Positions 1 through 64,000 of a stretch of DNA of 64,000 nucleotides are shown piece by piece. Location of the stretch: contig OW818685.1 in NCBI GenBank assembly GCA_942493245.1, positions 3,452,389-3,516,388 on the forward strand, read 5' to 3'. Source of the DNA: an uncultured Candidatus Sumerlaeota bacterium (GTDB taxonomy: Bacteria; Sumerlaeota; Sumerlaeia; UBA8349). Made by a program: the position numbers and the translations under genes. How positions within the stretch are numbered: position 1 is the stretch's first letter; every line of letters starts with the position of its first letter. The notes beneath the pieces were generated by a model. That model worked only from the letters and a program-made list of their open reading frames with translations, was not told the origin of the DNA and searched no databases.

Positions 1-322
1 GCCTGGCTCGACCAGTGCGCGAAAACCGACAAAGCGCTCGACACAATCACTGATCCGACCCTGCGCGCACAGGTACGCACGTACCTGAAAGAACAACGAA
101 AAATTCAGGCGTTTCTGAATCTCCCCCTGGAATGGGACAACTTGAGGTTCCCCCCGTCCATTGGACAGGGATCGGGTAGGATTAAGGTGTGACGCCTGAC
201 GACCCGATCATGTTTTTTTCTCGCTTATTTGACGGAAGGGGCGGTCGGGGTCGGTTCCCGCGTCCCGTCCCCTTCGCGTCGTTTTGAGGGCATCTTTAAC
301 CTACCATTCGGCGCTGATCGGA

Positions 323-1180
323 TCAATTCATTTGGTCAGCGAAATCTCTGTTTTGCTGCTTCGCAGTCTCAAAGCCGTTCGCCCAGTGAACCTCCTGGGG
401 CGTGCGGTAGCCAAGCGACTGATGCGGCCGCTGCGTGTTGTAGAATCGGAAGTACGCCCCGAGCGCCTTGTCCGCAGCGGGCGGGTCCGCATACTCGCAC
501 AGGTACACCTCCTCGTACTTCACGCTGCGCCACAGGCGTTCCGTGAAGATGTTGTCGAAGCAGCGGCCCCGCCCGTCCATGCTGATCCGGATGCCGCTCT
601 CCTCCAGCCGTTTCGTGAACGCCCCGCTGGTGAACTGCACGCCCTGGTCGGTGTTGAAAATATCGGGACACCCCAGACGCAGCGCCTCGTCGAGAGTCTC
701 GACGCAAAACGAGGTGTCGAGCGAGTTCGAGAGCCGCCACGCCAGCACGTAACGGCTGAACCAGTCGATCACCGCCGTCAGGTAGAGAAAACCGCCCGCC
801 AGGCCGATGTACGTGATGTCGGACGCCCAGACCTGGTTGGGGCGCACGATCGGCAGATCCCGCAGCAAATACGGGTACTTCTTGTGCTGCGGCGCGCTGT
901 GGCTCAGGCCCTTGCGCGGCGCCACGGCCCGCAACCCCATCACCCGCATGAGCCGCTCGACCCGCTTGTGGTTGATCGGCTGGCCGAGGGTGCGCGAGAG
1001 GTGCGCGGTCATCTTGGGCGAACCGTAGAACGGAAAGCAGGTGTAGATCTCGTCGATCCGGCGCATCAGTTCCAACTCCTGAGGGTCGCGTTCCACCGGC
1101 TGGTAGTAGTAGGTCGAGCGCGGCAGACCGAGCAGGGCGCACTGGCGCGAAATGGCCAGTTCCCCGTGCCCCGGCTCCAC
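323..1180 (-). CDS. IS3-family transposase OrfB (DDE integrase core); open frame extends upstream to 1222
   Basis: 285 aa containing the rve/integrase-core region (..WASDITYIGLAGGFLYLTAVIDWFSRYVLAWRLS..., ..NTDQGVQFTS..., ..YNTQRPHQSLGYRTPQE..). The frame is open from the stop at 1223-1225 that overlaps the A-run. Confidence 0.85.
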   Translation of the reverse strand: MEPGHGELAISRQCALLGLPRSTYYYQPVERDPQELELMRRIDEIYTCFPFYGSPKMTAHLSRTLGQPINHKRVERLMRVMGLRAVAPRKGLSHSAPQHKKYPYLLRDLPIVRPNQVWASDITYIGLAGGFLYLTAVIDWFSRYVLAWRLSNSLDTSFCVETLDEALRLGCPDIFNTDQGVQFTSGAFTKRLEESGIRISMDGRGRCFDNIFTERLWRSVKYEEVYLCEYADPPAADKALGAYFRFYNTQRPHQSLGYRTPQEVHWANGFETAKQQNRDFADQMN

Positions 1181-1202
1181 CAGCGCCTGCGCCTGGCCGG
1201 GG

Positions 1203-1493
1203 TCAAGCGCCGCACTTTTTTTTTAGCCAGTCGAGTTCCACCTTGAGCCGTCCGATCTGCTCGTAGAGTTGGCTGGTCTCTTCCGCCTCCTTTCCCGGCC
1301 GCTTGCGCCGGTCGGCGAAAGCCCCGCTCAGGGATTCCACCGCCTGCTTCTTCCACATCACCACCTGGTGGGGATGGATGCCGCGCTCGCTGGCAATCTC
1401 ATTGATCGTCCGCTTGCCGCGAATTGCCTCCAGTGCCACCTCCGCCTTGAAAGACGCACTGAAACGTCGCCTCTTTTCGCTCATTTTCCCCAC
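1203..1493 (-). CDS. IS3-family transposase OrfA (HTH DNA-binding)
   Basis: 96 aa, MGKMSEKRRRFSASFKAEVALEAIRGKRTINEIASERGIHPHQVVMWKKQ..., a classic IS3 OrfA helix-turn-helix with a leucine-zipper-like C-terminus; ends WLKKKCGA* directly after the A9 tract. Confidence 0.85.
   Translation of the reverse strand: MGKMSEKRRRFSASFKAEVALEAIRGKRTINEIASERGIHPHQVVMWKKQAVESLSGAFADRRKRPGKEAEETSQLYEQIGRLKVELDWLKKKCGA
1213..1226 (-). promoter_or_regulatory. A9 homopolymer recoding site at the orfA/orfB junction (transcriptional slippage or +1 frameshift candidate)
   Basis: Minus-strand sequence CTGGCT-A9-GTGCGG (plus-strand T9 at 1216-1224). OrfB lies in the +1 frame relative to OrfA, so canonical -1 ribosomal frameshifting would not join them; an mRNA with one fewer A gives an in-frame OrfAB fusion. 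Confidence 0.55.
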
Positions 1494-1620
1494 TCCTTCC
1501 TGGACACAAGCCTAACAGAATACCACCTTAAAGGCCTGTCCAGTTTTCGGGGGGAACTTCAACTACACGGACCTCAACCTGGGCGAATATACTAAATATT
1601 TAAGGGTCTCAAATTCAATC

Positions 1621-2073
1621 ATGCCGTCTATCAAAATCTCTAAGGACTGGAGAGAATTCCTGAGAACATACCCGGAATTCCGAAGCGCGTACGAGGAGGA
1701 GAAGAACTATTCCCCCGTTCTCCTCGAAAGAATGGGATTTGAATTCTCGGTCCATACCCAGCGCTGGGAAGACGCAGCGTTATCTTGCGTTAGTGGCGAC
1801 ATCAGTTCCAATAAGAGAATGTCGGAGGTAAGTAACTGGGAAGAAGAGGTGTATTGTCTGCGCCAGATGGGCGCACCGGGTCTCGCCTGCCTGGCGGGCC
1901 GCTCGTACCAGCGCGCGCTCGATTCTCAACGGCAGGGCCAATCGCCCACCAATAAATTCCAACGCTACCTGCGATACCCGGGTTATCTGCCCTTATTTGC
2001 TACACGGGAAATCAAGTATCGTTCTGGAATTAAACTTAAAAACGAACAGAATTTACAGGATTTACAGAAATAA
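1621..2073 (+). CDS. hypothetical protein (possible gene remnant in an AT-rich island next to the IS3)
   Basis: 150-aa ORF; the first half is AT-rich and codes a plausible polypeptide, the second half is GC-rich. No recognisable motif. Confidence 0.25.
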   Translation: MPSIKISKDWREFLRTYPEFRSAYEEEKNYSPVLLERMGFEFSVHTQRWEDAALSCVSGDISSNKRMSEVSNWEEEVYCLRQMGAPGLACLAGRSYQRALDSQRQGQSPTNKFQRYLRYPGYLPLFATREIKYRSGIKLKNEQNLQDLQK

Positions 2074-2209
2074 TACGATCCAAAAATCGCAACCCACAAT
2101 CTTGTCAATTTTTTGTATTTTTATCTCTGAATCTGGACGAATGTATTGGGCGGACACGCAGGTCCGCCCCTACATTCTGGAATTTTCAAAAAAACCCTGA
2201 ACAAAAAGA

Positions 2210-3793
2210 TCACCACCCGAACGTCACCAGACTCCGTCCGGGTAAAGTGTATTGAAAAAACTTGTCACCGGTCTGTACCTGGAACACCTTCTCCGCTTCG
2301 TTCCGATTGAACACGGCGAGGGTGGTCTTCCCCTCCGGCGCGGCGAAGGCCACCACATCCAGATCCTTATTCGGACCGTCCCCTTCGACAGAAGCGGCCA
2401 CGCGGCGCGAACCGGGCTGCGCCGCGCGGGACATTTGGGCCATTCCGTAGAACTCGCGCTCGAATTTGACCTCCTGCCAGGTGTCCGACCGGACCGTCAC
2501 CACCCCGATCCCGGCCGAATCGTCGCGCAGGGTCGGACCGTACTTCTGGTCGAGCGCCAGATTCCACTCCTGGATCGCCTGACACCCGTTCTGCGGCCCA
2601 CCCATCCAGCTCATCGCCATGCGCGAGCGCACATTGCCCCACCAGCCGCCGCGTTTCTTTCCCCACGCCGAGATTTCGGTGCAGATGATCATCTTGTCGG
2701 GGAATTTCTGATGGATCGCCTGATAGGCCTTCTTCATCGCCTCGGCGCCGCCGGAGTAACAGTGCCACGCGCTCCCGGCGATATAGCGCCCCGCCTCGGG
2801 GTCCTGGAAAATCTGCGTCACGCTGGCCACCGGGTCCATCTTGGCGTCGCCACCGAGTACCTTGCGGTCGCCGGGGTGCAGTTCCCAGTTGTGGTCGTGG
2901 ACAAAGATTTTCGTCTTGAGCCCCTTGGCCGCGAGTTTCGGCCCGAGCAGTCGGACCAAGCGGATCTGGTCCGCCTCGTCCAGGCGCATGCAGGGGTAGC
3001 GCAACAGGTCCGTCTGCGGTTCGTTCTGGAGCGTGACGGCCCAGATTTCCACCCCGGCGGCCTGGTACTGTTCGATGAACTTCACGAAATAGTCGGCGTA
3101 CACCTCGAAGCACTCGGGCTTGAGTTTGTTGACACCCCCGGCGGCTTTTTCCGCCTCGGTGATCCCCACCAGTTTCCCGTGGGTCTTCATCCAGGCGGGC
3201 GCGCTCCACGGAGACCCCATGATGCGAATGGTCGGGTTCAACTTCAACGCGTCCTTCAACGCCGGAATGATCTGTTTCCGGTCGTGGTCGATCGAGAACT
3301 TGCTCAGATCGGGGGACGGTTCATCGCAATAGGTGTAGTACGCCGGAGCGGCGGTGAAGTCCGACGCTCCCATCGGAATGCGGATGAAGCTGAACCCCGC
3401 GCCCTCGGTGGGAGAGAACAACCGCTTCATCGTGTACTCGTAGAGCGTCGGATTCTTCTCCTTCAGGTTCATGAACAGGTCCGCAGAGGCGTCGGTCATC
3501 GCCGCGCCGTAACCGAACATTTCCTGTTCCGCCGCGTTGCGGTTCACCGAGATTTTCAGAGGAACTCCCGGGTCCGCCGGAAGGAGCGGCGTGGAACCGG
3601 CACGCAACAAGGTGTATTCGTCATCCTGATGGACGTCGTACTTGCCCGCGCCGCCCCCGATCCTGGCCTCCTTCGCGTCGCCATCCGGGAAACGCGTGAG
3701 CAACGTCGCCACCTCCGCGCTCCACGCGGGCACCAGGAACATTCCCACTAAAAGGCACAAAAAACTCATCCGTTGAATCGAACGCATCGCCAC
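2210..3793 (-). CDS. glycoside hydrolase family 30 (glucosylceramidase-like), secreted
   Basis: 527 aa with an N-terminal signal peptide (MSFLCLLVGMFLVPAWSA) and GH30-like stretches including ..IMGSPWSAPAWMK.. and ..VTLQNEP... Confidence 0.8.
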   Translation of the reverse strand: MAMRSIQRMSFLCLLVGMFLVPAWSAEVATLLTRFPDGDAKEARIGGGAGKYDVHQDDEYTLLRAGSTPLLPADPGVPLKISVNRNAAEQEMFGYGAAMTDASADLFMNLKEKNPTLYEYTMKRLFSPTEGAGFSFIRIPMGASDFTAAPAYYTYCDEPSPDLSKFSIDHDRKQIIPALKDALKLNPTIRIMGSPWSAPAWMKTHGKLVGITEAEKAAGGVNKLKPECFEVYADYFVKFIEQYQAAGVEIWAVTLQNEPQTDLLRYPCMRLDEADQIRLVRLLGPKLAAKGLKTKIFVHDHNWELHPGDRKVLGGDAKMDPVASVTQIFQDPEAGRYIAGSAWHCYSGGAEAMKKAYQAIHQKFPDKMIICTEISAWGKKRGGWWGNVRSRMAMSWMGGPQNGCQAIQEWNLALDQKYGPTLRDDSAGIGVVTVRSDTWQEVKFEREFYGMAQMSRAAQPGSRRVAASVEGDGPNKDLDVVAFAAPEGKTTLAVFNRNEAEKVFQVQTGDKFFQYTLPGRSLVTFGW

Positions 3794-3815
3794 ACGCTCC
3801 TTTCCGGTTCATCTT

Positions 3816-5975
3816 CTATTTCCCCGTCTTAAACTCGATCCCCAACTGGCTGAAGATGAAGGCGTACTCGTCCACGGCCATGTCGATCCGCGCCGCGAGC
3901 GGCGAACCCATGCCGTGGCCGGTGTCATTGCTCGTGCGAAGCAGAATGGGCGCTTTCGATGACGTGGCCGCCTGCATCCGGGCCGTCATTTTGCGCGACT
4001 GCATCGGCTGGACGCGCGGGTCGTTGGCCCCGGTCATGAACAACGTCGCCGGATAGGGCGTGCCCTCCTTCACATGGTGGTAGGGCGAATACGCGTACAG
4101 GGCGTCAAACTGAGCCTTGTCCTTCACCGTCCCGTACTCGGGGATGTTGAAACTGCCATTGGGGGACAGTTCCACTCGCAGCATGTCGTAAATCCCCACA
4201 CTCGACACCACCACCCGCATCGCGCCGGGGTGCTGCGTGAGCATCGCGCCCATCAGGAGCCCGCCGTTGCTGCCTCCCTCGATGGCCAACCGGTCAGCTG
4301 AGGTGTAACCTTCTTTCACCAGAAACTGCATCGCGGCGGCAAAATCGTCGAACACGTTCTGCTTGTTCGTCAGGTTTCCCTGTTTGTGCCACTCCTCGCC
4401 ATACTCGCCGCCGCCGCGTATGTTGGCCTGCGCGAAAATAATCCCCTGGTCCAACAGAACCCGCCGCATGGAGGAAAACTTCGGCTCCATGCTCGTTCCG
4501 AACCCACCGTAACCCGTCAGGAAACAGGGATTCTTTCCGTCCAACCGGGCGCCCTTCGGCAGCACGATATTGACCGGGATTTTCGTCCCATCCTTGGACA
4601 CCGCAAACTCGCGCCGCACTTCGGCGTCGCTCAAGTCCACCGGCGTCGTGCTCCCCAGGGCGGTCTTCACGGTCTTATTGGTCTTGCCATCGAATCGGTA
4701 GAACGTGTTGGGCGTCGTGTAGGAGACGGCGGAGAACGCCACCTCGTCGCCTCCGAGGGGAGCCAGCCCCCCCAGCGAGGCCACGGCCGGTTGCTCCGGC
4801 GCCTGGAGCGGCTTACCATCGAGGTCGAACACGCGAATCTGCGAGGGTCCACCCAACTGATAAACCACAAAGAGGCGCGACGCAGTCACGACCAGCGTCG
4901 GCGGATCGTTGTAGAAACTCGTCAGAATAGTGTCCTGAGATTCGGGGACAATCGTCTTCGCCTCGCTGAGTTTCCCGTCGCGTACCGGCATTCGAAGAAT
5001 CTTGCCCCTGGGGGCGCCCTGCACGGAAATCAGGAACAATGTCCCCTCGGGACCAAACGTCGCCTGGACTGCCTTGTCCTCGAATCGGCTGATCTGCCGC
5101 CACTCGCCCTCGGGCGACCGAAGGTAGAACGCGAACTCGCCGCCGTCGCCATTCTGAACCGTCGCCAGCAGGTAGCCGGTCTGGGGGTTCATCTCGACTT
5201 CGATCTCGCCAATGCGCGGCAGGTCGCGCCCCATCTCATAGCGATCCTGCTCGGCGGGCGTGCCGAACTTATGAAAATACAACTGCATGTAGAAATCCAT
5301 ATCCTCGGGCTTGCGCTCGGTTCCCCGGGGGTACCGGGTGAAGAACAGCCCCTGTCCATCCGCCGCGAAGGCCACATCGCCCCCGGCGGTCCCGCCATTC
5401 ACGCGCGGGATCACCTCATGGACCTGCGTCCCCGTGGCGGTGTCGAAAATCCAGATGTCCCCGCTTTCCGTCCCCTTTTTAGAAAGGGAGACCGCCACCA
5501 ACTTCCCGTCGTGCGACGGGACGTACCAGTCGATCGTCGTGGAACCCGAGGGATCGAGGACGTTGGGGTCCACCAGCGCGCGCTCGGCGCCCGAGGCGTC
5601 CAGAGCCGTCCGGGCCACGAGGAAGGCCTGTTGTTTCGGCGGCTCGCTCTTGACGGCCAGAAACACCCCGCCCCGGTGCGACACGTCGCCGTATCCCACC
5701 GTTTTGGCCGACATGATCTCCGTGATGCGCTTGCGGATGGCCTCGACGTTCGGCAGATTGTCGAGCGCCGACCGGGCGTGGGCGTTCTGCGCCTCGCTCC
5801 AGGCGCGCACCTCGGTATTTTCCCAATCCTCCAGCCAACGGTAATCGTCCGCCACCGCCACGCCGTGATACGTGTCCGTCACCGGTTTTTTCGCGGTTTC
5901 GGGCGCCGCGGCGCTCCCCCACCCCGCCACGGCCAGCCACCCCATCGTCAAAAACACTCCCATCTTCCGTCCCAT
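3816..5975 (-). CDS. prolyl oligopeptidase (peptidase S9A family), secreted
   Basis: 719 aa with signal peptide, N-terminal beta-propeller region and a C-terminal alpha/beta hydrolase domain carrying the serine-nucleophile motif GGSNGGLL. The stop lies 22 bp upstream of the GH30 start, so the two are probably co-transcribed. Confidence 0.85.
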   Translation of the reverse strand: MGRKMGVFLTMGWLAVAGWGSAAAPETAKKPVTDTYHGVAVADDYRWLEDWENTEVRAWSEAQNAHARSALDNLPNVEAIRKRITEIMSAKTVGYGDVSHRGGVFLAVKSEPPKQQAFLVARTALDASGAERALVDPNVLDPSGSTTIDWYVPSHDGKLVAVSLSKKGTESGDIWIFDTATGTQVHEVIPRVNGGTAGGDVAFAADGQGLFFTRYPRGTERKPEDMDFYMQLYFHKFGTPAEQDRYEMGRDLPRIGEIEVEMNPQTGYLLATVQNGDGGEFAFYLRSPEGEWRQISRFEDKAVQATFGPEGTLFLISVQGAPRGKILRMPVRDGKLSEAKTIVPESQDTILTSFYNDPPTLVVTASRLFVVYQLGGPSQIRVFDLDGKPLQAPEQPAVASLGGLAPLGGDEVAFSAVSYTTPNTFYRFDGKTNKTVKTALGSTTPVDLSDAEVRREFAVSKDGTKIPVNIVLPKGARLDGKNPCFLTGYGGFGTSMEPKFSSMRRVLLDQGIIFAQANIRGGGEYGEEWHKQGNLTNKQNVFDDFAAAMQFLVKEGYTSADRLAIEGGSNGGLLMGAMLTQHPGAMRVVVSSVGIYDMLRVELSPNGSFNIPEYGTVKDKAQFDALYAYSPYHHVKEGTPYPATLFMTGANDPRVQPMQSRKMTARMQAATSSKAPILLRTSNDTGHGMGSPLAARIDMAVDEYAFIFSQLGIEFKTGK

Positions 5976-6243
5976 CGTGCCGCCCTCCTTCTATTGCCTG
6001 GACTTGCAGCCCTTCCAATTGCTTTCGGACCCGAATTGTACCGGTCCCGGAGGGTTTCAGACAAGTCAATAATCCGATATTGTGCGCCGGTATCCCCTCG
6101 CCACCCAATGGTTCTTAATCCTGTTGTTTCTTTGCTTGACATATCGAGTCCCCTATCTCAATATACCAGAATAGTATAGGTCGTTCCTATTGCCTCCGAA
6201 ATTTTTTCCAACCATCCGAAACAACGAGAAACGAATCATAACA

Positions 6244-9200
6244 ATGGACTCCCAACAAGACGGCATGGCGATAGCGCACGAACTGATCCGCGAAGCGAAA
6301 AAAACCCACGCCCTCTTTCTGGACCTGGGAAACCTCGGATTGACAGAACTCCCCCGTGAACTGGAAGAACTCGTCTGGCTGGAAGGGCTGAATCTGTCTG
6401 TGCTCTTTCGTGACATCGTTCATATGAAATTGGTGGTATCCATAAACGAGTATAGTCCAAATCGGATCAAGTGTCTACCATCATGGATCAGAAAACTCCA
6501 ATGCCTGCGTCACCTATTCCTAACAGATTTAGAGAAACTCAATAATATGGAGGAACTTCAAAGTCTTGAGGTGCTCAGTTTAACTGATTGCAATGATTTG
6601 ACCAATGTTGACAATCTGCAAGATCTAATCCGCCTTCAAGCACTGGACTTAAGCCGCTGTTCGTGTCTAACTAATGTAGACGGACTACAAAAACTAAATG
6701 GACTCAAAGTATTGGACCTATCTGTTTGTTCAAAATTAAAAAGTATCAATTGCTTGCAAAAAATGAACAAACTTCAAGTCCTAAACTTGGATGGTTGTTG
6801 GAGTTTGGAAAATATCTCTTGTCAGCCACAACCATCCCAACTTCGGTTACTAAATGCAAGAGGATGCTGCAACCTGCCCCATATTAACATTCTGCAGGGA
6901 TTGAACCACCTTCAGACGCTGGACTTAAGTGGGTGCGGGAACCTAGCCCAAGTCAATGTGCAGGGGCTGAGGGAACTTCAGTCACTATATTTAAGCGGGT
7001 GTGAGAATCTGACACAGATCAGAGGCCTGCAGGGGTTGAACCACCTTCAGACGCTGGACTTAGGTGGGTGCGAAAACATAGCCCGAGTCAACGTGCAAGG
7101 GCTTAGACAACTTCAGTCGCTGAGATTAAGAAGGTGTCTAAGCCTGAGCCTGGTCAATATACAAGGACTGAACAAACTCCGATCACTGGACCTATGTGCC
7201 TGTACTAGTTTGACCTCTCTCCCAGATTCTGTACTATATATGCCCCAATTAGAGGAACTTTTTCTTTGTGAAAGTAGTATCTATGACATTCCCCGCCCCT
7301 TGCTTGGTCGCGATTACTATGAAAATTGTCTACCGGGTATTCGGGCGCATTTCCACGATCTGGAACAGGGGGAAGAGCTGGACCGGGAGGTCAAACTGAT
7401 CCTGCTGGGGAATGGGTGGGTGGGGAAGACGTCGGTGTGCCGCCGGTTGATCGAGAACCGGTTTGACAAACATGAAAAATCCACCCACGGCGTGCGGTTC
7501 TGGCCGTGGCGTCTGAAGGAAAAGGAGGGCGAGGAACGCGCCATCACGGTCAATGTGTGGGATTTCGGCGGGCAGGACATTTATTACGGGACGCACGCGT
7601 TGTTTCACCAGGGCCGCGCCGTCTTTGTGATTGTGTGGGACGCGGAAACGGAAGGAACCGACTTCACACAAGATGAAGAGACCCAACTGACCCACCGGAA
7701 CTACCCGGTCCAGTACTGGCTCGACTACGTCCAGTCGGTCTCTCCCGGCAGCCCGGTCGTGATCGTTCAGAACAAATGCGCCTCGGATTTCGACTACCGC
7801 GCCGTCTCACTCACGATCAAAAATTCGAGTCAACACCCTCTGCAATGCCGGTTTTGCGCTGAGGAAGCGGACGATGCCCGAAACAACCGCCAACTCCTCG
7901 TGCATTACCTGGAAGAGGCGGTCGAGAAAGTCCTGGGGCACAAAGGCACCCAACGGATTGGTGTGGGTCGCTGGGGGGTGAAACAGGAACTGCGCCGGTT
8001 GTTGAACGAGGAAAAGACGCAAACCCTTTCGATCGAACGGTATCGTAAAATCTGCAGGGACCACCACCTCGACAAGGCGGGCGCCGACGCGCTGCTCGAG
8101 TTTCTGCACCACAGCGGAACCGTTTATCACCAGGCAAACCTGTTTGACAACGCGATCATCCTCGACCTGCGCTGGGTGTGCGACGCCATTTACACCCTGC
8201 TGGACCGGCACAAAGGGTGTTATCACGATATTCGGGAAAGAAACGGTCAATTCACCGGAAACCTCCTGAACCGGCTGGTCTGGCGCGAGGCGGGTTACCA
8301 ACTGTCCGAACAGGATCTGTTTATCGAAATGATGCAGTCGTGTAAAATCTGTTTCAAGTTAGGTGAAAATGATCGCAAGGAAGCCGTCTATCTGGCGCCG
8401 GATCTGACGCCCAACTACACAGACGTCGCGGGGGGATGTTATTGGGAGGAAAAAGGCGAAACATTCTACTGGCGCTATGATCACGGCTTTCTGGGTCCGA
8501 ACGTCCTCCGGCAGGCAATGATCGAAATCGGCAAAACGTATCGGCAATCGGCCTGTTACTGGCAGAACGGCTTTTACCTGCCGCTCAATGCCCTCCAGAG
8601 CCGCGCCCGCGTCACTGCGGAATACGGCCAGAACGGCAACCCGTCCCCCGGGCACATCACCCTGGCCATTCAGGGCGCAGGCAATCCCCAGAACAAGATG
8701 GAAATGCTGGGCATCCTGCGGAACGCCTTTGAAGAAGACCGTCGGTATCGGTGGCGCGAAAGTAATCGCAAAGATTGGGGGTTGGAACAAAAAAAGACCG
8801 GCATCCGGTATCAGGTTTCCCTGGATGGGGAGCACTGGGTGGATCTGGAAGCGTTGAAAACCATGCGCGACCTCGGGAACCCCCATGTGGCCTCTTTCGG
8901 GGACAACGACGCCCCACCCGTTCAACAGGAAGTCGCCGATTACCTCCATTACCTCGACCATCTGGACACCCCGTCCCGGTTCGACGGGGAGACACCCCGT
9001 CCACTCCCCCTCGCAAAAAACCAAGACACCTTGACTCCCATTACAGACGAAAAGGAAACGAAACCCATGAGCCCAGCCAATCCCCCGAAGGTTTTTATCA
9101 GTTACAGTCATGAAACCGCAGAACACGATGAACGTATCCGCAAATTGGCGGATCAGTTGTGTGAAAAGGATGGGATTGAGGTAGAACTCGACCAGTACCA

Positions 9201-9594
9201 TCAACGACCGTCCCAGGGATGGCCACGCTGGTGTGAGGAACAACTGGAACCGGAGAATTCAGACTTTGTCCTGGTCATCTGTACGCAAACCTACCTCGAT
9301 CGAATAAAAGGTAAAGTTCGAGCCGACGAAGGACACGGGGTCTATTGGGAAGGGTCTCTTCTCTACGATTACATCTATGATTCGAAAAGCAATACTCGTT
9401 TCATTCCGGTTCTGTTGAAAGGGGGAAAAGAAGACCATATTCCGCGCCCGATAAAAAGTTCCGGATGGTACAAGATTGAAAAGTTCGATCTTTCGGATCC
9501 GGGTTATAACGCGCTTTATGGGGTCCTGACCAATCAACCGGAGGTCAAAAAACCTCCCAGAGGCACGATTAAACGTCTTCCCGCGAAACCATGA
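6244..9594 (+). CDS. ROCO-family multidomain protein: cysteine-containing LRR - Roc GTPase - COR - C-terminal SEFIR/TIR-like domain
   Basis: ATG at 6244 (the ORF track opens at a TTG at 6190, in frame). About 14 LRRs of the LxxLxLSGCxNL type (nt about 6300-7250). Roc GTPase with G1 GNGWVGKTS (nt 7390 onward), G3 DFGGQ and G4 NKCASD. A COR-like region of about 350 aa follows. The C-terminal domain (nt 9085-9510) begins PKVFISYSHETAEHDERIRKLADQL and contains NTRFIPVLLKGGKEDHIP, which closely resembles SEFIR domains (compare Act1 RKVFITYSMD ... FRFIPVLFPNAKKEHVP). Confidence 0.85.
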   Translation: MDSQQDGMAIAHELIREAKKTHALFLDLGNLGLTELPRELEELVWLEGLNLSVLFRDIVHMKLVVSINEYSPNRIKCLPSWIRKLQCLRHLFLTDLEKLNNMEELQSLEVLSLTDCNDLTNVDNLQDLIRLQALDLSRCSCLTNVDGLQKLNGLKVLDLSVCSKLKSINCLQKMNKLQVLNLDGCWSLENISCQPQPSQLRLLNARGCCNLPHINILQGLNHLQTLDLSGCGNLAQVNVQGLRELQSLYLSGCENLTQIRGLQGLNHLQTLDLGGCENIARVNVQGLRQLQSLRLRRCLSLSLVNIQGLNKLRSLDLCACTSLTSLPDSVLYMPQLEELFLCESSIYDIPRPLLGRDYYENCLPGIRAHFHDLEQGEELDREVKLILLGNGWVGKTSVCRRLIENRFDKHEKSTHGVRFWPWRLKEKEGEERAITVNVWDFGGQDIYYGTHALFHQGRAVFVIVWDAETEGTDFTQDEETQLTHRNYPVQYWLDYVQSVSPGSPVVIVQNKCASDFDYRAVSLTIKNSSQHPLQCRFCAEEADDARNNRQLLVHYLEEAVEKVLGHKGTQRIGVGRWGVKQELRRLLNEEKTQTLSIERYRKICRDHHLDKAGADALLEFLHHSGTVYHQANLFDNAIILDLRWVCDAIYTLLDRHKGCYHDIRERNGQFTGNLLNRLVWREAGYQLSEQDLFIEMMQSCKICFKLGENDRKEAVYLAPDLTPNYTDVAGGCYWEEKGETFYWRYDHGFLGPNVLRQAMIEIGKTYRQSACYWQNGFYLPLNALQSRARVTAEYGQNGNPSPGHITLAIQGAGNPQNKMEMLGILRNAFEEDRRYRWRESNRKDWGLEQKKTGIRYQVSLDGEHWVDLEALKTMRDLGNPHVASFGDNDAPPVQQEVADYLHYLDHLDTPSRFDGETPRPLPLAKNQDTLTPITDEKETKPMSPANPPKVFISYSHETAEHDERIRKLADQLCEKDGIEVELDQYHQRPSQGWPRWCEEQLEPENSDFVLVICTQTYLDRIKGKVRADEGHGVYWEGSLLYDYIYDSKSNTRFIPVLLKGGKEDHIPRPIKSSGWYKIEKFDLSDPGYNALYGVLTNQPEVKKPPRGTIKRLPAKP
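6897..7130 (+). repeat. intragenic tandem duplication of a two-LRR unit (about 135 bp, two copies)
   Basis: GGATTGAACCACCTTCAGACGCTGGACTTAAGTGGGTGCGGGAACCTAGCCCAAGTCAATGTGCAGGGGCTGAGGGAACTTCAG... from about 6899 recurs at about 7034 with roughly 85% identity by eye. Confidence 0.6.
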
Positions 9595-9610
9595 CTTCTG
9601 CCCTGGAACT

Positions 9611-9650
9611 CAGCGGTTCGGGGGCTTCCGTTCCCCCCGAGCCGCTGTAT
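9611..9650 (+). terminator. putative GC-rich hairpin terminator downstream of the ROCO gene
   Basis: Inverted repeat CAGCGGTTCGGGGG / CCCCCGAGCCGCTG with a 9-nt loop, 17 bp after the stop; the following T-tract is weak. Confidence 0.35.
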
Positions 9651-9798
9651 GCACCTACACTTTTTCCCGGCCTCCCCTCCTTCCCCCATTGCATTCCCTT
9701 TCCAGCTTTGATAAGGTAAAGTGTGATCTTGGGAAGAAGGGGAATGCGAGCATTCCCATCCCCAGATTCGGGATTCGGTATCAGGAGAATGTACCAGC

Positions 9799-10158
9799 AT
9801 GCGGAATATGTTAAACGGCAAGATCCACCGTGCCACCGTCACGGGCGCCGACCTCGCGTATGAGGGAAGCATCACGATCGATCCGGAAACACTCGAAGCA
9901 GTCAACATGCTCGAATACGAGCAAGTTCATGTCCTCAATATCAACAACGGCAACCGGTTCGTGACCTACATCATCAAAGGCGTTCCCGGGGCAAACGAAA
10001 TTCGGATCAATGGCGCGGCCGCCCGCCTGTGCGAGGTGGGCGACAAGGTCATCATCTGTTCGTATGCGGAACTCGAGGAAGAAGTCGCCCGGAAGCATCA
10101 ACCCACGGTCGTGTGGGTGGATGAGGGCAACCGGATCGTGCGCCGCTCGCCTTCGTGA
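9799..10158 (+). CDS. panD: aspartate 1-decarboxylase
   Basis: 119 aa, MLNGKIHRATVTGADLAYEGSITIDPE...NGAAARL, matching the PanD pyruvoyl-enzyme family over its whole length. Confidence 0.9.
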   Translation: MRNMLNGKIHRATVTGADLAYEGSITIDPETLEAVNMLEYEQVHVLNINNGNRFVTYIIKGVPGANEIRINGAAARLCEVGDKVIICSYAELEEEVARKHQPTVVWVDEGNRIVRRSPS

Positions 10159-10185
10159 GTCTGACCTGAAGCGGGACACAGCGCG

Positions 10186-11232
10186 ATGCGTCTCCCGGCA
10201 GGCCACCCGGTCTGCCCGTCCGTGACCCTTCTTTCCGGTTCGCACAAAGGAGCGCTCACCGTGACAGAAAAACCGCAGCCCTATCGCTATCTTTTCGGGC
10301 CGGTGCCTTCGCGCCGGATGGGATTGTCGCTTGGCGTGGACCTGATTCCCCCGAAAACGTGCAGTTACGATTGCCTCTATTGCCAACTGGGCCGCACAAC
10401 CCACCACACGATCGAACGGCGCGAGTGGGTGCCTCTGAAAGATGTCCTCGCGGAACTCGAGCGCTGGTATGCGTCGGGCGCCAAGGCCGACATCCTGACC
10501 CTGGCGGGATCGGGCGAACCCACGCTCCACACCGGGTTTGGCGAAGTTCTGCGCGCCATCAAACGCCTCGGTTCCATTCCGTGCGCGCTGCTGACCAATG
10601 GGTCGCTCCTGCACCTGCCCGAAGTGCGCCGGGACGCCTGCGAAGCGTCCATTGTCAAAGTCACCCTCAGCGTGTCGAACGAAACCGACTGGCGCCGCAT
10701 CCACCGTCCCGCGTCCGGCCTGCAATTCCGTGACACGCTCGGGGGCCTGCGCGACCTGCGTCAGGAATACAAGGGCGAACTCTGGATCGAGGTCATGCTG
10801 ATGGGCGGGACGGGAACCGGCGTGGACATCCGCGAGTTGGCGGAATTCATCGTGCCCCTGCGCGCCGAGCGCGTTCAGATCAACACGCCCGTGCGTCCAC
10901 CCGCCGATTCGGGGGTCTGCTGCCTGTCCGGCCAGGATCTGGAAAATATCGCCCGCCTGTTCGGTTCGCGCGCCGAGGTCATCGGACACTTCAAGGGAAA
11001 AGCGTCCTCGACGACTCCCCTGAGCGACGAGGTCATTCTGGCGCTGGTTCTGCGCCACCCCTGCACTTCGTCCGATGTGGCCACCGCCCTGGGGCTTGAA
11101 ACGTCCGATGCGGCGCGCCGGCTCGAACTGCTCACGCAAAGCGGGCAAGTCCGCGCGACCCTCTCGGCGGGTTCCTGCTATTACGGCTCGCCCGAGCCGT
11201 TCTCGCACCACACCCCGGGAAAAACCCTGTAA
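10186..11232 (+). CDS. radical SAM domain protein
   Basis: 348 aa with the CxxxCxxC cluster motif (CSYDCLYC) following the N-terminal FGPVPSRRMGLSLGVDL; a later GSGEP motif. Start codon uncertain. Confidence 0.75.
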   Translation: MRLPAGHPVCPSVTLLSGSHKGALTVTEKPQPYRYLFGPVPSRRMGLSLGVDLIPPKTCSYDCLYCQLGRTTHHTIERREWVPLKDVLAELERWYASGAKADILTLAGSGEPTLHTGFGEVLRAIKRLGSIPCALLTNGSLLHLPEVRRDACEASIVKVTLSVSNETDWRRIHRPASGLQFRDTLGGLRDLRQEYKGELWIEVMLMGGTGTGVDIRELAEFIVPLRAERVQINTPVRPPADSGVCCLSGQDLENIARLFGSRAEVIGHFKGKASSTTPLSDEVILALVLRHPCTSSDVATALGLETSDAARRLELLTQSGQVRATLSAGSCYYGSPEPFSHHTPGKTL

Positions 11233-11606
11233 AGCCGGGGGTAACAGCGCCTATTTTCATGAATTCGGGGGAAGGATGCGACCCGGCGGCGGGCGTGATC
11301 CTTCAGGTTTCTGTCGCCCCTCCGGGGCTTGATCTTATTTTTTCGTTCTGTTCCGGGGGTTCCCTTCGGTCACCCCCGGCTGGCTTACAAGCCTGCGAAG
11401 CACCTGACCTTCGCCCCCTCCGGGGGCTGAAAACCTGATAATTTGATCTCTTCCAATCCTTCAAACGTGAAGATGAAGAATCAAGGGCGGCGCGCTTGGG
11501 GTCAATAAAGCCTTGGCTTGCGGGGCGAAGGTGACTACAATGCCCCCTTGTGCGCTTGGAAAAGCCGCATGGGTTCAGTCCTCTTCACGTTGCAGACAGC
11601 AGCCTC

Positions 11607-12239
11607 ATGCCCCCCATGCTTTCCTCCGTTGATCTCACCCTTCTGATTCCCGGTATCCTGCTTTGCCTGATGGGCTGGACGCTCTACTGGATCAGCCTGA
11701 ACCTGACCGGCGGCCTCACAGGCTGCGTGGCTGGCGTGGCTGCCGTTTATCTGGCGGCGGGACTCCTGAAAGTAGATCCCAACACCATGGTCTGGCTGGT
11801 TCCCCTGGGCGGCGTGTGTGGCTTAGCCCTGGGGATTTTCTTCATGCGGGGCCTCCACCGTTTTCTCTTCTTCTTTGCCGGTTCCGCCCTGGGGCTGGCC
11901 GTCGGGGACCAAGCCTTCGGGTGGGCCACGCTCCATATCGAATCCGCCCAACTCAACCCCCTCCTCTGGCGGGCGGGGTGCGCAATTCTCTGTTCGCTGG
12001 CGGGCGGGATCATCCTCCTGTGGGGGTCGCGCTGGCTGGTCACGCTGGCCACTGCCGTTGCGGGTTCGCTTCTGATCGTCCTGTCCGTGAACGATCCGTT
12101 GTTTCTACTCGCGCTCGCTCCCCTGATTCCCACCTCTTTCCTTTTTCAGATGGGGGTGCTCCGCCGCCTCCTGCCCGACCCGGCGCGGCGAACCGAAATT
12201 GAAGAAGAATACGAAGAATATCCCGAAAACCGCCGTTGA
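11607..12239 (+). CDS. hypothetical integral membrane protein
   Basis: Multiple hydrophobic helices and an acidic C-terminal tail. Start chosen at the first in-frame ATG (11607); the ORF is open from a GTG at 11550. Confidence 0.5.
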   Translation: MPPMLSSVDLTLLIPGILLCLMGWTLYWISLNLTGGLTGCVAGVAAVYLAAGLLKVDPNTMVWLVPLGGVCGLALGIFFMRGLHRFLFFFAGSALGLAVGDQAFGWATLHIESAQLNPLLWRAGCAILCSLAGGIILLWGSRWLVTLATAVAGSLLIVLSVNDPLFLLALAPLIPTSFLFQMGVLRRLLPDPARRTEIEEEYEEYPENRR

Positions 12240-12449
12240 GCGCCAACGGCGCGATCTTTACCAGCCTGGGGCATCACCCAACGAAAACCGACTTGTTTAT
12301 TTCAGTAAGGGCTGAGAGCCACGTTCTGTTCAGCCGTTTAGCCCCTTTTCATAGTTCGGGCCTTCAGCCCTTATAAAGAAGGGACATCTAACCTGGGGCG
12401 ACGCTGCGCTTGCCCCAGGCTGGTATCAATCCGCGCCGTTGGCGCTCAA
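12236..12449. repeat. MITE-like element or long structured hairpin bounded by about 37-bp near-perfect inverted repeats
   Basis: TTGAGCGCCAACGGCGCGATCTTTACCAGCCTGGGGC at 12236-12272 and its reverse complement GCCCCAGGCTGGTATCAATCCGCGCCGTTGGCGCTCAA at 12412-12449 (about 35 of 37 matching), with further nested palindromes inside. The left arm overlaps the stop codon of the upstream gene. Confidence 0.5.
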
Positions 12450-12480
12450 CTGCGGTTTTTATAGACCGTGTTCTTCCGGA

Positions 12481-12530
12481 TCAAAAAGAGAGGACGGGGC
12501 CTCACAATCGAGACCCCGTCCCCGTTTTTT
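12481..12530. terminator. bidirectional rho-independent terminator between convergent genes
   Basis: TCAAAAAGAGAG-GACGGGGC...GACCCCGTC-CCCGTTTTTT: a GC stem flanked by an A-run upstream and a T-run downstream, so it reads as a terminator on both strands (membrane protein on + and glnA on -). Confidence 0.55.
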
Positions 12531-12579
12531 CCCCAGTGAGACTTCCGGAGGGGTGTCCCCCCACCGCTTGTCCGTCCGA

Positions 12580-14781
12580 TCAATAGATCCAGAGCAGTTC
12601 GCGGTACTTCGGCATCGGCCACAACGCATCGTCCACGTACTGTTCGAGTTCGTCGGCGGCGCTACGGCACTCGGACATCAACGGCAGAACCGAGTTGCGG
12701 TACATTTTGGCCTTTTCGAGCGGCGTGCCTTTCGATTCGTCGGCGCGCGTGCGGATATCGTCGAGAGCCTTGAGGTTGCGCTTGAGGGCCGAGACGTTGC
12801 GCGTCAACACGTCCAGAAGCGACTTCTGCGCCGAGACATCCACGTCTTCGCCCATCGCCGCGCGCAACGAAAGAACCGAGTCGGCCACCTGTTTCTGGTA
12901 GTCGAGCGCAACGGGCAGGATCAGCGTACGGCCGATGCTCGCGGTCAACTGCGCTTCGATGGAAATCGTCGTCGAATAGCTTTCGAGCAGGATTTCCTGA
13001 CGCGAGTACACCTCGCGCTCGCTCAACACCTTGTTGCGCGTGAAGATCTCGACGATCTCCTTGTCGGTAAAACGCTCAAGGGCATCCACGGCGTTGCGCA
13101 GGTTGGGCAGACCGCGCTTGCCCGCTTCGATCGTCCACTCGGCGCTGTAGTTGTCGCCATTGAAGATGATCGGCTTGTGCTCGGTGAAATACTTCGCGAG
13201 CAGTTTCTGGATCACGCTGTTCAGATCGCTGCCCTTCTTGTCGAGTTCCTTCTCGAAGTCGGTGGCGATCTCATCGAGCGCCGCCGCTACTGCCGTATTG
13301 ATGGCGATATTGGCCGGCGCAACCGTCTGGCTGGAACCCACCGCGCGGAACTCGAACCGGTTGCCCGTGAACGCGAACGGCGACGTGCGGTTGCGGTCCG
13401 AGGCATCCTTGGGCAGCGGGGGCAACGTCGTCACGCCCACCTTCAGAACGCCACCCTTCACGCCCTTGAATTTCTTTCCCGAAACGATGGACTCGACCAC
13501 TTCGGCCAGCAGATCGCCCAGATAGACCGACAGAATGGCGGGCGGCGCTTCGTGCGCGCCCAGACGGTGATCGTTGGCCGCCGAAGCCACCGAAATCCGG
13601 ATAGCCGTGCCGTATTTGTGAACCGCGCGCAACACGGCGGCCAGGAAGACCAGGAACTGGGCGTTGTCCTGCGGGGTTTCACCCGGATCGAGCAGGTTGT
13701 TGCCTTCCGAGTCGCACATGGACCAGTTGTTGTGTTTGCCACTGCCATTCACACCCTTGAAGGGTTTTTCGTGCAGGAGGCAGACCAGCCCGTGCTCTTC
13801 GGCCGTGGCACGCAGGGTTTCCATGACCAGCATGTTGTGGTCGCACCCCACGTTGGCCGCTTCGAAAACCGGCGCGATTTCAAACTGCGCGGGCGCCACT
13901 TCGTTGTGACGCGTCTTGACCGGAATGCCCAGTTGGAACAGTTTATACTCGGCGTCGGCCATGAAAGCCAGCACACGGCTGCGGATCGCGCCGAAATAGT
14001 GGTCGCTCATCTCCTGGCCCTTGGGAGGCTTGGAACCATAAAGCGTGCGGCCGGCATTGATCAGGTCGGGACGCTGCAAGAAGAGGCGTTTGTCCACGAG
14101 AAAGTATTCCTGCTCGGGACCCACCGTGGTGTTGACGAAGGCCGAGTTCCTGTTGAAAAGCCGCAGGATGCGCATGGCCTGAGTGGACAGCGCCTCGATG
14201 GAACGCAGAAGCGGCGTCTTGCGGTCGAGCGCTTCGCCCGTGTAGGAACAGAAAGCCGTCGGGATGCAAAGCGTGCGGCCATTGGGGCTTTCCAGAATGA
14301 ACGCGGGCGACGTGGGATCCCACGCCGTATAACCGCGCGCCTCGAACGTGGCGCGAATGCCGCCCGAGGGGAAGGACGAGGCGTCCGGTTCACCCTGGAT
14401 CAGCATCTTGCCCGAAAATTCCGTGATGATGTGGCCATCGGAAGTCGGCGTAATGAAAGAGTCGTGTTTCTCGGCCGTCAGGCCAGTCATGGGCTGGAAC
14501 CAGTGCGTGTAGTGCGTGGCGCCCAGTTCGAGCGCCCAGTCTTTCATGGCGTTGGCGATCGCGTCGGCCATGGTCAGATCCAACGGTTTACGCTCGCGGA
14601 TGGACTGCAGGAACGCTCTGTAGATGGGCTTCGGAAGCCTTTCGCGCAGGGCGCGTTCCCCAAAAACAAACCGCCCGTAGATTTCCGAGAGCGGTTTCTT
14701 CATGTAATCAATATCCACCTTGACCGGCTGGGTGTTGGCAATCTGATCAATCGCCTCTTTCCTGTAATTGACCTTACTCAT
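12580..14781 (-). CDS. glnA: glutamine synthetase, type III
   Basis: About 733 aa from the ATG at 14781, which is preceded by a GGAGGAG ribosome-binding site. The length and N-terminal region (MSKVNYRKEAIDQIANT...) are characteristic of GSIII. Confidence 0.85.
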   Translation of the reverse strand: MSKVNYRKEAIDQIANTQPVKVDIDYMKKPLSEIYGRFVFGERALRERLPKPIYRAFLQSIRERKPLDLTMADAIANAMKDWALELGATHYTHWFQPMTGLTAEKHDSFITPTSDGHIITEFSGKMLIQGEPDASSFPSGGIRATFEARGYTAWDPTSPAFILESPNGRTLCIPTAFCSYTGEALDRKTPLLRSIEALSTQAMRILRLFNRNSAFVNTTVGPEQEYFLVDKRLFLQRPDLINAGRTLYGSKPPKGQEMSDHYFGAIRSRVLAFMADAEYKLFQLGIPVKTRHNEVAPAQFEIAPVFEAANVGCDHNMLVMETLRATAEEHGLVCLLHEKPFKGVNGSGKHNNWSMCDSEGNNLLDPGETPQDNAQFLVFLAAVLRAVHKYGTAIRISVASAANDHRLGAHEAPPAILSVYLGDLLAEVVESIVSGKKFKGVKGGVLKVGVTTLPPLPKDASDRNRTSPFAFTGNRFEFRAVGSSQTVAPANIAINTAVAAALDEIATDFEKELDKKGSDLNSVIQKLLAKYFTEHKPIIFNGDNYSAEWTIEAGKRGLPNLRNAVDALERFTDKEIVEIFTRNKVLSEREVYSRQEILLESYSTTISIEAQLTASIGRTLILPVALDYQKQVADSVLSLRAAMGEDVDVSAQKSLLDVLTRNVSALKRNLKALDDIRTRADESKGTPLEKAKMYRNSVLPLMSECRSAADELEQYVDDALWPMPKYRELLWIY

Positions 14782-15631
14782 CTGGTTTTCTCCTCCCTGA
14801 TTTCTCTTGAGCCTTGCCCGATGAAAGCTCGAAGACCTTGATGGCGAACCTCTCACCATTCTTTCGACCGACAGGAACCGGGAAACCCTTCACAAAGTTC
14901 CAGACGGTTTGACACGACCGATTGCTTTCTTGTTACTTGAACTTACTCCCCGCCCACCCAACACTCAATTAAAATACAACAACGCACCCTTTCCTCCGCG
15001 ATTCCCGTTCAAAGGCGTTTGGGTTCACCCCCACCAAACTACCCAGCGCTTCGTGCCCCCACACTTGCGGGGGGGAAATCGTGTGGAGACACGAAGCGTG
15101 GCGTCATGGCCTGGTCCCAGTTCCAGTCCATGAGAGATCCGCAGAAGACCGTCCTTCCTCAACCCGTTCTATTGATCCATCCAAGGCTGCATCCGATCAC
15201 AGCCAGACCTTCCATCTTCAACACCCATTTCCCTAGCAATTGAGATGCCAGAGAGAGTATCTGGAAGCGAATGACTGATATTCAATGTCTTACAATCGAA
15301 TCTAAGCGATATGGACAAAACCAGAACCTACACGCCGGTAGGAGTCTGGCAAAACGCCCTACAAAAATGTAGGAGTAGAGGTGAAACTTTTACCACCCAA
15401 CAGCCCAACGAAGAAGGGGATTTCGAATGGGTCCCATTTTTGAGTCCCTGCCGGAACGCAAACCGAAAGGCGTTTCCGCCCCGGATCATAAAGATTCTTT
15501 GGGATAACGGCTATAGGGCTTATGGACAAATCCCTCTCGGGCCAAAAGAAAAACGCGGCGACACGCGCCTCTGCGCCTGCCACCGCGTTGGGATCCTTTG
15601 GGCCAGAATCCCCGGCCACAGCCTCTTTTGC

Positions 15632-17308
<1,677 letters not shown>

Positions 17309-17490
17309 CTACTATATTCGACTCGGGGGGGGAGATGCCAGAAGATTTTCAGGTTGTTTTCAATGACAGTCTTTCTTGCCAAGGGGGTTTTCCTGCTTGC
17401 GCCCGCCAAGTGGCTTGCATACAATAATCGGGCAGGCCGTGCGGGCTGTTTTTTCTCAAGAGTCAGGGGCCTTTCGCCCCCGAGGTTTTA

Positions 17491-18303
17491 ATGGCCAGAA
17501 ACACGGCGGCGACAGAACGAGCGGAAATTCTCAGACGTTTCGACGAGACGCGCTTGCGCGAGGCTGGGGCGCAGGTACTGGCGGGAGTGGATGAAGCGGG
17601 CCGAGGCGCGCTGGCCGGTCCCGTGGTGGTCGGGGTCGTTGCGCTTGACGCCAAGATTCTCTTTGAGGGTCTCGACGATTCCAAACAACTGAGCGAAGCG
17701 CGGCGTGAGGCGCTCTTCCCGATCATCTGTGAACAGGCCCAGGGGGTCGCCATCGGCTGGGCCACGGCGGAGGAAGTGGATCGGCTCAATGTGCTCGCGG
17801 CCACCCTGCTCGCGGCCCGGCGCGCCCTGGACGTTCTGCCCGTGCGCCCTCAACTGGTCTTGACCGACTACCTGAAGATCCAGGGATTGGATCAGCCGGT
17901 CGAGCCGCTGGTCAAAGGCGACTCGCGTTCACAGGCCATCGCGGCGGCCTCGGTCGTGGCCAAAGTCACACGCGACCGCTGGATGCGCCAGTACGACGCC
18001 GAGTATCCCGAATACGGATTTGCCGGGCATAAAGGGTACGGCGCTCAAACGCACCTGGAAGTCCTCGAACGCGAAGGGTCTTCGACCTTGCACCGGCATT
18101 CCTTTCGTGGCGTGGATTGGTTCGACCGTGAGTACCGAATTTCCCGGTCGCTCGGCCATCTGCTCGAAACCCTTCCGGCGGAAGGGATGGACGAGACGGA
18201 AAGCCGGGACCGATGGCTGAGCGTGGGTTACGCTTTGCCGGAATATGAAGAGCGTCTTTTTCAGCAGGCGCTCCGGCAGCAAATCGCCAGACAAGATCCG
18301 TGA
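17491..18303 (+). CDS. rnhB: ribonuclease HII with a C-terminal extension
   Basis: AGVDEAGRGALAGPVVVGVV metal-binding motif and a DSK motif; about 70 additional C-terminal residues beyond the usual RNase HII length. Confidence 0.8.
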   Translation: MARNTAATERAEILRRFDETRLREAGAQVLAGVDEAGRGALAGPVVVGVVALDAKILFEGLDDSKQLSEARREALFPIICEQAQGVAIGWATAEEVDRLNVLAATLLAARRALDVLPVRPQLVLTDYLKIQGLDQPVEPLVKGDSRSQAIAAASVVAKVTRDRWMRQYDAEYPEYGFAGHKGYGAQTHLEVLEREGSSTLHRHSFRGVDWFDREYRISRSLGHLLETLPAEGMDETESRDRWLSVGYALPEYEERLFQQALRQQIARQDP

Positions 18304-18360
18304 CAAGGTACTTGAACAATCGTACCCCCATTCTTCACCCGAGGAGGCGCCACTTCAATC

Positions 18361-19467
18361 ATGCTGGAACAAAGCCCATCCAATCTTTCCGAATCAAGAC
18401 CCGCAGACGAAATGCCCTACAAAATGTCCGTGCTGTTGCGGACCATGCTGGAACAAGGCGCCTCGGACCTGCACCTGGCCGCCGGCCGTCCGCCCGTGTA
18501 CCGTCTGCACGGCAAGTTGCAGGATGTCGAGGGGCCGAATCTCTCCCCCTCTTTTACGCAGCGGCTTGTTTATTCCGTCCTGAGCGATGTACAGAAGCGG
18601 ATCTTCGAAGAGCATCACGATCTGGACTTTGCTCTGGGTATCTCGGGGCTGGGCCGTTTCCGCGTCAACGTCCACATGCAACGCGGCACGGTGGCCGCCG
18701 CCTTCCGAGCCATTCCGCAACACATCAAGACCTTCGAGGAACTCCACCTGCCCAAAGAAGTCCTTTCGACGCTCTGTGGCCGCCCAGTGGGGTTCATCCT
18801 GGTTACGGGCCCAACCGGATCGGGCAAGTCCACCACGCTGGCCTCGATGATCAGTTATATCAACCTGAATGTGGACAAACACATCATCACCGTGGAAGAC
18901 CCGATCGAGTACCTGCACCCGCACCAGAAGAGCCTGGTGGAACAGCGCGAGGTACACGAGGACACAGAGAGTTTCTCGGAGGCGCTCAAGTACGCGTTGC
19001 GCCAGGACCCGGACATCCTGATGATCGGTGAAATGCGCGATATGGAGACGATTCAGGCGGCCCTGACTGCCGCCGAAACGGGCCACCTGGTTTTCTCGAC
19101 CCTGCACACTCCCGATGTCGTGCAAACCTGCGACCGTATCATTGACGTTTTTCCGCCTCATCAACAGGAGCAGGTCCGAGTCCAGCTGGCGGGCGTACTC
19201 GAGGGTATTCTGGCGCAGAAACTGGTGCCTTCGCTCTACGGCGGCCGCGAGTGCGCGCTGGAAATCCTGCTGGCCACCGACGCCGTGCGCAACCAGCTTC
19301 GTGAAAACATGACGCCGCAGCTCTACTCGACCATTCAGGCGAACCTGAAACTCGGCATGATGACCATGGACCGTTCGCTGCTGAACCTCTACCAGGCGGG
19401 CCGGATCAGCAAACAGGTGATGCTGTCGAACGCCAAGAAACCCGATGATATTCTGACACGGGCGTGA
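18361..19467 (+). CDS. pilT: type IV pilus retraction ATPase PilT (twitching motility protein)
   Basis: GASDLHL, Walker A GPTGSGKST, and the PilT-type core region through ..VFSTLHT... The start may instead be at internal Met 18412 or 18424. Confidence 0.85.
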   Translation: MLEQSPSNLSESRPADEMPYKMSVLLRTMLEQGASDLHLAAGRPPVYRLHGKLQDVEGPNLSPSFTQRLVYSVLSDVQKRIFEEHHDLDFALGISGLGRFRVNVHMQRGTVAAAFRAIPQHIKTFEELHLPKEVLSTLCGRPVGFILVTGPTGSGKSTTLASMISYINLNVDKHIITVEDPIEYLHPHQKSLVEQREVHEDTESFSEALKYALRQDPDILMIGEMRDMETIQAALTAAETGHLVFSTLHTPDVVQTCDRIIDVFPPHQQEQVRVQLAGVLEGILAQKLVPSLYGGRECALEILLATDAVRNQLRENMTPQLYSTIQANLKLGMMTMDRSLLNLYQAGRISKQVMLSNAKKPDDILTRA

Positions 19468-19517
19468 TAGGATATATCCCAGTAGGGTACCCCGTCCGGA
19501 CGGGAGGAGACTGACCG

Positions 19518-20003
19518 ATGATACTGGTGGAAATGGAACTGCGCGAGATTCTGCGAGGCCCCCTGTCGGCCACGATCGTACTGGGCGAGTTGGAGGGAGG
19601 GGATCGCGAGTTTCCGGTGGATATTGATCTCCATGCCGCCACAGCGCTCGAGATGGCAGTAAACGGTGAGCAAACGCCCCGCCCTCTGACACACGATCTC
19701 ATCCTGAACGTCATTCAGGGTCTCAGCGCTTCGCTCAAACGCGTGATCGTGGACGAACTGCGGCTCGACGAATTCGGGCGCGGAACCTTCCACGGCAAAC
19801 TCGATCTCGAAAAGAGCGATCTTTCCACCGTCTGGATAGACAGCCGCCCCAGCGACTCGCTGGTTCTGGCAACCAAACTGGGCGTCCCGATTTTCGTCAA
19901 CGAGGAAGTACTGAATCAAGTGTCCGTCTATCGTATGCCCGAGGATGAAACATCCGCGGGCGAGGACTCCGATCCGCCCTCCGAATCGGAAGATCCCGAA
20001 TAA
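19518..20003 (+). CDS. bifunctional nuclease (BFN/DUF151) family protein
   Basis: 161 aa with a BFN-like core (..REFPVDIDLHAATALEMAVNGEQTPRPLTHDLILNVIQGL..) and an acidic tail. Confidence 0.6.
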   Translation: MILVEMELREILRGPLSATIVLGELEGGDREFPVDIDLHAATALEMAVNGEQTPRPLTHDLILNVIQGLSASLKRVIVDELRLDEFGRGTFHGKLDLEKSDLSTVWIDSRPSDSLVLATKLGVPIFVNEEVLNQVSVYRMPEDETSAGEDSDPPSESEDPE

Positions 20004-20047
20004 ATGCCCGAAGTCGAAACAGCGTCATTGAGGGAGAGGTGTGATCC

Positions 20048-22081
20048 TTGCGGAAATCGAGGTTGGGTTCTCAGGATGCGGGGCAAAAACCGCAGAATCG
20101 TTTCATCGCGAAACTTATTTGTGGACTCTTCGTCTGTCGGGGAAAAAGCCTCCGAACGCTGGCGGGAGGGCTTTTTTTCTGCTTGATCTGCCTGACGGGC
20201 CGAGGGGCCGAATCCCCCACCCCTGCGGGAGAACAAGCGATTCTCGACGCGGCCCGCCCCATGCGGGCCGTCTGGGTGGAAGCCGCGGGGGCAGAATTGC
20301 GTTCCGCTGAAAGCTGCAAGGCGCTTGTGGAACGCCTGCGCAAAGCCAACGTGACGCATATCTTCGTGGAATGCTGCAAGTTCGGACGAGCGCTCTACCC
20401 CTCGAAAATCCTACCGACCCTGAATCCAGAAAACACCACGTTCGACCCGTTAAGCGCCCTGCTGCAGGAAGCCACACGCAAAGACCAGCCACCCCTGCGC
20501 GTGGTCGCCGTGGTGGATCTGCTCACCCTCCACAACACCAAAACGCTCCCCGCCCAGGATGCAAACCACCCCCTGACACAACACTCCGACTGGGTCACCC
20601 GCAGCCGTTCCGGTGAAACACAGGACGCCACGGGCGCGGTGTATTACGATCCGGGCGTTCCCCAACTGACCGAGTATCTGGAATCCATTGTGCGGGAAAT
20701 CGCGAGTCAGTACCCGGTGAACGGGGTCCACTTTGCCGGGTGGCGTTACCCGGAAGCGAACAAAAACTGGGGTTACAACCCGCTGGCCCTGAGCGACTAC
20801 CGCAGGCAGATGCAGTTGAACGATGGGAGCGTGCCCGAGCCGTCCGAACCCCAGTGGATCAGCTGGCGCCAGGAGCGTTTGACCTACCTGCTGGCGCGGC
20901 TCTCAAAAGCGGTTCTGGACACGCGCCCCAACGCTCGCGTGTCGGTTTCCGTCGTCGCCTCGGGCGATCCGCCGGGAGAAAAAACCCCGGGCGAACCGGA
21001 TTTCATGGGGGCTTTGCAGCAGTGGCCCGTCTGGTGCCACCAGGGAGTGGTGCATGCCATTCTGCTGGAAGACTATTACGACCATAAGAGCAACGTCGAG
21101 CGTTTCATCCGCTGGATTGATTTTGCGCAGGGCCGCACCGGCGCGGCCCAACTGATTGTGGGCGTTTCCGGACGCCTGAACCCGGAGTCGGATGTCGTGA
21201 TGCAATTGCGTCTGGCGCTCGGGTTGAAAGCCGTCCACACGCTCCTTTACTCCTACCAGCAACCCGTTCAGGCGCAGGCGGAAGGCTCGGACATCTTTGC
21301 CTTTCTGGGCCGGACGGTCTTCTCTTCTTCGTACGATCCTCCGCCCTACGTCCAGGAAACCATCGAAACCGTCCTTTACCCCAACGGGCAGGTTCTACCG
21401 CCTCCCCCGTCGAAAACCGACATGCAGCCGGTGAGCGTGGCGAGCTCCGTCAATCCAACGGATGTCATCCAGGCGCTTTCCGGATTTCCAGAACCCCTCG
21501 AAGCGCCGTCGGATCGCATGGAGGAAGACCCCGACGCAACAGACACACTGCCGGATCTTCCCTCCTTTTCGTCTGAAGCCCCATCCGAACGGATGGATGC
21601 GGACGATCTCGATGTCAACATCCCCCGGTTAAGAGGTTCGACGCGCCCTGGGACGCCGCGTCCCTCCGCCCGAAAAGGCTCCACGACTCCGCCCGCTTCG
21701 CGCAGCGCGTCCGACGCGTATCTGAAAAGCCGGACCCACGTGGACGCAGCGTGGGCCTTATTGGGAAAACCCCCCACTTCTTCCCGTCCGCCGTTGCGAA
21801 GTGGCAGCCGCGGGGGAAGCGGTGAAACCGTCTCTTCTGAGAAATCCCTGGTGCGCACCCCCACTCCCAAACCGGCGCCGACTCCCCGTGAGACCCGCGT
21901 GATCCTGGACAAAAGCAAACTGGTGGAAATCGTGACCAAACAAGGGGCGCGGTTTCAGGCCGAACTGATCGTTCAGAACTCCCAGTTCACCGTTGTGCGG
22001 CCCTTGATCCGTTCCGGCAGCGCCCGCATCAAGATTCCCAACGCCGAAGTTGTCTCGATCCGCCGGATCAACGCGGAATAA
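20048..22081 (+). CDS. glycoside hydrolase-like family 10 (GHL10/DUF187) domain protein with a long Ser/Pro/Arg-rich C-terminal region
   Basis: 677 aa: an N-terminal hydrophobic segment, then a TIM-barrel-like GHL10 region (..AVWVEAAG.., ..VNGVHFAGWRYPE..), then a low-complexity tail and a small C-terminal domain. The start is a TTG in the ORF track and is uncertain. Confidence 0.6.
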   Translation: MRKSRLGSQDAGQKPQNRFIAKLICGLFVCRGKSLRTLAGGLFFCLICLTGRGAESPTPAGEQAILDAARPMRAVWVEAAGAELRSAESCKALVERLRKANVTHIFVECCKFGRALYPSKILPTLNPENTTFDPLSALLQEATRKDQPPLRVVAVVDLLTLHNTKTLPAQDANHPLTQHSDWVTRSRSGETQDATGAVYYDPGVPQLTEYLESIVREIASQYPVNGVHFAGWRYPEANKNWGYNPLALSDYRRQMQLNDGSVPEPSEPQWISWRQERLTYLLARLSKAVLDTRPNARVSVSVVASGDPPGEKTPGEPDFMGALQQWPVWCHQGVVHAILLEDYYDHKSNVERFIRWIDFAQGRTGAAQLIVGVSGRLNPESDVVMQLRLALGLKAVHTLLYSYQQPVQAQAEGSDIFAFLGRTVFSSSYDPPPYVQETIETVLYPNGQVLPPPPSKTDMQPVSVASSVNPTDVIQALSGFPEPLEAPSDRMEEDPDATDTLPDLPSFSSEAPSERMDADDLDVNIPRLRGSTRPGTPRPSARKGSTTPPASRSASDAYLKSRTHVDAAWALLGKPPTSSRPPLRSGSRGGSGETVSSEKSLVRTPTPKPAPTPRETRVILDKSKLVEIVTKQGARFQAELIVQNSQFTVVRPLIRSGSARIKIPNAEVVSIRRINAE

Positions 22082-22219
22082 CCCCCTCGCGGTGTCATAT
22101 CTCGGAGAGAAAAAATAGTCTCTGGCAGAACCTCTTGCCGGACGTACCAAAGACGCTGGCGGTGGCGCGATTCCTCCGCGCCACCGCCAGTCAGGTGTTG
22201 GAAATATCTTCCAGAGACG

Positions 22220-23521
22220 TCACGTCAGTTTGGTGATGCCGGGCATGGCGACCGGCTCGACGGGCAACGGACCCAGTTCGTACTTCGCCGGCGCGAGGTT
22301 GAGTTTCGAGGCCTTCATGGCCCAGTCCCACTTGACCATGCTTCCCGTGTAGGCGCTCATGCGACCCAGAACGGCCACCATCGTGCTTTCGGCAACCTGC
22401 TCGCCTTCGTTCATCGGCTGGTTTTTGCGGATGCTCTCGATGAGATCCGTGTGCTCCTGCACGTAGGGATTCACGTTCTTACCCTCGTACTTGTAGGGAT
22501 TGGCGCCTTCGATGTAGCCGGAACTCCCGTCCAGATAGAGTACGCCCTTGGTTCCGACCACTCGTTCGGAAACGCGCGAGGCGGGACAATTTTTCATCTG
22601 GCGGCAGAAACTGGTGACCCGCACGTTGTTGGGATACTCGTACTGAATGCTGAAATGGTCGAAGATGTGGCCGCAGTTTTCGGCAACCCGCTGATGGCGT
22701 CCGCCCATGCCGAGGCACTGGACCGGATGCGCGCCGGTGGCCCAGTTCATGATGTCGAGGTTGTGGACATGCTGCTCGACGATGTGGTCGCCCGACAGCC
22801 AGGTGTAGTAGTTCCAGTTGCGGCACTGGTACTCCATGTCGGACCACTCGGGTTTCTTGTCGAGCGGGGTGTAGTAGTCATAGTCGCCCACCCAGTAGGC
22901 TTCGGCGCCCAGAACGGTCCCGATGGCGCCATCCTGCACCCGCTTCATGAACTCGATGTAGTGGTTCTGGTGGCGGCGCTGGGTTCCCGCTACGATGGAG
23001 AGATTCTTCTCCTTGGCCATACGGGCGCTCTCGATCACCGACTTGACGCCCGCCGGGTCCACGGCCACGGGTTTTTCCATGAAGACATGCTTGCCGGCCT
23101 CGACCGCCGCCTTCAGGTGCAGGGCGCGGAATCCGGGAGGCGCGGTCAAAATGACGATATCCACCCCACTGGCGATGACCTTCTGATACGCGTCGAACCC
23201 GACGAACGAGGTCTCGGGTGTGATCTTGTACTTTTCTTTCGCCTTGTCCTTCCACTCGTTCAGGGCGCCATCGAGTTGATCTTTGAACAGATCGCCCGCA
23301 GCCACCACTTCCAGACCCGGCGCCGCGCCCAGGCAATCCATCAGGGCGCCCCGACCGCGCTTGCCGGTTCCGATGATCCCCACCTTCAGGGTGTCCGACC
23401 CGGCGGCAAACACGCTGGCCACCCCCGGCAGGATGCTCGCCATTGAGGCAACCGCCGAGACCTTGACAAAGTTGCGGCGTGTGAGCGAGAGAATACGTTT
23501 CGACGAACGGTTGTGAATCAT
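22220..23521 (-). CDS. Gfo/Idh/MocA family oxidoreductase with Tat signal peptide
   Basis: Twin-arginine motif (LTRRNFVKVSAVAS) and a Rossmann GIIGTGKRG NAD-binding motif. Confidence 0.85.
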   Translation of the reverse strand: MIHNRSSKRILSLTRRNFVKVSAVASMASILPGVASVFAAGSDTLKVGIIGTGKRGRGALMDCLGAAPGLEVVAAGDLFKDQLDGALNEWKDKAKEKYKITPETSFVGFDAYQKVIASGVDIVILTAPPGFRALHLKAAVEAGKHVFMEKPVAVDPAGVKSVIESARMAKEKNLSIVAGTQRRHQNHYIEFMKRVQDGAIGTVLGAEAYWVGDYDYYTPLDKKPEWSDMEYQCRNWNYYTWLSGDHIVEQHVHNLDIMNWATGAHPVQCLGMGGRHQRVAENCGHIFDHFSIQYEYPNNVRVTSFCRQMKNCPASRVSERVVGTKGVLYLDGSSGYIEGANPYKYEGKNVNPYVQEHTDLIESIRKNQPMNEGEQVAESTMVAVLGRMSAYTGSMVKWDWAMKASKLNLAPAKYELGPLPVEPVAMPGITKLT

Positions 23522-23856
23522 GGGTTCTACTTTCCTTTCGTAGTGAACGATAACTAAACGGCTCTACGCCCACTCATTCGGGCGGTCTGCCGGGAACAAC
23601 CTTCTGGAAGAACCTGACACTTGAACCCCGCTCCTGCGCCCTCAACCGGACGGTCCCGGAGTTCTCACGTGATAAGTCTTCGATCCTCAAAATCCGCTTC
23701 ACTTGAAAACACACACTTCTTTAACCAGACAACGCCTCTTAAAGTGCGGCAACCCTTGCACGCAAGTCAAGCAAAAACACCACGGGTTCACGCTCTTCTT
23801 TCTGTCTTTCACCCATTTTTCCGCGTTTTCCCGAAACCACCCACTCTCGGAAAATC

Positions 23857-25863
23857 TCACCGGGATTTCAGAAAACCGGCATCCCTCAAAACCTCGAGCG
23901 CGTCGGGAAGCCCATCCGGCGCACGCGAAACACCCAGTTCATAGACCGGCGCGTGGTCGGCCAGCAGACAACTTTCACGGAAAGCCCGCGCCAATCCACC
24001 CAGCGCCTCGCGCAATGGCTCATAGAGTTGGCCATACCAGCGCGGGGACAGTTCCGCAAGCGCGGCAGTGGGTTTCAACAGCCTGAGAGTCGCCGGACCT
24101 TCCTGAGGTTTTACGACGAAGACCGCCGTGAGCGGAATGCCGACAGGCGCATCCGGTGAAACAGGGGTCTGGAAAAGAGCCTTGTTCCACCTCGAGGCCT
24201 CGAGCGGAACCCGCTCGCCCGCACACATGCTGAAACTGCCCGGATCGAATTGCGTCTTGATGACCGGAAAACCCCGCGAGGCGAGAAACGGCGCGCGCTT
24301 CGAGTCGAAAACCAGGATGTCGTCATCCAGTACGGTCGCTCCCCGGGAGTGCAGCGCGCACGCCAGCGCCGTTTTGCCGGCTCGCGGAGGTCCCAGAAAC
24401 GCAAACGCGTCCTCGTTTCCCATGGCCACACACACCGCGTGGAAAATTGAAAGTCCGCGTTGATACAGCAGGACGGGTAACACCATCTCCGATAACATGA
24501 TGGAGAAATCCATGTTTCCTTCCGGGAGCGGGGTGTCGTACAAAATCTCGCGCCCCGCCCGCACGACGAACAACCCCCGCCCCGGAAACGCCAGATGCGT
24601 CTCATCCTCCGAGACAACCCGGACAAACGTTTTCGTCTCGTGGGGAAATGCGTATTTCAAATCTGCTCGCCGGATTTCCACATCCACACCCGATATTGCG
24701 CACGTGGGTACCCCCGGAAAACACCACTCGCTGTGAATCTGCAATCCATAGCAGAAGTAGGAATACCCGGCCTCCGTTTCCCTGTCCCCAACAGCCCCTT
24801 CCGCCCCGCAACCATCCGGAGTTGCCGTGTCCCCAATGGCAAGGATTTCGGCCTCCTGTTTTTGTATCAACTCCCGGACGCGATCCCGAAAGACAGCCAG
24901 CCCCCCCATGTCCTCCGGCAATCCCTGAAAAAACGCCTCGACAGCCGATGCCCGGCCAGAGAAAAGCTGCGAAGTCACAAAGGACACAAACGCCGTGAGG
25001 AGACGAGGGAACTCCACCGGTTCCAGAAATGCCGGCGCATGCGCCACGGCTTCGCGCAGAAAACGCTGGCCCAGGTTGGCCGCCTCGCCGGCATAGGCGC
25101 GGAACGCGCCATTCAGGGTACACTGCGCATAGGCCAACCCGCGCGCCCGCACGGCTTCTTCGGGCACATCGGACCGCCCGTAGTAGGCGTCCAGCACGCG
25201 TTTGCAGTTCATCATGTACCCGATGTGCAGGGCCGCCGAGCGCTCTTCATACATCCGGTACACGATGAGAACGTCGCGCACCCACGCCATGCGCCGGTTC
25301 GCGTGCGCCAGCCGAATCCAGAAATCGAAATCTTCGGCCAGACGCAATTCCGGATCGAACCACGGCTCGATGCCCTCCAGGGCGGAGCGGCGCAGCATGA
25401 CCCCCGACGGCAGGAAGGAACACCCCATCAGGCAGTTGGTCAACGTCAGTTCGCGCCCGTTCTCCCACGGTCGTATCGTGGCAAACACCTCGCCGGACTC
25501 TCCGGCGAGGTGTCCCCCGCAACCCACCATATCCACATCCGGATGGCTTTCGAGAAACGCCACCTGCTTCGCCAATCGCAGAGGCAACGCCAGGTCGTCG
25601 TCATCGAGCAGGGCGAGATACTTCCCTCTCGCTTCCCTCATGCCGGTATTGCGCGCCTGGCTCCGCTCGCCATGCTCCAGATGCAACACCCGCACCCGCC
25701 GGTCCCGCAAACCGTCCAGGAGCGCCCGCGTCTCGTCCCCAGACCCATCGTTCGCCACGATCAGTTCGAAGTCCTCGAATGTCTGCAGGAGGATACTGCG
25801 GACCGCCTCGGCCAGAAGGCTCGAACGATTGAACGTGGGAATCACGACGCTGACAAGAGGCAT
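23857..25863 (-). CDS. family 2 glycosyltransferase fused to a C-terminal HPr-kinase-like P-loop domain
   Basis: N-terminus VSVVIPTFNRSSLLAEAVRSILLQTFEDFELIVANDGSGDET with an acidic DDDD motif (GT2). C-terminal region has FHAVCVAMGNEDAFAFLGPPRAGKTALACALHSRGATVLDDDILVFD, resembling the HprK C-terminal kinase fold. Confidence 0.7.
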   Translation of the reverse strand: MPLVSVVIPTFNRSSLLAEAVRSILLQTFEDFELIVANDGSGDETRALLDGLRDRRVRVLHLEHGERSQARNTGMREARGKYLALLDDDDLALPLRLAKQVAFLESHPDVDMVGCGGHLAGESGEVFATIRPWENGRELTLTNCLMGCSFLPSGVMLRRSALEGIEPWFDPELRLAEDFDFWIRLAHANRRMAWVRDVLIVYRMYEERSAALHIGYMMNCKRVLDAYYGRSDVPEEAVRARGLAYAQCTLNGAFRAYAGEAANLGQRFLREAVAHAPAFLEPVEFPRLLTAFVSFVTSQLFSGRASAVEAFFQGLPEDMGGLAVFRDRVRELIQKQEAEILAIGDTATPDGCGAEGAVGDRETEAGYSYFCYGLQIHSEWCFPGVPTCAISGVDVEIRRADLKYAFPHETKTFVRVVSEDETHLAFPGRGLFVVRAGREILYDTPLPEGNMDFSIMLSEMVLPVLLYQRGLSIFHAVCVAMGNEDAFAFLGPPRAGKTALACALHSRGATVLDDDILVFDSKRAPFLASRGFPVIKTQFDPGSFSMCAGERVPLEASRWNKALFQTPVSPDAPVGIPLTAVFVVKPQEGPATLRLLKPTAALAELSPRWYGQLYEPLREALGGLARAFRESCLLADHAPVYELGVSRAPDGLPDALEVLRDAGFLKSR

Positions 25864-25986
25864 GGCTTTTTCTCCGGAAAGTCCTGTCTGAGAAGTCGCT
25901 GACGCGGTAAGACCTCAGTTTGTATCAGACGGATACGTCCTATTCGACAGAGGGCAAAAGGCTAACGGAAAATCTTTTTCATCCCC

Positions 25987-27288
25987 TCAGGAAACATCCG
26001 ATTCCAGCGACCAGGCCGAATCCATGTGGATGTGGCCGGGAGAGAAGCGCGACTTTTCCGAAGCCGAGACGGGGACCACGGTGAACCGGATGCCTTCGAT
26101 ACGGTCCACCACCTTCCCCTGGTAATCGAACGGAACCACATCGAGCATGTAACTTCCCGCCAGAAAGGGGTTCCGGGTCTCGATCCGGATGCAGTAATCC
26201 CGCCCCGGCACTCCATCGAAGTAGGAAGTCTCCGTGTGTGTACTGAGCATCGTGGACAACCGCACTCCGTCGGAATTGCGCAAAATGACCACCAGACCAA
26301 ACCGCCGGTCGGCGTTGGAAACCCGGTAGGAAAGGCGCAACGAGAACGGCTCGTCCACCAGGAGCGTATCAGTCCGCACGCCCTGCCGGTTGAGAATTTC
26401 GATGCGGAACACCTCGAACTCGGCCGGGTAAGTCTGGTGCATCGCAGGGGCGATCTCGACGTTGGGCGCCTGGTTGGGCAGCGTGGTCAAGTATTCATCC
26501 ACCACGTCCGCCGCCTCGCCCGCCCGCACCAGCTGTCCCCCTTTCAGGAGCAACGCCTTGCTGCACAACCGGCGGATGGCCTGCATGTTGTGCGAGATGA
26601 ACAGGACTGTCCGGCCATGCCCCACCACGTCCTGGATTTTCCCGAGGCACTTGGCCTGAAACTGGGCATCCCCCACAGCCAGAACCTCGTCCACCATCAA
26701 AATTTCGGACTCCAGGTGCGCCGCCACGGCAAAGGCCAGCCGCACATACATCCCGCTCGAGAACCGCTTGACCGGGGTGTCCAGAAAACGCTCGACCTCT
26801 GAGAACGCGACAATCTCGTCGAATTTCCGGGCGATCTCCGACTTGCGCATCCCCAGAATCGCCCCATTGAGGTAGATGTTCTCACGTCCGGTCAACTCGG
26901 GGTGGAATCCCGTCCCCACTTCGAGCAAAGACCGGACCCGTCCCCGGATCACGGCGCGCCCCTCGGTGGGCCAGGTCACCCGCGACAGAACCTTCATCAG
27001 CGTGGATTTCCCCGCGCCGTTCTGCCCGATGATCCCGAGCACTTCCCCCTTGCGGACCTCGAAACTTACGTCCCGCAATGCCCACAGAATCTCATCGTCA
27101 CCCGTCTTTTTCTCCGAAGCCACGCCCGGCTCTCCAACGGCCGGTGGCCGCACCCACTCCTTGAGACGGCGGCCCGCCTGACGCGGAAGATCCATCACCA
27201 TTTCGCGAAACGAACGCGTCAAATCCACATGGTGGCCCAGGTGGTATTGCTTGCTCAGGTGTTCGGCGGTGATGGCCAGGTCGCTCAT
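25987..27288 (-). CDS. polysaccharide export ABC transporter ATP-binding protein (Wzt/TagH-like) with a C-terminal extra domain
   Basis: Walker A GQNGAGKST, signature FSSGMYVRLAFA, Walker B ILMVDEVLAVGD; about 170 additional C-terminal residues, as in Wzt proteins with a glycan-binding domain. Confidence 0.85.
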   Translation of the reverse strand: MSDLAITAEHLSKQYHLGHHVDLTRSFREMVMDLPRQAGRRLKEWVRPPAVGEPGVASEKKTGDDEILWALRDVSFEVRKGEVLGIIGQNGAGKSTLMKVLSRVTWPTEGRAVIRGRVRSLLEVGTGFHPELTGRENIYLNGAILGMRKSEIARKFDEIVAFSEVERFLDTPVKRFSSGMYVRLAFAVAAHLESEILMVDEVLAVGDAQFQAKCLGKIQDVVGHGRTVLFISHNMQAIRRLCSKALLLKGGQLVRAGEAADVVDEYLTTLPNQAPNVEIAPAMHQTYPAEFEVFRIEILNRQGVRTDTLLVDEPFSLRLSYRVSNADRRFGLVVILRNSDGVRLSTMLSTHTETSYFDGVPGRDYCIRIETRNPFLAGSYMLDVVPFDYQGKVVDRIEGIRFTVVPVSASEKSRFSPGHIHMDSAWSLESDVS

Positions 27289-27306
27289 GTGTCAGGGGTT
27301 TTCCGG

Positions 27307-28179
27307 TCAGATAATATCGGCAAACGTGCGTTCCATTTTCTTGAAATAAAAAAGGCCGGTCACCAGAATCGCCACCGCAACGGGAGTTCCGACGGCCAGA
27401 AGAAACCAGGGCGGGTCGGCCGTGTGTCCCGCCGCGCGAATCGTCTCCGAGAACAGACACCAGCGGAATCCCTCCACCACCCCCGCCATCGGGTTGAGCG
27501 CGTACACGTAGCGAAGCCAGCCATACTCGCGCAACGCGCTGAACGGGAAAATCACCGTGCAGTACATCCAGATCTGCATGATGAAGGGAAGCAGATACCG
27601 GATGTCCCGGTAGCGCACCTGCAGGGCGGAAAAGAGGAACCCCGTTCCCAGCGCCACGATAAAAGCGACGGCCATCAGGACCGGCAGAAACAACGCCATG
27701 ACCCCCACGGGCGTTCCAAAATACCCGAGCAGCGGCCCCAGCAGGACGAACGCGATCGCGAAGTCGAGCAGGCTCGCCAGGCAGGGCACCGTCGGAATAA
27801 TCACGCGCGGGAAATACACTTTGGTCAAAAAAGAGGTATTCGAGAGCAGACTGCCGCTGGACATGGAGAGCGAGTTGGCAAAATACGTCCACGGCAACAG
27901 GTTGACGTAATAAAAAACAGGACCGGGCAGTCCCGACGTGGAGAGGTTGGCCACCTTCTTGAACACAAAGGAAAACACCACCATCTGCAGGAAAGGAACC
28001 AGCACCGCCCACGCCACCCCCAGCAGCGTCTGGCGGTACTTCACCTTCAGGTCGCGCCACGTCAGGAAGAAAAGCAACTCGCCGTACTGCCACAGTTCTT
28101 TCCAGTCCACGCTCAACAGCCCACGCGGCGGCTCGACAATCAGGACCGGTTCTTCGATTTCCCGCGGCAACGATGGCAC
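27307..28179 (-). CDS. ABC-2 type polysaccharide export permease (Wzm/TagG-like)
   Basis: Six predicted transmembrane segments, an ABC-2 permease pattern; 18-bp gap to the downstream ATPase gene. Confidence 0.8.
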   Translation of the reverse strand: MPSLPREIEEPVLIVEPPRGLLSVDWKELWQYGELLFFLTWRDLKVKYRQTLLGVAWAVLVPFLQMVVFSFVFKKVANLSTSGLPGPVFYYVNLLPWTYFANSLSMSSGSLLSNTSFLTKVYFPRVIIPTVPCLASLLDFAIAFVLLGPLLGYFGTPVGVMALFLPVLMAVAFIVALGTGFLFSALQVRYRDIRYLLPFIMQIWMYCTVIFPFSALREYGWLRYVYALNPMAGVVEGFRWCLFSETIRAAGHTADPPWFLLAVGTPVAVAILVTGLFYFKKMERTFADII

Positions 28180-28387
28180 TCGGACGCTCTCACCCTCTGC
28201 AATTTTTGTTGGCTGGAATCGGTTTCACGGTGCCACCGGTATCCTTGACAGCGCGGTTGTTCCTTTTCTCTTCCACCGACTCGATTAGACTCCTCATCCC
28301 CGGCAACACCGTTCTGAGAGTACCTTTCCCCCCTGTCCCTGTCCAGACAATTCCATGTCGGGCAAAACCGAGAAAAGACGGTGTTAC

Positions 28388-30387
28388 CTGGTGGCGCAGC
28401 GAAGCCGCAACCCATAAAACCGCGAAAGGCGCGAAAAACGCGAAATTCGGCTTTCCCGTTTTTCCGTACTACATCTCGCAGAACCAACGCAAACCACGAT
28501 GATCTCATGAACAGAAAGAATGGAATGTGTAAACCCCTTAACGCAAAGACGCCAAGACGCAAGGACGCAGAGGGTTCCGGATGGCGAGGACGGCGCGATT
28601 CAAAACTCGAACCGAAAATAGGGATGGAATGTGCGGACGACAAAAACTGAAAATCCATGAACCTAAAAACCGCAGTTGACTCTTGCTCTCGTTCTGCAAG
28701 TGTAGCAAACTGAGTGCATGAACGAGAAAAATCTCTTCCCAACCCCTCACCCATTGGGTGACTCCAATGCGCCCGAGATCGAATCTCTGGTGGTGGACAC
28801 TTTTGGCGGCCGGGTCCACGTGGAGTGGGCGCCCCAGGCGGCCGTGACGCCTCTGGGGCAATTGCCGTTCTTCATCGAGTTCCTCAAGACGGCCCATCTT
28901 TTTGATGCCTGGGTTCAGGATTGCCCGCTGGAGTACCACAGCCCCAATGCCCCGGCCAAGCGCGACATTCTGGGGACGACTCTGCTGTGTCTGCTGGCGG
29001 GTCACACGCGCTACGCTCACATCGCGGCGATTCGGGCCGATGGGGTGAATCCGGAATTGCTCGGCATGTCGAAGGTGGCCAGCGAGGACTCGGTGCGCCG
29101 GGCGTTTCAGGCCGTGGATGGGGAGGAGTGCGCGCTCTGGCAAACCCATCACTTGCGGCGCTGTTACGAGGCTTTGTTGTGCGAGCCGTGGATTCTGGAT
29201 CTCGACACGACCGTCAAGCCGCTCTACGGCCGTCAGGAAGGGGCCGTGAAGGGCTACAACCCGCAGAAACCGGGCCGTCCCTCGCACACGTACCACACCT
29301 ACTTTCTGGCCAACCTGCGCCTGGTGCTCGACGTCGAGGTGCAGTCGGGCAACCGGACGGCGGCGAAGTACACGAGCCCCTCGTTCTTCTCCTTTCTCGA
29401 CACCCTGTCCCCCGAACAGCGGCCGGTCTTCGTGCGCGGCGACTGTGCCTTCGGCAACGACGCGGTCATGCGCGAGTGCGAGAAACGGGGACAGCCTTAC
29501 TTGTTCAAGTTGCGCCAGACTCAGAAAGTACGGGGGCTGATCGAGAAACTCTTTGCCCGCGAGGTGTGGGAGGACGCGGGCCAGGGCTGGGAGGGCGTGG
29601 AGTCGAAGTTACGCCTGAGCGGCTGGGAGCGCGAGCGCAAGGCCGTCGTCCTGCGTCGGCGCCTGAAAGGCGATCTGCTTTTGGCCAACCGCCCACAACC
29701 AGGACAGTTGGAACTGGCTTTTGTCGAGACACTCGAGACGGTGGGCCCGTACGAGTACGCCGTACTGGTGACGGACCTCGCGGGCGAAATCCTCACGTTG
29801 GCGCAGCACTACCGGGACCGGGCGGACTGCGAGAACGTCTTCGATGAGTTGAAGAACCAGTGGGGCTGGGGCGGGTTCACGAGTCGGGACCAGAAACGCT
29901 GCCAGATCATGGCGCGCCACACGGCTCTGGTCTACAACTGGTGGTCGCTGTTCGCGCGCCTGGCCCTGCCCGACAAACACCACGAGGCGCAGACCAGCCG
30001 CCCGCTTCTTCTGCACGCCGTGGGCAAGCAGACGCAACACGCCGGTCAGACCACGCTGACCCTGACGAGCCTGCATGCCGAGTCGGCCTCCATCCGCAAA
30101 GTTTTGCGCGGTTTGACGGGCTTTTTCCAGCACCTTCGCAAGGCTGCGGAGCAGTTGGATTGGACTGAGCGCTGGCGGCTGATTCTGAGTCGCGCCTTCG
30201 TCGTCTTTCTGAAAGGAAGACTCCTCGGCGTACCGGGAAAACCCGCCCTCGGATGCACTTGAGCGACAAACACCGGCGCCCAAGGCCCTTGGGCAGGGTT
30301 CAACTGCTGTTTTTAGGATGAATCTTTGCATCTCTGCACCTTTGCGACTTTGCGTTAAAATTGGTTGCGGCTTTGCTGCGCCAGGAA
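28388..30387 (+). mobile_element. insertion sequence, IS1380/IS4-like, with long imperfect terminal inverted repeats
   Basis: Single DDE transposase ORF flanked by CCTGGTGGCGCAGCGAAGCCGCAACC... (28388 onward) and its reverse complement ...GGTTGCGGCTTTGCTGCGCCAGG (ending about 30387). A second IR-like copy TTAACGCAAAGACGC sits at about 28538, and the inner segment CCTAAAAACCGCAGTTGAC (28662) matches the reverse complement of 30300-30320. The left end is about 200 bp longer than the right. Confidence 0.75.
28718..30262 (+). CDS. DDE transposase (IS1380/IS4-like)
   Basis: 514 aa; ..KGYNPQKPGRPSHTYHTYF.., ..VFVRGDCAFGNDAVM.., and C-terminal ..YRDRADCENVFDELKNQWGWGGF.. (Y-R-E-K signature region). 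Confidence 0.8.
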   Translation: MNEKNLFPTPHPLGDSNAPEIESLVVDTFGGRVHVEWAPQAAVTPLGQLPFFIEFLKTAHLFDAWVQDCPLEYHSPNAPAKRDILGTTLLCLLAGHTRYAHIAAIRADGVNPELLGMSKVASEDSVRRAFQAVDGEECALWQTHHLRRCYEALLCEPWILDLDTTVKPLYGRQEGAVKGYNPQKPGRPSHTYHTYFLANLRLVLDVEVQSGNRTAAKYTSPSFFSFLDTLSPEQRPVFVRGDCAFGNDAVMRECEKRGQPYLFKLRQTQKVRGLIEKLFAREVWEDAGQGWEGVESKLRLSGWERERKAVVLRRRLKGDLLLANRPQPGQLELAFVETLETVGPYEYAVLVTDLAGEILTLAQHYRDRADCENVFDELKNQWGWGGFTSRDQKRCQIMARHTALVYNWWSLFARLALPDKHHEAQTSRPLLLHAVGKQTQHAGQTTLTLTSLHAESASIRKVLRGLTGFFQHLRKAAEQLDWTERWRLILSRAFVVFLKGRLLGVPGKPALGCT

Positions 30388-30640
30388 GAAAGTGTTCTCC
30401 CTGGGACCGCTTTCTCCCCATAAATAGGGCCTTTCTGGGAGGCCGGGCGTCTCGCCCGCCTGAAAGAAAACCGGACACAGGCGTTCAACTGTGGTCCAAA
30501 ATCTACGCAAGCGACAGTGATTCTGCGAGAGAGTCGTACAAACGATCACCCTCCCCCGAAACCATTCGGAAGAGGGTGATTTAGAACTTCGAAAAATTAC
30601 GTTCCCGACCTTCGAAAACCGCGCCGGGCGCGGTTCCCTG

Positions 30641-31429
30641 TCAGTTCGAGACCGACGCTTTTCTACTCGCTCCGGACTTCGACCCGGAATCGGCCGCTTT
30701 TTCCGCCTTTGCGGCGGCCTTCGGCTCAGCTGGCGCCGCGAGGGCGCCCTTCGCGTCATCGTCCGCGGATTTGGGAGCGCTGTCGGCCTTGGCGGCTTTT
30801 TCGGCCGCCGGTTTAGCCTCGTCGGCAACCGGTTTCTTTTCACCCTTGTCCACCGCCGGGGTCTCTCCAATTCCGGCAAAAGGATCACTCTTATTGCCCG
30901 AGGTCGTAGAATTCATCTTAGGCCCACGCACCTTGACTTTATTGCCCCCCTTCTCCGTCTGGGTCATGGTAATCTCTTCCCCGGCCATGGTCATCCCCTT
31001 CTGCAACACGACAGGACTTCCCGTAAGAACCGTTCTTTTCTCCTCCACATAGGAACGCAATTCCAGACAAGTGGCCTTGACGTCCTTGCTGCGAACCTTC
31101 ACACGATGCCCCGAGACCGTTGATTTGGCGATCAGACACTTTTTGGCCGCGTCAAAGATCAACAGGTCGCACTGCAAGTCCAGATCCTGCGAGACCAGAA
31201 TCACATTATCCGTCATTTGAAATTGCGAGACTTCACCCTTTTCATCGGTCTCGATGTTCAATTCCCCATCCGCCTTCAAATCCTTCAAACCGGGCAACAG
31301 TTTTTCCGGACTGAAAGACGCCGCGCCCCCTTCTTCATCCTGCGCCCAAACTGTCACAGGAGCCAATCCAGCCGAAAACAGACAACCGGCAATCAACACT
31401 CCCCCACAGAACTCCGCGAATCGTTTCAT
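30641..31429 (-). CDS. LptA/OstA-like periplasmic LPS transport protein with an Ala/Lys-rich C-terminal tail
   Basis: Signal peptide, OstA-like beta-jellyroll region, low-complexity C-terminus; sits downstream of the lptC-like gene. Confidence 0.55.
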   Translation of the reverse strand: MKRFAEFCGGVLIAGCLFSAGLAPVTVWAQDEEGGAASFSPEKLLPGLKDLKADGELNIETDEKGEVSQFQMTDNVILVSQDLDLQCDLLIFDAAKKCLIAKSTVSGHRVKVRSKDVKATCLELRSYVEEKRTVLTGSPVVLQKGMTMAGEEITMTQTEKGGNKVKVRGPKMNSTTSGNKSDPFAGIGETPAVDKGEKKPVADEAKPAAEKAAKADSAPKSADDDAKGALAAPAEPKAAAKAEKAADSGSKSGASRKASVSN

Positions 31430-31505
31430 CCGTATCTCTCACTTTCCTCCCTCAACAGGGACTCGAAGTTTTTGCCCGATCGGCCCAGCGGACACCGGGC
31501 GGCGA

Positions 31506-32318
31506 TTATTTCCTGACTTTGGATTTGGCCTTCGACGCGGGTTTCTTGACCCCCACACTGTCGGCTTTCGTTTCGGCGGCGGGAGCCGCCTTTGGACTTT
31601 CCACTGCGGCTGGCTCTCCAGTCGGAACCGTATTTTCCGTGTTTGTCGTCGAATTTTCTATTATAAAGTTGATCGGACCGGTGCAATGGATTTTTCGGAG
31701 GGATTGGTTCGTCTTGAACCCCTTGGCTTCGATTACGACCTTCCCCCCCCCGTCGGCGGGCATGCTCAACTCGACATCGCCGCCCGCGCTCACAATTGAA
31801 ACCGTTGTCTCCTCGTCCGCTCCCACCTGAGCGACGCCCGTGGGAACATTGAGGTAAAACAGACTGGGCGCCTTGATGGTTTTTCCATTGGCGTTGATGT
31901 CCACTCCCCCCTCGAGGTAAACGTCGCCACTGCGGGGACGCGCTCCCGTCATGTACTCCGGCACCACCTGCTTTTTCGTGGGACTCTTGGTGTAAAAAAC
32001 GCCAGAACCACTGCGAAACAACATCTCCTGTGTTCCGGAGGTAAAGTGCATCCCCACTTGATTGAGTGTCGCCAAGTTCTGGGCCAAGTCCATCGTGGCC
32101 GACGTGGCCTGCAGCACATTGGTGGTTTTCAGTCCGGTGAACGTCCGAACCTCTAACCCTTTGATCTCAAACGCGCCCATTTGTTCCCGTTCATCTTTTT
32201 TTTCCTGCATCGCCGGCTCTTCCTGGGTCCGGCACGCCCCCAGAGAAAACGCCAGAGCGCCCGCCATCAGGCAGGCCCAGCCGTATTTCCAGAAACTCAG
32301 TTGTCTCATGTTACACAT
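31506..32318 (-). CDS. LptC-like/OstA-like lipoprotein
   Basis: Lipobox-like N-terminus (LAFSLGAC), OstA-like fold region, Lys/Ala-rich C-terminal tail; position between the acyltransferase and lptA-like genes. Confidence 0.45.
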   Translation of the reverse strand: MCNMRQLSFWKYGWACLMAGALAFSLGACRTQEEPAMQEKKDEREQMGAFEIKGLEVRTFTGLKTTNVLQATSATMDLAQNLATLNQVGMHFTSGTQEMLFRSGSGVFYTKSPTKKQVVPEYMTGARPRSGDVYLEGGVDINANGKTIKAPSLFYLNVPTGVAQVGADEETTVSIVSAGGDVELSMPADGGGKVVIEAKGFKTNQSLRKIHCTGPINFIIENSTTNTENTVPTGEPAAVESPKAAPAAETKADSVGVKKPASKAKSKVRK

Positions 32319-32489
32319 CGTTTTCCTCGCTTGTGCTCTTCAGAGCCCGTATGGAAAGCCTGGCATCGAACGGGACTGTTCCTCTGAGGAGTCCGCTCTT
32401 TCTTTTTTTCTTTTCTCGCGCCAATCGGGAGATTGGCGTTCCCGGGAGAACCGCATTTTCCCGGGATCCCGGCTCCCGGACCTATCGCT

Positions 32490-33449
32490 TCAGGCGTCCA
32501 CCCGTATCGGGGGCGGCCCGTCCTCGGGGCGGTGCCGCCAGCGCCGGTGCATCCACATCCACTGTTCCGGATGGCGACGCACCACGTCTTCGATTCGATC
32601 GGTAAAGGACTGCGTGATTTCGGCAATCCATTCCGATTCGTCCTTCGCCTCCGGTTCGGGCAACGGTTTTATTTCCAGGACAGAGCGATTCGGATCCTCC
32701 GGGTCAAACGAGGCAAACGCGGTAAAAACCCGGGCGCGCCCCATGCGGGCCAGACGGCCGATGCCGGTCTGGGTCCAGGCGGGGCGGCCAAAGAAGTTGA
32801 CGAAAATCCCCTCGCCTCGCGTCGTGTCCATGTCGCCCACCACGCCCAGCATGTTGCCCGAGCGCAGAAACCGGACATAATCGCGCCCGGTTTTACCCCG
32901 CAGAAAAACCTTCTCACCACACAGACTGCGCTGCTCCAGAAGGAGGCGTTCGAGGTGGGGGTTGCTCAATTCCCGCGCCACCACGCCCACCTCACAGGGC
33001 AGACTGCGCACAAAAGGGACCACGCCCAGTTCCCAGTTGCCGAAATGCGCCGTGACCATCACAATCCCGCGCCCCTGGGCGATGACCTCACGCACCTGCT
33101 CCATCCCCTCGACCCGCATGCCCTGCAGAATCTCGTCCACGCGCCCGGACGACACATAGGCCGCCTCGACCACCCCCAGGCCCGCCGTGCGGAACACCCC
33201 GCGGGCGATTTCCAGACGCTGCGCTTCCGAAAGTTCGTTCCCGTAGGCCAGTTGCAGATTTTCGAGGATTCGCTGGCGGTCGAGATGCGCCAGGTAATAC
33301 ACCATCGAACCTAAGAAAGCCCCTATCCGGCGCGCAACGGATAAGGGCAAACGCACCATCACGATCCGAACCGCGATGGTCAGATAATACACCATTTTGT
33401 GGCGAACCTTGCGAGTCCGCTGTTTCAACTTTTTACGAAACGCGCTCAA
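32490..33449 (-). CDS. lipid A biosynthesis (Kdo2-lipid IVA) acyltransferase, LpxL/HtrB family
   Basis: 319 aa with an N-terminal membrane anchor and a lysophospholipid-acyltransferase-like core (..VTAHFGNWE..); overlaps the kdsC stop by 4 nt, suggesting translational coupling. Confidence 0.7.
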   Translation of the reverse strand: MSAFRKKLKQRTRKVRHKMVYYLTIAVRIVMVRLPLSVARRIGAFLGSMVYYLAHLDRQRILENLQLAYGNELSEAQRLEIARGVFRTAGLGVVEAAYVSSGRVDEILQGMRVEGMEQVREVIAQGRGIVMVTAHFGNWELGVVPFVRSLPCEVGVVARELSNPHLERLLLEQRSLCGEKVFLRGKTGRDYVRFLRSGNMLGVVGDMDTTRGEGIFVNFFGRPAWTQTGIGRLARMGRARVFTAFASFDPEDPNRSVLEIKPLPEPEAKDESEWIAEITQSFTDRIEDVVRRHPEQWMWMHRRWRHRPEDGPPPIRVDA

Positions 33450-34009
33450 CAGCCCGGTGACTCGCTTTCCTGAATCTCAATCCGGAGGTAGTTGGCCACC
33501 AGTTCGGCCCACTGCCCCTGTGCCCGCAACAGCGCTTCGGCCACCTCGCGCACGGCGCCCTGCCCGCCACTGCTGCGCGTCACTCCGTGTACCCGTTCGA
33601 GCACTTCGGGCTGCGCCTCGGGAACGGAGAGCGCCAGACCGGCCCGCAGGAGGACCGGCAAGTCTATCAGATCGTCCCCCATGTACGCCATCTCATCCGG
33701 AGCCACCCCCAGCCGCACCAGCATCGCCTCGACCACCGGCCATTTGCGCAGCGCGCGCTGATGCACCTCTTCCACGCCCAGATCAGCCGCCAATTGCGTC
33801 ACAGCCAGCGACTCATGGCCGGAGACGAAAGCGACCCGAATGCCCGCGCGCAACAGGTACTTGATGCCGGCCCGGTCGCGCACATTGAAACACTTGAGCG
33901 GAACCTCGCCCCCCAGGTAAACCCCACCGTCGGTCAGGACGCCATCTACGTCCAACACCAATAACCGAACGCGCCGCAATCTGTCCTGGAGAAGAGTTTC
34001 GTCAAGCAT
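33446..34009 (-). CDS. kdsC: 3-deoxy-D-manno-octulosonate 8-phosphate phosphatase (HAD family)
   Basis: 187 aa, LLVLDVDGVLTDGGVYL...MGDDLIDLPVL; KdsC-like length and motifs. Confidence 0.8.
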   Translation of the reverse strand: MLDETLLQDRLRRVRLLVLDVDGVLTDGGVYLGGEVPLKCFNVRDRAGIKYLLRAGIRVAFVSGHESLAVTQLAADLGVEEVHQRALRKWPVVEAMLVRLGVAPDEMAYMGDDLIDLPVLLRAGLALSVPEAQPEVLERVHGVTRSSGGQGAVREVAEALLRAQGQWAELVANYLRIEIQESESPGC

Positions 34010-34043
34010 CGAGGTTCCGGCGCTGGGACGCAGGTCACAGGCT

Positions 34044-35675
34044 CTATTTCTTTCGGGTTTTTTTCAGGTCTTCCAACTGTTGGGCCAAGTCGGGACGCAT
34101 GACCTGACTCGACGAGACAAAACCGAACGAGGACATAAGACTTTCGGAAGAGGACCGTCCGAGCGGTTGATCCACCAGACGCGCCACCGTTTCTTCCGTC
34201 CCGGACTCCGGTTCATCCGGCGCGCCGGGCTGCCAGGCCTTCTGCGTCATGATCCCGACTCGCTTTTTCCGTTTGGCTCCCACTTCCTGAGCCTCGGGCG
34301 GGGCCTGCCCCGCAGGCGCTTCAAAAATCTCACGCTCCGCAAACAACCACCCCACCCGCATCCACCGTTCGTATTCGCGGGGCGTGGCCAGAGTGACCCG
34401 GGGCGTCTGGACCACATTCGAGCGGCAAATGCAGAGAAATTCGCCTTCCGAACTCAACACCCCCAATTCGGCGCACCAGTAGCGACCGGGGTCGGGCAGA
34501 TGCTGGTACCACGAGGAAGTCTGGTCGTCAATCGCCGTTTCAATCACCCGCTGAGCGTTCTGGCCATCGAAGTCGGGCACGTCGGTTACATCGTGCCAGC
34601 GCAGCATGAGCCGTCCCTGATGCGCCCCACGCGGAATCCAGAAACGGTCGCGGGTCTTCGCGTCAATCTCCCAGTACACGAACACCCACTCCGGGTCGCG
34701 CACCAAAAGCCGGACATAGGTCTCGTCGTAGAAATCCGGAAGTCCATATCCCGCCGGAGGCGTCGGATAGAGGATCTCGCAATCGCGACTCACATCGAAC
34801 TTTTTCGATTCGACCTCGACCTGCGGATTGTCCACCGACACGGGCGGTTTTTCGACGTCCAGAACTTCGACAGGCCCCCCCGTTTTCCGCGACGTCGCCT
34901 TTTTCAGCGCGGCTTTGGGGACCGCGGCCTTTCGGGCCGTAGTCGTTTTCGGGAGCACCTTCTCTACGGCAGGAGCAGAGGCGCTCAGAATCAGTTCTTC
35001 GGGCTTTTTCGAGACAGAAACGGTTTTCTTGACGGCGCTTTTGGGGGCCACCGTCTTTTTGACGGCAGGTTTCACAGAAGCGGTCTTGGCGGGATCGGTT
35101 TTCAGCGCCGCGGATTTCTGGACGGCCACCTTCTTGACCACCGCCTTGGAGGCGCCCGTTTTTTTAACAGCCGTCTTTTTTCCCACGGTCTTTTTCGCCA
35201 CTGTTTTCTTAACGGCTACTTTCTTTTCCACAGCCTTGGGGGCCACCGATTTTGCGACCGCTTTCTTTTTTTCGGTCGTTTTTTTCGGAGCGGTTTCTAC
35301 GGATTTTTCCGTCACGGTTTTCTTCGTGACGGCTTTTTTTGCCACAACCTTTTTGACTGCGGGTTTTGCGGCAGACGTTTTCTTAGCGGTCGTATTTTTC
35401 GGAATAGGCTCTTCGGACTTTTTCGAAGCGGTGGTCTTTGTGGCGGGCGTCCCGGTCGAAAGCGCAGCTTTTTTCACCGTTTTGGAAACAGAGGACTTAG
35501 CCGCCTCCGTCTTCTTTGCCTCAACGGGTTCCTTGGCCACTTTCAGGGCCGTTTTTTTGACTGTCCTGGGGGTGAGCGATTTCACTACCGCCGTCTTTTT
35601 GACCGAGGTTTTCACGCTCTCCGTTTTTTTAGAAACGGCTGCTTTTGCGGTGGTTTTCTTTGTACTGATAACCAT
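34044..35675 (-). CDS. histone H1-like Lys/Ala-repeat protein with a C-terminal DUF4912 domain
   Basis: About 300 aa of KKAVAKK/KKTVAKK-type repeats followed by a globular C-terminal domain (..LLVRDPEWVFVYWEIDAKTRD...GRLMLRWHDVTD..). ATG at 35675 is preceded by a GGAGGGG ribosome-binding site. Confidence 0.7.
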   Translation of the reverse strand: MVISTKKTTAKAAVSKKTESVKTSVKKTAVVKSLTPRTVKKTALKVAKEPVEAKKTEAAKSSVSKTVKKAALSTGTPATKTTASKKSEEPIPKNTTAKKTSAAKPAVKKVVAKKAVTKKTVTEKSVETAPKKTTEKKKAVAKSVAPKAVEKKVAVKKTVAKKTVGKKTAVKKTGASKAVVKKVAVQKSAALKTDPAKTASVKPAVKKTVAPKSAVKKTVSVSKKPEELILSASAPAVEKVLPKTTTARKAAVPKAALKKATSRKTGGPVEVLDVEKPPVSVDNPQVEVESKKFDVSRDCEILYPTPPAGYGLPDFYDETYVRLLVRDPEWVFVYWEIDAKTRDRFWIPRGAHQGRLMLRWHDVTDVPDFDGQNAQRVIETAIDDQTSSWYQHLPDPGRYWCAELGVLSSEGEFLCICRSNVVQTPRVTLATPREYERWMRVGWLFAEREIFEAPAGQAPPEAQEVGAKRKKRVGIMTQKAWQPGAPDEPESGTEETVARLVDQPLGRSSSESLMSSFGFVSSSQVMRPDLAQQLEDLKKTRKK

Positions 35676-35680
35676 CCCCT
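34830..35680. repeat. coding low-complexity tandem repeats (Lys/Ala/Thr/Val-rich)
   Basis: Repetitive DNA encoding KKTVAKK-like units; the antisense translation is equally repetitive. Confidence 0.5.
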
Positions 35681-35754
35681 CCGCCCTTCCCGGCTCTGGA
35701 GAAGCCGCCCGCCCGTTCCAAGCCTTCAACCTGCGCCTCAACCGGTGCGGACTA

Positions 35755-36633
35755 TTACGCCTCTTCTTCTCCGATCGGATCGTGCTTCTGGTTCGTCAAA
35801 ATAGCCAAAAGACTCGCCAGTGTCGCTTTCATCTGCCCCCGATGCACAATAAGATCAATAAATCCGTGGTCCTGCACAAATTCAGCGCGTTGGAATCCCC
35901 GCGGCAGAACCTGGCGGATTGTCTGCTCGATCACACGCGGACCGGCAAAATAGACCATCGCGCCCGGCTCGGCGATAATCAGATCGCCCAGCGAAGAGAA
36001 CGAAGCGGCCACTCCCGCGCCCGTCGGATCGGTCAACACCGGCACATAGGGAATTCGCGCCTGACGCATTTTGGCAACCATGCCGCTCGTCTTGGCCATC
36101 TGCATGAGGGAAAGAATCCCTTCCTGCATGCGGGCGCCCCCGGCGGCACAGAAGATAACGGCCGGTTTGCGGGTTTCCAGACTGTGCTCGAACACGCGCG
36201 AGACCTTCTCGCCCACCACAGACCCCATACTGGCGGCGATGAACTGGGCGTCCATGAACCCCAGCGAGGCCTCGATCCCATAGATCTTGCCATAGCCGGT
36301 CAAGATCGCTTCGGTCAGTCCCGTGCGCTTCTGATATCGGGCAATCTGATCGGGATAGGAACGGATATCGTGGAAATTCAAGGGATCGGCTGTCTTGAGA
36401 TTTTCGTGAGTCTCGACAAAAGTGCCCTCATCCACCACGCTCGAAATCCGATCCACCGCCGTCATCTTCAAGTGGTAGTCGCACTTCAGGCAGACCAGCA
36501 GATTGCGCTCGAGATCGCGCGTGAGCATGATAATGCCGCATTTCGGGCATTTCGTACAAAGCCCCACGGGCACACGATCCTGCGGGATGGGCGCTTTGAT
36601 GGTTGAGTATTTCTGTCGCGCGAACCAGGACAT
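35755..36633 (-). CDS. accD: acetyl-CoA carboxylase carboxyltransferase subunit beta
   Basis: N-terminal zinc ribbon CTKCPKCGII...CLKCDYH and a carboxyltransferase domain. Confidence 0.9.
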   Translation of the reverse strand: MSWFARQKYSTIKAPIPQDRVPVGLCTKCPKCGIIMLTRDLERNLLVCLKCDYHLKMTAVDRISSVVDEGTFVETHENLKTADPLNFHDIRSYPDQIARYQKRTGLTEAILTGYGKIYGIEASLGFMDAQFIAASMGSVVGEKVSRVFEHSLETRKPAVIFCAAGGARMQEGILSLMQMAKTSGMVAKMRQARIPYVPVLTDPTGAGVAASFSSLGDLIIAEPGAMVYFAGPRVIEQTIRQVLPRGFQRAEFVQDHGFIDLIVHRGQMKATLASLLAILTNQKHDPIGEEEA

Positions 36634-36811
36634 ATCAGATTCTATCCCCTATTAAATGGCTGTCTGAGACTCTGTTTTCCCCCCGCGTCCGCAAACGTCG
36701 GACCGGGAGCGAAATCTTGAATCCATACCCATAACGGAACCGGAAGACCGTGTCAACGCCAAAAGCCCCTCCCCGGGCAGAACCTTCCCCGGGGGAAACC
36801 GGTCGGAATCC

Positions 36812-37024
36812 CTATTTCGCGAGAACCGTCTTCACCGTCCGTTCCCATTCTTCTTCCGTCAGAACGTCCGACTCATCCACCAGCATCACCGGAATCCCAT
36901 CCCGCACCTGATAACGGCGACGACACTCCCCATTGCCGCAGCAAAGCGTTTCACCCAGTTCCACCACCCGCGTTTTGCACAACGGGCACGCCAGAATTTC
37001 CAACAAGGTCGCATCAATCGGCAT
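36812..37024 (-). CDS. Trm112 family protein
   Basis: 70 aa, LLEILACPLCKTRV...RDGIPVMLVDES, the Trm112/UPF0434 pattern. Confidence 0.75.
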   Translation of the reverse strand: MPIDATLLEILACPLCKTRVVELGETLCCGNGECRRRYQVRDGIPVMLVDESDVLTEEEWERTVKTVLAK

Positions 37025-37162
37025 TCTGCGTTCTTGCCTCCCTCACGTGAAATTTTGATAAAATCAAACTCCCAGAACACACGATTCCCATTCTCCATCC
37101 CGCATCCGGTTTCCCGATACCTCAGCATAACCGCCCCACCGGAATCTGACAATGAAAAACCA

Positions 37163-38050
37163 TCATCCAGCGTCGCTAATTCGACGCGAGCCGGAAACAG
37201 CCTCCGGCAGCCGAAAAAGCCGGACCGTGTTGGCCCAGAGCGCTTCCATCAGGCTTTCTTCTGGAATGGCCCGTTCCGCCGCCAGCCGCGCCGCCGCGTA
37301 AGGCATCCAGGCCGGCTCATTGCGCGCCCCCCGTTTGGGAACCGGCGCCAGGTAGGGCGCATCGGTCTCGAGCAGGAGAGATTCCAGAGGAACTCCCCGC
37401 GCCGCCTCACGCCCCAAGTCGTTTGTTTTGAACGTAAGCGTCCCCCCGAACCCGAGAGAAAGCCCCAGATCCACGATCTCCCAAGCCTGCTCAGGGGTTC
37501 CACTGAAACAATGGACCACCCCTCCCACAGCCCCCACATCCTGTTCCCGTAGCAAATCCATGAACAGATCGTAGGCGTCGCGGCAATGCAGGACGAGCGG
37601 CAAGCCCACTTCGCGCGCCACCTCGACCTGCGCCTGAAAAGCGCGAACCTGCGCCTCGCGAGGCGCAAAATCGTAATAGAAATCCAGCCCGGCCTCTCCC
37701 ACCGCGACAAAGCCGGAGTTCCCGGAAGAAGTCACCGGTCCTGTTCGCAACAAATCCCGCAACTCGCGCGCGTGCGCGTCCGTCCATTCGGACGCATGGT
37801 GCGGGTGCATGCCCGCCGTGGCATACAATCCCTCACGCGAACGGGCCAGTTCGAGGGCCTCACGGCTTGCGGCCAAACAGTCACCCACCACCACGATCCG
37901 TTCGACCCCGGCCTGCCGGGCACGCTCAATTACCGCGTCTCGGTCCTCTTCAAAGCGGCGATCGGTCAAGTGGCAATGGGAATCTATCCAGCGCAACGGA
38001 GAAAGAGAAGGGGAAGGACTGCAAGCGGACATCGTGAAAGACAATCTCAT
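37163..38050 (-). CDS. TatD family metal-dependent hydrolase (DNase)
   Basis: WIDSHCHLTD near the N-terminus, later ..GEAGLDFYY.., ..HCFSG.., ..LLLETDAPYL... Start set at internal ATG 38050 (alternative 38032); the ORF is open from a GTG at 38221. Confidence 0.75.
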   Translation of the reverse strand: MRLSFTMSACSPSPSLSPLRWIDSHCHLTDRRFEEDRDAVIERARQAGVERIVVVGDCLAASREALELARSREGLYATAGMHPHHASEWTDAHARELRDLLRTGPVTSSGNSGFVAVGEAGLDFYYDFAPREAQVRAFQAQVEVAREVGLPLVLHCRDAYDLFMDLLREQDVGAVGGVVHCFSGTPEQAWEIVDLGLSLGFGGTLTFKTNDLGREAARGVPLESLLLETDAPYLAPVPKRGARNEPAWMPYAAARLAAERAIPEESLMEALWANTVRLFRLPEAVSGSRRISDAG

Positions 38051-38326
38051 CGGTTCTTCGAAGAATGACTCTTTTCCCCCATCGGGAGGGAATCGAGTGG
38101 GTTCTTTTGTACCACACCCGGGGCGGGAAAGAAACCCCGGAATCGGGCCTCTTTCGCGCAGCCTCATGGAAAAAGATCGTCTCCCGGATTCTTCTTGCCA
38201 AGTGTCCCCACCCTTTGACACAATATCGAGTAGAATCCTGTCGTATTTTTACTCGGCCATTTTGGGTGATTTTCGGCGGCGGGTTTCTCGGAATCGTCAC
38301 CATCTCTATTAGGAAGCAGACGAAAA

Positions 38327-39376
38327 ATGCCCACCCTCCCTTCAAACACCCCCCCGTGGAGAATTCTCTGTATTGACGACGATCCCGATGTTCGGGCTAT
38401 CCTGCGGCTCATCCTGAGCGCCAAGTTCGAGGTGGTTGAAGCGTGCGATGGGCTGGAAGGGTTGGCCATGCTCGACCTGAGCGAACCGGATTTCGTCATC
38501 TGCGACGTCCGTATGCCCAATCTGGATGGTTTCCAGACCGTCGCGGCTATCCGCCGCCATCCGAAGTATTACGATGTTCCCGTTTTCTTCCTGACAGCGG
38601 AAAACGATATTCAAAGCGCGAAAAAGGCGTTCACCTCGGGGGGGAATCTCTTTCTGACAAAACCCTTCGAACCCATGCGCGTACTTCAGAACATTGATTA
38701 CTTCCTGAAAGAACACGGCAATCAACCGGGGCCCAAGCGCCTGACCCTCGATCAGGTGACGCGCGAATCCAAACAGATCCCCGCCTCTCCGGGTGACGCG
38801 CCCCAACCAACCTCTCCGGCGTCTCCCAATGCGCCCGTCTCCGACAAAGAGGTCCGTGTCCTGATCATCTGTGAGATCGAGAGCCAGCGCGCCCACATAA
38901 CCGCGGCCTTGGCCCCCTTCTATGAGTGTATCACCTGCGCCGATCCTCTCGCCTCACTCCAGCAGTTGTTCCGTTACGATCCCGACGTCCTGATCATCAA
39001 TCCCACCATTCCGAAGATTTCGGGAATGGGACTCATTCAAATGATTCACCGCAACAACCGCCTGGCGGATTTGCCGATCCTGATCCTGCAGGACAATGTG
39101 CAGGTTCTGGATCGCCGCATCGTGCAGTCCATCACCGACTACCCCCCCTTGCCGCCGAATGTGTCGGACGAAGACGCGGTGCGCGCGGTGCGCCACATTA
39201 CGCAAACCCGCGATTTTCGGAAACATACCAAGCGCTTCAGCATCGAACAACTGCGCACGGAGGAAAATGCCGTGCTCCAGCAGATCGAAACGGAAAAGGA
39301 ACGCGTCCAACGCCAGCAGGAACGCCTGCGCAACCGTTACAGCCGAATTCAGAGTTTCATTGACAACAACCAGTAA
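38327..39376 (+). CDS. response regulator with receiver domain, a degenerate second receiver-like domain and a C-terminal coiled coil
   Basis: First REC domain with RILCIDDDPDVR...CDVRMPNLDG...LTKPF. Second REC-like region (VRVLIICEIES...INPTIPKISG) lacks the phospho-acceptor Asp. Confidence 0.8.
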   Translation: MPTLPSNTPPWRILCIDDDPDVRAILRLILSAKFEVVEACDGLEGLAMLDLSEPDFVICDVRMPNLDGFQTVAAIRRHPKYYDVPVFFLTAENDIQSAKKAFTSGGNLFLTKPFEPMRVLQNIDYFLKEHGNQPGPKRLTLDQVTRESKQIPASPGDAPQPTSPASPNAPVSDKEVRVLIICEIESQRAHITAALAPFYECITCADPLASLQQLFRYDPDVLIINPTIPKISGMGLIQMIHRNNRLADLPILILQDNVQVLDRRIVQSITDYPPLPPNVSDEDAVRAVRHITQTRDFRKHTKRFSIEQLRTEENAVLQQIETEKERVQRQQERLRNRYSRIQSFIDNNQ

Positions 39377-39466
39377 CGGAGGCGTGGAAACGCGACAACG
39401 GATGGGGCAACATTTGCCTCCGTAAAAAACCCCCGAGACAATCCCCGTGGCCGCATCCCCCCGGAA

Positions 39467-41335
39467 TTATCCTTTTCCCATCAACTGTTTGTAGAGGAAA
39501 TAACCCGCGGCCAGAATAATCAGAACCACAATGGCGAGTTTGCCGGCCTTACCCGGATCGGCGCTCTCTTTTACCTCCGCTTTCGTGGAACCTTTCTCCG
39601 CGGTCTTCGAGGCTGTTCTGGCGCCTCCCAACCGGGCACGGTTCTCTCCCGCAGGGTCGAATTTGGCGCGCAGTTCCTCCAACACATGCGCCACGGGGGG
39701 ATCGAGTGAGACTTCGTGCGCTTTCTGCTCAAATGACTCGTAGGCCTTCCGAGTGTTCATAATTTGAAGCGCTTTGGCCGCAGCCACACGCACGTTCTTA
39801 TCCGGATCATGCTCGACGGTCTTTAACAGGAGGGGGATGAGAGGCTCAGCCGCCTCCCCACTGCGCCCGATGCCATGCAGCGCCACACTGCGCACCACGG
39901 TGTCTCCCACTTCCACGCATTTCTGCAATTTGGGCAAGGCCGACCGCAATCCCAGTTCACTCAGGATCACAACCGCCACCTGCAACAAGGGGCGGGGACA
40001 GGTTTCCACCTCGATCTGTTTGCACACTTTCCCGCGATCCAGTTTGAGCAACTCGCGCATCATGTACCGGAACATTTCTTCGTCCGTCTCGATGGAACCG
40101 ACCGAAAGGAGCGGATTCACCCCCAGCATGTCCACATGCTTCACCATCCAGTCGATCGCCAGGCGTTTCACACGGCTGTCCACCTGCGCTTCATAGAGAC
40201 TCAGGATTCCGGGGACATCGCTTTGAGCAAAAAGCGACTTGAAAGCGGCCGTCGCCTGAGAGGGATTCGAGAACGATTGGCGCCGCATCGGGGACACATC
40301 CGCCGTGGAGTGCGGCGCTTCGATCACCACTCCAGACTCTTGAATCTCCGATCCTTCCACAGGAGAACTCTCGTCCGAAACGATTTCCAAGCCCGGAATC
40401 AGATCCTCCATCCCCGGTTCGAGAATGAAAACGGGCTCATCGGCCGGGACAGGGGCAGACTTCGGAGTGTCCGGCGGTCTCTCCTGACGGACATCAGACA
40501 TGGCCACCGGACTGTCTCCCATCGAGAAAACCCGCGCCTCGGGCAACTCGACCCCATCCAGTCCGGAAAAGTCGAGGGTGGAAACAGGCGCCTCCAGTTT
40601 GACTGGCGTCAGTGGAGCGGACACCGGAACCGGTTCCGGTTGAGGCAATTCCAGATCGTCGAACGACATTTCGGGAATCGGAACACTTTCGACACTCAAT
40701 GCTTCCGGTTCCACGGGTTTTTCAGCACCCGCAGCTGGACCGGACCGAGGCTTTTCATCCAGGCGCACGTCGAGCAACTCGATTCCATCGAACTGAGACA
40801 AATCGGACTGCCGTTCTGGCACTTTCGGTTCAGGCGCCGACTTTACGCCGGAGACAGAACGAGCGGGCAGGGTCACCAGATCATCGAGAGAAAGTTCGGG
40901 AATTGGCACGCTGTCTGCCGGGTTAAAACTCGGCGATTCCTCGGGTGTGGCAACAGCAGGAACAAGGACTTCTCCTGAGAATCCGGGCGTTTCACCCGAT
41001 TCAGACAATTGCATTTCGGGCAAATCGAGACCATCGAGCATGTCGAGCCGGACCTCGGACGCGCTCGGTTTCACGTCCTCAGGGGTCGGTTCCGGCTGAG
41101 GCGCCCGCGTCTCACCCAGATCCTTGAGGAGTTCCTCGAACGAAAATTCGGAAAATGAAATATCGGTGAATTCTTCCTCCGCCACGGTCTTCGGTTCTTC
41201 GGCTGCAGGCTTGTCGGATGAAGGCGACAGATCATCCAGTGACATTTCGGGAATCGGAATTCCCTCCAGATCAAACGGCTGCCCCGGCTTCGAATCCGGA
41301 TTCTGTTGAGAAGGAGTCTTTTCCGGCTGTTTCAT
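39467..41335 (-). CDS. HEAT-repeat protein with an acidic repeat-rich N-terminus and a C-terminal membrane anchor
   Basis: Repeated (I/V)PIPE(M/L)S(L/F)DDL motifs, HEAT/PBS-lyase-like repeats (..NVRVAAAKALQ..) and a terminal hydrophobic helix (LAIVVLIILAAGYFLY). Confidence 0.6.
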   Translation of the reverse strand: MKQPEKTPSQQNPDSKPGQPFDLEGIPIPEMSLDDLSPSSDKPAAEEPKTVAEEEFTDISFSEFSFEELLKDLGETRAPQPEPTPEDVKPSASEVRLDMLDGLDLPEMQLSESGETPGFSGEVLVPAVATPEESPSFNPADSVPIPELSLDDLVTLPARSVSGVKSAPEPKVPERQSDLSQFDGIELLDVRLDEKPRSGPAAGAEKPVEPEALSVESVPIPEMSFDDLELPQPEPVPVSAPLTPVKLEAPVSTLDFSGLDGVELPEARVFSMGDSPVAMSDVRQERPPDTPKSAPVPADEPVFILEPGMEDLIPGLEIVSDESSPVEGSEIQESGVVIEAPHSTADVSPMRRQSFSNPSQATAAFKSLFAQSDVPGILSLYEAQVDSRVKRLAIDWMVKHVDMLGVNPLLSVGSIETDEEMFRYMMRELLKLDRGKVCKQIEVETCPRPLLQVAVVILSELGLRSALPKLQKCVEVGDTVVRSVALHGIGRSGEAAEPLIPLLLKTVEHDPDKNVRVAAAKALQIMNTRKAYESFEQKAHEVSLDPPVAHVLEELRAKFDPAGENRARLGGARTASKTAEKGSTKAEVKESADPGKAGKLAIVVLIILAAGYFLYKQLMGKG

Positions 41336-41508
41336 CGTCTATTCCACGCCCATTCTGTTTGAAATTTCGGTTCCTGCGGATATTCCGCAATCGTTCCCCG
41401 ACAAAGATACAGCTACGGGAAAAACCCCGTGGAGTAAAGCGCTATTTCTGTTCTTCCGCGGTTCTTGAGACCCCCTTGATTCACCACCCAATTCTCGCTG
41501 TTTTTCGG

Positions 41509-44496
41509 TCACGGCTTGTAACGCCCTTTCAGGAACCGTCCGGTGTGCGACTCGGGGATCTCCATGATGCGGGCCGGGGGGCCCTCGGCGACAATCCGCC
41601 CTCCCGCGTCCCCCCCTTCCGGTCCCAGGTCCACCACCCAGTCGGCGTGGGCGATGAGATCCAGGTTGTGCTCGACGACCAGAATCGAGACACCCCCGTC
41701 CACCAGCGCATGGAACAATTGGACCAGCCGGTCGAGGTCCGACGGGTGCAGACCCGTCGTCGGCTCGTCGAAGATCATCAGGTACTCGCCCCCGTTGACC
41801 TCTTCGCGCGGCGCGCGGTCGGAGCGTCCCGTGGCGGCATGGTAGGAAACGCGGCGCAGAATCGAACGATTCGCCGCGAGAAATCCCGCCAGTTTCAACC
41901 GTTGCGCCTCCCCGCCCGACAGGGTGGCCGTACTCTGTCCCAATCGCAAATACCCCAACCCCACCAGTTCCAAGGGTTCCAGTTCGCGGACGATTTTCGG
42001 TTCCGAGGCGAAAAACTCGCGGGCCTCCTGAACCGTCAAGTCGAGAACCGCGTCTATGTTCTTTCTTTGCCACTCGATCGCCAACACCCGGCGCTGGAAA
42101 CGCTTCCCATCGCAATCGTCGCAGGTCACCTCGACATCCGCGAGGAAGTGCATGTCCAGCGTCACCACCCCGGCGCCCTGACAGGTTTCGCACCGTCCCC
42201 CTTCCACGTTGAAGGAGAAATCGCCCGGTTTGATCCCCGCGTGGCGCGCCTCGCGCGTCGAGGCAAACAGCGTGCGGATCGAGTCGTAGGCCTTGATATA
42301 GGTAATCGGATTGCTGCGCGCCGACCGCCCGATCGGCTTCTGGTCCACCATGAGGATATCTTCGAGCGCTTCAATCCCCTCGAGGCGGTCGTAAGCGCCC
42401 ACATCCACCGCCGCATTGTCGCGCAGGCGGCGGAACCCGGAGAACAACGTGGACGTGACCAACGTGGACTTTCCGGAACCCGAGACGCCCGTCACGCAAC
42501 ACAACACGCCGCGCGGAATCCGGACGTCGAGGTTTTTCAGGTTGTGTTCGCGCGCGCCCCGCACCGTGATCCACCCCGTGGGTTTGCGTCCCCGCGAGGG
42601 AAGCGATTGCCCCACGCAAGACGCCAGATAACGGGCCGTGACCGACCCCGGACATTGGGCCAGCCCTTCGAGCGAACCGGCATAGAGAAGATTTCCCCCA
42701 TACTCCCCCGCCGCCGGACCGATATCGAGAATATCGTCCGCGCCCAGAATCACATCCGGGTCGTGCTCGACCACCACAACCGTGTTTCCACTCTCGCGCA
42801 GGGCCTGCAGGATCTGAAGCAGGCGGAACGTGTCGCGGCTGTGCAGGCCCACGGTGGGTTCGTCGAGCACATAGAGCGTCTCGGTGAGGCTGGACCCGAG
42901 GGCGGTGGCCAGGTTGATGCGCTGGGACTCCCCTCCGGAAAGCGTGCGGGTCTGCCGCGCAAGCGTCAAGTATCCCAACCCGACGGAGTCCAGGTAGTGC
43001 AACCGCGCGCGAATTTCCTGGAGGAGCCGGTCGGCGGCTTTTTCCTCGTAGGGCGGCAGGCGCAAGAGATCGAAGTATTCGTGCAGTTCGGCGATGGAAC
43101 ACGCGCTGACCTCGGCAATGTTGCGCTTGTCCACGCGCACATCGAGCGCATCGGACACCAGACGGGCGCCGTGGCAGTCGAGACAGGTCTCGTAAGCGCG
43201 GTATCGGGCCAGAAGAACACGGGCCTGGATCTTGTAACGACGCCCCTCGAGCCACTCGAAAAACCCCAGAACCCCGCACCATTCCCCCCGAATGGGGCGT
43301 TCCTCGCGGTTGCCGTTGAGGAAAATGCGGCGCTCGCGCTCGGTGAACTTCGCGAGGGGTTTGTCCAGCGGCAGTTCCGGCGCGGTCTGGCGCAGGTAGT
43401 CGTACATCTCGTGGTTGACCGGGGAGTTCCAGACCACCACCGGCTCTTCCCGCAGGGTGAGGTTCCAGTTGGGAATCGCCTTGTCGAGATCAATCCCGGT
43501 TGTGCGCCCGAACCCCTGACAGGTGGGACAGGCGCCCAATGGGCTGGAAAAGGAGAAAAGCGCGGGTTCAGGCTTGCGGAACAGGCGCCCGCAATGATCG
43601 CATCGCAGGTCGGACGAAAAAATCCAATCGGCCCCGCTGTCGGCGTCGCGCACACGGGCGCGCCCGCCTCCCGCACGGAAAGCCAGTTCCAGCGCCTCGG
43701 CCAGGCGTCCCCGCGTCTCCGGCTTCAACACCACGCGGTCCACCACCAGGAGAATCAGAGCGGCGGACGGCGGTTCAGCGGGACGGCGTTTGGAGCGTTT
43801 CCCGGATGGCGCCTCGGGTTCCGAAATCTGATTCGGAGCCGCGTCGGGCGCCAGACAGGAGGTATCGAAAACATCGAGGTCCACGACCTCGCCCCGGTCG
43901 GTCAGAGCGCGCGTGAACCCCTGACGACGCATGTCCTCGAGGATGGCGTTCAGCGCCTCTTTTTCCCCGGGATTGGTCACCCGCACCGGCGCGACAATCA
44001 ACAGCCGCTTGCCGTCGGGGAGTTTTTCGAGCGTGGCGGCGGCGCTCTGCGGCGTGTCGGACCGGACCTCGCAGTCGCAGTCGCGGCAGTGGACGTGTCC
44101 CACCCGCGCAAAGAGGAGACGCAGGTAGTCGTTGATCTCGGTGGCGGTACCGATGGTCGAGCGGGCGTTGGTAACGGAGTTCTTCTGCTCGAGCGCAATG
44201 GCAGGCGGGATGTTGTGGATGGAATCCACGTCGGGGCGCTGGATTTTTTCGAGAAACTGCCGCGCATAGGTGGACATGGAAGCGATATAGCGGCGCTGCC
44301 CCTCGGCATAGAGGGTATCGAAGGCAAACGAAGACTTGCCGGAACCGGAAACCCCGGTCACGACAGTGAGCTTGCCCAGGCGCACCTGACAGGAAATCCC
44401 CTTGAGGTTATGGGTCCGGGCGCCGACCACTTCGATGCTTTTCGCAACTTCGGGTCTTTCTGAAATTGTCCCTGACTCTTCTCGCTTTCTGGCCAT
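41509..44496 (-). CDS. uvrA: excinuclease ABC subunit A (UvrA family)
   Basis: Two ABC modules, GARTHNLKGI...VVTGVSGSGKSS...YAEGQRRY and a second GAREHNLKNL...VTGVSGSGKST, with zinc-finger insertions and LSGGE signatures. Start at internal ATG 44496. Confidence 0.85.
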   Translation of the reverse strand: MARKREESGTISERPEVAKSIEVVGARTHNLKGISCQVRLGKLTVVTGVSGSGKSSFAFDTLYAEGQRRYIASMSTYARQFLEKIQRPDVDSIHNIPPAIALEQKNSVTNARSTIGTATEINDYLRLLFARVGHVHCRDCDCEVRSDTPQSAAATLEKLPDGKRLLIVAPVRVTNPGEKEALNAILEDMRRQGFTRALTDRGEVVDLDVFDTSCLAPDAAPNQISEPEAPSGKRSKRRPAEPPSAALILLVVDRVVLKPETRGRLAEALELAFRAGGGRARVRDADSGADWIFSSDLRCDHCGRLFRKPEPALFSFSSPLGACPTCQGFGRTTGIDLDKAIPNWNLTLREEPVVVWNSPVNHEMYDYLRQTAPELPLDKPLAKFTERERRIFLNGNREERPIRGEWCGVLGFFEWLEGRRYKIQARVLLARYRAYETCLDCHGARLVSDALDVRVDKRNIAEVSACSIAELHEYFDLLRLPPYEEKAADRLLQEIRARLHYLDSVGLGYLTLARQTRTLSGGESQRINLATALGSSLTETLYVLDEPTVGLHSRDTFRLLQILQALRESGNTVVVVEHDPDVILGADDILDIGPAAGEYGGNLLYAGSLEGLAQCPGSVTARYLASCVGQSLPSRGRKPTGWITVRGAREHNLKNLDVRIPRGVLCCVTGVSGSGKSTLVTSTLFSGFRRLRDNAAVDVGAYDRLEGIEALEDILMVDQKPIGRSARSNPITYIKAYDSIRTLFASTREARHAGIKPGDFSFNVEGGRCETCQGAGVVTLDMHFLADVEVTCDDCDGKRFQRRVLAIEWQRKNIDAVLDLTVQEAREFFASEPKIVRELEPLELVGLGYLRLGQSTATLSGGEAQRLKLAGFLAANRSILRRVSYHAATGRSDRAPREEVNGGEYLMIFDEPTTGLHPSDLDRLVQLFHALVDGGVSILVVEHNLDLIAHADWVVDLGPEGGDAGGRIVAEGPPARIMEIPESHTGRFLKGRYKP

Positions 44497-44761
44497 CTCT
44501 TCCAATCTCGAATTCAGGTCTCTGTACTCTCCCACACTTGAGGGAATTCTACCGTACTTCCCGGAAATGGGCTATTCCAATTCACGCGGCATTCGGCGAT
44601 TTCTCTGGCAACACGGCGGGTTCTGAACTATGACATATAGAGAGACGGGGGAAAACCGGGGGACACGGATGTAACGTGTGGGGGGCCACAGTTCCCGCGG
44701 TCAGAACATTCGTTTCGCGGTGGGGACACCGGCGTTACACAAAAGAAGGGTGGTAAAAAGC

Positions 44762-46708
44762 ATGGACAGGCCTGACGGGTTTGACAAGGTTCTGGGACAC
44801 GAACGGGGAAGCCTGGTGCTGCTGCATCCGACTTCTTTACCCGATCCACCGGGACGCGCCTACGGCGTGGGGGAACTCGGCTCGCAGGCCTTCCGGTTCA
44901 TCGAGTTTCTGACCGAAACCGGCACTCTGGCGTGGCAAACGCTCCCGCTTGGCCACACGGGGTTCAAGGACTCTCCCTACCAGACCTTTTCGCGTTTCGC
45001 GGGATCGCCGCTGATGATCAGCGTCGAACGCCTTTTCGAGGCGGGCGATCTGAGTCCCGAACAACACGACGCGTATTGTGATCGCGCCCGGGCGCTGCCC
45101 GCGGACCGCGTGGACTATGGCTGGCTCTTCGAACAGAAACTCGGAAGCGGCCCCGAGGCGGGACACGCCGTCCTGCGCCAGGCGTTCGACAACTTCTCGC
45201 GACGCTCACCTGAAGACGCCCGGGTTCAGGCATTCGAAGTGTTTCGCCACGCCCAAACCCATCGGGCGGGCGGGTGGCTCGAAGACTATGCGGAATTCAT
45301 GGCGCTGAAGGAACGCCACGGGCAGCGCTGCTGGAGCGAGTGGCCCGCGCCCTGGCACAACGCGCGCGAATGGCGCCCCGATCGCGAGGCCCTGCTGGCG
45401 CAGAACCCCGATCTGGCCACGGGCATTCGGTTCTTTGCCTACCTGCAATTCGTGTTCTTCGAGCAGTGGAACGCCGTGCAAGATTTCGCCCGGCAGAAGG
45501 GGCGCATTCTGGTCGGCGATGCCCCCTGGTATGTTGGCTACGACAGCGCGGACGTGTGGGCGCGGCGCCAGGCGGTGTTCGACCTGGACTGCACCGGTCG
45601 CCCCCTGCGCGTGGCGGGCGTCCCCCCGGACGCCTTCAGCGAAACCGGGCAACTCTGGGGCAATCCGCTCTACAACTGGCACAGCCCCGAAGCGGAGCTG
45701 TGGTGGGTCGAGGCGGTGGATTTCATGCTCGACATGGTGGACGTGCTGCGCCTGGACCACTTCCGCGCGCTCGACACCTACTGGGTCGTGTCGCGCCGCT
45801 GGGTCGAAAGAAAAGGAACAGCCGAGAAAGGGTACTGGCAAAAAGGCCCGGGGGGCCGTGTGCTTCAGGCCATTCAGCGGCGACTCGAAGAGAAGGGCCG
45901 CATCGCCCCCGGGGGGAACCTGCCCCTGGTGGCCGAAGATCTGGGTTGTTTCGACTCGGTCTTCCCGTTCATCGGGGATTACCCGGAACACACCGCGCGC
46001 CATCAGCGCTACTCGATCTCGCGCGAGTTCCGGCGGATGCTGCGCGAGGGCCACACCGACGTCCTGCCGGTACTGGATCGCGAAACCGGGCGCTACTGCA
46101 CGCGCAAAGGCACCGACGTCCACCTCGAGGACTTCCGCCTGCCCCGCATGATCGTTCTGCAGTTCGAGTTTGATGGATGCCGGTTCCTCTGGCCCGAAAA
46201 TGTCGCCAGAAGCGCCATCACTTACACCGGAACCCACGACAACGACACATCGGTGGGGTGGTTCCGCAGTCTCACGGAACGCGAAATCGGATGGGCCGGC
46301 GAAAAGAAACGGCACGAAAGCCCCCCCCTCCTGGCCGAACGCATCCGCCTGGCCCTGCTCCCGCAGGAAGAGCGGGACGCGGCGCTGGCCGCCCTGCGCC
46401 CGACGGAGGGCCACCAGCCGGAAGGCGGGGGGGAAAATGCGGAAATAGAAGCAATCCCGTCCCCCACCTTCGAAGACGCGGTGGAAGCGGTTCTCAATCT
46501 CCTGCGGGTGGCATGGAAAACTCCCTCCTGCCTCGCGGGCGCGCAGATGCAGGACCTCCTGTTGCTCGACACCTCGGCGCGCATGAACCTGCCCGGCGAC
46601 GCCCACGGCCAGTGGTGGGCCTGGCGCATGACATCCGAACAAGCCTCCCATCCGGAAGTCGCCGACCGCCTGCGGCGGCTCAACGAAGAGTTCGACCGGT
46701 GGGAATGA
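44762..46708 (+). CDS. malQ: 4-alpha-glucanotransferase (amylomaltase, GH77)
   Basis: LLHPTSLP N-terminal motif and amylomaltase-like core. Start at ATG 44762. Confidence 0.85.
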   Translation: MDRPDGFDKVLGHERGSLVLLHPTSLPDPPGRAYGVGELGSQAFRFIEFLTETGTLAWQTLPLGHTGFKDSPYQTFSRFAGSPLMISVERLFEAGDLSPEQHDAYCDRARALPADRVDYGWLFEQKLGSGPEAGHAVLRQAFDNFSRRSPEDARVQAFEVFRHAQTHRAGGWLEDYAEFMALKERHGQRCWSEWPAPWHNAREWRPDREALLAQNPDLATGIRFFAYLQFVFFEQWNAVQDFARQKGRILVGDAPWYVGYDSADVWARRQAVFDLDCTGRPLRVAGVPPDAFSETGQLWGNPLYNWHSPEAELWWVEAVDFMLDMVDVLRLDHFRALDTYWVVSRRWVERKGTAEKGYWQKGPGGRVLQAIQRRLEEKGRIAPGGNLPLVAEDLGCFDSVFPFIGDYPEHTARHQRYSISREFRRMLREGHTDVLPVLDRETGRYCTRKGTDVHLEDFRLPRMIVLQFEFDGCRFLWPENVARSAITYTGTHDNDTSVGWFRSLTEREIGWAGEKKRHESPPLLAERIRLALLPQEERDAALAALRPTEGHQPEGGGENAEIEAIPSPTFEDAVEAVLNLLRVAWKTPSCLAGAQMQDLLLLDTSARMNLPGDAHGQWWAWRMTSEQASHPEVADRLRRLNEEFDRWE

Positions 46709-47061
46709 GAAATCTTCGAGTCTGGTTTTGACTTAATTCAGTCGGGCCAGTGCCAGAATGAACTTCCGTACTGCTCGATGTATTCCTCTCTTTCGTCATC
46801 CCCACAAAGAGGAGATGACGAAAATTGCTTCCTGTTCCTTTCAAGAAAAACATCCAGAGACAGATGGAAACCGCAGGCTCTGAACATTCGAGAGGTTCCG
46901 GGTCTTCAATCCACTCACATAAAATATAACGCCCTCTCATATCTTCTTGACAAACCCTCCCCCGTTCCATATACGATATTGCATATCAGGTAACGCCCGA
47001 TCGTTTTTCGTCAAATTTACTTCGTTCGGGGTCAATCTACAGAAAAGGCAGGGAATCCCAG

Positions 47062-47772
47062 ATGGTAGCAGCCATGCCCGTTTCATACAAAAAGAAAAAA
47101 GACATCGTCTATAATCTGATCCGCAGCGAGATCATGAACGGCCTGCTGGCGATGGGCGAGCATCTCGTGATCAGCAACCTGGCGGCCCGGCTCGAGGTCA
47201 GCACCATTCCGGTGCGCGAAGCCCTGCAGCGGCTGGAAGCGGAAGGTCTGGTGACCATCACCGCACACGTGGGCGCCAAAGTGACCGTGGTGCGTCTGGA
47301 ACAGGTCGCCGAAGTTCTAACGCTTCTCGAATCGCTGCAACTGATCGTGTGGCGTAACGCCTGCGCCCAGGCGACCCCCAAGGACGTGGCGGCGCTCGAA
47401 AAGCGGCTGCGCGAGATGGACGGCCAAACTGCGTCGCCCGCCATCTGGTCTTTCTCCAGCGAACAGTTCCACGAGTTCCTCTGTGAAGCGTGCGGGTTGA
47501 CCGTGACGCTGCACCTGCTGCGCCTGGCCCACGACCAGTGGCGCCGCCTCCACCGTCAATTGCTGGCGGATGTCTTCGCCAAGCGCCTCAACGCTTCCCA
47601 GAAAGACAACTGGAAGTTGTATCATGCGCTGGCCGCCAAGAAACCGGACGATGTGGAAACCATCCTCCGGGCGCATTTCGAAACCTCCCACCAGGTTTAC
47701 CAGAAACACATCGAGGCAATCGAGAAAGCAGCCAAGAAGAAAGCGAAAACCGATCCGGACGAGTGGGACTGA
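47062..47772 (+). CDS. GntR-family transcriptional regulator (FadR/FCD type)
   Basis: N-terminal winged HTH (..LAARLEVSTIPVREALQRLEAEGLV..) and a helical C-terminal effector domain. Confidence 0.75.
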   Translation: MVAAMPVSYKKKKDIVYNLIRSEIMNGLLAMGEHLVISNLAARLEVSTIPVREALQRLEAEGLVTITAHVGAKVTVVRLEQVAEVLTLLESLQLIVWRNACAQATPKDVAALEKRLREMDGQTASPAIWSFSSEQFHEFLCEACGLTVTLHLLRLAHDQWRRLHRQLLADVFAKRLNASQKDNWKLYHALAAKKPDDVETILRAHFETSHQVYQKHIEAIEKAAKKKAKTDPDEWD

Positions 47773-47953
47773 AAGCCGCGATTGAGGTCCCTTCACCTTA
47801 AACATCGTAATGCCTATTTTTTCAACCCTGAGCCACACGAAAAAGCGATTTCGTGTGGCTCTTTTTCAAAAGTATGGAATAAACGGCGACAAAGTCGGGT
47901 TGATCGTTTTGAATGTTTTCTTACATTCGGGTCTAAACGCAATTCCACTTTTC

Positions 47954-48073
47954 GTCATTCCCGCGAAAGCGGGAACCCAGATCCGGAACGTTCTGGTTGA
48001 TTGCGTTTCTCCTGAGTTTCCCCCCTGTTTTCCCGTTCGCGCCCCTCTGGGTCCCCGCGTTCGCGGGGATGAC
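47954..48073. repeat. REP-like palindromic repeat pair in inverted orientation
   Basis: GTCATTCCCGCGAAAGCGGGAACCCAG (47954-47980) and CTGGGTCCCCGCGTTCGCGGGGATGAC (48047-48073); each is itself a hairpin and the two are near reverse complements of one another, about 65 bp apart. Confidence 0.5.
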
Positions 48074-48203
48074 AAAAGGGAGACGAATGCCGGGAGGTTT
48101 GAGTCGCAAAATCGGAGAAAGATACACCATCAATGCTCACCAGAAAAAGAGCCATTCAACGACTTTTGCAAAAGGCTCGTGTGGCTCTTTTTTTGGAGGC
48201 CTT

Positions 48204-49259
48204 TCAAGGCGTCTTCTTCAGAAATTCCTCGAACTCGGGAGTAGTTTTCTCCAGGAAATTTCCGTTCCCTTCTCGAACCAGAAAAAGGGCGGCGAGGTTG
48301 TGGGTGGCCGCAAAGGTGAATCCCTCTTCCGGCCCCAGAACCATGAGAGCGGTGGCCCAGGCGTCCGCTTCGGCACAGGTGGACGCGATCACGCTGACCG
48401 AAGCCAGCGCATGTTCGATGGTACGACCCGTGCGCGGATCAATGGTGTGGGAAATACGTTTGCCATCCTCGATATAGAAAATTCGATAATCGCCCGAGGT
48501 GGCCATGGATCTGTCCGACAGGCTGACCGAGTCGGACAGATCGCGAGTGGCATTGTCGAGCGGTTTCAAAATCCCGACACGCCAGGGCCGCTCCGCATCG
48601 TTCCGTCCGCGCGCACGAATTTCTCCACCGATCTCGATCACATAATGCTCGATATCGAGTCCATCGAGCACTTTGGCCACCTGATCCACCCCATACCCCT
48701 TGGCAATCGCCGCCAGATCGCAATAGACTCGCGGGTCTTTCTTGTACAATGTCGAGGCCCCGGAATCGAGTTCCAGAAGTTGGTACCCCACATACTCGCG
48801 CAACGGAACAAGCGACTCGGCGGTCAACGGCTCGGCACTGCGTTTCTGCGGGCCGAATCCATAGGCGTTGACAATCGGCCCGACGGTGATATCGAACGCA
48901 CCGCCAGACAATTCACTCACCTTGAGCGACAGCGCAATCACCTCGATAGTCTCGGGAGAGAGGGACAGGGACGATTGCGCTGCGTTAAACCTGGAAATCT
49001 CGGAATCCGGGCGGTAGTTGGACATGAGGCCGTTGACCTCGTCGAGCCGTTTTTCGATTTTGGAGGCGATGTTTTGGTTTTCCTGGTCGGCCAGCGCGGC
49101 CGTCCGGGACGTCCGGTATTGCACCGTGTAGGTCGTGCCCATCGTCCCCCCCTGAATTTCCTGCAGGAGCAGCGAAGGCCGACCCAATTCGCGCAACAGA
49201 AACACCGCCACAACCAGCAGCAACACCGCAATGACGTGGAGCGAATACTGCGCCCACAT
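48204..49259 (-). CDS. apbE: FAD:protein FMN transferase (ApbE family)
   Basis: N-terminal membrane anchor/signal (MWAQYSLHVIAVLLLVVAVFLL) then an ApbE-like domain (..RISHTIDPRTG..). Start set at ATG 49259; the ORF is open to 49550 and 49436 is an alternative start. Confidence 0.75.
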   Translation of the reverse strand: MWAQYSLHVIAVLLLVVAVFLLRELGRPSLLLQEIQGGTMGTTYTVQYRTSRTAALADQENQNIASKIEKRLDEVNGLMSNYRPDSEISRFNAAQSSLSLSPETIEVIALSLKVSELSGGAFDITVGPIVNAYGFGPQKRSAEPLTAESLVPLREYVGYQLLELDSGASTLYKKDPRVYCDLAAIAKGYGVDQVAKVLDGLDIEHYVIEIGGEIRARGRNDAERPWRVGILKPLDNATRDLSDSVSLSDRSMATSGDYRIFYIEDGKRISHTIDPRTGRTIEHALASVSVIASTCAEADAWATALMVLGPEEGFTFAATHNLAALFLVREGNGNFLEKTTPEFEEFLKKTP

Positions 49260-49443
49260 TTCGGCCAGAAAACGCCGGTACCCCGGACTTAACCACAGAC
49301 TTTTGAGAAACGTCAAAAATTGGCGTCCGTAGTCCGGTCCCTTCTCGGACCAGGGCCGACCATCTCGAAAAACCCGACACACAGCCCGCCCCCATACCGT
49401 GGCGCGGCGACAGAGACGGACGGCTTTCACGACCATCGGGCGC

Positions 49444-50508
49444 TTAGGCATGGAGTTCCGGCGCATGTTCGCGCGTCCATTCCTCGATATCGGGCGCGCA
49501 GTACTGAACCCGCACTTTTTTGAACTCGCGCCGGGAGTGCAACAGGGCATAGTCGTCCAGACCGGTCGCGGCCCGAATGGCCTCGACCGCCTGGAGCGTT
49601 TCGCGGTCGTCGCGCCCGTGGATCATGGCATAGTGCGAATAGGGCCAGTCCGGAGGATACGTGGGACGCTGGTAACAGTGGGAAACCTGAGACACGGCGG
49701 CCATGCTCTTGCCAGCCGTTTCCGCTTGCTCGGGCGGCACATTCCACGCGCTCATGATGTTGGCCGTATATCCCGCCTGACGATGGCGCAGAATCGCGGC
49801 GAAGCGGCGCATGGCGCCTCGATCGAGGAACTGCCGCGCGAGGGTCAGCAACTGCTCGCAAGTCAAGCCGTGGGCTTGAGCCAGCACGGAGAACGGCTCG
49901 ATCTCCAGCGGCAGATCGGTCTGAAGCGCGCGAACGGCAGCCTGCTCGATGGCGCTCAGAGGGGGGACCTCCCGGGAAGGCAAATGGGGAAGAGAACCGG
50001 AATCCCCCTCCGATTCCAACCGTCCCGTTTCGAGGGAATCGGCTTCAGGCTCCCCCATCGAGAACCGCACACCGATCTTGAAGAGCCGCACCGCCGGGAG
50101 AAACAGCCAGTTGCGCGCGTCGGCCAGCCGGGCGAGCGCCCGGGCGTGGGAACGCAGGTCGGCCTCAGGCGGAACGGTGAGCGTGCTCCAGAGATTGAAA
50201 CGGTGCTCGCGTTCGTAGTTGTGGCTCACACCGGGATGGCTGTTGATGCGCAGGGCAGCCGACTCCAGCGCCTCGGGCAACAACTCGAACGCCAGAAGGG
50301 TACTTTGATACCCCAAAGCCGCTGAATCGAAAATCGCGCTGAGCTGGCGGATAAGACCCGATTCCTTTAATGCGCGAAGGCGCGTCAGGAGGGTCTCTTC
50401 CGGTAACTGCAACCGCTCTCCCAGAACGCGGAAGGGACGCTCGTTCAACGGGAAGGCCGTTTGAACGGCATCCAGAATGCGGCGGTCGAGATCGTCGAGG
50501 GACAGCAT
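49444..50508 (-). CDS. siroheme decarboxylase-like protein (fused AhbA/AhbB or NirD/NirL type, tandem Lrp/AsnC-like modules)
   Basis: Two tandem AsnC-like winged-helix plus ligand-domain modules (MLSLDDLDRRILDAVQTAF... and ..LSAIEQAAVRALQTDLP..), adjacent to hemL and a heme-type radical SAM gene. Confidence 0.65.
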   Translation of the reverse strand: MLSLDDLDRRILDAVQTAFPLNERPFRVLGERLQLPEETLLTRLRALKESGLIRQLSAIFDSAALGYQSTLLAFELLPEALESAALRINSHPGVSHNYEREHRFNLWSTLTVPPEADLRSHARALARLADARNWLFLPAVRLFKIGVRFSMGEPEADSLETGRLESEGDSGSLPHLPSREVPPLSAIEQAAVRALQTDLPLEIEPFSVLAQAHGLTCEQLLTLARQFLDRGAMRRFAAILRHRQAGYTANIMSAWNVPPEQAETAGKSMAAVSQVSHCYQRPTYPPDWPYSHYAMIHGRDDRETLQAVEAIRAATGLDDYALLHSRREFKKVRVQYCAPDIEEWTREHAPELHA

Positions 50509-50532
50509 GAACAGCCTCTTCCTGATTTCCTC

Positions 50533-51822
50533 TTACAGAACGGCCTTCGCCGCCAGCAAGGCCTCGCGCTGCGCGGCCAGCGTCGCGTCCACATCGGCGT
50601 CCGTGTGAGCCGCCGAAACAAAGGCCGCCTCGAACTGCGCCGGAGCCAGATAGATCCCCCGATCCAGCATCGCGTGGAAGTACGCCGCATAGGCCTTTGT
50701 ATTGCATCCGGCGGCCGTTTTCCACGAGGTGACACGCTCCCGGGTGAAAAAGAGACACGACATGGACCCCACCCGCGTGGTGAAAAGGTCCAGTCCCAGT
50801 TCTTTCAGATTCCGATCCGTCCCGGCGGCCAAGCGCGCCGAACGGACTTCAAGGGCGTCGTAGAACCCCGGCTCGCGCAACAACTCAAGGGTTTCAATCC
50901 CGGCGGTCATGGCCAGCGGGTTGCCCGACAGGGTGCCCGCCTGATAGACCGGTCCCTCGGGCGCCACTTTCGCCATAATGTCCGCCCGCCCGCCATACGC
51001 CCCCACCGGCAAGCCGCCGCCGATGATCTTGCCCAGGGTGGTCAGATCGGGCATGACGCCATAGCGCTCCTGTGCGCCCCCCAGCGCCACCCGGAACCCG
51101 GTCATCACCTCATCGAAAATCACAATAATCCCCTCGCGGGTACAGATTGCGCGCAAACCTTCGAGAAAACCCGGCTCGGGCGGCACCACGCCCATGTTGC
51201 CCGCAACCGGTTCGACAATAACCGCCGCGATCTCACCCGAGTTGGACCGGGTAAGCGCCTCGACCGATTCGAGGTCGTTGTACGACGCCAGGAGCGTGTC
51301 GGCGGCAGCGCCGGGTGTCACGCCGGGACTGTTGGGCACCCCAAGCGTCGCCGCGCCGGAACCGGCGGCGATCAGGAAACTGTCCGAGTGGCCGTGATAA
51401 CACCCCTCGAACTTGACAATCTTGTTGCGTCCCGTAAACCCACGCGCCACGCGCACGGCGCTAAGAGTCGCCTCGGTACCGGAATTGACCATGCGGACTT
51501 TTTCGATGGAAGGCACGATTTCGATAATCAGGCGCGCCAGTTGGTTCTCGAGCACCGTGGGCGCGCCAAAACTGGCGCCACGCGCACACGCCTTCTGAAG
51601 CGCTTCGACCACGCGCGGATGGGTATGACCGACGATCATGGGACCCCACGACCCGACGTAGTCAATGTATTCCCGCCCTTCGACATCGCGGATGCGGGCG
51701 CCCGACGCGCTTTCCATGACTACGGGCGTCCCGCCCACCGCGGCAAACGCGCGCACAGGCGAATTGACCCCACCGGGGATCAGCGTGCGGGCTTCTTCCA
51801 TGATTTGTTGACTGGTTGGCAT
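50533..51822 (-). CDS. hemL: glutamate-1-semialdehyde 2,1-aminomutase
   Basis: [10 protein letters not shown], a PLP-dependent class III aminotransferase pattern, full length (429 aa). Confidence 0.9.
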
Positions 51823-51828
51823 ATCGAA

Positions 51829-52977
51829 TCACAACTCCTTTGAATGGCCCGATTGGGCCTTCGGTTCATAGACACAGAAGGGTTCTTCGGCCAGATAATC
51901 TCCCGTGGCCGCATACGCGCGGGCGCGGCATCCTCCGCACACGCGCCGGTATTCGCAGTACCCGCAACGACCGTGGTAGCCGTCGAGGTTGCGCATGGCC
52001 AGAAAAACGTCGGACGTCTCCCAGATCCGCTTGAAATCGTAGTTCGCCACCCGCAGATCCCCGCATTCCTCCTCCAGAAAACCGCAAATCTGAAGTTTCC
52101 CGACGTGCGAAATGAACGCAAAGGACTGCCCCCCCATGCACCCCTTCGACATCGCGTCGAGGCCATGCGTCTGCGGCGTGACTGAACGCCCCTTCTCGCG
52201 CTCGCGCTGACGCAGAATGCGGTAGTAGTGCGGGGCACAGGTGGGTTTGAAGAGAATCGACAGCGACTCGCGTTTCTCGTAGATCCAGTTGAGCGTCCGC
52301 TCGTACTCTTCGGGCGTCAGGCTCTGTTCAGCCATCTCCCGTCCCCGGCCCGTGGGCACCAGCAGGAACGGGTGGTAGGCCACCGCGCCGATCTCGATGG
52401 CCAGATCCAGAATCTTTTCGAGTTCGTGGAGGTTGTGCTTCGTGACGGTCGTATTGATCTGAAATTCGAGACCCGCCTCGCGGGCATTGCGGGCCGCGAG
52501 CATCACACTGTCGAACGCCCCCTCGACACGTCGGAACTGATCGTGGCTCTCAGCCGTGGCTCCGTCGAGACTCAGGCTGATACGCTGAATACCGCAGGCC
52601 TTCATCCGCTCGGCGGCCTCGACCGTCACCAACTGTCCGCACGGCGCCATCACCATGCGAAGCCCGAGGTCCGAACCGTGGCGCGCGATGTTCCAGATGT
52701 CCGCGCGCAACATCGGCTCCCCACCGGTGAGGATGATAATCGGTTTGCAGAACGACGCGATGTTGTCGAGCGTCGCGCAGATTTCTTCTTCGTTCAACTC
52801 ATTGCAGTAAGGCCCAAACTGCGCCGCCGCCCGGCAATGCACGCAGTTCAGGTTGCACGAGCGCGTCACCTCCCACGCGATGAGACGCGGCAGATACACG
52901 GGAGAACCGGGAGAGTGCGGAGACGGCATGGGAGAAGGTTCGGATGGATGTGGCATGGAAAGGTGACTGTACTCCAT
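51829..52977 (-). CDS. radical SAM/SPASM protein of the heme biosynthesis type (AhbC/AhbD/NirJ-like)
   Basis: CNLNCVHC radical SAM cluster motif and a Cys-rich C-terminal SPASM-like region (..CGYCEYRRVCGGCRARA..). Confidence 0.7.
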   Translation of the reverse strand: MEYSHLSMPHPSEPSPMPSPHSPGSPVYLPRLIAWEVTRSCNLNCVHCRAAAQFGPYCNELNEEEICATLDNIASFCKPIIILTGGEPMLRADIWNIARHGSDLGLRMVMAPCGQLVTVEAAERMKACGIQRISLSLDGATAESHDQFRRVEGAFDSVMLAARNAREAGLEFQINTTVTKHNLHELEKILDLAIEIGAVAYHPFLLVPTGRGREMAEQSLTPEEYERTLNWIYEKRESLSILFKPTCAPHYYRILRQREREKGRSVTPQTHGLDAMSKGCMGGQSFAFISHVGKLQICGFLEEECGDLRVANYDFKRIWETSDVFLAMRNLDGYHGRCGYCEYRRVCGGCRARAYAATGDYLAEEPFCVYEPKAQSGHSKEL

Positions 52978-53068
52978 TCAGGCTTCAAAATCGGTCTCGT
53001 AAAATATGGCGATTCCCCGCTTATCCGAACGAGAGAATACCTCCAACCGGATCAGAATTTCCAAGTCC

Positions 53069-54061
53069 TCACGCCAACCACCGCGCCACATCCTTGGCCG
53101 AGTAGGTCAGGATGATATCCGCGCCCGCGCGCCGGAAACCGGTCAGCGTTTCGAGCACGATGCGCTTTTCGTCAATCCATCCCCGAGCGGCCGCCGCCTT
53201 CACCATCGCATATTCACCGCTGACGTTGTAGGCCGCCACGGGCCGTCCGAACCGCTCGCGCACGCGCCAGATAATGTCCATGTAGGCCAAGGCGGGCTTC
53301 ACCATCACAATGTCGGCGCCCTCCTCGACATCGAGCCGCACTTCCTCGAGCGCCTCGAGCGCGTTGGCCGGGTCCATCTGATACGACCGGCGGTCGCCAA
53401 ACTGTGGCGCGGATCCCGCCGCCTCGCGGAAGGGGCCATAATACCCCGACGCGTACTTGGCCGCATACGCCATGATCGGCACGTTTTCGAAACCAGCCTC
53501 GTCCAGCCCTTCCCGAATGGCCGCCACGCGCCCGTCCATCATGTCGCTCGGCGCGACCATTGTGGCGCCCGACCGCGCGTGGCTCACCGCCGCCTGGGTC
53601 AACAATTCGAGCGCCTCGTCGTTCTGCACCACCCCCTGGCAGATCGGACCGCAATGGCCGTGGTCGGTGTACTCGCACAGGCACACATCGGTGATGATCT
53701 CGAGGCGGCTGTCCACCGCGCCCGTATTGACCTGGCTCGCCAGCGCCGCACAGGCCCGCTGCACAATCCCGTTTTCGGCATAGGCGCCCGAACCCACAGC
53801 GTCCTTGCTTTCCGGAATACCGAAAAGCAACACGCCCGGAATCCCCAGATCGCGCACCTCTTTACATTCCTCGACCAGCTGATCCACCGACAAATGGTAA
53901 CACCCCGGCAGCGAGGAGATTTCCTGACGGACATTCGTCCCCGGCACCACAAAGAGCGGATAGATCAAGTCATCCACGGAAAGCCGGGTCTCACGCACCA
54001 TGCGGCGCAGACTCTCGGTAGCGCGCAAGCGCCGCATACGCAGTTTCGGGAAAATGGACAT
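53069..54061 (-). CDS. hemB: porphobilinogen synthase (delta-aminolevulinic acid dehydratase)
   Basis: [13 protein letters not shown]..., active-site region ..[14 protein letters not shown].. and ..[14 protein letters not shown]... Confidence 0.9.
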
Positions 54062-54312
54062 CGAGTTTTCGCCTCTCTTTCTCTCTGAACCCAGACTTTT
54101 CTCTGGAACATTTTCTTCAGCAGTCCCACCGGCGTCCAGAGAATTCTCGCTTCTCGTGCCGCCCGCAGTCTCATCCCCCCGGCGTCCCCACCGGCTTTCG
54201 CGGTTCTGTACCGCCGGCGTCCCCGCCGGCGAAGGAGCTCCAGAACGAACCGGCTCGAACCCGGGTGGACAAAATAATCGGGACATTCCCCCCGAGGTTC
54301 AGAAAATTCCCC

Positions 54313-55731
54313 TCAGATCTTTTCCAACTCGCAGCTTTCCCCCAGATCCGGAATCACAACCTGGAGATTCAATTCTTTCTCGAGCCGCTCGCGCAACGCC
54401 TGCAACCCCACATCTTCCCCATGCACCAGGAAGACCTTTCGCAGCCGCGGGCTGGTATCGCGAACCTTGCGGGCGTATTCGACCAGATCGTTCTGGTCGG
54501 CGTGACCGCTCATGGTGTTGAGCGTCGCCACCTCGGCGCGCAGTTTGTGCATCTGTCCCAGCAGGCGCACAGGATTCTGCCGCTCGACAATCCGCCGCCC
54601 GAGGGTGCCTTCCGCCTGGTACCCGACAAACATGATGCAGTTGCGCGGGTCCTCGATCGTGTTGTGCAGATGATGCACCACGCGCCCGCCTTCGCACATC
54701 CCGGAGGCCGAGATAATGATGGCCGCGTCAGGATCGGTGTTCAAACGCTTGCTCTCCTCCAGGCCCTGAATATACGTCACTTTCGGGAACTTCAGGATGT
54801 CGTGATTTTCCGAGAGCAACTCCAGCATCTCGGCGTCGAAACATTCCGAATGCCGCCGGAAGACCTCCGTGGCCTTGACTGCCAGCGGACTGTCCACAAA
54901 CACCCGGATCGGAGGCAACTTGCCCTCGGTGTTCAGTTCGTTGAGGAAATAGATCACCTCCTGCGTGCGCTCGACCGAGAAACTGGGAATCACAATCTTT
55001 CCGCGCCGATCCCAGACCCGCTGAATCACCTGCCGCATCTCCTCTTTCGCGTCCGAAATTGGATCGTGCAGACGTGAACCATAGGTACTTTCCATCAACA
55101 ACCAGTCCGCCCCGGACGGAATCTCGGGATCGCGCAGGATCGGTAACCCGTTGCGCCCGATATCGCCACTGAACACGATCCGGCGGCTGTTTCCGTTGTT
55201 GCGGACATCCACCCACACGGACGCGGACCCCAGGATGTGGCCCGCCTCGTGGAACGTCGCTTCAACCCCTTCCGCCACCGGTACAGACTCCAGGTAACCG
55301 CGTCCCTGAAACTGTTTCAGACAGCGCTCCGCGTCCCTGGTATCGTAAATAGGCTCGATTACCTCGTTCGAGCCGGCCTTCTGGCGTTTTTTCGTGTGCC
55401 ACTGGGCGTCGCGCTCCTGGAGCGAGGCGCTGTCGAGCAGTAGCGCCTGGCAAAGATCCTCCGTCGCCTGGGTACAATAAATCGGTCCCTTGAAATCCTG
55501 TTTGACCAGATTCGGCAGGTTTCCACTGTGGTCAATGTGCGCGTGCGAGAGCAATACGCAATCCACCGCGCTCGGCTCGAACCCGAAATTCAGATTCCGT
55601 TCGTAAGTCAGATGCCGGGGCCCCTGGTACATCCCGCAGTCCAGAAGCACCCGACAACCGTTGATGCTCAGCAAATGCCGCGACCCCGTGGTGGAGCGCG
55701 CCGCCCCATGAAACGCTATTGAAAGATCCAT
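54313..55731 (-). CDS. MBL-fold metallo-hydrolase with beta-CASP domain (RNA-metabolising type)
   Basis: HxHxDH motif (LSHAHIDHSG), beta-CASP region and a C-terminal RNA-specificity-like region; 472 aa. Confidence 0.8.
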   Translation of the reverse strand: MDLSIAFHGAARSTTGSRHLLSINGCRVLLDCGMYQGPRHLTYERNLNFGFEPSAVDCVLLSHAHIDHSGNLPNLVKQDFKGPIYCTQATEDLCQALLLDSASLQERDAQWHTKKRQKAGSNEVIEPIYDTRDAERCLKQFQGRGYLESVPVAEGVEATFHEAGHILGSASVWVDVRNNGNSRRIVFSGDIGRNGLPILRDPEIPSGADWLLMESTYGSRLHDPISDAKEEMRQVIQRVWDRRGKIVIPSFSVERTQEVIYFLNELNTEGKLPPIRVFVDSPLAVKATEVFRRHSECFDAEMLELLSENHDILKFPKVTYIQGLEESKRLNTDPDAAIIISASGMCEGGRVVHHLHNTIEDPRNCIMFVGYQAEGTLGRRIVERQNPVRLLGQMHKLRAEVATLNTMSGHADQNDLVEYARKVRDTSPRLRKVFLVHGEDVGLQALRERLEKELNLQVVIPDLGESCELEKI

Positions 55732-56262
55732 CGTTCTGTTTTGCTCCTTCTCAAGAGTTCCCTGAGACTAAACGGCCTTGCCTTTTGGAGCAATGAAAAA
55801 GAGAACGCGGACACACACCTATTCGCTTCGCCCCGCTCCCGTGTTCTCATGCCCCCAATCACCCAAAGCGAGTAGAATTCCTCCGGTCAAGCCCAAACCC
55901 TGAAAATCCTGCAAAAAAGAAAACAGCGGTCCTATTATTTGTCGCGCCGCGCAACAAAATATCTATTCCATTTAGAATCAGATGTCGAAATAAAACATCT
56001 CCCCGTATATCCTCTCATTTTCGAGCGGGAAACAGACTCAGAAAGTAGGCAGACCTAAGAAAAAACTGGAATTTCTTGAACATCCACAGTAAAAAGGCGT
56101 CTGTTTGCATCCGCATTCCCGTTCCGCTTCGTGGCCGGAACCTGGGGGAGCGCCAGTACCGGACAATCGGGAGGTCCAGCCTGGCTCAGACAGAAATGTC
56201 CCCAGACACCGACAAAAGTGAACGATACCCGCGGATCGCCATCCATTTGAAAGGAGTCTTGC

Positions 56263-58530
56263 ATGAGACTGAAAACCCCGATCTATTTCCTGGCCCTCGC
56301 GATTCTGACGATCGCGGCCACCCTTTCACAGGCCGAGTGGAAACCTGTGGAAGGCCACATCATGACCCGTTGGGCCAAAGACGTGTCACCCGACAAAGTA
56401 CTTCCCGAGTATCCGCGGCCCCAGATGGTCCGTAAGGAATGGAAGAACCTCAACGGCCTGTGGGACTACGCCATCGTCGAAAAAGACGCGCCCAAACCCG
56501 CCCAGTTCCAGGGCAGCATCCTGGTCCCCTTCCCCGTCGAGTCCGCCCTCTCGGGCGTCAAGAAGGAAGTCGGTGAGAAGAACCGCCTGTGGTACAGCCG
56601 CACATTCACGGTTCCCAAAGAATGGAAAGGCCAGCGCGTCCTGTTGCACTTCGACGCGGTGGACTGGGACGCCAAGGTCTGGGTGAACGACAAGGAAGTC
56701 GCCAGCCACCAGGGCGGATACGATCCCTTCTCGATCGATATCACCGACGCTCTGGGTGACAAAGCCGAACAGACGCTGGTTGTCTCGGTCTGGGACCCAA
56801 GCGACAAAGGCCCGCAGGCCCGCGGCAAACAGGTGCAGAAGCCGGAAGGAATCTGGTACACCCCCGTCACCGGTATCTGGCAGACGGTGTGGCTGGAACC
56901 GGTTCCCGCAGCCAGCATCCAGAGCCTCAAGATCGTTCCGGATATTGACAAGGGCCTCGTGACCATCTCCGCACAGACCACGGGCGCCAAGGACAGCGAC
57001 GAAGTCGCCATCGAAGTGCTGGACGGCGCGAACGCCGTCGTGTCGGGCCAAGCCGCTCCCAACAAAGCCGCCGAGTTGAAGATCGCCAACGCGAAACTCT
57101 GGTCCGTGGACACCCCGTTCCTGTACAACCTGCGCATCACCCTAAAGCAGGACGGCAAGGCCGTGGATTCCGTGGACAGTTACTTCGGCATGCGGAAAAT
57201 CTCGCTCCAGAAGGACGAGAAGGGGGTCCAGCGCCTCGCCCTCAACAACAAGATCCTCTTCCAGTACGGCCCGCTCGATCAGGGCTGGTGGCCCGATGGG
57301 CTTTACACCCCCCCGACGGACGAAGCCCTCAAGTTCGACATCGAGATCACCAAAAAGATGGGCTTCAACATGATCCGCAAGCACGTCAAGGTGGAATCGG
57401 CCCGCTGGTACACCCACTGCGACCAGTTGGGGATGCTCGTGTGGCAGGACATGCCGAGCGGCAACGTGAGCGACGCCCGGAAGAAAAACGAGGAGCAAGG
57501 CAAGAAGGCCGCCGCGCAATTCGAACTCGAACTCAAACGCATGATTGACGCGTTCCACAACTACCCGTCCATCATCATGTGGGTCCCCTTCAACGAAGGC
57601 TGGGGCCAGTACGACACCGAGCGCGTCGTCGAACTGGTGAAGAAGCAAGACCCCACGCGCCTGGTCAACAACGCCAGCGGCTGGACCGACATGCACGTGG
57701 GCGATGTGCGCGACCACCACGACTATCCCGGCGCCGGGCAACCGCAGGTGGAAGCCAACCGCGCCGACGTACAGGGTGAGTTCGGCGGCCTGGGACTGCC
57801 CGTCAAAGACCACGTGTGGAAAGACGACCCGAAAAACTGGGGCTATCGCACGTTCAAGGACATGGAAAGCCTCGCGGCCGACTACGAGCGCCTGATCCGT
57901 CAGGTCCACGTGTTCGCCGGCCAGGGCATGTCCGCCGCCGTGTACACGCAGACCACCGACGTGGAAGTCGAAGTCAACGGCCTCATGACCTACGACCGCG
58001 AAGTCATGAAATTCAAGCCCGAGTGGCTGGCCCAGGTCAACAACCGTCTCTATCAGACGCCGCCCGTGGTAACCCCCCTCGTTCACACCTCGGAGAAATC
58101 CGACGTGACGTGGCGCTACACCACGGCGAAGCCCGCCGACGGGTGGGAAAAGGCCGACTTCAAAGACGCCGACTGGAAAGAAGGCAAGGGCGTGCTGGGT
58201 ACCAAAGACACCCCCGGAGCCGCCGTGCGTACCGTCTGGAACACGCCCGACATCTGGGCGCGCCGCGTCGTCGAATTGCCCGACCTGGCGGGCAAGACGG
58301 TCGAACTCCTGCTCCTGCACGATGAGGACGCTGAAGTCTATATCAACGGCGTTCTGGCGGCGGAAGTCAAAGGGTTCAACAGCGCCTACGATTCCGTGGC
58401 CATCAGCGCCGAGGCCCAGAAGACCCTCAAGGCCGGCAAAAACGTCATCGCTATCCATTGCAACCAGAAAACGGGCGGTCAGAGCATTGACGCCGGTCTG
58501 GCCGCAATCGAGTATCCGAAAGCGAAATAA
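56263..58530 (+). CDS. glycoside hydrolase family 2 protein, secreted
   Basis: Signal peptide, GH2 sugar-binding region and TIM-barrel region (..WSVDTPFLYNL.., ..NMIRKHVKVE.., ..MWVPFNEGWGQ..). Ribosome-binding site AAAGGAG upstream of the ATG. Confidence 0.8.
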   Translation: MRLKTPIYFLALAILTIAATLSQAEWKPVEGHIMTRWAKDVSPDKVLPEYPRPQMVRKEWKNLNGLWDYAIVEKDAPKPAQFQGSILVPFPVESALSGVKKEVGEKNRLWYSRTFTVPKEWKGQRVLLHFDAVDWDAKVWVNDKEVASHQGGYDPFSIDITDALGDKAEQTLVVSVWDPSDKGPQARGKQVQKPEGIWYTPVTGIWQTVWLEPVPAASIQSLKIVPDIDKGLVTISAQTTGAKDSDEVAIEVLDGANAVVSGQAAPNKAAELKIANAKLWSVDTPFLYNLRITLKQDGKAVDSVDSYFGMRKISLQKDEKGVQRLALNNKILFQYGPLDQGWWPDGLYTPPTDEALKFDIEITKKMGFNMIRKHVKVESARWYTHCDQLGMLVWQDMPSGNVSDARKKNEEQGKKAAAQFELELKRMIDAFHNYPSIIMWVPFNEGWGQYDTERVVELVKKQDPTRLVNNASGWTDMHVGDVRDHHDYPGAGQPQVEANRADVQGEFGGLGLPVKDHVWKDDPKNWGYRTFKDMESLAADYERLIRQVHVFAGQGMSAAVYTQTTDVEVEVNGLMTYDREVMKFKPEWLAQVNNRLYQTPPVVTPLVHTSEKSDVTWRYTTAKPADGWEKADFKDADWKEGKGVLGTKDTPGAAVRTVWNTPDIWARRVVELPDLAGKTVELLLLHDEDAEVYINGVLAAEVKGFNSAYDSVAISAEAQKTLKAGKNVIAIHCNQKTGGQSIDAGLAAIEYPKAK

Positions 58531-58581
58531 TTCGGATCGCGGTTGAATCAAGACCGAATCAGAACCCCGTTCTGACAGACG

Positions 58582-58624
58582 AATCGCCCGGAGATCGCAA
58601 GATCCCCGGGCGATTTCGTTTTAT
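58582..58624 (+). terminator. rho-independent terminator after the GH2 gene
   Basis: AATCGCCCGG...CCGGGCGATT stem followed by TCGTTTTAT, about 50 bp after the stop codon. Confidence 0.55.
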
Positions 58625-58800
58625 CCCGTATTTTGAAACCCCACTCTTTTCTCACAGAAAATTCGCCCTTGACTCCCCACCCTGCCGGGGCATAGGTTTG
58701 AGCCAGCAGAACGAGTACTATTATACCGGGGGCCACCAGACGGGACATCCGGGGTTTTGTTGTGTGTTCCGAACCGGCTCGGCTCAGAAGAGAGGACTGT

Positions 58801-60312
58801 ATGAAACGTATGTGTATCGCCAGTTGTTGCGCCATTCTGTTGTTGTTCGTGTGTGGACTTTCCATTCAGGCCGCCGACGAGAAAAAGTACGAGGCCAACT
58901 GGGAATCGCTCGACAAGCGGCCCATGCCCGAGTGGTACCCGGACGCCAAGTTCGGGATTTTCATCCACTGGGGCACTTACTCCGTGCCCAGCTGGGGCGA
59001 GCGTGACCAGTACGCCGAGTGGTACTGGAATTATGCGTTCGAAGCCGACGGCAAGACTTTGAAAAACAACACGTGGGGAAACTTCCACAAGAAGAACTAC
59101 GGCGCGGACTTTCCGTATCAGAACTTTGCGGCGATGTTCAAGGCCGAGCTGTTCAACCCGGAGGAATGGGCCGACATCTTCCAGCGCTCGGGCGCAAAAT
59201 ATATCGCCCTGACCTCGAAACACCACGAAGGTTTCTGCCTCTGGCCCAACGAACAGGCCAGCAAGACCTGGGGCCGTCCCTGGAACAGCGTCGAGACCGG
59301 TCCGCATCGCGACCTCGCGGGCGACCTGACTCAGGCCGTGCGGGCCAAGGGACTCAAGATGGGCTTCTACTACTCCCTCTACGAGTGGTTCAACCCCCTC
59401 TGGCTCACCGACAAGAAGCGCTATGTGGACGAACACATGACGCCTCAGTTCAAAGATCTCGTCACAAAATACAAGCCCTCGATCATCTTCAGCGACGGCG
59501 AGTGGGACCTGCCCTCGTCCGAGTGGAAAAGCCCGGAACTCCTGGCGTGGCTCTTCAACGAATCGCCCTGCCGCGACGAAGTGGTGGTGGACGACCGCTG
59601 GGGCAAGGACACCCGCCACAAACACGGCAGCTACTACACGACCGAGTACGGCGCGGGGCTGCCCGACGCCAAGAATTTCTGGGAGGAAAACCGCGGCATG
59701 GGCTTCTCCTACGGCTTCAACCGCAACGAGCCGCTGAGCAACTACCGCACGGGCCACGAGCTGGTCTGGATGTTCGCCGACCTGGTGAGCCGCGGCGGCA
59801 ACCTCCTGCTCAACATCGGGCCGACCGGCGACGGGCGCATCCCGGTCATCATGCAGGACCGCCTGCTCTACCTGGGCGACTGGCTCAAGGTCAACGGCGA
59901 GGCGATCTACGGCACCCGCACGTGGAAAAAAACCAATCAGTGGACCCCGGGCGAAATGCCCAAACAGGAACACGGCGAGTTCAAGGTGAAGTACTCGATC
60001 CTGGAGACGGCGGGCCTGAAACCGCGCGCGGACAAGGATGGGAAACAATGGGCCGTCAAGAACGTCTTCTTCACCTTCAAGCCAAAGGAAAAAACCCTCT
60101 TCGCGATCACGCCCGGATGGCCGAAGAACGAACTCGCCCTCGAAGGAGTGAAAGCCACCCCGGACAAAACCGTTGTGACGCTGCTCGGGCGCGACGGCGA
60201 GATGAAGTGGGAAACCAGGGACGGCAACCTGGTCATTCAGGTTCCCCCGCTGACCGTGGATGAACTCCCCTGCCGCGACGCCTTCGCGTTCAAGATCACG
60301 AACGTGGAATAA
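58801..60312 (+). CDS. alpha-L-fucosidase (GH29), secreted
   Basis: Signal peptide from the ATG at 58801 (MKRMCIASCCAILLLFVCGLSIQA); GH29 motifs ..FGIFIHWGTYSVP.., ..YIALTSKHHEGFCLWP.. Confidence 0.85.
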   Translation: MKRMCIASCCAILLLFVCGLSIQAADEKKYEANWESLDKRPMPEWYPDAKFGIFIHWGTYSVPSWGERDQYAEWYWNYAFEADGKTLKNNTWGNFHKKNYGADFPYQNFAAMFKAELFNPEEWADIFQRSGAKYIALTSKHHEGFCLWPNEQASKTWGRPWNSVETGPHRDLAGDLTQAVRAKGLKMGFYYSLYEWFNPLWLTDKKRYVDEHMTPQFKDLVTKYKPSIIFSDGEWDLPSSEWKSPELLAWLFNESPCRDEVVVDDRWGKDTRHKHGSYYTTEYGAGLPDAKNFWEENRGMGFSYGFNRNEPLSNYRTGHELVWMFADLVSRGGNLLLNIGPTGDGRIPVIMQDRLLYLGDWLKVNGEAIYGTRTWKKTNQWTPGEMPKQEHGEFKVKYSILETAGLKPRADKDGKQWAVKNVFFTFKPKEKTLFAITPGWPKNELALEGVKATPDKTVVTLLGRDGEMKWETRDGNLVIQVPPLTVDELPCRDAFAFKITNVE

Positions 60313-60344
60313 ACGAAAGAGGCGAACGTCAATACCTTCGGAAC

Positions 60345-60394
60345 AAAAGATCTACGGCCCCACCCGCAATCGCGGATGGGGCCGTAGATCTTTT
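60345..60394. terminator. bidirectional rho-independent terminator between convergent genes
   Basis: AAAAGATCTACGGCCCCA-loop-TGGGGCCGTAGATCTTTT: a perfect 18-bp stem with an A-run on one side and a T-run on the other. Confidence 0.65.
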
Positions 60395-60588
60395 ACCTGG
60401 CTATCGGTCAGACCCAATCAGACCCAGTCGCAATCGCCAAGCCCGCAAAAACGCGGAGCACTACTCTTTTCTGCCGCAAAATGAACAAGGGACATCGCCA
60501 GAATTTTGTAGTGGGTCTCCCGATTTGAACAATCCCCTGATCGGCCCATACGGACAAACCCGGGGATAGAAAACACGGGGACAAACAT

Positions 60589-62295
60589 CTATTTGAGGGT
60601 GGCCTTGCGGGCACCGGATTGAACCAGGGCGCCCTGGTCGTTGAGGACGTGCTTGATACCACCGTCACCGTTGAGATGAATACTGGTGAGGTGGTGCAAG
60701 CGGATGCCATCCCCGGTGGGCGTTTCGATGGCGCAATCGGCCCAGATGGACTGGCGCTGGTTGAAGTAGCAATAGACGCCGAGACCCCAGGCTTCGTGAC
60801 GTTTTACGTTGTCGCCCACCTTGTAGGACGCAAAACCGTTGACCTCGCCATGCTTCCAGGCGTCCTGGCTGGGGACGTCGTAGGGCATTTCGGACTGGTA
60901 GAAATAGACACGGCCGTTTTCGCCGTTCCAGACGGTCTGGTAACCCTGGGTGTGTTCCGCAAAGAGGCCGTAGAGGGTGACATCGCGTCCGTTGACCACG
61001 AGGGCGTGTTCATTCGTGTTTTTATTCCAACCAACGCCCTTGCCATGATCGGCGCGCCAGAGCCAGAGGTTTTCGCCGATGACATTGTTGGAATCAAGGG
61101 TGACCATGCAGTCGGCCTTGCCTTCCCTGGCGCCGCCGATACGAATGAAGATATCGTAGAGGCAGGTGGGATTTTCGGCATGGGAGAGGGTACTGCCCGC
61201 CTTGCCGACCTGGAGAACGGTCCGAGTGTTCTGACTCGTGGCATCGAAGAGAATGCCGCCGATCTTCACCCCATCAACATCGGCGACGTCTATGGCCGGG
61301 GTTCCCCCTTCGGGCATGAGGGTCGCGTACCCGATGCCCAGAACCACGGTGTTGGGTCGGGTGACCAGGAGAGATTCGCTGAGAGAATAGAGGCCGGGGG
61401 TGAGGAGGAGATGCTTGCCGGCCTTGAGGGCGGTGTTGATCGTGGCGGCGGTGTCCCGGTCAGCCCGGGCGACGTAGAACTGGTTCAGGGGGATCGTCTT
61501 CCCTGGAGTCGGACCTTTCTCCCAGGAGACGCCGGAAGTGTCTTTCCGAAGATCGGGCACCAGGACGGCGTACTGGCCATCCTCGAACATCAGGTAGGGC
61601 TTCCCGCTGACAAGGGGGGCCTTGTCCACGACGGTGTAGGGCGGCTCAGGAAAACTGTCGGCGGGAGCGCCTTCGCAACCGACAAAAACCTGGTTCCAGT
61701 TCCATTTGTTCCACTTTTCAAATTTCGAATTGTGGGCGAGCCATTGCTGCTGGGAACCGGAATTGACCTCTCCGTCTATTTTGCAGTCGGAGAAAAAACC
61801 GCCGCTGGACCAGCCGTCCTCGGCGAGGGTGAGGCTGTGGGCGATGTGGAGGCGGCGCATTTCGGTTCCCTGAGACACGGCGAAGAGCATTCCCGTCTCG
61901 TTACGGGCGTAGAAGTTCTCCACGGCGCGCCAGAAGTTACAGGTGGCGTTATAACGCATCCACCGGGCGCTGGCGGTAATCTTGCCGGTGATGACGGTGT
62001 CATCGGGATTTCGGCCAAGGCCGGAGACCTGCATGTAGAATCCGACGTAAACGGGGACATCGTAGGTGCCGGGTTTGAAGAGCACGGCGTAGCGTTCAGA
62101 GCCGAACTGGTTGGCTTCCATTTTGGCAGAAATGGGAGCGAGCTGGGCCTGGATGTCGGCGGCGGAGGCCGTGGCGTCGAAAATAAGGACGTTGGGACCG
62201 AAATCAGGGGTACCGGGTGTCGGGTCAGCCGCCTGAATCAAGGAACCGTTGATGGCCGCAAGAATAAGGAGCAGGGGGAGCGCGAATCGTTTCAT
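60589..62295 (-). CDS. secreted right-handed beta-helix (pectin-lyase-fold) protein, putative glycan-active enzyme
   Basis: Signal peptide; 568 aa rich in Gly/Asn/Trp with repeated beta-strand-like segments. The family assignment is tentative. Confidence 0.5.
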   Translation of the reverse strand: MKRFALPLLLILAAINGSLIQAADPTPGTPDFGPNVLIFDATASAADIQAQLAPISAKMEANQFGSERYAVLFKPGTYDVPVYVGFYMQVSGLGRNPDDTVITGKITASARWMRYNATCNFWRAVENFYARNETGMLFAVSQGTEMRRLHIAHSLTLAEDGWSSGGFFSDCKIDGEVNSGSQQQWLAHNSKFEKWNKWNWNQVFVGCEGAPADSFPEPPYTVVDKAPLVSGKPYLMFEDGQYAVLVPDLRKDTSGVSWEKGPTPGKTIPLNQFYVARADRDTAATINTALKAGKHLLLTPGLYSLSESLLVTRPNTVVLGIGYATLMPEGGTPAIDVADVDGVKIGGILFDATSQNTRTVLQVGKAGSTLSHAENPTCLYDIFIRIGGAREGKADCMVTLDSNNVIGENLWLWRADHGKGVGWNKNTNEHALVVNGRDVTLYGLFAEHTQGYQTVWNGENGRVYFYQSEMPYDVPSQDAWKHGEVNGFASYKVGDNVKRHEAWGLGVYCYFNQRQSIWADCAIETPTGDGIRLHHLTSIHLNGDGGIKHVLNDQGALVQSGARKATLK

Positions 62296-62417
62296 TTATC
62301 CCTCCTTCAAGTTGTTGCCGGATTCCACAACTTCCAGAAACAGTCGAATAGAACCGACCTCCGCACGGAATTGGGGACTTGTCAATAGCTGTCCCTTGAT
62401 TTGCCCCCGACAGAGAC

Positions 62418-62885
62418 CTACTCCAGAATACTCAGCAGTTTGCGGATGAGCACGCCCAACAGGGCTTTGTCCGTGGGCGGCTTTACGACCTTCCAGGCCA
62501 GATTTCCGTCCGCCATGAGCTGAATCTTGAAGTGGGTCTGCAGAGCCAGAAGCAACCCTCCGGCCAGAAGCATACTGCCCGCGAGGCCCGATTCCGCTTT
62601 CGCCGGGGCAGGAGTGTCCAGCAGCGCTTGCAACACTTCGCCGAAATGCTTCTCCTCAGAGAGCACGACCAGCGCAGCGCGCGCGGCCGCGCCATCGCTG
62701 GGTTCAGCCTGACGCCCCTTGACTTCAGGCAGCGACAGCGAGGTCAAAATCTCCCGCAGCAAGGCCGTTTCCGGCGCCAGCGGCTCACCCATCGCTTTGT
62801 AATGTGCGCCAGCCACGCTCAACAACAACCGTATCGCCAGGGCATCGCTGAGCGCCGCAATCCGGTCCTCAATTGAAGGTTCCAT
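62418..62885 (-). CDS. hypothetical protein
   Basis: 155-aa ORF with coding-like composition and no recognisable motif. Confidence 0.4.
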   Translation of the reverse strand: MEPSIEDRIAALSDALAIRLLLSVAGAHYKAMGEPLAPETALLREILTSLSLPEVKGRQAEPSDGAAARAALVVLSEEKHFGEVLQALLDTPAPAKAESGLAGSMLLAGGLLLALQTHFKIQLMADGNLAWKVVKPPTDKALLGVLIRKLLSILE

Positions 62886-63026
62886 CGCTTCACTCCCTGG
62901 ACGTATTATGCTTCATTCCCCTCGGGAAACGGGGCAAGGTTAAAATTTGAAATGGAGTACCGTCACTCTCAATTCGTTCTTGTTTGCGGCTTGCCCTCTG
63001 TTTCCGTCCTCACTTCAGCCAGCCGT

Positions 63027-63641
63027 TCACTCTCCCGTCCCGTTCCCCGCATTCCCTTCTTTCACCCGCAGTTCCCAGCGATGCAGCGCCAGATATTCAG
63101 GGCCTTCCGGCTTTAGATCGCTGCTGTAAAGCGTCACATGATCCACCAGCCCCAACCCGACCGACGCATCGCGGTGGCTTTCCACCACATCCATCAGCGC
63201 CGACGCGCCCCGCAACGCTTTGATGCGCGCCAGCGTCAGATGCGGGTGGAACTCCCGCATCTCCGGCTCGAATCCCGCCCGCACCAACGCATCGTCCAGA
63301 CGCGCAGCCAGCTGCACGATCTGACGCTTCCCCTGGTTCGCCCCCACCCACAACACCTTCGGCTCGCGCGGATTCGGAAACACGCCAAGCCGTTCCACGC
63401 TCAGGTCAAACGCTGGAAAACTCCCGATGCCCGCCTCGACACACCGGATAATCTCCGGCACGCGCCCCGCGTCCACCGCGCCCAGAAACTTCATCGTGAT
63501 GTGCAACTGGGACGCATCCACCCACTTCGGGAAACTCTGGGTGAAAAGCGTCCCCTTCTGCAAACGTCCGATCAGATCGAGCGCCCGCCTCTGTTGCTCT
63601 TCCACCAGATCCACCGCCAGAAACAATCGCAGTATCCCCAT
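63027..63641 (-). CDS. thpR: RNA 2',3'-cyclic phosphodiesterase (2H phosphoesterase, LigT/ThpR family)
   Basis: Two H-x-T/S-x motifs, HITMKFLG and HPHLTLAR, at the characteristic spacing. Confidence 0.8.
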   Translation of the reverse strand: MGILRLFLAVDLVEEQQRRALDLIGRLQKGTLFTQSFPKWVDASQLHITMKFLGAVDAGRVPEIIRCVEAGIGSFPAFDLSVERLGVFPNPREPKVLWVGANQGKRQIVQLAARLDDALVRAGFEPEMREFHPHLTLARIKALRGASALMDVVESHRDASVGLGLVDHVTLYSSDLKPEGPEYLALHRWELRVKEGNAGNGTGE

Positions 63642-63820
63642 CGTCCCTCCCCCTTCGCGATTCCGCTGAACCGCATGAAACCGCTATTGACCACCGAAAA
63701 ACAGGAAAGACACGAAAACCGCTCATTTTGCGTCATTCCGTGTCTTCCGGTGGTCCTATTTCTTCTTTTTTCGTGTGTTTCGTGTCTTTCGTGGTTCTAC
63801 GTTGTTTCTTTCCACCTCTT

Positions 63821-64000
63821 TTAATACGCCCGCGCAAACAGCACGCGGTACTTCGCCGGCTGACCCGACACCAGATCCTTGAGCCCCTCGGTCGGCTCGC
63901 TTCCTTCGAGGGGAATATTGCGGATCGTCGCCTTCGTCGCTTCCTTGACCTTTTCCTCGGTCTCGGGCGAACCATCCCAGCCGGCCCACACAAAGCCCCG
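63821..64000 (-). CDS. proS: prolyl-tRNA synthetase, C-terminal fragment (gene continues beyond the window end)
   Basis: Minus-strand translation ...WAGWDGSPETEEKVKEATKATIRNIPLEGSEPTEGLKDLVSGQPAKYRVLFARAY*, the conserved C-terminus of ProRS. Confidence 0.7.
   Translation of the reverse strand, partial: RGFVWAGWDGSPETEEKVKEATKATIRNIPLEGSEPTEGLKDLVSGQPAKYRVLFARAY

Follow-up and report, generated by a model that had tools for sequence, protein, structure and literature searches.

An intact IS3-family insertion sequence with an A9 run and a +1 OrfB frame that probably depends on transcriptional slippage

Anatomy of the element

The 64-kb window, by which we mean the whole stretch of DNA analyzed here, contains a complete IS3-family insertion sequence of 1,419 bp on the minus strand (positions 143 to 1561). 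Its bounds were set by terminal inverted repeats and by direct repeats of the trinucleotide ACT, a target-site duplication with copies at 140 to 142 and 1562 to 1564. The OrfA-proximal inverted repeat, 5'-TGAAGTTCCCCCCGAAAACTGGACAGG (1535 to 1561, minus strand), is 27 nt long, starts with TG, and is the same in the closest relative with available DNA, a Logan contig designated L165. The OrfB-distal repeat, ...CCTGTCCAATGGACGGGGGGAACCTCA (143 to 169, minus strand), ends in CA. The repeats measure about 27 nt; a 28-nt pair at 142 to 169 and 1535 to 1562 is 82% complementary, and the element reads TGAAG... at its start and ...CCTCA at its end.

Two reading frames lie between these ends. OrfA (1203 to 1484, minus strand) encodes 93 amino acids with an HTH_Tnp_1 domain (PF01527, E = 8.7e-12) and a series of leucine heptads (L73/L80/L87). 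Its start is most likely the ATG at 1484, which is preceded by a GGAG at a distance of 7 nt. The OrfB frame (323 to 1222, minus strand) contains HTH_21, rve, and rve_3 domains, with matches to PF00665 for rve (E = 6.4e-24) and to PF13683. It is open from a TAA at 1225 to 1223, which overlaps the start of a run of nine adenines, to a stop at 323 to 325.

These features place the element within IS3 in every family-defining respect considered here. The family is defined by a DDE transposase with an rve core in a D-(~60)-D-(~35)-E arrangement, and the fused product of the two frames carries D222, D279, and E315, spaced by 57 and 36 residues. The two open reading frames partly overlap and divide the protein as in other IS3 elements, with the HTH and leucine zipper in OrfA and the catalytic domain in OrfB. 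The inverted repeats have TG...CA ends, the length of 1,419 bp lies within the usual 1.2 to 1.55 kb, and the target-site duplication is one of 3 to 4 bp (ACT here and TTA in L165). The frame of OrfB departs from the canonical recoding arrangement: canonical IS3 elements have it at -1 relative to OrfA, whereas here it lies at +1, and the -1 frame closes after 51 codons without a DDE domain. The element is an intact IS3-family insertion sequence.

In silico excision of the element together with one ACT joins an upstream segment of a host reading frame (1 to 142, plus strand) to a downstream segment (1565 to 2073, plus strand) as an uninterrupted frame of 216 amino acids; the insertion sequence therefore appears to have landed in a coding sequence. 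A Pfam search with the rejoined 216-residue frame returned no match. The window holds no further copies of the insertion sequence, and an Rfam scan of the window detected no RNA family. Promoter and terminator scans gave nothing at the OrfA/OrfB junction. The source genome carries a second OrfB (P0001) that is 97% identical and is likewise called as a separate 285-aa open reading frame. The OrfB of the window is identical to protein P0127.

The OrfA/OrfB junction

Read on the minus strand in the frame of OrfA, the junction sequence is GAC TGG CTA AAA AAA AAG TGC GGC GCT TGA. This reading gives OrfA the C terminus ...DWLKKKCGA* with its stop at 1203 to 1205. The nine adenines (1216 to 1224, minus strand; T9 on the plus strand) form the proposed slippage site and are the only A/T run of at least 9 nt in the window, which is 59% GC. 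Each OrfB codon begins one base later than the corresponding OrfA codon, which places OrfB at +1 relative to OrfA. The -1 frame after the run (1066 to 1215, minus strand) stops at 1066 and contains no transposase domain; it would yield a dead-end product, arising either from A10 transcripts or from -1 ribosomal slippage. Deleting a single A from the run gives ...DWLKKSAALDPGQAQALVEPGHGELAIS... (DWLKKSAALDPGQ), an in-frame fusion of 386 amino acids that covers positions 2 to 369 of the 369-position NCBIfam model for IS3 family transposases (NF033516) with a score of 335.6 bits, where the cutoff is 160.

The earlier note on this DNA had described the junction in much the same way, and its description holds. 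When the sequence CTGGCT-A9-GTG was re-read, three sense codons followed the AAG in OrfA and the stop came as the fourth codon past the run, as claimed. Frame analysis bears out its placement of OrfB at +1, open from the TAA that overlaps the start of the run, and agrees that the -1 frame terminates without encoding the DDE domain, here after 51 codons at 1066. Its statement that loss of one A creates an in-frame fusion is likewise correct, as the 386-aa product matches NF033516 from end to end.

The junction also contains an A_AAA_AAG heptamer in phase with OrfA (CTA AAA AAA AAG), of the kind on which other IS3 elements shift to -1. A -1 slip at this heptamer would miss OrfB, and the surrounding 106-nt region folds with a z score of -1.13 relative to shuffled sequences, which is non-significant.

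The codons that build the run are unusual for the element. Its third codon positions are 86% GC, and outside the run AAA accounts for 1 of 17 lysine codons and CTA for 0 of 35 leucine codons in the window copy. The presence of CTA AAA AAA at the junction argues that the A run is kept against the codon preference of the element itself.

Conservation of the run in the closest relatives

The L165 element is about 80% identical to the window element in nucleotide sequence and has the same A9/+1 arrangement. It shares the 27-nt terminal repeat and is flanked by a TTA duplication. The L165 junction reads GTC GAC TGG TTA AAA AAA AAG TTC AGC GCT TGA, with substitutions relative to the window copy on either side of the run and none inside it, and the -1 frame after the run is of equal length in the two elements. 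Between the two, dS is 0.70 for OrfA and 0.88 for OrfB, with dN/dS ratios of 0.13 and 0.21, respectively. Both reading frames were therefore under purifying selection while the A9/+1 arrangement persisted, and this layout is ancestral, being common to the window element and L165.

P0123, an independent OrfA known from assemblies of JGI and Logan, falls in the same 90% cluster and also ends in ...LKKKCGA. A protein from a metagenome-assembled genome (MAG) that is about 93% identical (P0122, HEX2980395.1) is annotated as a 387-aa fusion containing LKKKSAALD, a sequence that requires either an A10 run with a -1 join or an A11 run in frame. The length of the run may thus differ between very close relatives, or the assembly behind HEX2980395.1 may be wrong. 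Of the two closest relatives from metagenomes, one is A8/+1 and the other A9/-1, and the L164 locus is a natural A8 allele with both frames fused in phase and the junction LKKS. The run varies in length within the family, which counts against the explanation that we favor below.

Survey of related loci

The survey drew on 160 related loci, half of them from species-representative genomes and half from metagenomes (80 each); reading frames and the run were scored in the 140 that have both open reading frames. Most of the surveyed loci have an OrfB 50 to 70% identical to that of the window element. The A9/+1 arrangement is the most frequent by far, with 84 of the 140 loci; A8/+1 accounts for 17 more and A10/+1 for 4, and A7/+1 and A6/+1 occur once each. 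OrfB lies at -1 in 5 loci with A9, 5 with A8, and 3 with A7, and the two frames are fused in phase in 3 loci with A7 or A8. Another 17 loci have a different motif, GAT TTT TTA, with OrfB at -1 and a downstream inverted repeat. None of the 140 loci shows the A10/-1 arrangement. Regardless of frame, 89 loci have A9 at the homologous site and 28 have A8 or A10; the position of the run is constant among relatives, at the end of a conserved zipper motif (...IG.LK.E..WLKKK).

The predominance of A9/+1 persists after clustering of the loci with an intact OrfB. At 95% identity, 55 of 93 clusters have it as their majority state, and at 70% identity 25 of 41 do; only 2 of the 93 tighter clusters mix states. 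Within OrfA, the first A of the run occupies codon position 1 in 44 of the A9/+1 loci and codon position 3 in 34. Conservation applies to run length and to the +1 offset, and not to codon phase, as a mechanism acting at the level of the polymerase predicts.

The A9/+1 loci come from Saccharimonadales, Latescibacterota, Parcubacteria, Roizmanbacteria, Planctomycetales, Thiotrichaceae, other MAGs, and many metagenomes, suggesting that A9/+1 is the most frequent state across a large and mostly uncultured group of IS3 elements outside the Firmicutes. A single Latescibacterota chromosome (OZ252228.1) carries seven A9/+1 copies with unrelated flanks and a core identity of 98.5 to 100%. These seven copies are evidence of activity, in that elements with this arrangement multiply within genomes. 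One of the seven (L009) is partly different.

RNA structure upstream of the run

An imperfect RNA hairpin may form immediately upstream of the run (1225 to 1261, minus strand), with its last base directly preceding the run. This putative structure is weak in the window copy, with a minimum free energy of -8.3 kcal/mol. Across the 14 codons preceding the run, the window copy folds at -8.1 kcal/mol, compared with -10.7 kcal/mol for synonymous recodings sampled, as for all elements here, from the element's own codon usage (z = +1.05).

Across the family, the same region behaves differently. Among 46 A9/+1 representatives, the 14 codons (42 nt) before the run are more stable than their synonymous recodings, with a mean z of -1.03 and 78% of the values below zero (Wilcoxon p = 1.5e-5, a value that is optimistic because the sequences are related). 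The preceding 14 codons in the same 46 representatives show no effect (mean z = -0.01). RNAalifold applied to these representatives found no consensus structure upstream of the run, downstream of it, or across it. We regard the hairpin as a tendency of the family that is unsupported in the window copy. The lack of a notably stable hairpin in this copy and of a consensus structure among relatives both count against the explanation that we favor.

Comparison with published recoding systems

The closest experimental precedent is IS1447 (IS120 in ISfinder) of Clostridium thermocellum, whose OrfA closes with an A9 run and whose OrfAB requires a +1 change of frame (Liu et al. 2018, PMC6211511). In that study, 9 of 52 cDNA clones had A8 and 8 of 52 had A10, whereas all 30 genomic clones had A9, and formation of the fusion product needed at least 7 As (PMC6211511). 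The OrfAB of the window aligns with that of IS1447 along its full length with 41% identity over 377 positions (E = 6e-104). Both are IS3 elements with A9 in ...(D/A)WLKKK, OrfB at +1, a fusion that requires the transcript to lose one A, and 3-bp repeats. The two differ at their ends: the inverted repeats of IS1447 are 48 to 49 bp long and begin with TA, whereas those of the window element are about 27 nt long and begin with TG. For IS1447, a stem-loop was predicted beside the slippery run and proposed to aid slippage (PMC6211511); none stands out in the window copy. A still closer match is an element from Aminomonas paucivorans that is listed under '+1 transcriptional slippage' in Table S3 of the same paper (PMC6211511). 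Its OrfAB is 52% identical to that of the window and aligns without gaps through the junction, which reads GAG CTT GAC TGG CTC AAAAAAAAA GCT G and nearly matches the window junction.

Liu et al. (2018) define IS1447-like elements by more than 35% OrfAB identity over more than 50% coverage, together with an OrfA whose 3' end carries 7 to 9 As and an OrfB that requires a +1 shift. The window element has 41% identity and an A9 run at 1216 to 1224. IS1447 proper is further marked by 48- to 49-bp repeats that start with TA and by membership in a Firmicutes branch; the window element has repeats of about 27 nt that start with TG, and its nearest relatives are non-Firmicutes MAGs. On the basis of identity and layout, the window element appears to fit the wider IS1447-like set and not the narrow Firmicutes subgroup. 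The IS1447-like group was described as enriched in Firmicutes (PMC6211511), whereas this element and the A9/+1 loci related to it are spread over many other phyla.

The better-known IS3 elements IS911, IS3, IS150, and ISPpu29 share with the window element the division into OrfA (HTH and leucine zipper) and OrfB (DDE), TG...CA ends, a 3-bp duplication, a similar size, and a recoding site at the end of the zipper. They differ in the frame, with OrfB at -1 reached through ribosomal -1 frameshifting on A_AAA_AAG, whereas OrfB of the window element is at +1 and its -1 frame is a dead end. ISPpu29 is the nearest named insertion sequence that we found, with a transposase about 54% identical; its site is CTT AAA AAA AAG, an A8 run with OrfB in the -1 frame.

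Runs of this kind have also been considered more generally. Baranov et al. (2005) describe conserved runs of nine As in the OrfA/OrfB overlap of insertion sequences from Deinococcus radiodurans, Nostoc, Mesorhizobium loti, and others, and propose joint conservation of the run and the open reading frame layout as a mark of programmed slippage (PMC1088944). By that standard, a run of at least 8 to 9 A/T within an overlapping-frame layout is conserved in the homologues of the window element together with the layout itself. The likeness to the elements described there, which have a run of 8 to 10 As in the OrfA/OrfB overlap and a preserved frame layout, is one of layout alone. An IS630-family element of Roseiflexus, as cited in PMC6211511, slips on T5C5 with the help of an upstream hairpin. 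There, as we propose here, realignment of RNA polymerase restores the transposase frame, and the 42 nt before the run fold more stably than their synonymous recodings across the family studied here; that element, as described in the citation, belongs to another insertion sequence family, has a heteropolymeric slippery motif, and depends on a hairpin, a dependence that is unsupported in the window copy. In the dnaX gene of Thermus thermophilus, cited in PMC3711429, an A9 run gives rise to mixed transcripts and two proteins from one gene. As cited, dnaX is a cellular replication gene in which slippage makes the shorter product, whereas the window element encodes a transposase. Finally, IS3 members use ribosomal frameshifting as well as transcriptional realignment, and at poly-A sites the frame may shift at the level of transcription or of translation (Antonov et al. 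2013, PMC3711429).

Proposed mechanism

We put the probability at roughly 80% that this locus holds an intact IS1447/IS120-like IS3 element that makes OrfAB from A8 transcripts produced by polymerase slippage on the A9 run. Normal A9 transcripts would encode only the short DNA-binding protein OrfA. At the run, RNA polymerase would occasionally realign the nascent RNA on its template and release A8 transcripts (less often A11), in which OrfA is joined to the +1 frame of OrfB to give the full 386-aa DDE transposase OrfAB (...DWLKK-SAALD...). A10 transcripts would lead into the dead-end frame. In such a scheme, the length of the run and the frame offset would together hold the transposase at a low, fixed share of expression.

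That the frame would change during transcription and not during translation we infer from the homologue IS1447, which is 41% identical. The cDNA data for IS1447, the listed Table S3 element, and the precedents of Baranov et al. and Antonov et al. make the production of A8 transcripts by RNA polymerase the most likely mechanism. The earlier note had suggested a slippage-dependent transposase as a possibility, and our analysis favors this suggestion through the A9/+1 arrangement in 84 of 140 loci, the signature of purifying selection against L165, the homology to IS1447, and the codon usage around the run. The mechanism itself has already been published for IS1447, in this subgroup of IS3; the finding is real, though not new.

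Alternative explanations

The main competing idea is that the frame changes on the ribosome. A lysyl-tRNA could slip by +1 (or by -2), or the ribosome could slide along the poly(A), so that OrfAB is made from unedited A9 mRNA. The run allows Lys-tRNA to re-pair in any frame, and an A_AAA_AAG heptamer stands in phase at the junction, so ribosomes may slip there too. Within the clade, ISPpu29 (A8/-1) clearly uses ribosomal -1 frameshifting, and the GAT_TTT_TTA group, with its -1 frame and downstream inverted repeat (GCGCTCGG...CGAGCGC), suggests the same; poly-A sites in general may act at either level (PMC3711429). The pattern of conservation is nevertheless a poor fit to this idea, in that about 4 slippery bases suffice for a +1 shift and 7 for a -1 shift, whereas the family keeps 8 to 10 As, mostly 9, in two codon phases. 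Known +1 sites, such as that of prfB, have a slow codon or a stop in phase after the slippery site, and neither follows the run here. A -1 slip at the heptamer reaches only the dead-end frame, and A8 transcripts were observed directly in IS1447 (PMC6211511). Taken together, the preservation of run length in two phases and the IS1447 cDNA favor the polymerase over the ribosome, and we regard a ribosomal origin of the fusion from A9 mRNA as improbable. The broader proposition, that in the source host the fusion arises on the ribosome (by +1 or -2 slippage or by sliding over nine As) or that both levels contribute, is unlikely as well, if slightly less so.

Three further explanations place the cause in the DNA sequence or in its determination. 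Replication slippage could switch the run heritably, creating rare A8 cells whose constitutive fused transposase drives transposition. Such slippage is possible on runs of this kind, according to Baranov et al. (PMC1088944), run lengths from A7 to A10 occur across the family, and natural in-frame A8 alleles exist, with the L164 junction LKKS just as predicted. All seven copies on the OZ252228.1 chromosome are still A9, though, and the genomic clones of IS1447 were A9 in 30 of 30 cases while its cDNA was heterogeneous (PMC6211511). In-frame alleles make up 3 of 140 loci and mixed states 2 of 93 clusters, so switching at the DNA level is rare, and as an account of this element we find it very unlikely. 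Slightly less credible still is an error of sequencing or assembly in the homopolymer, an alternative raised in the earlier note, which would conceal a true run of A10 (a canonical -1 element) or of A8 (a simple in-frame gene). Homopolymers are error-prone and the source sequence is one contig; four relatives (L164, L166, L080, and L155) are A8 in frame, others are A8 to A9 at -1, and the annotation of P0122 implies another run length in a close relative. Against this, A9/+1 is the modal state; its 84 loci stem from independent assemblies, many of which were built from short reads with SPAdes or MEGAHIT, and the A10/-1 state that the error would conceal occurs in 0 of 140 loci. L165, from a separate Logan assembly, is also A9/+1, P0123 (JGI, Logan) shares the OrfA C terminus, and the second copy in the source genome (P0001, 97% identical) was also called with a separate 285-aa OrfB. 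The remaining alternative of the earlier note, a copy inactivated by a frameshift mutation that makes no transposase, has the least to recommend it. OrfA and OrfB do lie in different frames, and the canonical -1 route is unavailable, but both reading frames, the inverted repeats, and the duplication are intact, and the host frame is otherwise open. Further, the layout is ancestral, being shared with L165, with dN/dS of 0.13 to 0.21 across that divergence, and random frameshifts would not recur at a single site with a single offset in 84 loci.

Implications for annotation and distribution

OrfA and OrfB should be annotated together as a single transposase gene whose frame change is programmed, and as neither a pseudogene nor a sequencing error. 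The survey suggests that the A9/+1 layout is no peculiarity of the Firmicutes, as it occurs in candidate-phyla bacteria, Latescibacterota, Planctomycetota, and others. That A9/+1 is the commonest arrangement in this non-Firmicutes set is the sole new point here, a modest extension of the 2018 paper (PMC6211511). Were the ribosomal route true instead, A9/+1 in environmental IS3 elements would represent a natural and widespread use of poly(A) ribosome sliding for gene expression. A plasmid element of Desulfosarcina BuS5 has the A10/+1 arrangement, and its +1 join was annotated by PGAP as a CDS of 1,120 nt.

Variation in the run and frame among relatives

The annotation of a ~93% identical relative, P0122 (HEX2980395.1), which is encoded outside the window in an Anaerolineaceae MAG, gives a fused transposase of 387 aa whose junction reads LKKKSAALD. 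This junction implies either an A10 run with a -1 join or an A11 run in frame, and the annotation hints that run length varies between very close relatives. A second variant occurs in ISPpu29, a named IS with A8 and OrfB at -1, which lies on Pseudomonas aeruginosa plasmids at L161 and L162. One of these copies is a naturally occurring allele of this canonical -1 frameshifting IS: its frameshift site has lost 2 nt, leaving A6 in place of A8 and fusing OrfA and OrfB in frame.

A sister group of IS3 elements (L029, L033 to L036, L041 to L047, L051, L054 to L056, L058, L060, and L065) lacks the A run and carries GAT TTT TTA, with OrfB at -1. A conserved inverted repeat, GCGCTCGG...CGAGCGC, lies 3' of this motif. 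The arrangement resembles a U_UUU_UUA site for ribosomal frameshifting accompanied by a stem-loop, in a position equivalent to that of the A run.

Conserved features of the window IS

Past the A9 run of the window IS, the -1 frame (1066 to 1215, minus strand) is exactly 51 codons long, as it is in L165, a Logan contig carrying a relative with the same A9/+1 layout. Entry into this frame would be via A10 transcripts or -1 ribosomal slippage. Comparison of the two elements gives a dN/dS of 0.57 in the -1 frame, a value that carries little weight because the frame overlaps OrfB.

From the OrfB stop to the end of the IS runs a non-coding tail of ~180 nt (143 to 322, minus strand). Positions 1531 to 1722 of L165, whose element is 80% identical, share near-identical blocks with this tail, including GACGCGAAGGGG..CGGGACGCG..AACCGAC.CCGACCGCCCCTTCCGTC, and the tail is better conserved than the end of OrfB directly upstream. 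The tail may act as a transposase-binding site or serve another end function.

Insertion site and surrounding window

The IS insertion divides an open reading frame on the plus strand (1 to 142 and 1565 to 2073). Deleting the IS and one ACT target-site duplication in silico restores an unbroken frame of 216 aa that reaches the window edge; the rejoined frame has no match in Pfam. AT content around 1560 to 2200 appears higher than in the remaining window.

Besides the IS run, the window contains four homopolymers of 8 to 9 bases. G8 (17325 to 17332) sits a short way upstream of the start of a CTP-synthase-like ORF on the minus strand. C9 (31743 to 31751), T8 (32196 to 32203), and C8 (46321 to 46328) each lie within at least one open frame, that of C8 being a 4-alpha-glucanotransferase ORF (44678 to 46708), and local six-frame translations reveal no frame break at these three runs.

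Several large ORFs within 2210 to 62295 have no NCBIfam match. Carbohydrate-active enzymes are abundant in this region and include the 4-alpha-glucanotransferase and a beta-galactosidase/glucuronidase-like protein (56263 to 58530); the region also carries a functionally unassigned 527-aa ORF (2210 to 3793) and encodes a 1134-aa leucine-rich-repeat protein (6190 to 9594).

Follow-up and report, generated by a model that had tools for sequence, protein, structure and literature searches.

The locus

The window, the whole 64-kb stretch of Sumerlaeota DNA analysed here, carries one gene that joins a leucine-rich repeat (LRR) array, a Roc GTPase domain, a COR region and a C-terminal SEFIR domain (Table 1). 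Its open reading frame runs uninterrupted on the + strand from a TTG at 6190 to 9594. We place the start at the ATG at 6244, giving a 1116-residue product with its stop codon at 9592-9594; this choice is supported by conservation of the N-terminus with the closest full-length relative, P0002 (ELIREAKKTHALFLDLGNLGL in the window protein, ELIRQAKETHATTLDLSMLGL in P0002). An earlier note on this DNA counted from the TTG, so its residues 966-1134 are offset by 18 from the numbering used here. Its description of a single-gene LRR-Roc-COR-SEFIR protein holds, the frame being intact and all domains passing their curated Pfam thresholds, and every motif it quoted is present in the 1116-residue protein. 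In ATG numbering, GNGWVGKTS lies at 389-397, STHGV at 413-417, DFGGQ at 440-444, QNKCASD at 509-515, PKVFISYSHE at 948-957 and RFIPVLL at 1052-1058. The public gene call for the exact sequence has only 784 residues, starting at Met333.

L089, a contig from a closely related Sumerlaeota genome, runs collinear with the window through pyrG, GSIII, a TM protein, a radical SAM gene, panD and an S9 peptidase gene, at 86-89% nucleotide identity. Homology between the two ends at 6084 and returns at 9671, with ~286 bp between these points in L089. The ROCO-SEFIR gene is therefore accessory, present or absent between close relatives. Upstream of it lies a divergent S9 prolyl oligopeptidase gene, and downstream panD and then the radical-SAM gene. 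The gene does stand alone between housekeeping genes, as had been claimed, and the empty site in L089 strengthens the point; the IS3 element reported about 4.7 kb away is also there. The 64-kb window contains no other SEFIR, TIR or Roc gene.

G+C content is 0.518 in the insert and 0.62 and 0.59 in its flanks. Third-position G+C (GC3) is 0.47 in the LRR part of the gene, 0.485 in the SEFIR part and 0.70-0.76 in the Roc-COR core, against 0.78-0.83 in neighbouring genes. The LRR region had been called compositionally foreign; its low G+C is real but not LRR-specific, the SEFIR part being similar and the whole gene inserted. A consensus scan called no + strand promoter in the A+T-rich 5′ region of the insert.

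Table 1. Features of the ROCO-SEFIR locus, in window positions
Feature	Position	Strand	Basis
Insertion with the ROCO-SEFIR gene as sole cargo (3,586 bp)	6085..9670		Absent from L089
A+T-rich 5′ region of insertion; presumed promoter and leader	6085..6243	+	Inside insert; TTGACA at ~6137
LRR-Roc-COR-SEFIR protein, 1116 residues, stop included	6244..9594	+	Reading frame, AlphaFold2, structural matches
N-terminal helix and ~13 cysteine-containing LRRs of 22-24 residues (residues 1-355); presumed sensor	6244..7308	+	Pfam LRR_4, LRR_8, LRR_5 and others; LxxLxLxxC register; regular beta strands in model; low GC3
135-nt unit spanning two LRRs, duplicated in tandem inside the array	6892..7137	+	Tandem Repeats Finder: period 135, 1.8 copies, 84% matches; direct-repeat family D2 over the same stretch
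Roc small-GTPase domain (residues 381-560)	7384..7923	+	Pfam Roc and Ras; motif columns in 45-homologue alignment; CtRoco, MbRoco2 and LRRK2 matches
COR-A domain (residues 561-730)	7924..8433	+	Pfam COR-A, residues 579-721
COR-B domain (residues 731-905)	8434..8958	+	Pfam COR-B, residues 739-884; model confident there
Disordered linker from COR-B to effector (residues 909-945)	8968..9078	+	pLDDT < 50 in full-length model
C-terminal SEFIR domain (residues 946-1116); presumed NAD-cleaving effector	9079..9591	+	Pfam, PADLOC bSEFIR, BcSEFIR 5y8e, model, Foldseek; low GC3
Glu1036 codon (motif GVYWEG), candidate catalytic residue	9349..9351	+	Invariant in bacterial SEFIRs
IS3-type element	orfA 1203-1493, orfB 323-1180	minus	4.75 kb upstream of the ROCO-SEFIR gene

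Domains, predicted structure and the Roc motifs

Profile-HMM searches, which the earlier note had proposed as a check, gave significant matches to Roc, COR, LRR, SEFIR and TIR families, each above its curated cut-off. Pfam E-values were 5.6e-25 for Roc, 2e-25 for COR-A, 7e-8 for COR-B, 1.4e-13 for SEFIR, 1.1e-12 for TIR_2 and down to 1e-15 for several LRR families; the Roc region also matched Ras (4.7e-13), and the Pfam search found no NACHT or NB-ARC match in the protein. The PADLOC model for bSEFIR matched at 6.2e-46, over model positions 33-194 of 412 and hence the SEFIR part only. PADLOC has no model that recognises the LRR-Roc-COR body, in this protein or in five homologues.

The full-length AlphaFold2 model has a mean pLDDT of 81.6, and exceeds 90 in the N-terminal helix and the LRRs. 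Foldseek matched it best to the LRR-Roc-COR structure of CtRoco, 6hlu (E 1.6e-30), to LRRK1, and to LRRK2 at ~1e-21. Sequence matches in the PDB are CtRoco (6hlu at 1e-28), MbRoco2, LRRK2 Roc and BcSEFIR, the last aligning as 5y8e with the SEFIR domain at 9e-12. The SEFIR-domain model (pLDDT 83.6) bears out the proposed fold: the top Foldseek matches are the Act1, BcSEFIR and IL-17RA SEFIR domains, followed by the SPARTA TIR. In solved ROCO proteins, COR-B is the half of COR through which dimerisation occurs.

At profile level the LRRs are akin to those of Roq1 and RPS2-like proteins. They also give weak NCBIfam matches to XopL, XopAE, XopAC and internalins, and many homologues are auto-annotated 'internalin A'; the protein might on these grounds be a secreted effector against a eukaryotic host, like LRR effectors (XopL, internalins) or TIR virulence factors, its SEFIR domain disrupting host IL-17 or TIR signalling. 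Host mimicry has been discussed for bacterial TIR/SEFIR proteins (Wu et al. 2012, as cited in bioRxiv 10.1101/2022.05.11.491447). We consider such a role highly improbable. The Xop and internalin matches reach at most 66 bits, where the curated cut-offs are 450-1600, and mirror nothing but LRR periodicity; the N-terminus, MDSQQDGMAIAHELIREAKK, is hydrophilic and reads as free of any signal peptide or transmembrane segment. Moreover, free-living Planctomycetota, Nitrospira, Acidobacteriota, Alphaproteobacteria and Bacteroidota all harbour relatives, and a translocated toxin would have little use for a cytosolic GTPase switch.

An alignment of 45 homologues shows intact G1 (GNGWVGKTS, 389-397), G2 (STHG, 413-416) and G3 (DFGGQ, 440-444) motifs. 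The G1 and G3 assignments of the earlier note thus stand, but the NKCASD that it read as G4 is non-canonical: G4 is QNKCA (509-513) where the subfamily has Q[ST][QKR]CD as its consensus, and the consensus aspartate is replaced by Ala513. This aspartate normally provides guanine specificity, so nucleotide binding by the Roc domain may be weak or of altered specificity. The residue is lost in the window protein and its three closest relatives (Ala, Ala, Leu and Glu), and the four are 54-61% identical in Roc. A loss common to four proteins so diverged speaks for a state that is tolerated or functional, not for recent decay.

The same substitution could be taken as a sign that the gene is a decaying or inactive acquisition, a recent passenger whose degenerating GTPase has lost its regulated switch, or one from which only an LRR-less product starting at Met333 is made. 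The foreign composition, the short public gene call and a sigma-70-like hexamer pair at 7210-7237, just before the Met333 ATG at 7240, would fit. We think this quite unlikely. Besides the shared G4 loss, the 3.35-kb frame is uninterrupted, G1, G2 and G3 are intact, the confidently modelled N-terminal helix and LRRs are conserved with P0002, and the promoter-like count of 4 against a shuffled mean of 2.9 is no excess.

Relatives and effector replacement

Among 78 relatives from species-representative genomes, 68 have a C-terminal TIR_2 domain, two a CHAT domain and one a GT4-conflict domain; PF13676 is on nearly all of the best 120 database matches. Judged by domain content, LRR-Roc-COR-TIR is the normal architecture of the subfamily, and fusion of a ROCO to a TIR-superfamily domain is the rule. 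A bSEFIR-type effector is present in two of the best 120 relatives and at none of the 78 species-representative loci.

Kaur, Burroughs, Iyer and Aravind (eLife 2021, PMC8195603) catalogued proteins in which LRRs, AP-GTPase (= Roc) and COR are followed by any of at least 24 different C-terminal effectors, one of them TIR, and predicted these proteins to be counter-invader systems; 'AP-GTPase+COR+TIR' has ~567 mentions in their source data. SEFIR-annotated proteins are labelled plain TIR there, and the word SEFIR is absent from the main text and found in the supplements only within NCBI names of TIR-labelled entries. Of the 'novel immune sensor' put forward before, then, the sensor-switch-effector logic is the best-supported reading, but the novelty was put too strongly, given this catalogue and the prevalence of TIR_2. 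The literature yielded no report of a bSEFIR-type effector on an LRR-Roc-COR chassis, no experimental validation of any ROCO protein in defence and, in agreement with the earlier note, no characterised ROCO-SEFIR defence protein.

The four closest ROCOs differ at their C-terminal ends: two carry a SEFIR, of subclade A in the window protein and of subclade B in P0002, while P0004 has an ordinary TIR_2 and P0003 a helical tail that is not a TIR. Sequence comparison shows effector replacement among them to be modular. The window SEFIR shares 58-59% identity with the N-terminal SEFIRs of non-ROCO proteins with the bSEFIR layout but 39% with that of its sister ROCO, which marks it as a module that was swapped in. 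Its clade also heads NACHT-HEAT, NB-ARC-TPR and AAA_16 proteins, and behaves as a portable effector of NLR-like sensors. All family-invariant residues are retained, including Asp983 and Glu1036; the latter, at the N-terminal end of helix 1033-1045 in the models, is invariant in 26/26 bacterial SEFIR sequences, and an alignment with SEFIR structures places Glu in this column in BcSEFIR and His in the human adaptor Act1.

Animal SEFIR domains are non-enzymatic adaptors that signal by SEFIR-SEFIR assembly, and the single best fold match of the window SEFIR is the Act1/IL-17R helical assembly 9ot1. The domain might likewise be the homotypic adaptor of a signalling scaffold, recruiting a SEFIR/TIR partner or making a signalling nucleotide while the ROCO part regulates a physiological or developmental response. 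Bacterial SEFIRs were originally proposed as general interaction modules (as cited in bioRxiv 10.1101/2022.05.11.491447), BcSEFIR has been so interpreted, and bSEFIR D40A was picked as an interface mutant in the same preprint; adaptor (EAD) logic occurs in related systems according to Kaur et al., and ROCO reviews give no known function for the prokaryotic members. We regard a scaffold as unlikely, since the bacterial clade invariably has glutamate where Act1 has His, NAD+ depletion by bSEFIR itself, via its SEFIR domain, has been reported (bioRxiv 10.1101/2024.02.11.579819), and the isolated insertion brings no partner gene.

A survey of homologues for defence islands had also been proposed; no clear island was found at the window locus or in five homologue neighbourhoods. 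P0002 has housekeeping neighbours, whereas three other homologues have mixed ones: a SNF2 helicase in one case, an MmeI_C fragment and a WYL regulator in another, and in the third a mobile element, the homologue being flanked by an integrase/relaxase pair and by a group II intron. Plasmids and prophages hold COR-domain and SEFIR-domain genes.

Predicted function and closest known systems

The reading that we favour, and hold to be reasonably probable, is that ROCO-SEFIR was acquired horizontally and is a single-gene LRR/Roc/COR conflict system in which a bSEFIR-type SEFIR has replaced TIR_2, acting as a GTPase-gated NADase sensor for abortive infection. The LRR solenoid would recognise a ligand derived from an invader, most likely a phage protein, and binding would shift both the nucleotide state of Roc-COR and the COR-mediated monomer/dimer or oligomer state. 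This change would free or cluster the SEFIR domains on their flexible ~40-residue linker; the clustered domains would hydrolyse NAD+ via Glu1036, and the infected cell would arrest or die before the phage cycle completes.

Several lines of evidence argue for the abortive-infection reading: the Pfam, PADLOC, PDB and fold matches are strong and mutually independent; the effector has a validated relative in bSEFIR and keeps the glutamate that is His in non-enzymatic Act1; its clade occurs on other sensor chassis, and effectors are displaced on a conserved ROCO chassis; the variable modules are compositionally distinct, and the LRRs include an 84%-identical two-repeat duplication; and the gene is accessory, its class having been independently predicted (PMC8195603). 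What is new in ROCO-SEFIR is the bSEFIR-type effector, the module swap, the GC3 split, the 3,586-bp insertion and the G4 aspartate loss.

We counted against a defence role the lack of a PADLOC match to the LRR-Roc-COR body, the housekeeping and mixed neighbourhoods, the lost G4 aspartate, the adaptor function of animal SEFIRs and the partial bSEFIR match, as well as the uncultivated state of the host lineage.

The class of Kaur et al. (PMC8195603, Fig. 6D), itself a computational prediction, shares the fast-evolving N-terminal LRRs, Roc, COR and variable C-terminal effector, as well as the logic of the prediction, and its effector-displacement pattern is reproduced among the relatives of the window protein. 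The window protein differs in having a SEFIR of the bSEFIR clade instead of TIR_2, and a Roc without the G4 aspartate. bSEFIR (Millman et al. 2022; PADLOC PDLC03957), whose Bacillus sp. NIO-1130 protein gives protection from phage phi29 (bioRxiv 10.1101/2022.05.11.491447), is likewise a whole system in one gene. Its SEFIR is homologous to that of the window protein, which keeps the invariant Asp983 and Glu1036. The bSEFIR domain, however, is N-terminal and followed by an uncharacterised C-terminal part (profile of 412 positions), whereas that of the window protein is C-terminal, behind ~900 residues of LRR-Roc-COR; the two proteins have unrelated sensor and switch parts.

CtRoco of Chlorobium tepidum and LRRK1/LRRK2/DAPK1 share the LRR-Roc-COR core by sequence and fold, and LRRK2 also has its output domain after COR; that domain is a kinase, not a SEFIR, and these ROCOs differ too in the G4 aspartate that the window Roc lacks. 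CtRoco alternates between a dimer and a GTP-bound monomer (2019 ROCO review). The same review gives all identified prokaryotic ROCO proteins the LRR-RocCOR arrangement only, so ROCOs with effector domains are not discussed there. STAND/NLR sensors (bacterial Avs and bNACHT; plant TIR-NLRs such as Roq1) have the same combination of repeat sensor, NTPase switch and death effector, and NACHT-HEAT and NB-ARC-TPR proteins carry SEFIRs of the window protein's clade. The switch of the window protein is, however, a Ras-like Roc GTPase with COR and not a STAND AAA+ NTPase, and its sensor is N-terminal and its effector C-terminal; ROCO-SEFIR is an analogue of the STAND/NLR proteins, not a member.

Gene model and domain composition

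The ROCO-SEFIR gene occupies a single long open reading frame, whose first ATG opens a protein of 1116 residues. We took this ATG as the start because the N-terminal helix is conserved with P0002, a sister ROCO protein with a SEFIR domain and the closest full-length relative. All motifs quoted in an earlier note on this DNA are found in the 1116-residue translation; its residue numbers had been counted from TTG 6190 and run 18 above those used here. The public protein collection holds the gene solely as a 784-aa product (P0001) that begins at Met333 and lacks the LRRs. TTGACC and TACTAT, 16 nt apart, form a sigma-70-like hexamer pair whose end is 3 bp 5′ of the Met333 ATG. The Met333 start could be a gene-caller artefact provoked by the low GC of the LRR region, or an internal start from which an isoform without LRRs is made. 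A split gene or pseudogene, considered because of the 784-aa call, was rejected on account of the continuous frame and the conserved N-terminus. The short public call and the hexamer pair would suit a passenger gene in decay, or a product without the LRRs, but with this frame and N-terminus both are less well supported than a full-length LRR sensor.

Features of the ROCO-SEFIR gene and its surroundings (residues numbered from the ATG at 6244)
Feature	Window position	Strand	Residues	Identity to P0002	Basis or content
IS3-family element	323-1493	-			orfA, orfB
orfB	323-1180	-			rve integrase core
orfA	1203-1493	-			HTH_Tnp_1
S9 prolyl oligopeptidase	3816-5975	-			
Block lacking homology in L089	6085-9670				ROCO-SEFIR gene
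Long open reading frame	6190-9594	+			
First ATG	6244	+	1		
LRR			40-350	40%	Pfam
Tandem duplication in LRR array	6892-7137				135 nt, two repeats
Hexamer pair	7210-7237				sigma-70-like
Public start of P0001	7240	+	333		784-aa product
Roc			384-512	61%	Pfam
G4 stretch QNKCASD	7768-7788	+	509-515		alignment of 45 homologues
COR-A			579-721	52%	Pfam
COR-B			739-884	40%	Pfam
Linker			909-945		AlphaFold2
SEFIR				38.6%	Pfam
Stop codon	9592-9594	+			
G+C-rich intergenic stretch	11298-11491				between radical-SAM and TM7S3-like genes
Long ORF	41218-44463	+			1081 aa
Antisense ORF	41509-44535	-			about 1000 aa

LRR families, Roc (5.6e-25), COR-A (2e-25) and COR-B (7e-8) all matched above the curated Pfam cut-offs, and with Roc followed directly by COR-A and COR-B the protein classes by sequence as a ROCO protein. 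The full-length AlphaFold2 model (pLDDT 81.6, pTM 0.72) is confident in the LRR, Roc and COR parts and disordered in the linker before the SEFIR domain. Its best match among solved structures was the LRR-Roc-COR part of Chlorobium tepidum Roco (CtRoco, 6hlu_A, E 1.6e-30), followed by LRRK1 and LRRK2, and the predicted overall fold resembles solved LRR-Roc-COR structures. By sequence the best solved relatives were CtRoco (6hlu and 8r4b, 1e-28), Methanosarcina Roco2 and the Roc of LRRK2.

The Roc motifs G1 (GNGWVGKTS), G2 (STHG) and G3 (DFGGQ) are intact, while G4 reads QNKCA, with Ala513, against a subfamily consensus of Q[ST][QKR]CD. The earlier motif list was right for G1 and G3 and for the presence of a G4, which has however exchanged its aspartate for Ala513. 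This aspartate is present in 41 of the 45 aligned homologues and missing from the ROCO-SEFIR protein and from the three relatives nearest to it, which have Ala, Leu and Glu there. The protein therefore lacks the complete G1-G4 set, which leaves its membership of the ROCO family unaffected. In CtRoco, GTP binding and hydrolysis are coupled to dimer/monomer cycling mediated by COR (2019 ROCO review). The loss of the aspartate lowers our confidence in a classical GTP-specific switch here; the altered G4 may have a looser guanine specificity.

The two copies of the tandem duplication in the LRR array are 84% identical. An identity as an LRR virulence effector or internalin was rejected, the NCBIfam XopL and internalin LRR matches being far below their curated cut-offs. 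The LRR array would itself suit a secreted, eukaryote-directed effector, which is less well supported than an intracellular sensor in view of these matches.

The SEFIR domain and its candidate catalytic residue

The C-terminal domain matched the Pfam SEFIR family (PF08357, STIR clan) with 51.8 bits (cut-off 23, 1.4e-13), overlapping a TIR_2 match of 48.9 bits (1.1e-12); with a SEFIR match at least as strong as that to TIR, it is assigned by profile to the SEFIR family. Among solved sequences the tail matched the Bacillus cereus SEFIR structure (BcSEFIR, 5y8e) at 9e-12 and the SEFIR of human Act1 at 3e-7. When the AlphaFold2 tail model (pLDDT 83.6) was compared by Foldseek, the nine top places went to Act1, BcSEFIR, IL-17RA and further chains of the 9ot1 assembly. 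The NADase TIR of SPARTA came after these SEFIR structures; the SEFIR of IL-17RB (3vbc) ranked 19th, and ordinary TIRs followed. The structural comparison of the tail that had been proposed earlier thus assigns it a SEFIR fold, SEFIR structures standing at the top of the ranking. Likewise the proposed profile search for LRR, Roc, COR, SEFIR and TIR found every family at curated Pfam thresholds, and these matches, with the CtRoco and SEFIR folds, confirm that the feature is real and had been correctly described.

Invariant positions among 26 bacterial SEFIR domains include Asp983 (LDQY) and Glu1036 (GVYWEG). In both the SEFIR and the full-length models Glu1036 opens the long helix after strand C, and it aligns with a Glu in BcSEFIR and with a His in the non-enzymatic adaptor Act1. 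Glu1036, presumed equivalent to the catalytic glutamate that TIR NADases carry in this place, is our candidate catalytic residue. Glu1029 (ADEG), which a MAFFT alignment of mixed TIR_2 and SEFIR tails set against the catalytic Glu of TIR_2, was dropped in favour of Glu1036 (WEG) because the latter never varies when SEFIR domains are aligned by themselves, stands at the head of the long helix and matches the BcSEFIR Glu. A non-enzymatic adaptor role for the domain, which its likeness to Act1 would suit, is less well supported than an enzymatic one, given this glutamate.

Domains of the same SEFIR clade also head NACHT-HEAT, NB-ARC-TPR and AAA_16 proteins, and stand after a caspase-kinase-FGE module. 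On three further contigs (L002, L003 and L004; ENA ERZ250395xx) the closest SEFIR relatives are called as proteins of 160-260 aa, with an unannotated ORF behind each. Housekeeping genes close by on those contigs are split as well, for example a thymidylate synthase in two pieces. The assemblies seem rich in frameshifts, so the 'stand-alone' SEFIR proteins are probably fragments of longer bSEFIR-like genes.

Distribution, module exchange and insertion

A search with the full-length protein yielded 1059 relatives; nearly all of the best 120 combine LRR, Roc, COR-A and TIR_2, and the SEFIR family appears among these 120 only in the self-hit and P0002. When a single genome was scanned for each species, 409 relatives came to light, in Planctomycetota, Nitrospira, Acidobacteriota, Alpha-, Beta- and Gammaproteobacteria, Bacteroidota, Verrucomicrobiota and others. 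The last 330 codons were translated at 78 of these loci and scanned against Pfam: 68/78 ended in TIR_2, 2/78 in CHAT, 1/78 in a 'GT4-conflict' glycosyltransferase and 0/78 in SEFIR. A ROCO protein of this subfamily is thus normally fused to a domain of the TIR superfamily, and judged by these sequences the SEFIR version is a rare form. No other protein with COR-B and SEFIR was among the top 150 of a representative-library search, which also missed any P0002-like representative, so that the count is not exhaustive and gives no frequency. Two relatives (P0044 and P0045) share one contig of another organism; the 64-kb window holds no paralogue of the ROCO-SEFIR gene (genome 6.0 Mb).

A prokaryotic conflict system centred on Roc (there called AP-GTPase) and COR was described by Kaur, Burroughs, Iyer and Aravind (eLife 2021, PMC8195603), with N-terminal LRRs that evolve rapidly and no fewer than 24 different C-terminal domains, TIR, caspase, trypsin, FGS, GT4 and adaptors among them. 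'AP-GTPase+COR+TIR' is mentioned about 567 times in their source data (e.g. Npun_F6039), which cover roughly 280 such proteins, and SEFIR-annotated proteins are labelled plain TIR (PMC8195603). The 2019 ROCO review gives all identified prokaryotic ROCO proteins the LRR-RocCOR arrangement only. Our literature search for papers testing a ROCO protein in phage defence found none, only two papers of the Aravind laboratory being relevant, and it likewise found no characterized ROCO-SEFIR defence protein; the earlier note had been aware of none. PADLOC models matched the LRR-Roc-COR part neither of this protein nor of five homologues. The gene had been put forward as a candidate novel immune sensor. 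It very probably belongs to a conflict-system class but does not represent a novel type of system: within the LRR-Roc-COR-effector class, catalogued in 2021 and experimentally untried, it is a rare variant that bears a SEFIR domain. We could find no earlier report of a bSEFIR-type effector on an LRR-Roc-COR chassis, of separate exchange of sensor and effector modules, of the shared loss of the G4 aspartate or of the clean empty-site comparison.

The SEFIR domain is 58-59% identical to N-terminal SEFIRs of unrelated non-ROCO proteins, and that of P0002 is 52-58% identical to another set of non-ROCO SEFIR proteins; the two sister ROCO proteins thus bear SEFIRs of different subclades. Among the next relatives, P0004 has an ordinary TIR_2 tail and P0003 (from a Sumerlaeia MAG) a helical, non-TIR tail. 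GC3 stands at 0.47 for the LRRs and 0.485 for the SEFIR domain, whereas Roc-COR has 0.70-0.76 and the neighbouring genes 0.78-0.83, which agrees with the claim that the LRR region is compositionally foreign. The LRRs have diverged from P0002 further than Roc (40% identity against 61%), carry the two-repeat duplication and are distinct in GC3; by this pairwise comparison the sensor may be diversifying rapidly. We regard these sequence comparisons as evidence that sensor and effector modules were exchanged separately from the switch, with which GC3 is consistent.

The gene is flanked on one side by a divergent S9 prolyl oligopeptidase and on the other by panD, with the IS3-family element 4.75 kb upstream; it had been described as standing alone among housekeeping genes about 4.7 kb from such an element, and does so. 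L089, a metagenomic contig from a close relative, is collinear (pyrG, GSIII, TM protein, radical SAM, panD, S9 peptidase), with 95% identity in PyrG, 93% in the S9 peptidase and 86-89% nucleotide identity in the flanks. Its homology ends at window 6084 and restarts at 9671, with about 286 bp between in L089; the intervening block of the window is therefore an insertion, or was deleted in the relative, and the ROCO-SEFIR gene is its sole content. With a G+C of 0.518, this block is poorer in G+C than its flanks (0.62 and 0.59). The IS3 element lies outside this block and is thus not obviously tied to the acquisition of the gene. The empty-site comparison is with L089 only, contigs L087 and L088 stopping 180 bp past pyrG. 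CTP synthase points to Candidatus Sumerlaeota (BRC1) as the source of the window: the enzyme encoded here shares 78% identity with one protein of that phylum and 64-67% with others, and it lies on the same NCBI contig (5,996,854 bp) as the public call P0001.

Neighbourhoods of five ROCO genes, a small sample viewed for defence neighbours, comprised housekeeping genes (the window and P0002), an MmeI_C fragment and WYL regulator (near P0034), an integrase/relaxase pair and group II intron (around P0005) and an adjoining SNF2 helicase (P0044). Plasmids of Haliscomenobacter, Nostoc and Acaryochloris carry COR-domain genes, and SEFIR genes are known from plasmids and prophages. In this sample the pattern fits an accessory, mobile gene and falls short of a defence-island association.

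Three side observations concern the surroundings. The G+C-rich intergenic stretch shares 73% identity with a portion of the 286 bp that fill the empty site in L089 (990-1163, reverse complement); one copy was found in the window, and the stretch may be a small dispersed intergenic repeat. An S9 prolyl oligopeptidase adjoins the ROCO-SEFIR gene and another (L085 15383-17533) lies 1.7 kb from P0034, an LRR-Roc-COR-TIR homologue in an unrelated genome; this is probably coincidence, because the peptidase belongs to the conserved backbone of the empty-site relative. Farther downstream two ORFs of about 1000 aa each overlap in antisense, and the + strand one has no Pfam match.

Proposed mechanism and comparison with known systems

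In the best-supported reading, which combines our analysis with work on relatives, the LRRs would bind an invader-derived ligand, Roc-COR would then alter its nucleotide and oligomeric state, and SEFIR domains on their flexible linkers would be brought together and, so clustered, cleave NAD+ through Glu1036, leading to growth arrest or death. Ligand, direction of the switch, enzyme activity and phenotype we infer from bSEFIR, TIR NADases and CtRoco/LRRK2 biochemistry; direct observation of the ROCO-SEFIR protein covers its parts list, conservation pattern and evolutionary behaviour only. In the small clade with an Asp-less G4, the danger signal read by the switch could be a non-GTP nucleotide or the nucleotide pool as such.

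It is possible, though we would place it slightly on the doubtful side, that Roc-COR GTPases make up a second class of NTPase switch, apart from STAND, in bacterial NLR-like antiviral sensors; the ROCO-SEFIR protein would then be a naturally minimal case, its switch directly licensing a bSEFIR-type NADase. The bacterial NLR-like immune sensors known so far are mostly STAND ATPases, and such a class would add a Ras-like GTPase chassis to their list. Prokaryotic ROCO proteins also serve as the structural models of LRRK2, the kinase linked to Parkinson's disease. If the proposal is true, the physiological role of prokaryotic LRRK2 homologues gains an enzymatic readout: a ROCO protein with NADase output would report simply, by NAD+ loss and growth arrest, how a C-terminal output is governed by an LRR ligand and by the nucleotide cycle of Roc-COR. 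This significance belongs to the whole LRR-Roc-COR-TIR class, with its hundreds of members; the ROCO-SEFIR gene itself offers an effector with an experimentally validated relative (bSEFIR), the clean empty-site comparison and the evidence of modules exchanged apart from the switch.

STAND/NLR sensors (Avs, bNACHT, plant TNL) use a STAND AAA+ switch, whereas that of the ROCO-SEFIR protein is Ras-like, which places it outside that group. No Pfam, NCBIfam or PADLOC match to a STAND AAA+ NTPase (NACHT, NB-ARC or similar) was found in the protein, in agreement with the earlier view that the switch is Roc-COR rather than NACHT or NB-ARC.

bSEFIR of Bacillus sp. NIO-1130 protected B. subtilis from phi29 (Millman et al. 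2022, bioRxiv 10.1101/2022.05.11.491447) and is reported, in the preprint of Osterman et al., to deplete NAD+ via its SEFIR domain (bioRxiv 10.1101/2024.02.11.579819). Both properties are reported for this Bacillus protein alone. The PADLOC bSEFIR model matched residues 940-1109 at 6.2e-46. The bSEFIR system has an N-terminal SEFIR and a C-terminal domain of its own, whereas here the SEFIR is C-terminal; because of this, and because the match covers profile positions 33-194 of 412 only, the ROCO-SEFIR protein shares the effector domain and is no member of the bSEFIR system.

With the systems of Kaur et al. (2021) the protein shares the arrangement of N-terminal LRRs, AP-GTPase, COR and C-terminal effector in one polypeptide. 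The displacement of effectors on a conserved chassis that marks those systems is also seen in the ROCO-SEFIR clade, where two SEFIR types (A and B), TIR_2 and a helical tail take the C-terminal place.

Follow-up and report, generated by a model that had tools for sequence, protein, structure and literature searches.

Bacterial ROCO proteins are prokaryotic relatives of LRRK2 and DAPK and are predicted to act as immune receptors. The AP-GTPase-COR proteins of bacteria combine rapidly evolving N-terminal LRRs with at least 24 alternative C-terminal effector domains, including TIR (Kaur, Iyer, Burroughs and Aravind 2021, eLife, PMC8195603). Two bacterial LRRK2 homologues, CtRoco of Chlorobium tepidum (PDB 6hlu, 8r4b and 3dpu) and MbRoco2 (4wnr), are structurally characterised. 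Separately, a SEFIR protein of Bacillus sp. NIO-1130 (bSEFIR, PADLOC PDLC03957) protects against phage phi29 (Millman et al. 2022, 10.1101/2022.05.11.491447), and NAD+ depletion via the SEFIR domain has been described for the bSEFIR Bacillus protein (10.1101/2024.02.11.579819).

Here we analyse a ROCO-type gene with a C-terminal SEFIR domain, located in a 64,000-nucleotide stretch of DNA from an uncultured Candidatus Sumerlaeota bacterium (the whole of this stretch is referred to as the window). The reading that we favour, with a probability of roughly 0.6, is that this is a recombinant mosaic of the predicted counter-invader type, carrying an old repeat that arose by turnover of LRR units.

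Domain architecture and genomic setting

The intact gene lies on the plus strand at 6244..9594 (1116 codons plus stop) within an enclosing ORF of 6190-9594, and its ATG at 6244 agrees with the N-terminus of the family, as judged from tblastn matches that begin at query residues 1-15 and from the family consensus. The encoded protein starts with a cap that is conserved in the family (columns A18, L26, L28, P37 and L43-L51) together with the first LRR (6244..6405). This is followed by LRR units 2-14, which are cysteine-type LxxLxLxxCxxL repeats of 22-23 aa (6406..7341), by the Roc GTPase and COR-A/COR-B core (7342..8991), and by a linker and a SEFIR effector domain of the STIR superfamily (8992..9591), all on the same strand. 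Pfam recognised the Roc domain of ROCO proteins (PF08477, 5.6e-25, aa 384-512), COR-A (PF16095, 2e-25, aa 579-721) and COR-B (PF25497, 7e-8, aa 739-884) directly C-terminal of it, several LRR families, and SEFIR at the C-terminus (1.4e-13). The nucleotide-binding motifs are intact, with a P-loop G389-N-G-W-V-G-K395-T and a switch II D440-F-G-G-Q444, of which G389, N390, G391, G394, K395, D440, F441, G442, G443 and Q444 occupy invariant columns in an alignment of 30 sequences. PDB matches of the protein were CtRoco (6hlu and 8r4b) and MbRoco2 (4wnr), the Roc domains of LRRK2 and CtRoco being matched as well, while the SEFIR part matched 5y8e (B. cereus SEFIR, 8.4e-12) and 9ot1 (Act1). E1036, in the motif YWEG, aligns with a glutamate of the B. 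cereus SEFIR in a column that is nearly invariant in a mixed TIR/SEFIR alignment. The best matches of the ROCO protein and of its SEFIR domain are mostly planctomycete.

The public gene call for this locus (P0001, 784 aa, 7240..9594, plus strand) begins at the internal Met333 with MPQLEELF, matches 70% of our protein at 100% identity, and does not take in the LRR region. The whole LRR sensor was dropped from this call (784 versus 1116 aa) because its composition is atypical. A consensus match at 7210-7237, considered as an internal promoter for the shorter call, stops 3 nt short of Met333 and is therefore not plausible in that role. In the public call of a related SEFIR gene, 1055 aa were shortened to 321 aa. 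Domain-architecture surveys that build on such calls (784 for 1116 aa, 321 for 1055 aa) will under-count sensor domains.

The gene is separated from a prolyl oligopeptidase gene (3816-5975, minus strand) by an AT-rich intergenic region (5976..6243, GC 0.48), in which no promoter-like consensus was found upstream of the ATG on the plus strand, the sole match being on the minus strand (6064-6035). The neighbouring genes encode GH30, prolyl oligopeptidase, PanD, a radical SAM enzyme and glutamine synthetase III, and judged by these neighbours the locus is neither a defence island nor a mobile context, the PADLOC scan having covered the ROCO protein only. The mobile element closest to the gene, at a distance of 4.7 kb, is an insertion sequence of the IS3 family, and a search for island insertion marks gave no convincing flanking direct repeats, no tRNA in the window, no adjacent integrase and no Rfam match.

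A three-part codon-usage mosaic

A preliminary description of this DNA had called the LRR-coding part AT-rich against a GC-rich genome, and our calculations bear this out. The GC content over 6300-7260 was 0.447, compared to a window mean of 0.593 (960-nt windows, sd 0.035); the lowest 960-nt value in the window (0.439) starts at 6401, in the LRR part, and sliding-window GC along the gene is not uniform. At third codon positions, GC3 was 0.449 across the LRR region (0.439 for the array at 6406..7341) and fell to 0.32-0.35 at 6514-6873, compared to 0.70-0.76 in Roc and COR (LRR versus Roc-COR, Fisher p = 1.4e-16). In 15 host genes GC3 was 0.72-0.84, about 0.80, and the lowest value of any 200-codon window was 0.665. 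Of the 70 leucine codons in the LRR array, 16 are CTA and 10 are TTA, a combined 37%; in host genes the two codons account for 18 of 754 leucines (2.4%), and in Roc-COR for 1 of 53. The LRR part also has somewhat reduced GC1 and GC2 (0.53 and 0.33 versus 0.61 and 0.34-0.42). We considered amino-acid content as a cause of the drop in GC and rejected it, because third codon positions shift the most and the shift is also found within synonymous leucine codons.

The best single GC3 change point gave a log-likelihood gain of 19.1, where the maximum in 2000 permutations was 10.6, and the BIC favoured three GC3 segments, namely 6244-7341 (0.47), 7342-8991 (0.725) and 8992-9591 (0.495). The support interval of the first break (7330..7384, aa 362-380, within 2 log-likelihood units) falls in the pre-Roc linker (NCLPGIRAHFHDLEQGEELD), which is conserved in the family consensus. 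The second break is placed at 8977..9100 (aa 911-952), an interval within which, at aa 935, the similarity to the SEFIR domains of other scaffolds starts. The breaks coincide with module boundaries, the LRR/Roc junction and the onset of SEFIR, and the former fits a sensor module with a history different from that of the GTPase core.

The GC3 of the SEFIR part (0.485-0.495) differed from that of Roc-COR (p = 9.6e-9) and not from that of the LRR part (p = 0.24). Fit of the codons to host genes gave z = -13.5 for the LRR array, -7.3 for the SEFIR part and -1.2 for Roc-COR, which means that the atypical composition expected of an acquired island is confined to the LRR and SEFIR parts. A return to host-like GC, which had been described for the whole of Roc, COR and SEFIR, therefore holds for Roc-COR but not for SEFIR. 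This also bears on the proposal that a sensor domain was acquired or exchanged as a module: the LRRs do look foreign at synonymous sites and the break is at the LRR/Roc junction, but the SEFIR domain that had been taken as host-like is a second atypical segment.

On its 54 codons only, the N-terminal cap (6244..6405) had a GC3 of 0.648, closer to Roc-COR (p = 0.27) than to the LRR array (p = 0.005), and a codon fit of z = -1.8, although an extra break at its end was not favoured by the BIC. Finer segmentation within the array was not favoured by the BIC either. With five or six segments (K=5/6), the most AT-rich sub-segment ran from the end of unit 2 to the start of unit 8 (6451..6864, plus strand; GC3 0.341, z = -17.2), and was followed by a GC3-richer patch (6865..7095, plus strand; GC3 0.662) that holds the repeated core described below. 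This patch, a segment chosen post hoc in which the duplicated codons count twice, differed in GC3 from its LRR flanks (p = 7.9e-6 and 4.5e-4) and not from Roc-COR (p = 0.28); with z = -6.8 it is still not host-like in codon fit.

A comparison with ROCO relatives showed how unusual this mosaic is. GC3 of the LRR part minus that of Roc-COR averaged -0.05 in the family (sd 0.086, n=33), and the query gene was the most extreme at -0.28; for the C-terminal part the family mean was 0.00 (sd 0.064, n=34), and the query gene was again the most extreme at -0.24. Most GC-rich relatives have an LRR GC3 below that of Roc-COR, down to -0.19, while some relatives show the reverse (L043 +0.18, L072 +0.12). 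This mild family-wide tendency in GC-rich relatives means that a non-recombinational cause could contribute. A strong GC3 change point was seen in 12 relatives, and in 11 of them it lies no more than 75 codons from the Roc start, on either side.

No close orthologue was found in the collections searched, where the best LRR identity was about 40%. A search with the LRRs only reached at most 40% protein identity and gave no donor; blastn against the window and all compared family loci returned only the gene's own repeat as a DNA-level LRR match; a scan of JGI metagenomes gave no close relatives; a tblastn scan of genomes returned only relatives at 37% identity or less; look-ups of contigs by exact sequence, made with the protein, with P0001 and with a neighbouring gene, gave nothing; and blastn showed no paralogues or silent cassettes of the gene within the 64-kb window.

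The internal repeat of the LRR array

Within the array, a core of 95 nt at 6892..6986 (end of unit 8, the whole of unit 9 and the start of unit 10) recurs at 7027..7121 (end of unit 10, the whole of unit 11 and the start of unit 12) with 83 of 95 identical positions (87.4%), both on the plus strand. The second copy lies 135 nt downstream of the first, that is 45 codons or two LRR units. Tandem Repeats Finder reported a period of 135 with 1.8 copies and 84% matches over 6892-7137, and a separate repeat search gave 135 nt at 76%. By comparison, the second-best offset reached 64% over 95 nt, and the mean identity among LRR units is 47.5%. A unit of about 135 bp repeated at high identity had been reported before. 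The period is real, and the reported segments (6899-6990 versus 7034-7125) agree at 76 of 92 positions (83%), well above 70%, but over the full reported span agreement falls to 97 of 132 (73%), and only the 95-nt core is closely alike. None of the three findings that would have spoken against the preliminary description, namely a uniform GC content, a repeat below 70% identity or identical repeats in all homologues, was obtained.

The description had further regarded the duplication as recent, which the data contradict. The repeat is not recent, because dS in its core is about 0.44; a recent tandem duplication would be expected to leave two adjacent full-length copies, alike throughout and low in dS, but only 95 of 135 nt are alike. 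In 48 of 73 relatives the best internal 95-nt LRR repeat reaches 87% identity or more (median 92%), so equal or better repeats are common in the family. No sign of diversifying selection was seen in the core, where dN is 0.07 and dN/dS about 0.17, and where units 9 and 11 have the same concave-face residues (positions 2, 3 and 5). The 135-bp repeat is genuine, old, under purifying selection and ordinary for the family. The suggestion that the number of LRRs varies among homologues was confirmed, the region before Roc ranging from 32 to 907 aa (median 415) in 119 homologues, as is typical of AP-GTPase systems.

Three origins of the repeat fit about equally well, and each taken singly is a doubtful account. 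The first is a plain tandem duplication of a pair of units whose copies then diverged very unevenly; it is consistent with the in-register flanks, in which dS (0.5-0.8) is not clearly above that of the core while dN (0.53-0.89) is far higher. The second, gene conversion over a tract of about 95 bp between units that were divergent by then, is suggested by the abrupt fall in identity on either side of the core, where 87% gives way to 50-59% (heterogeneity p = 8.5e-7). According to the third, the core is what is left of an older and GC-richer array, in which units alternated and which was cut at both ends by AT-rich segments, in line with the position of the identity drops (6891/6892 and 7121/7122) within about 27 nt of GC3 change points (6864/6865 and 7095/7096). 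Against reading too much into these patterns, each block holds only 9-24 synonymous sites and the dS values overlap, the BIC does not favour subdividing the array, and the patch, though GC3-rich, has a codon choice unlike that of the host.

Origin of the mosaic and comparison with known systems

The relationships of the SEFIR domain are incongruent with those of the ROCO core. Its nearest relatives are 55-60% identical and reside on unrelated scaffolds, in short proteins or other architectures; one of them is an AAA_16 STAND...SEFIR ORF of 1055 aa (locus L083), with which the BLASTP alignment begins at query residue 935. P0002, the closest relative among ROCO proteins, shares 51% identity with the query in Roc-COR and 39% in the LRRs, but only 38.5% in SEFIR; 87 proteins outscore its SEFIR against that of the query, and the SEFIR of P0002 itself has other nearest relatives. 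Among the 120 closest ROCO homologues, BLAST detects a SEFIR of the query kind in just 2, and one of these is the gene's own shortened public call P0001. The near relatives on unrelated scaffolds and the low identity to P0002 point to an effector that was swapped independently of the ROCO core, and this sequence incongruence is the sole independent phylogenetic evidence for module exchange in the gene. An identity of 55-60% suggests a different lineage rather than a recent donor. The three nearest SEFIR relatives whose DNA was compared (four loci, L082-L085) are not AT-rich (GC3 0.62-0.77), and the one in L084 lies about 2.8 kb downstream of a phage-type integrase gene. Plasmids are known to carry ROCO genes, and temperate phages to carry SEFIR genes. 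Because no donor or close relative of the array was found, the exchange of the LRRs is argued from composition.

Taken as a recombinant mosaic, the gene would consist of a Roc-COR core with the codon usage of its own genome, probably shared by the short N-terminal cap, and of an LRR array and a SEFIR module whose synonymous sites bear the mark of lower-GC lineages. Most economically, the sensor array and the effector would each have been imported or exchanged later than the core, by recombination in or near the conserved pre-Roc and COR-SEFIR linkers. We infer recombination here, and it could have run in either direction: new ends may have been joined onto a resident core, or an incoming gene may have received, by conversion, the core of a resident paralogue. 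The 135-bp-period repeat would stem from the usual turnover among LRR units, through unequal exchange or through gene conversion between units in register. An array grown from a founder unit fails as an explanation, because the LRR units are only about 47% identical, and had they diverged here the low GC3 should have equilibrated. Against a mosaic by exchange, two separate exchanges in one gene are less parsimonious than a single event, and the locus is without marks of an inserted island and has housekeeping neighbours (prolyl oligopeptidase, panD and the radical SAM enzyme).

A more specific version of the mosaic reading, which we put forward tentatively, is that the gene is a snapshot of cassette exchange, with the LRRs and SEFIR each swapped from lower-GC lineages around a host-adapted Roc-COR, the cap and linkers serving as anchors, the LRR/Roc break being a hotspot throughout the family, and the rare codons of the incoming LRRs possibly throttling expression of a hazardous product. 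If it were true, the LRR/Roc break would be a general hotspot at which receptors re-target and re-arm independently.

It is unlikely, though the best of the alternatives, that the ends are original and the middle was replaced, that is, that the whole gene was recently acquired from a lower-GC donor and its Roc-COR later overwritten from a resident ROCO paralogue. Such a history would need one event, more parsimonious than replacing two ends, and would account for the AT-rich composition of both ends and of the upstream intergenic region, and for the indistinguishable GC3 of LRRs and SEFIR; Roc-COR is also the only part conserved enough to recombine, and ROCO paralogues can be many, up to 11 in Haliscomenobacter (PMC8195603). 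The 64-kb window, however, contains no paralogue, the cap at 6244-6405 (GC3 0.65, 54 codons only) is nearer to the core than to the array, and the SEFIR incongruence fits either direction.

Somewhat less probable still is that no exchange took place and that the low GC3 of the LRRs and SEFIR was kept or made in place, either because rare codons were selected to throttle translation of a potentially toxic receptor, or by AT-biased drift in divergent ends while GC-biased conversion with paralogues kept the core GC-rich. The mild lowering of LRR GC3 in most GC-rich relatives (mean -0.05, to -0.19) and the recurrence of a change point at the same junction speak for this, as do the many LRR codons that are nearly absent from host genes and would slow translation (among them CTA and TTA), and the fact that the only homogenised patch of the array is its GC3-richest part, as GC-biased conversion predicts. 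Translational selection, however, works on whole genes and not on domains; drift to a GC3 of 0.34 is unseen elsewhere in the window, where no 200-codon stretch of the 15 host genes is below 0.665; the LRRs are GC3-richer than the core in L043 and L072; and the incongruent SEFIR relationships would be left unexplained.

An artefact is highly improbable, for although LRRs are rich in Leu, Asn, Ile and Lys, with GC1 and GC2 somewhat lower there, and misassembly is common in repeat-rich genes, the largest shift is at third positions (0.44 versus 0.725) and extends to synonymous leucine codons, the ORF is unbroken across all breaks with domain order and junction motifs as in the family, and the gene sits on a contig of 5,996,854 bp.

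On the recombinant-mosaic reading, the protein would be a ROCO (AP-GTPase) receptor of the predicted counter-invader type, in which the LRR solenoid acts as sensor, the Roc-COR GTPase as switch and the C-terminal SEFIR as effector, the latter most likely an NAD+-consuming or oligomerising death domain. For bacterial ROCO proteins in general, an immune function is a prediction that no work in the literature we searched has demonstrated. If the mosaic reflects real module exchange, the gene would be a clean natural example of a sensor and an effector changing independently of a GTPase switch, and the pre-Roc linker would be marked as a junction for engineering chimeric receptors.

With CtRoco, the protein shares homology over LRR, Roc and COR (E = 7e-28, residues 70-825), although identity is low and CtRoco is without a SEFIR or TIR effector. 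By analogy, the GTP-driven change from dimer to monomer (PMC11052575) may serve as the best available model for the switch. With bSEFIR, the likeness is restricted to a homologous SEFIR domain, for which the PADLOC profile gave 6.2e-46 on aa 940-1109. That domain is N-terminal in bSEFIR and precedes a family-specific region, whereas in the query it is C-terminal (aa 946-1116 of 1116) behind LRR-Roc-COR; we therefore rejected membership of the bSEFIR family on domain position, only profile positions 33-194 of 412 being matched. By analogy with bSEFIR, NAD+ depletion is the most likely effector chemistry of the query SEFIR. An account of brown-algal ROCO genes (PMC11378527) describes a comparable combination of a ROCO core with shuffled LRR repertoires in candidate immune receptors, a likeness that extends to NLR-type receptors generally, but there the shuffling involves eukaryotic exons and alternative splicing, whereas shuffling in the query, if there is any, would mean recombination inside a single ORF.

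The closest likeness is to the AP-GTPase (Roc)-COR conflict systems (PMC8195603), with which the gene shares the plan of LRRs, an AP-GTPase-COR core and a single variable C-terminal effector, and whose expected variation in LRR length and near-identical internal repeats are found in the family loci compared here. The query differs in carrying SEFIR, a word absent from that paper, and in its sharp three-part codon mosaic, which is the most extreme of about 34 relatives. The gene is an extreme example of the already known modular evolution of bacterial ROCO (AP-GTPase) conflict proteins.

Architecture and composition of the ROCO gene

The whole finding is contained in one open reading frame on the plus strand (6190-9594), in which an ATG at 6244 opens a 1116-aa protein whose N-terminus aligns with those of its homologues (tblastn matches begin at query residues 1-15). 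Pfam searches revealed LRRs of several families (aa ~40-350), Roc (aa 384-512, 5.6e-25), COR-A (2e-25), COR-B (7e-8) and a C-terminal SEFIR domain (aa 948-1077, 1.4e-13), and the PADLOC bSEFIR profile matched aa 940-1109 (6.2e-46). In a PDB sequence search, the LRR-Roc-COR part matched the bacterial LRRK2 homologues CtRoco (6hlu, 8r4b) and MbRoco2 (4wnr), while the C-terminus matched the Bacillus cereus SEFIR domain (5y8e) and Act1. The neighbours are housekeeping genes, with GH30 and prolyl oligopeptidase genes upstream (minus strand) and panD (9799-10158), a radical SAM enzyme and glutamine synthetase III downstream. The public gene call at this locus (P0001, 784 aa) covers 7240-9594 rather than 6244-9594; it starts at the internal Met333 and lacks the whole LRR sensor, likely because the genome's gene model gives this AT-rich stretch, full of rare codons, a non-coding score.

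The preliminary description had reported an AT-rich LRR-coding part in GC-rich surroundings, and this was borne out: GC is 0.447 over 6300-7260 against a window mean of 0.593 (960-nt windows, sd 0.035), and the lowest 960-nt value of the window (0.439) starts at 6401. Since the low GC sits at synonymous sites, amino-acid content does not explain the drop, and the third-position shift rules it out as a cause. GC3 was 0.449 for the LRR overall (0.32-0.35 at 6514-6873), 0.756 for Roc, 0.70-0.715 for COR and 0.485 for SEFIR, compared to 0.72-0.84 for the 15 other genes of the window that served as host reference, none of whose 200-codon windows fell below 0.665. Both ends differed significantly from Roc-COR (Fisher tests; LRR P = 1.4e-16, SEFIR P = 9.6e-9). 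The LRR (z = -13.5) and SEFIR (z = -7.3) fit the codon usage of the host genes poorly, unlike Roc-COR (z = -1.2) and the N-terminal cap (z = -1.8); the proposed return to host-like composition therefore holds for Roc-COR but not for SEFIR. The contrast is clearest among leucine codons, of which CTA and TTA together make up 26/70 in the LRR, 1/53 in Roc-COR and 18/754 in the host genes. The 312 LRR codons of 6406-7341 include 16 CTA (4/754 among host-gene leucine codons) and 10 TTA, a load that may limit translation.

Maximum-likelihood segmentation of the third-position series, with the model chosen by BIC, divided the gene into 6244-7341 (GC3 0.47), 7342-8991 (0.725) and 8992-9591 (0.495), and the best single change point exceeded 2000/2000 permutations. 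Within 2 log-likelihood units, the first break falls at aa 362-380 (nt 7330-7384), inside the family-conserved pre-Roc linker NCLPxLRAxF, and the second at aa 911-952 (nt 8977-9100), an interval that includes aa 935, where similarity to SEFIR on other scaffolds starts. Finer segments of the LRR part are suggested, though not favoured by BIC: a conserved N-terminal cap (6244-6405, GC3 0.65) and array segments at 6451-6864 (0.34), 6865-7095 (0.66, with the internal repeat) and 7096-7341 (0.38).

An IS3-family insertion sequence (323-1493, minus strand; orfA with HTH_Tnp_1 at 1203-1493, orfB with the rve integrase core at 323-1180, both minus) lies ~4.7 kb upstream of the ROCO gene. It is adjoined by an AT-rich orphan ORF (1621-2073, plus strand, 150 aa, GC 0.50) that has no Pfam match. 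Besides windows overlapping the ROCO LRR region, only the stretch of this ORF drops below 0.50 GC over 960 nt.

The internal LRR repeat

The internal duplication proposed from the sequence exists. TRF identified a period of 135 at 6892-7137 (1.8 copies, 84% matches), and a second repeat search gave 135 nt at 76%; the period equals two LRR units (23 + 22 aa), and units 8-12 are of two types in alternation. Codon-by-codon comparison showed that the clearly similar stretch is a 95-nt core only (6892-6986 versus 7027-7121, 83/95 = 87.4%), as identity in the in-register flanks drops to 50-59%, the background level of LRR units (mean 47.5%). This core-versus-flank heterogeneity is significant (P = 8.5e-7), and all other offsets reach at most 64% identity over 95 nt. 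The repeat is thus genuine and non-random, but it is not recent: with dS ~0.44 in the core, that part of the claim was an overstatement. Nor is the suggested diversifying selection seen, since dN (~0.07) gives a dN/dS of ~0.17, which shows purifying selection on the core. Five amino-acid changes separate the copies, and beta-strand face positions 2, 3 and 5 are unaltered. The repeat may be a leftover of an older array truncated on either side by the AT-rich segments, as suggested by identity drops that lie ~27 nt or less from the GC3 sub-breaks; it may also stem from tandem duplication followed by uneven divergence or from a ~95-bp conversion tract.

ROCO and SEFIR relatives

A whole-protein search returned 867 homologues, nearly all LRR-Roc-COR with a TIR-like C-terminus. 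LRR length is highly variable, with 32 to 907 aa before Roc in 119 homologues. The closest homologue, P0002, is most similar in Roc-COR (51% identity) and less so in the LRR (39%) and SEFIR (38.5%). A genome scan provided 80 loci from planctomycetes, acidobacteria, verrucomicrobia, proteobacteria, cyanobacteria and others. Nearly identical repeats inside the LRR are typical of these relatives: across 73 loci the best 95-nt repeat, offset by one, two or three units, had a median identity of 92% (≥87% in 48/73, 97-100% in many), above the 87.4% of the ROCO gene itself. Many relatives (N-terminal LRR regions of L058, L057, L030, L010, L059, L072 and L045) repeat 95-nt LRR segments at 99-100%, with offsets of one to three units, which points to duplication or conversion of units in the very recent past, although it could alternatively reflect collapse or expansion errors of metagenome assemblies.

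Among the relatives compared, the ROCO gene is the most extreme in composition at both ends. GC3 of the LRR minus that of Roc-COR averaged -0.05 (sd 0.086, n = 33) against -0.28 here, and the corresponding difference for the C-terminal part averaged 0.00 (sd 0.064, n = 34) against -0.24. Twelve relatives have a strong GC3 change point, which in 11 of them lies no more than 75 codons from the Roc start, with the LRR either GC3-poorer or GC3-richer than the core; a founder effect alone can shift GC3 of arrays built from near-identical units, but does not apply to the ROCO gene because its AT-rich units are only ~47% identical mutually. The P0002 gene (L001 10001-13543; 1180 aa, LRR-Roc-COR-SEFIR), placed between dnaE-like and other housekeeping genes without synteny with the window, lies ~10 GC points under its flanks throughout (0.54-0.68 versus 0.68-0.75).

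A SEFIR-only search found 87 to >100 proteins nearer to the ROCO gene's SEFIR than that of P0002, the best at 55-60% identity over ~90% of the domain; the closest are short proteins or have other architectures. For one of them, P0157, the public call of 321 aa covers just the end of a continuous 1055-aa ORF (L083 3799-6966) with an N-terminal AAA_16 STAND ATPase, which has the SEFIR module alone in common with the ROCO gene (55% identity from aa 935). Its uncalled part falls to GC 0.52-0.60 against ~0.70 in the flanks, and the call is shortened in the same way as at the ROCO locus. Another relative (L084) lies ~2.8 kb downstream of a phage-type integrase gene. There, a lone SEFIR gene (183 aa) and a 757-aa protein without a Pfam match form a GC-rich block (6001-9015, 0.61-0.64) in surroundings of 0.38-0.56 that include the integrase, a mismatch opposite to that of the ROCO gene; the block is possibly a two-gene mobile SEFIR cassette. 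P0002's SEFIR has different nearest relatives, at 57%. Judged from these similarities, the two genes carry SEFIR domains of different sub-lineages, which indicates independent effector fusion or replacement. Plasmids were found to carry ROCO genes, and temperate phages SEFIR genes, so that both are plausible vehicles for exchange.

A probable mosaic origin and predicted function

The best-supported reading, to which we assign a probability of roughly 60%, is that recombination made the ROCO gene a mosaic. Its Roc-COR switch, adapted to the present genome, would have been joined with a sensor array and an effector whose synonymous sites bear the signature of lower-GC lineages, with junctions that coincide with module boundaries. 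Either a resident core received new ends, or an incoming gene had its core converted to the resident one. The case for exchange of the LRR is compositional, and a donor was not found by protein search, in JGI metagenomes or by DNA comparison with the window and the fetched loci; the idea of a sensor module with a history of its own is plausible. A cause acting in place, whether rare codons that hold back translation or drift of the ends towards AT combined with GC-biased conversion of the core, is unlikely. It would account neither for the incongruent SEFIR relationships nor for the lack of similarly AT-rich stretches in host genes.

CtRoco, as described in PMC11052575, serves as the model for Roc-COR; by analogy, the GTPase would switch between conformations, and the SEFIR effector would act through NAD+ depletion or oligomerisation like the Bacillus SEFIR system (10.1101/2022.05.11.491447; 10.1101/2024.02.11.579819). 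The LRR-AP-GTPase class has been predicted to comprise counter-invader systems, in which the LRRs evolve rapidly and the effector is one of at least 24 alternatives (Kaur et al. 2021, PMC8195603). In the literature searched, no experiment was found that shows this for a bacterial ROCO protein. Within this known but experimentally uncharacterised family, the ROCO gene is an unusually sharp case of a known evolutionary mode.

Follow-up and report, generated by a model that had tools for sequence, protein, structure and literature searches.

A hairpin between two convergent Sumerlaeota genes is probably an old MITE in which IS1380-type ends enclose a REPIN-like doublet

Introduction

What is the long and very stable hairpin that separates two convergent genes in an uncultured Sumerlaeota bacterium? 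It lies in a 64-kb stretch of DNA that was analyzed at its full length (the window), between a membrane-protein gene and a glutamine synthetase gene. A preliminary description of this DNA had noted an inverted repeat there and offered two readings, a miniature inverted-repeat element (MITE) or a structured RNA. MITEs derived from, or mobilized by, insertion sequences (IS) with DDE transposases are well known, e.g., the Correia, RUP, and Nezha-type elements. REP and REPIN sequences, together with RAYT (TnpA-REP) genes, form a different arrangement, the REPtron (Bertels & Rainey 2011, PMC3116915; Quentin et al. 2018, PMC6006769). The canonical REP is a single palindrome of 20 to 40 nt with a 5' GT[AG]G foot (PMC6006769). 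On the basis of sequence comparisons we propose, at a probability of roughly 0.8, that positions 12222-12464 of the window are an old, decaying MITE in which IS1380-type ends enclose a REPIN-like doublet.

Results

The symmetry at this locus extends beyond the 12236-12449 of the preliminary description. A repeat search placed the inverted arms at 12226-12273 and 12411-12459, with an outer pair of 28 nt that is 96% complementary (12226-12253 and 12432-12459) and a second pair of 15 nt that is 100% complementary (12259-12273 and 12411-12425). Over the coordinates given originally, the match reported as about 35 of 37 positions comes to 34 of 38 aligned columns, the other four being 3 mismatches and 1 indel, which is close; over the whole arms of the element, 45 of 54 columns match. 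The nested palindromes that had been mentioned are present as CCTGGGGC..GCCCCAGG at 12392-12419 and as an inner pair, 12306-12320 and 12359-12373. Folding of both strands, which had been proposed as a check, gave -126 kcal/mol for the RNA of the plus strand and -132 kcal/mol for that of the minus strand (z about -10.5 against shuffled controls), and the DNA folded at -74 kcal/mol (z -12.4); none of the shuffled controls was as stable. The only coding content of the element is the last 18 nt of the neighboring gene's reading frame. The features of the locus, and those of the related sequences discussed below, are collected in Table 1.

Table 1. Positions and sequence motifs of the element, its neighbors, and related structures. 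Positions refer to the window unless a locus is named.
Feature	Position	Strand	Remarks
Whole non-autonomous element, probable MITE	12222..12464	.	243 bp; IS1380-type ends; own ORF absent
Left terminal inverted repeat, CCCGAAAACCGCCGTTGA	12222..12239	+	Matches IS ends, CCTAAAAACCGCAGTTGA
Right terminal inverted repeat, reverse complement CTATAAAAACCGCAGTTGA	12446..12464	-	1-nt indel at tip relative to IS
Left three-hairpin unit, decayed	12236..12320	+	nhmmer with unit HMM, E 5e-11
Left unit, H1	12240-12252		GCGCC-AAC-GGCGC
Left unit, H2	12265-12272 (5' half)		3' half mutated at 3 of 8 positions
Left unit, H3	12309-12321		One pair lost
Right three-hairpin unit, intact	12350..12449	-	nhmmer, E 8.7e-17
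Right unit, H1'	12433-12445
Right unit, H2'	12392-12419		12-nt loop insert
Right unit, H3'	12358-12370
TM7S3/TM198-like membrane-protein gene	11550-12239	+	Left of element
Six codons YPENRR (12219-12236) and stop TGA (12237-12239) of membrane-protein gene	12219..12239	+	Given by insertion
Bidirectional terminator hairpin	12483-12530		Separate from element
Type III glutamine synthetase gene	12580-14859	-	Right of element
Probable IS1380-family insertion sequence, candidate autonomous partner	28662..30317	+	18-bp terminal repeats; 16 kb from element
DDE transposase ORF of the IS	28718-30262	+	514 aa
Target duplication of the IS	28657-28661 and 30318-30322		5 bp, ATGAA
End sequence bounding elements of the family			CCTRAAAACCGCAGTTGA
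General unit, H1			TT(G/C)A foot, then GCGCC-AAC-GGCGC
General unit, H2			CCTGGGGC-loop-GCCCCAGG
General unit, H3			GGGC-TGAAA-GCCC
Complete unit-Y1-inverted unit, Sumerlaeota MAG (L040)	unit 3600-3703; Y1 gene 3703-4155; inverted unit 4160-4264		Y1 gene of 150 aa

The flanking genes are convergent and the left arm overlaps the stop codon of the membrane-protein gene, both as first described; this stop, a TGA, forms the inner end of the left terminal repeat. Through homologues of the membrane protein, the gene pair was followed across four orthologous loci, and the element is polymorphic among them: it is present in the window and, at the same place, in a locus whose membrane protein is 92% identical (L087), and absent from two others, in which this protein is 88% (L089) and 84% (L091) identical. 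Where the element is absent, the membrane protein ends in ...EEYEE followed directly by the stop, six residues earlier than the window protein. It was therefore the insertion that supplied the last six codons (YPENRR) and the stop of the window gene. The spacer in L089 and L091, of about 700 nt, is filled with unrelated repeats, and because of these repeats no clean empty site for the window locus could be reconstructed from either. The terminator hairpin of the glutamine synthetase gene is kept in all four loci, and therefore the element is not that terminator.

We scanned one genome per species for the exact arm 19-mer GTTGAGCGCCAACGGCGCG and obtained at least 86 stretches, about 35 of them on separate contigs of a single metagenome-assembled genome (MAG), that of Candidatus Sumerlaeota bacterium AMR_MDS_1306 (DAOPYU01). 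Searches with blastn and nhmmer detected at least 18 full-length copies in this MAG, 78 to 90% identical to window positions 12239-12459, on separate contigs and with unrelated flanks; half copies are also numerous, and several lie at contig ends. The 64-kb window holds one copy, with no further match to the arm sequences, and the multi-copy status of the family is seen in the related Sumerlaeota MAG. Most copies there are about 340 nt long, with a non-coding leader of about 110 nt between an outer left end, CCTGAAAACCGCAGTT, and a 220-nt core. In the window copy the outer end directly abuts the core, and it is because the leader is missing that this copy seems to be one perfect hairpin. All full-length Sumerlaeota copies bear the extra outer ends, whereas the doublets of other lineages, described below, are without them. 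A full-text search of the literature for the arm sequence found no paper.

Searching the collected loci for the outer end of the element returned, in the window, a second pair of matches 1.6 kb apart, which are the ends of an IS. The sequence AAAACCGCAGTTGA, allowing at most 2 mismatches, has four matches in the window, at both ends of the element and of the IS, compared to 0.44 expected. The IS reads ATGAA-CCTAAAAACCGCAGTTGA ... TCAACTGCTGTTTTTAGG-ATGAA, and its ORF matches Pfam PF13701 (DDE_Tnp_1_4) with 82 bits, above the cut-off. The best NCBIfam match of the ORF is IS1380 (NF033539; E 1.7e-43) at 148.8 bits, below the curated 180, and plasmid homologues with 23 to 25% identity to the transposase are annotated as IS1380 family. 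Members of this family make target duplications of 4 to 5 bp and have ends starting with CC; the window IS is flanked by the 5-bp duplication ATGAA, and its ends start with CCTAAAAACC. With the window transposase as query, tblastn found no copy among 92 loci, and no IS of the window type turned up in those MAG loci from which the many element copies come.

Direct repeats of 5 bp flank 7 of the approximately 13 elements with IS1380-type ends when all loci are considered (CTGAA once, TTGAA twice, ATGAA three times, and TTCAA once); a control in which left and right flanks were taken from different copies gave 2.2%. An empty site is available for one of these insertions: at L034 the hairpin CCCACCGTTGAAACGGTGGG is split by an element with TTGAA on both sides, and the same hairpin is intact in L009 and L089. 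At L050 (6686-6958), an unrelated interior is enclosed by the same ends in a 273-bp element, which is flanked by the duplication ATGAA. As far as sequence can tell, the duplications and ends of the family are the marks of cut-and-paste mobilization by a DDE transposase. At the window copy, with AATAT as its left and ACCGT as its right flank, every plausible boundary was without a duplication, and the orthologous copy in L087 likewise has none; we therefore infer the DDE-mediated arrival of the window copy from its relatives. Compared with the consensus, the ends of these two copies have two or three deviating positions and an indel of 1 nt. The absent duplication and the diverged ends suggest that the window copy is old and probably immobile, and its right junction could possibly be derived from TTTTTAGG followed by ATGAG via two small deletions.

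Dispersed copies in a related genome, presence and absence at orthologous loci, ends shared with an IS, and the 5-bp duplications of relatives all support the MITE option of the preliminary description. That description had called for a search for further arm copies and had counted a lack of copies and of conservation against its proposal; the search instead returned the 18 or more full-length relatives in the related MAG.

Comparison with matches from other phyla resolved the 220-nt core into two inverted copies of a unit of about 95 nt with three hairpins, and the window core has the layout of a REPIN-like doublet, with one unit on each strand. The right window unit aligns with the right-hand unit of a complete element that carries a Y1 gene in the Sumerlaeota MAG (L040). 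A Verrucomicrobiae MAG (L048) has one unit immediately upstream of an ORF whose product contains the Pfam Y1_Tnp domain, and tblastn with the encoded protein found four more such genes in the collected loci, so that a unit adjoins the gene in 5 of 5 cases. When metagenome contigs were scanned with an alignment of the Y1 proteins, 80 loci were obtained. Among those with enough flank, the unit ends 0 to 11 nt before the start codon (ATG) in 48 of 75, the inverted unit starts 5 to 10 nt past the stop in 54 of 76, and units occur on both sides of the gene in 39 of 71. Gene-less inverted doublets of 180 to 250 nt, which have the layout of the window core and no IS1380-type ends, lie beside Y1 genes at many loci, and tandem partial units are found at some. 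No Y1 gene was found in the 64-kb window. The Y1 proteins carry the motifs DH[VI]H, WQ, and YIxxQxxHH and are assigned by NCBIfam to the IS200/IS605 transposases, with 64 to 67 bits against a cut-off of 55; the RayT model gave 23.7 bits against 80.

The hairpins of the unit are supported by covariation. Across 82 distinct units, 97.9% of the cells over the three hairpins are paired, and 65 cells, spread over 10 of the 17 pairs, have changes on both sides; no shuffle out of 500 reached any of these measures, and only 22 to 47% of the cells paired when the 3' partner was slid by 1 to 3 columns. An A-C cell is a G-U cell when read on the other strand, and the strand of an RNA was sought by comparing the two counts. 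This assignment failed, the bias being absent: there are 16 G-U and 13 A-C cells among 1394. Since the two are equally rare, there is no preferred RNA strand, as expected for hairpins that act as DNA.

Nothing anywhere in the window reached the gathering thresholds of Rfam. The arms show a weak relation to one family, Acido-Lenti-1 (RF01687), at 16.3 bits (12239-12270, minus strand) and 8.3 bits (12414-12446, plus strand) against a threshold of 37; the low scores are explained by a broken H2 on the left and a 12-nt insert in the H2 loop on the right. A MAG copy (L080) scores 35.2 bits in Rfam E-value mode, just under the threshold, and five Y1-flanking units pass it with 37.9 to 49.7 bits. The match spans H2, the linker, and H1 on the opposite strand. 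Acido-Lenti-1 was described as a multi-copy candidate sRNA with no assigned function, found sometimes near group II introns, with seed sequences from Lentisphaera araneosa and Koribacter versatilis and no link to transposases (Weinberg et al. 2010, PMC2864571). It shares with our unit the architecture of two hairpins and a linker, CCUxGxxC..GxxCxAGGCU..UAU..CG-GCC-loop-GGC-CU, which corresponds to H2 and H1 on the opposite strand, and it is likewise multi-copy, often tandem, and without assigned function. In contrast to the Rfam model, which is 46 nt long and typed as an sRNA gene, the unit described here is about 95 nt long, includes a third hairpin, and is associated with Y1 genes.

These results divide the structured-RNA option of the preliminary description. 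The covariance-model scan that it had proposed did reveal a distant relationship of the arms to an Rfam family, albeit below the threshold. However, the absence of a G-U strand bias and the position of the motif beside Y1 genes argue for DNA hairpins rather than an sRNA.

Discussion

Taken as a MITE, the window element could have been moved as follows. A transposase of the DDE type, acting in trans, would bind the 18-bp ends, excise the element, and insert it at a new target similar to NTGAA, thereby creating a 5-bp duplication. What lies between the ends is not derived from the IS; it is an inverted pair of the unit of three short G+C-rich hairpins that, in several phyla, is found inverted on both sides of a 150-aa IS200-like Y1 (HUH) gene and also as gene-less doublets. 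Before the lineages of the window and L087 split, the copy would have inserted into the 3' end of the membrane-protein gene, replacing the stop codon and adding six codons. It would now form a very stable hairpin within the 3' untranslated region, ahead of the shared terminator. The stability of the mRNA may be altered as a side effect, through which the host transcript would be influenced. The element itself is nonetheless an ordinary kind of thing and is probably inert.

In its size of 243 bp, lack of coding capacity, ends matching an autonomous IS of the same region, copies dispersed in a related MAG, and long hairpin, the window element resembles known MITEs. Its relatives bear 5-bp target duplications, and it is fused to the end of a gene, as some known MITEs can be. 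It differs from them in that just the 18-bp ends are IS-like, while the interior is a module of a Y1/HUH system and no deletion derivative of an IS, and in that the duplication of the window copy was lost or never present. With IS1380-type ends and a REPIN-like cargo, the element would therefore be a chimera.

The Y1-associated units invite comparison with two known systems. The ends of IS200/IS605 elements are not inverted repeats of each other. The loci described here resemble this family, and its non-autonomous derivatives known as palindrome-associated transposable elements, in having subterminal hairpins beside a small Y1 gene, and a duplication is not expected in either; they differ in that both flanks are inverted copies of one unit of about 95 nt. 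The likeness to REPtrons lies in palindromic units that flank a single Y1 gene in inverted orientation, in clusters of units around the gene, and in dispersed gene-less inverted doublets of the same unit that form hairpins. Unlike the canonical REP, the unit has three hairpins in about 95 nt and a TT(G/C)A foot at its 5' end (consensus TTnA before GCGCC) instead of GT[AG]G. The Y1 proteins carry the Y---Q--HH signature of subclass 1.2, which was listed without REP or typical IS200 ends, and not the Y---NP motif of class 2 TnpA-REP proteins (Quentin et al. 2018, PMC6006769). Since unit size, foot, and protein signature all depart from the canon, we call the core REPIN-like rather than a canonical REPIN.

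One alternative is that the window element is simply a REPIN, a doublet copied by an IS200-like Y1 enzyme via a single-stranded DNA hairpin, and that the IS1380 likeness of its outer 13 to 18 bp is irrelevant. The core does resemble the gene-less doublets that other lineages have beside their Y1 genes; HUH/Y1 transposition is expected to leave no target duplication, and the window copy is without one; and hairpins that covary without a G-U strand bias fit recognition as DNA. Yet the extra outer ends are common to all full-length Sumerlaeota copies and missing from the doublets of other lineages, and 5-bp duplications occur far above chance at elements with these ends, while Y1 enzymes make no 5-bp duplications. 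The L050 element, in which the same ends enclose an unrelated interior, also has a duplication, and the window is devoid of a Y1 gene. Together, these observations make the alternative unlikely.

The element could also be a functional structured RNA, either an sRNA of the Acido-Lenti-1 type or a 3' untranslated stabilizer or terminator for the membrane-protein or glutamine synthetase transcript. Its RNA fold is extremely stable on both strands, its arms are distantly related to a family typed as sRNA, and it is placed between convergent genes just upstream of a terminator. We nevertheless regard this as very improbable: two related genomes have the same locus without the element, the copies elsewhere are many and have unrelated neighbors, the window arms score far below the Rfam threshold, two of the three hairpins in the left unit have lost pairs, G-U cells are not enriched on either strand, and the real terminator is a separate hairpin common to all four orthologues. 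A chance palindrome or a local duplication-inversion, belonging to no family and never mobile, would suit the single copy in the window, but with fold z-scores of -10 to -12 and dozens of homologous copies elsewhere, which already refute it, its probability is practically nil.

Returning to the MITE with a REPIN-like interior, two linked conjectures follow, which we hold jointly at about even odds. The first is that the unit, Acido-Lenti-1 included, would be the REP equivalent of the Y---Q--HH subclass of Y1 enzymes, a module that the transposase recognizes at the DNA level, and would define a new type of REPtron spread across many phyla. The second is that in Sumerlaeota a REPIN-like doublet would have gained IS1380-type ends, becoming movable by both DDE and HUH/Y1 systems. 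The interest of the locus lies in this chimeric build and in the link between Acido-Lenti-1 and Y1 genes, more than in the element as such. An odd hairpin in the window can be explained as probable transposon debris, and a membrane protein has its last six residues and stop codon from a mobile element. RF01687, without a function since 2010, gains a concrete genomic identity, and a Y1 subclass reported without REPs is suggested to have cognate repeats that are long and made of three hairpins. The element would also show, in nature, a REPIN-like sequence sitting between inverted repeats of the DDE type, a point relevant to the origin of non-autonomous elements and to how they swap mobilization systems.

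Several other hairpin-bearing systems were considered and rejected. A CRISPR repeat is not indicated, as the model CRISPR-DR9 gave only 16.8 bits against 45, and the two copies are inverted and form no array. For an integron attC site, the boxes would be expected in the order RYYYAAC ... GTTRRRY; on either strand of the element the order is the reverse, 5' GTTGAGC ... GCTCAAC 3', and single units have a box at one end only. The conserved upstream sequence of a subfamily prompted us to consider a guide-RNA scaffold of the TnpB, IscB, or IS110 type, or a retron RNA; the upstream ORFs are housekeeping or family-less, and the extra upstream sequence is the non-coding leader of about 110 nt inside the element.

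Single units are also found at two further loci, L020 and L076, where the gene neighbors are ordinary.

Three-hairpin units beside Y1 transposase genes

Inverted copies of the ~95-nt three-hairpin unit, which also makes up the interior of the MITE, were found on the flanks of 150-aa IS200-like Y1 transposase genes in 80 metagenome loci (L093-L172) and at L040 3600-4264 and L081 4155-4792. These transposases bear the Y---Q--HH signature, and doublets and tandem partial units often lie around their genes. The layout of the Y1 gene, the inverted three-hairpin units and the surrounding doublets resembles a REPtron; according to a published classification (PMC6006769), the Y---Q--HH subclass of Y1 transposases has no REP.

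Five units in the Y1-gene loci reach the gathering threshold of RF01687 (Acido-Lenti-1), an Rfam family typed as sRNA that corresponds to hairpins H2 and H1 of the unit on the opposite strand. At its fourth position, the first helix has an A-C pair in many sequences of this family's published seed alignment; read on the opposite strand, the pair would be G-U. The assigned strand of the Acido-Lenti-1 "sRNA", and indeed its being RNA at all, is open to doubt.

Coordinates of units, tandem arrays and the insertion sequence
Feature	Location	Remarks
Unit at RF01687 gathering score	L124 1026-1070	Directly flanks Y1 gene
Unit at RF01687 gathering score	L122 2003-2047	Directly flanks Y1 gene
Unit at RF01687 gathering score	L143 2003-2047	Directly flanks Y1 gene
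Unit at RF01687 gathering score	L117 1408-1452	Directly flanks Y1 gene
Unit at RF01687 gathering score	L100 656-700	In doublet ~800 nt upstream of Y1 gene
Tandem array, 7 copies of 20-nt hairpin H1	L029 476-612	Acidobacteriota MAG
Tandem array, 6 partial units, ~55 nt each	L096 1729-2057	Downstream of Y1 gene
Tandem array, 4 partial units	L109 1123-1396	Upstream of another Y1 gene
IS1380-family insertion sequence	window 28662-30317	18-bp inverted ends
Its DDE transposase ORF, 514 aa	window 28718-30262	+ strand
Its 5-bp duplication, ATGAA	window 28657-28661 / 30318-30322	

Copies of the unit also lie at contig ends in L013, in L002 / L015 / L035 and in L081, loci from MAGs labeled Spirochaetales, Sphaerochaetaceae and Bifidobacteriaceae. 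Over 63 nt, the L013 copy shares 97% identity with the window arm. These observations suggest mis-binned contigs or recent horizontal transfer.

IS1380-type ends, cargo and target sites

A 273-bp element at L050 6686-6958, with the duplication ATGAA, has the same IS1380-type ends as the window MITE, but what lies between them bears no relation to the three-hairpin core; at least two kinds of cargo are thus found between such ends. The IS1380-family insertion sequence in the window itself appears intact. An imperfect inverted repeat with 35-nt arms (28538-28572 and 30324-30358; 77% complementary) encloses it and may be another palindromic repeat, used as the insertion target. The empty site for the MITE insertion in L034 is the hairpin CCCACCGTTGAAACGGTGGG, inside a ~300-nt intergenic repeat, distinct from the MITE, that is common to a relative's locus orthologous to the window (L089 ~4020-4290) and a Sumerlaeota MAG (L009 ~740-1080).

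Two of the three reading frames through the terminal repeat CCTGAAAACCGCAGTTGA (window 12222-12239; L050 2519-2536) contain stop codons. An 809-aa ORF of L050, with no match in Pfam, runs into the element and terminates at the inner TGA of this repeat, as does the window membrane-protein gene that runs into the MITE.
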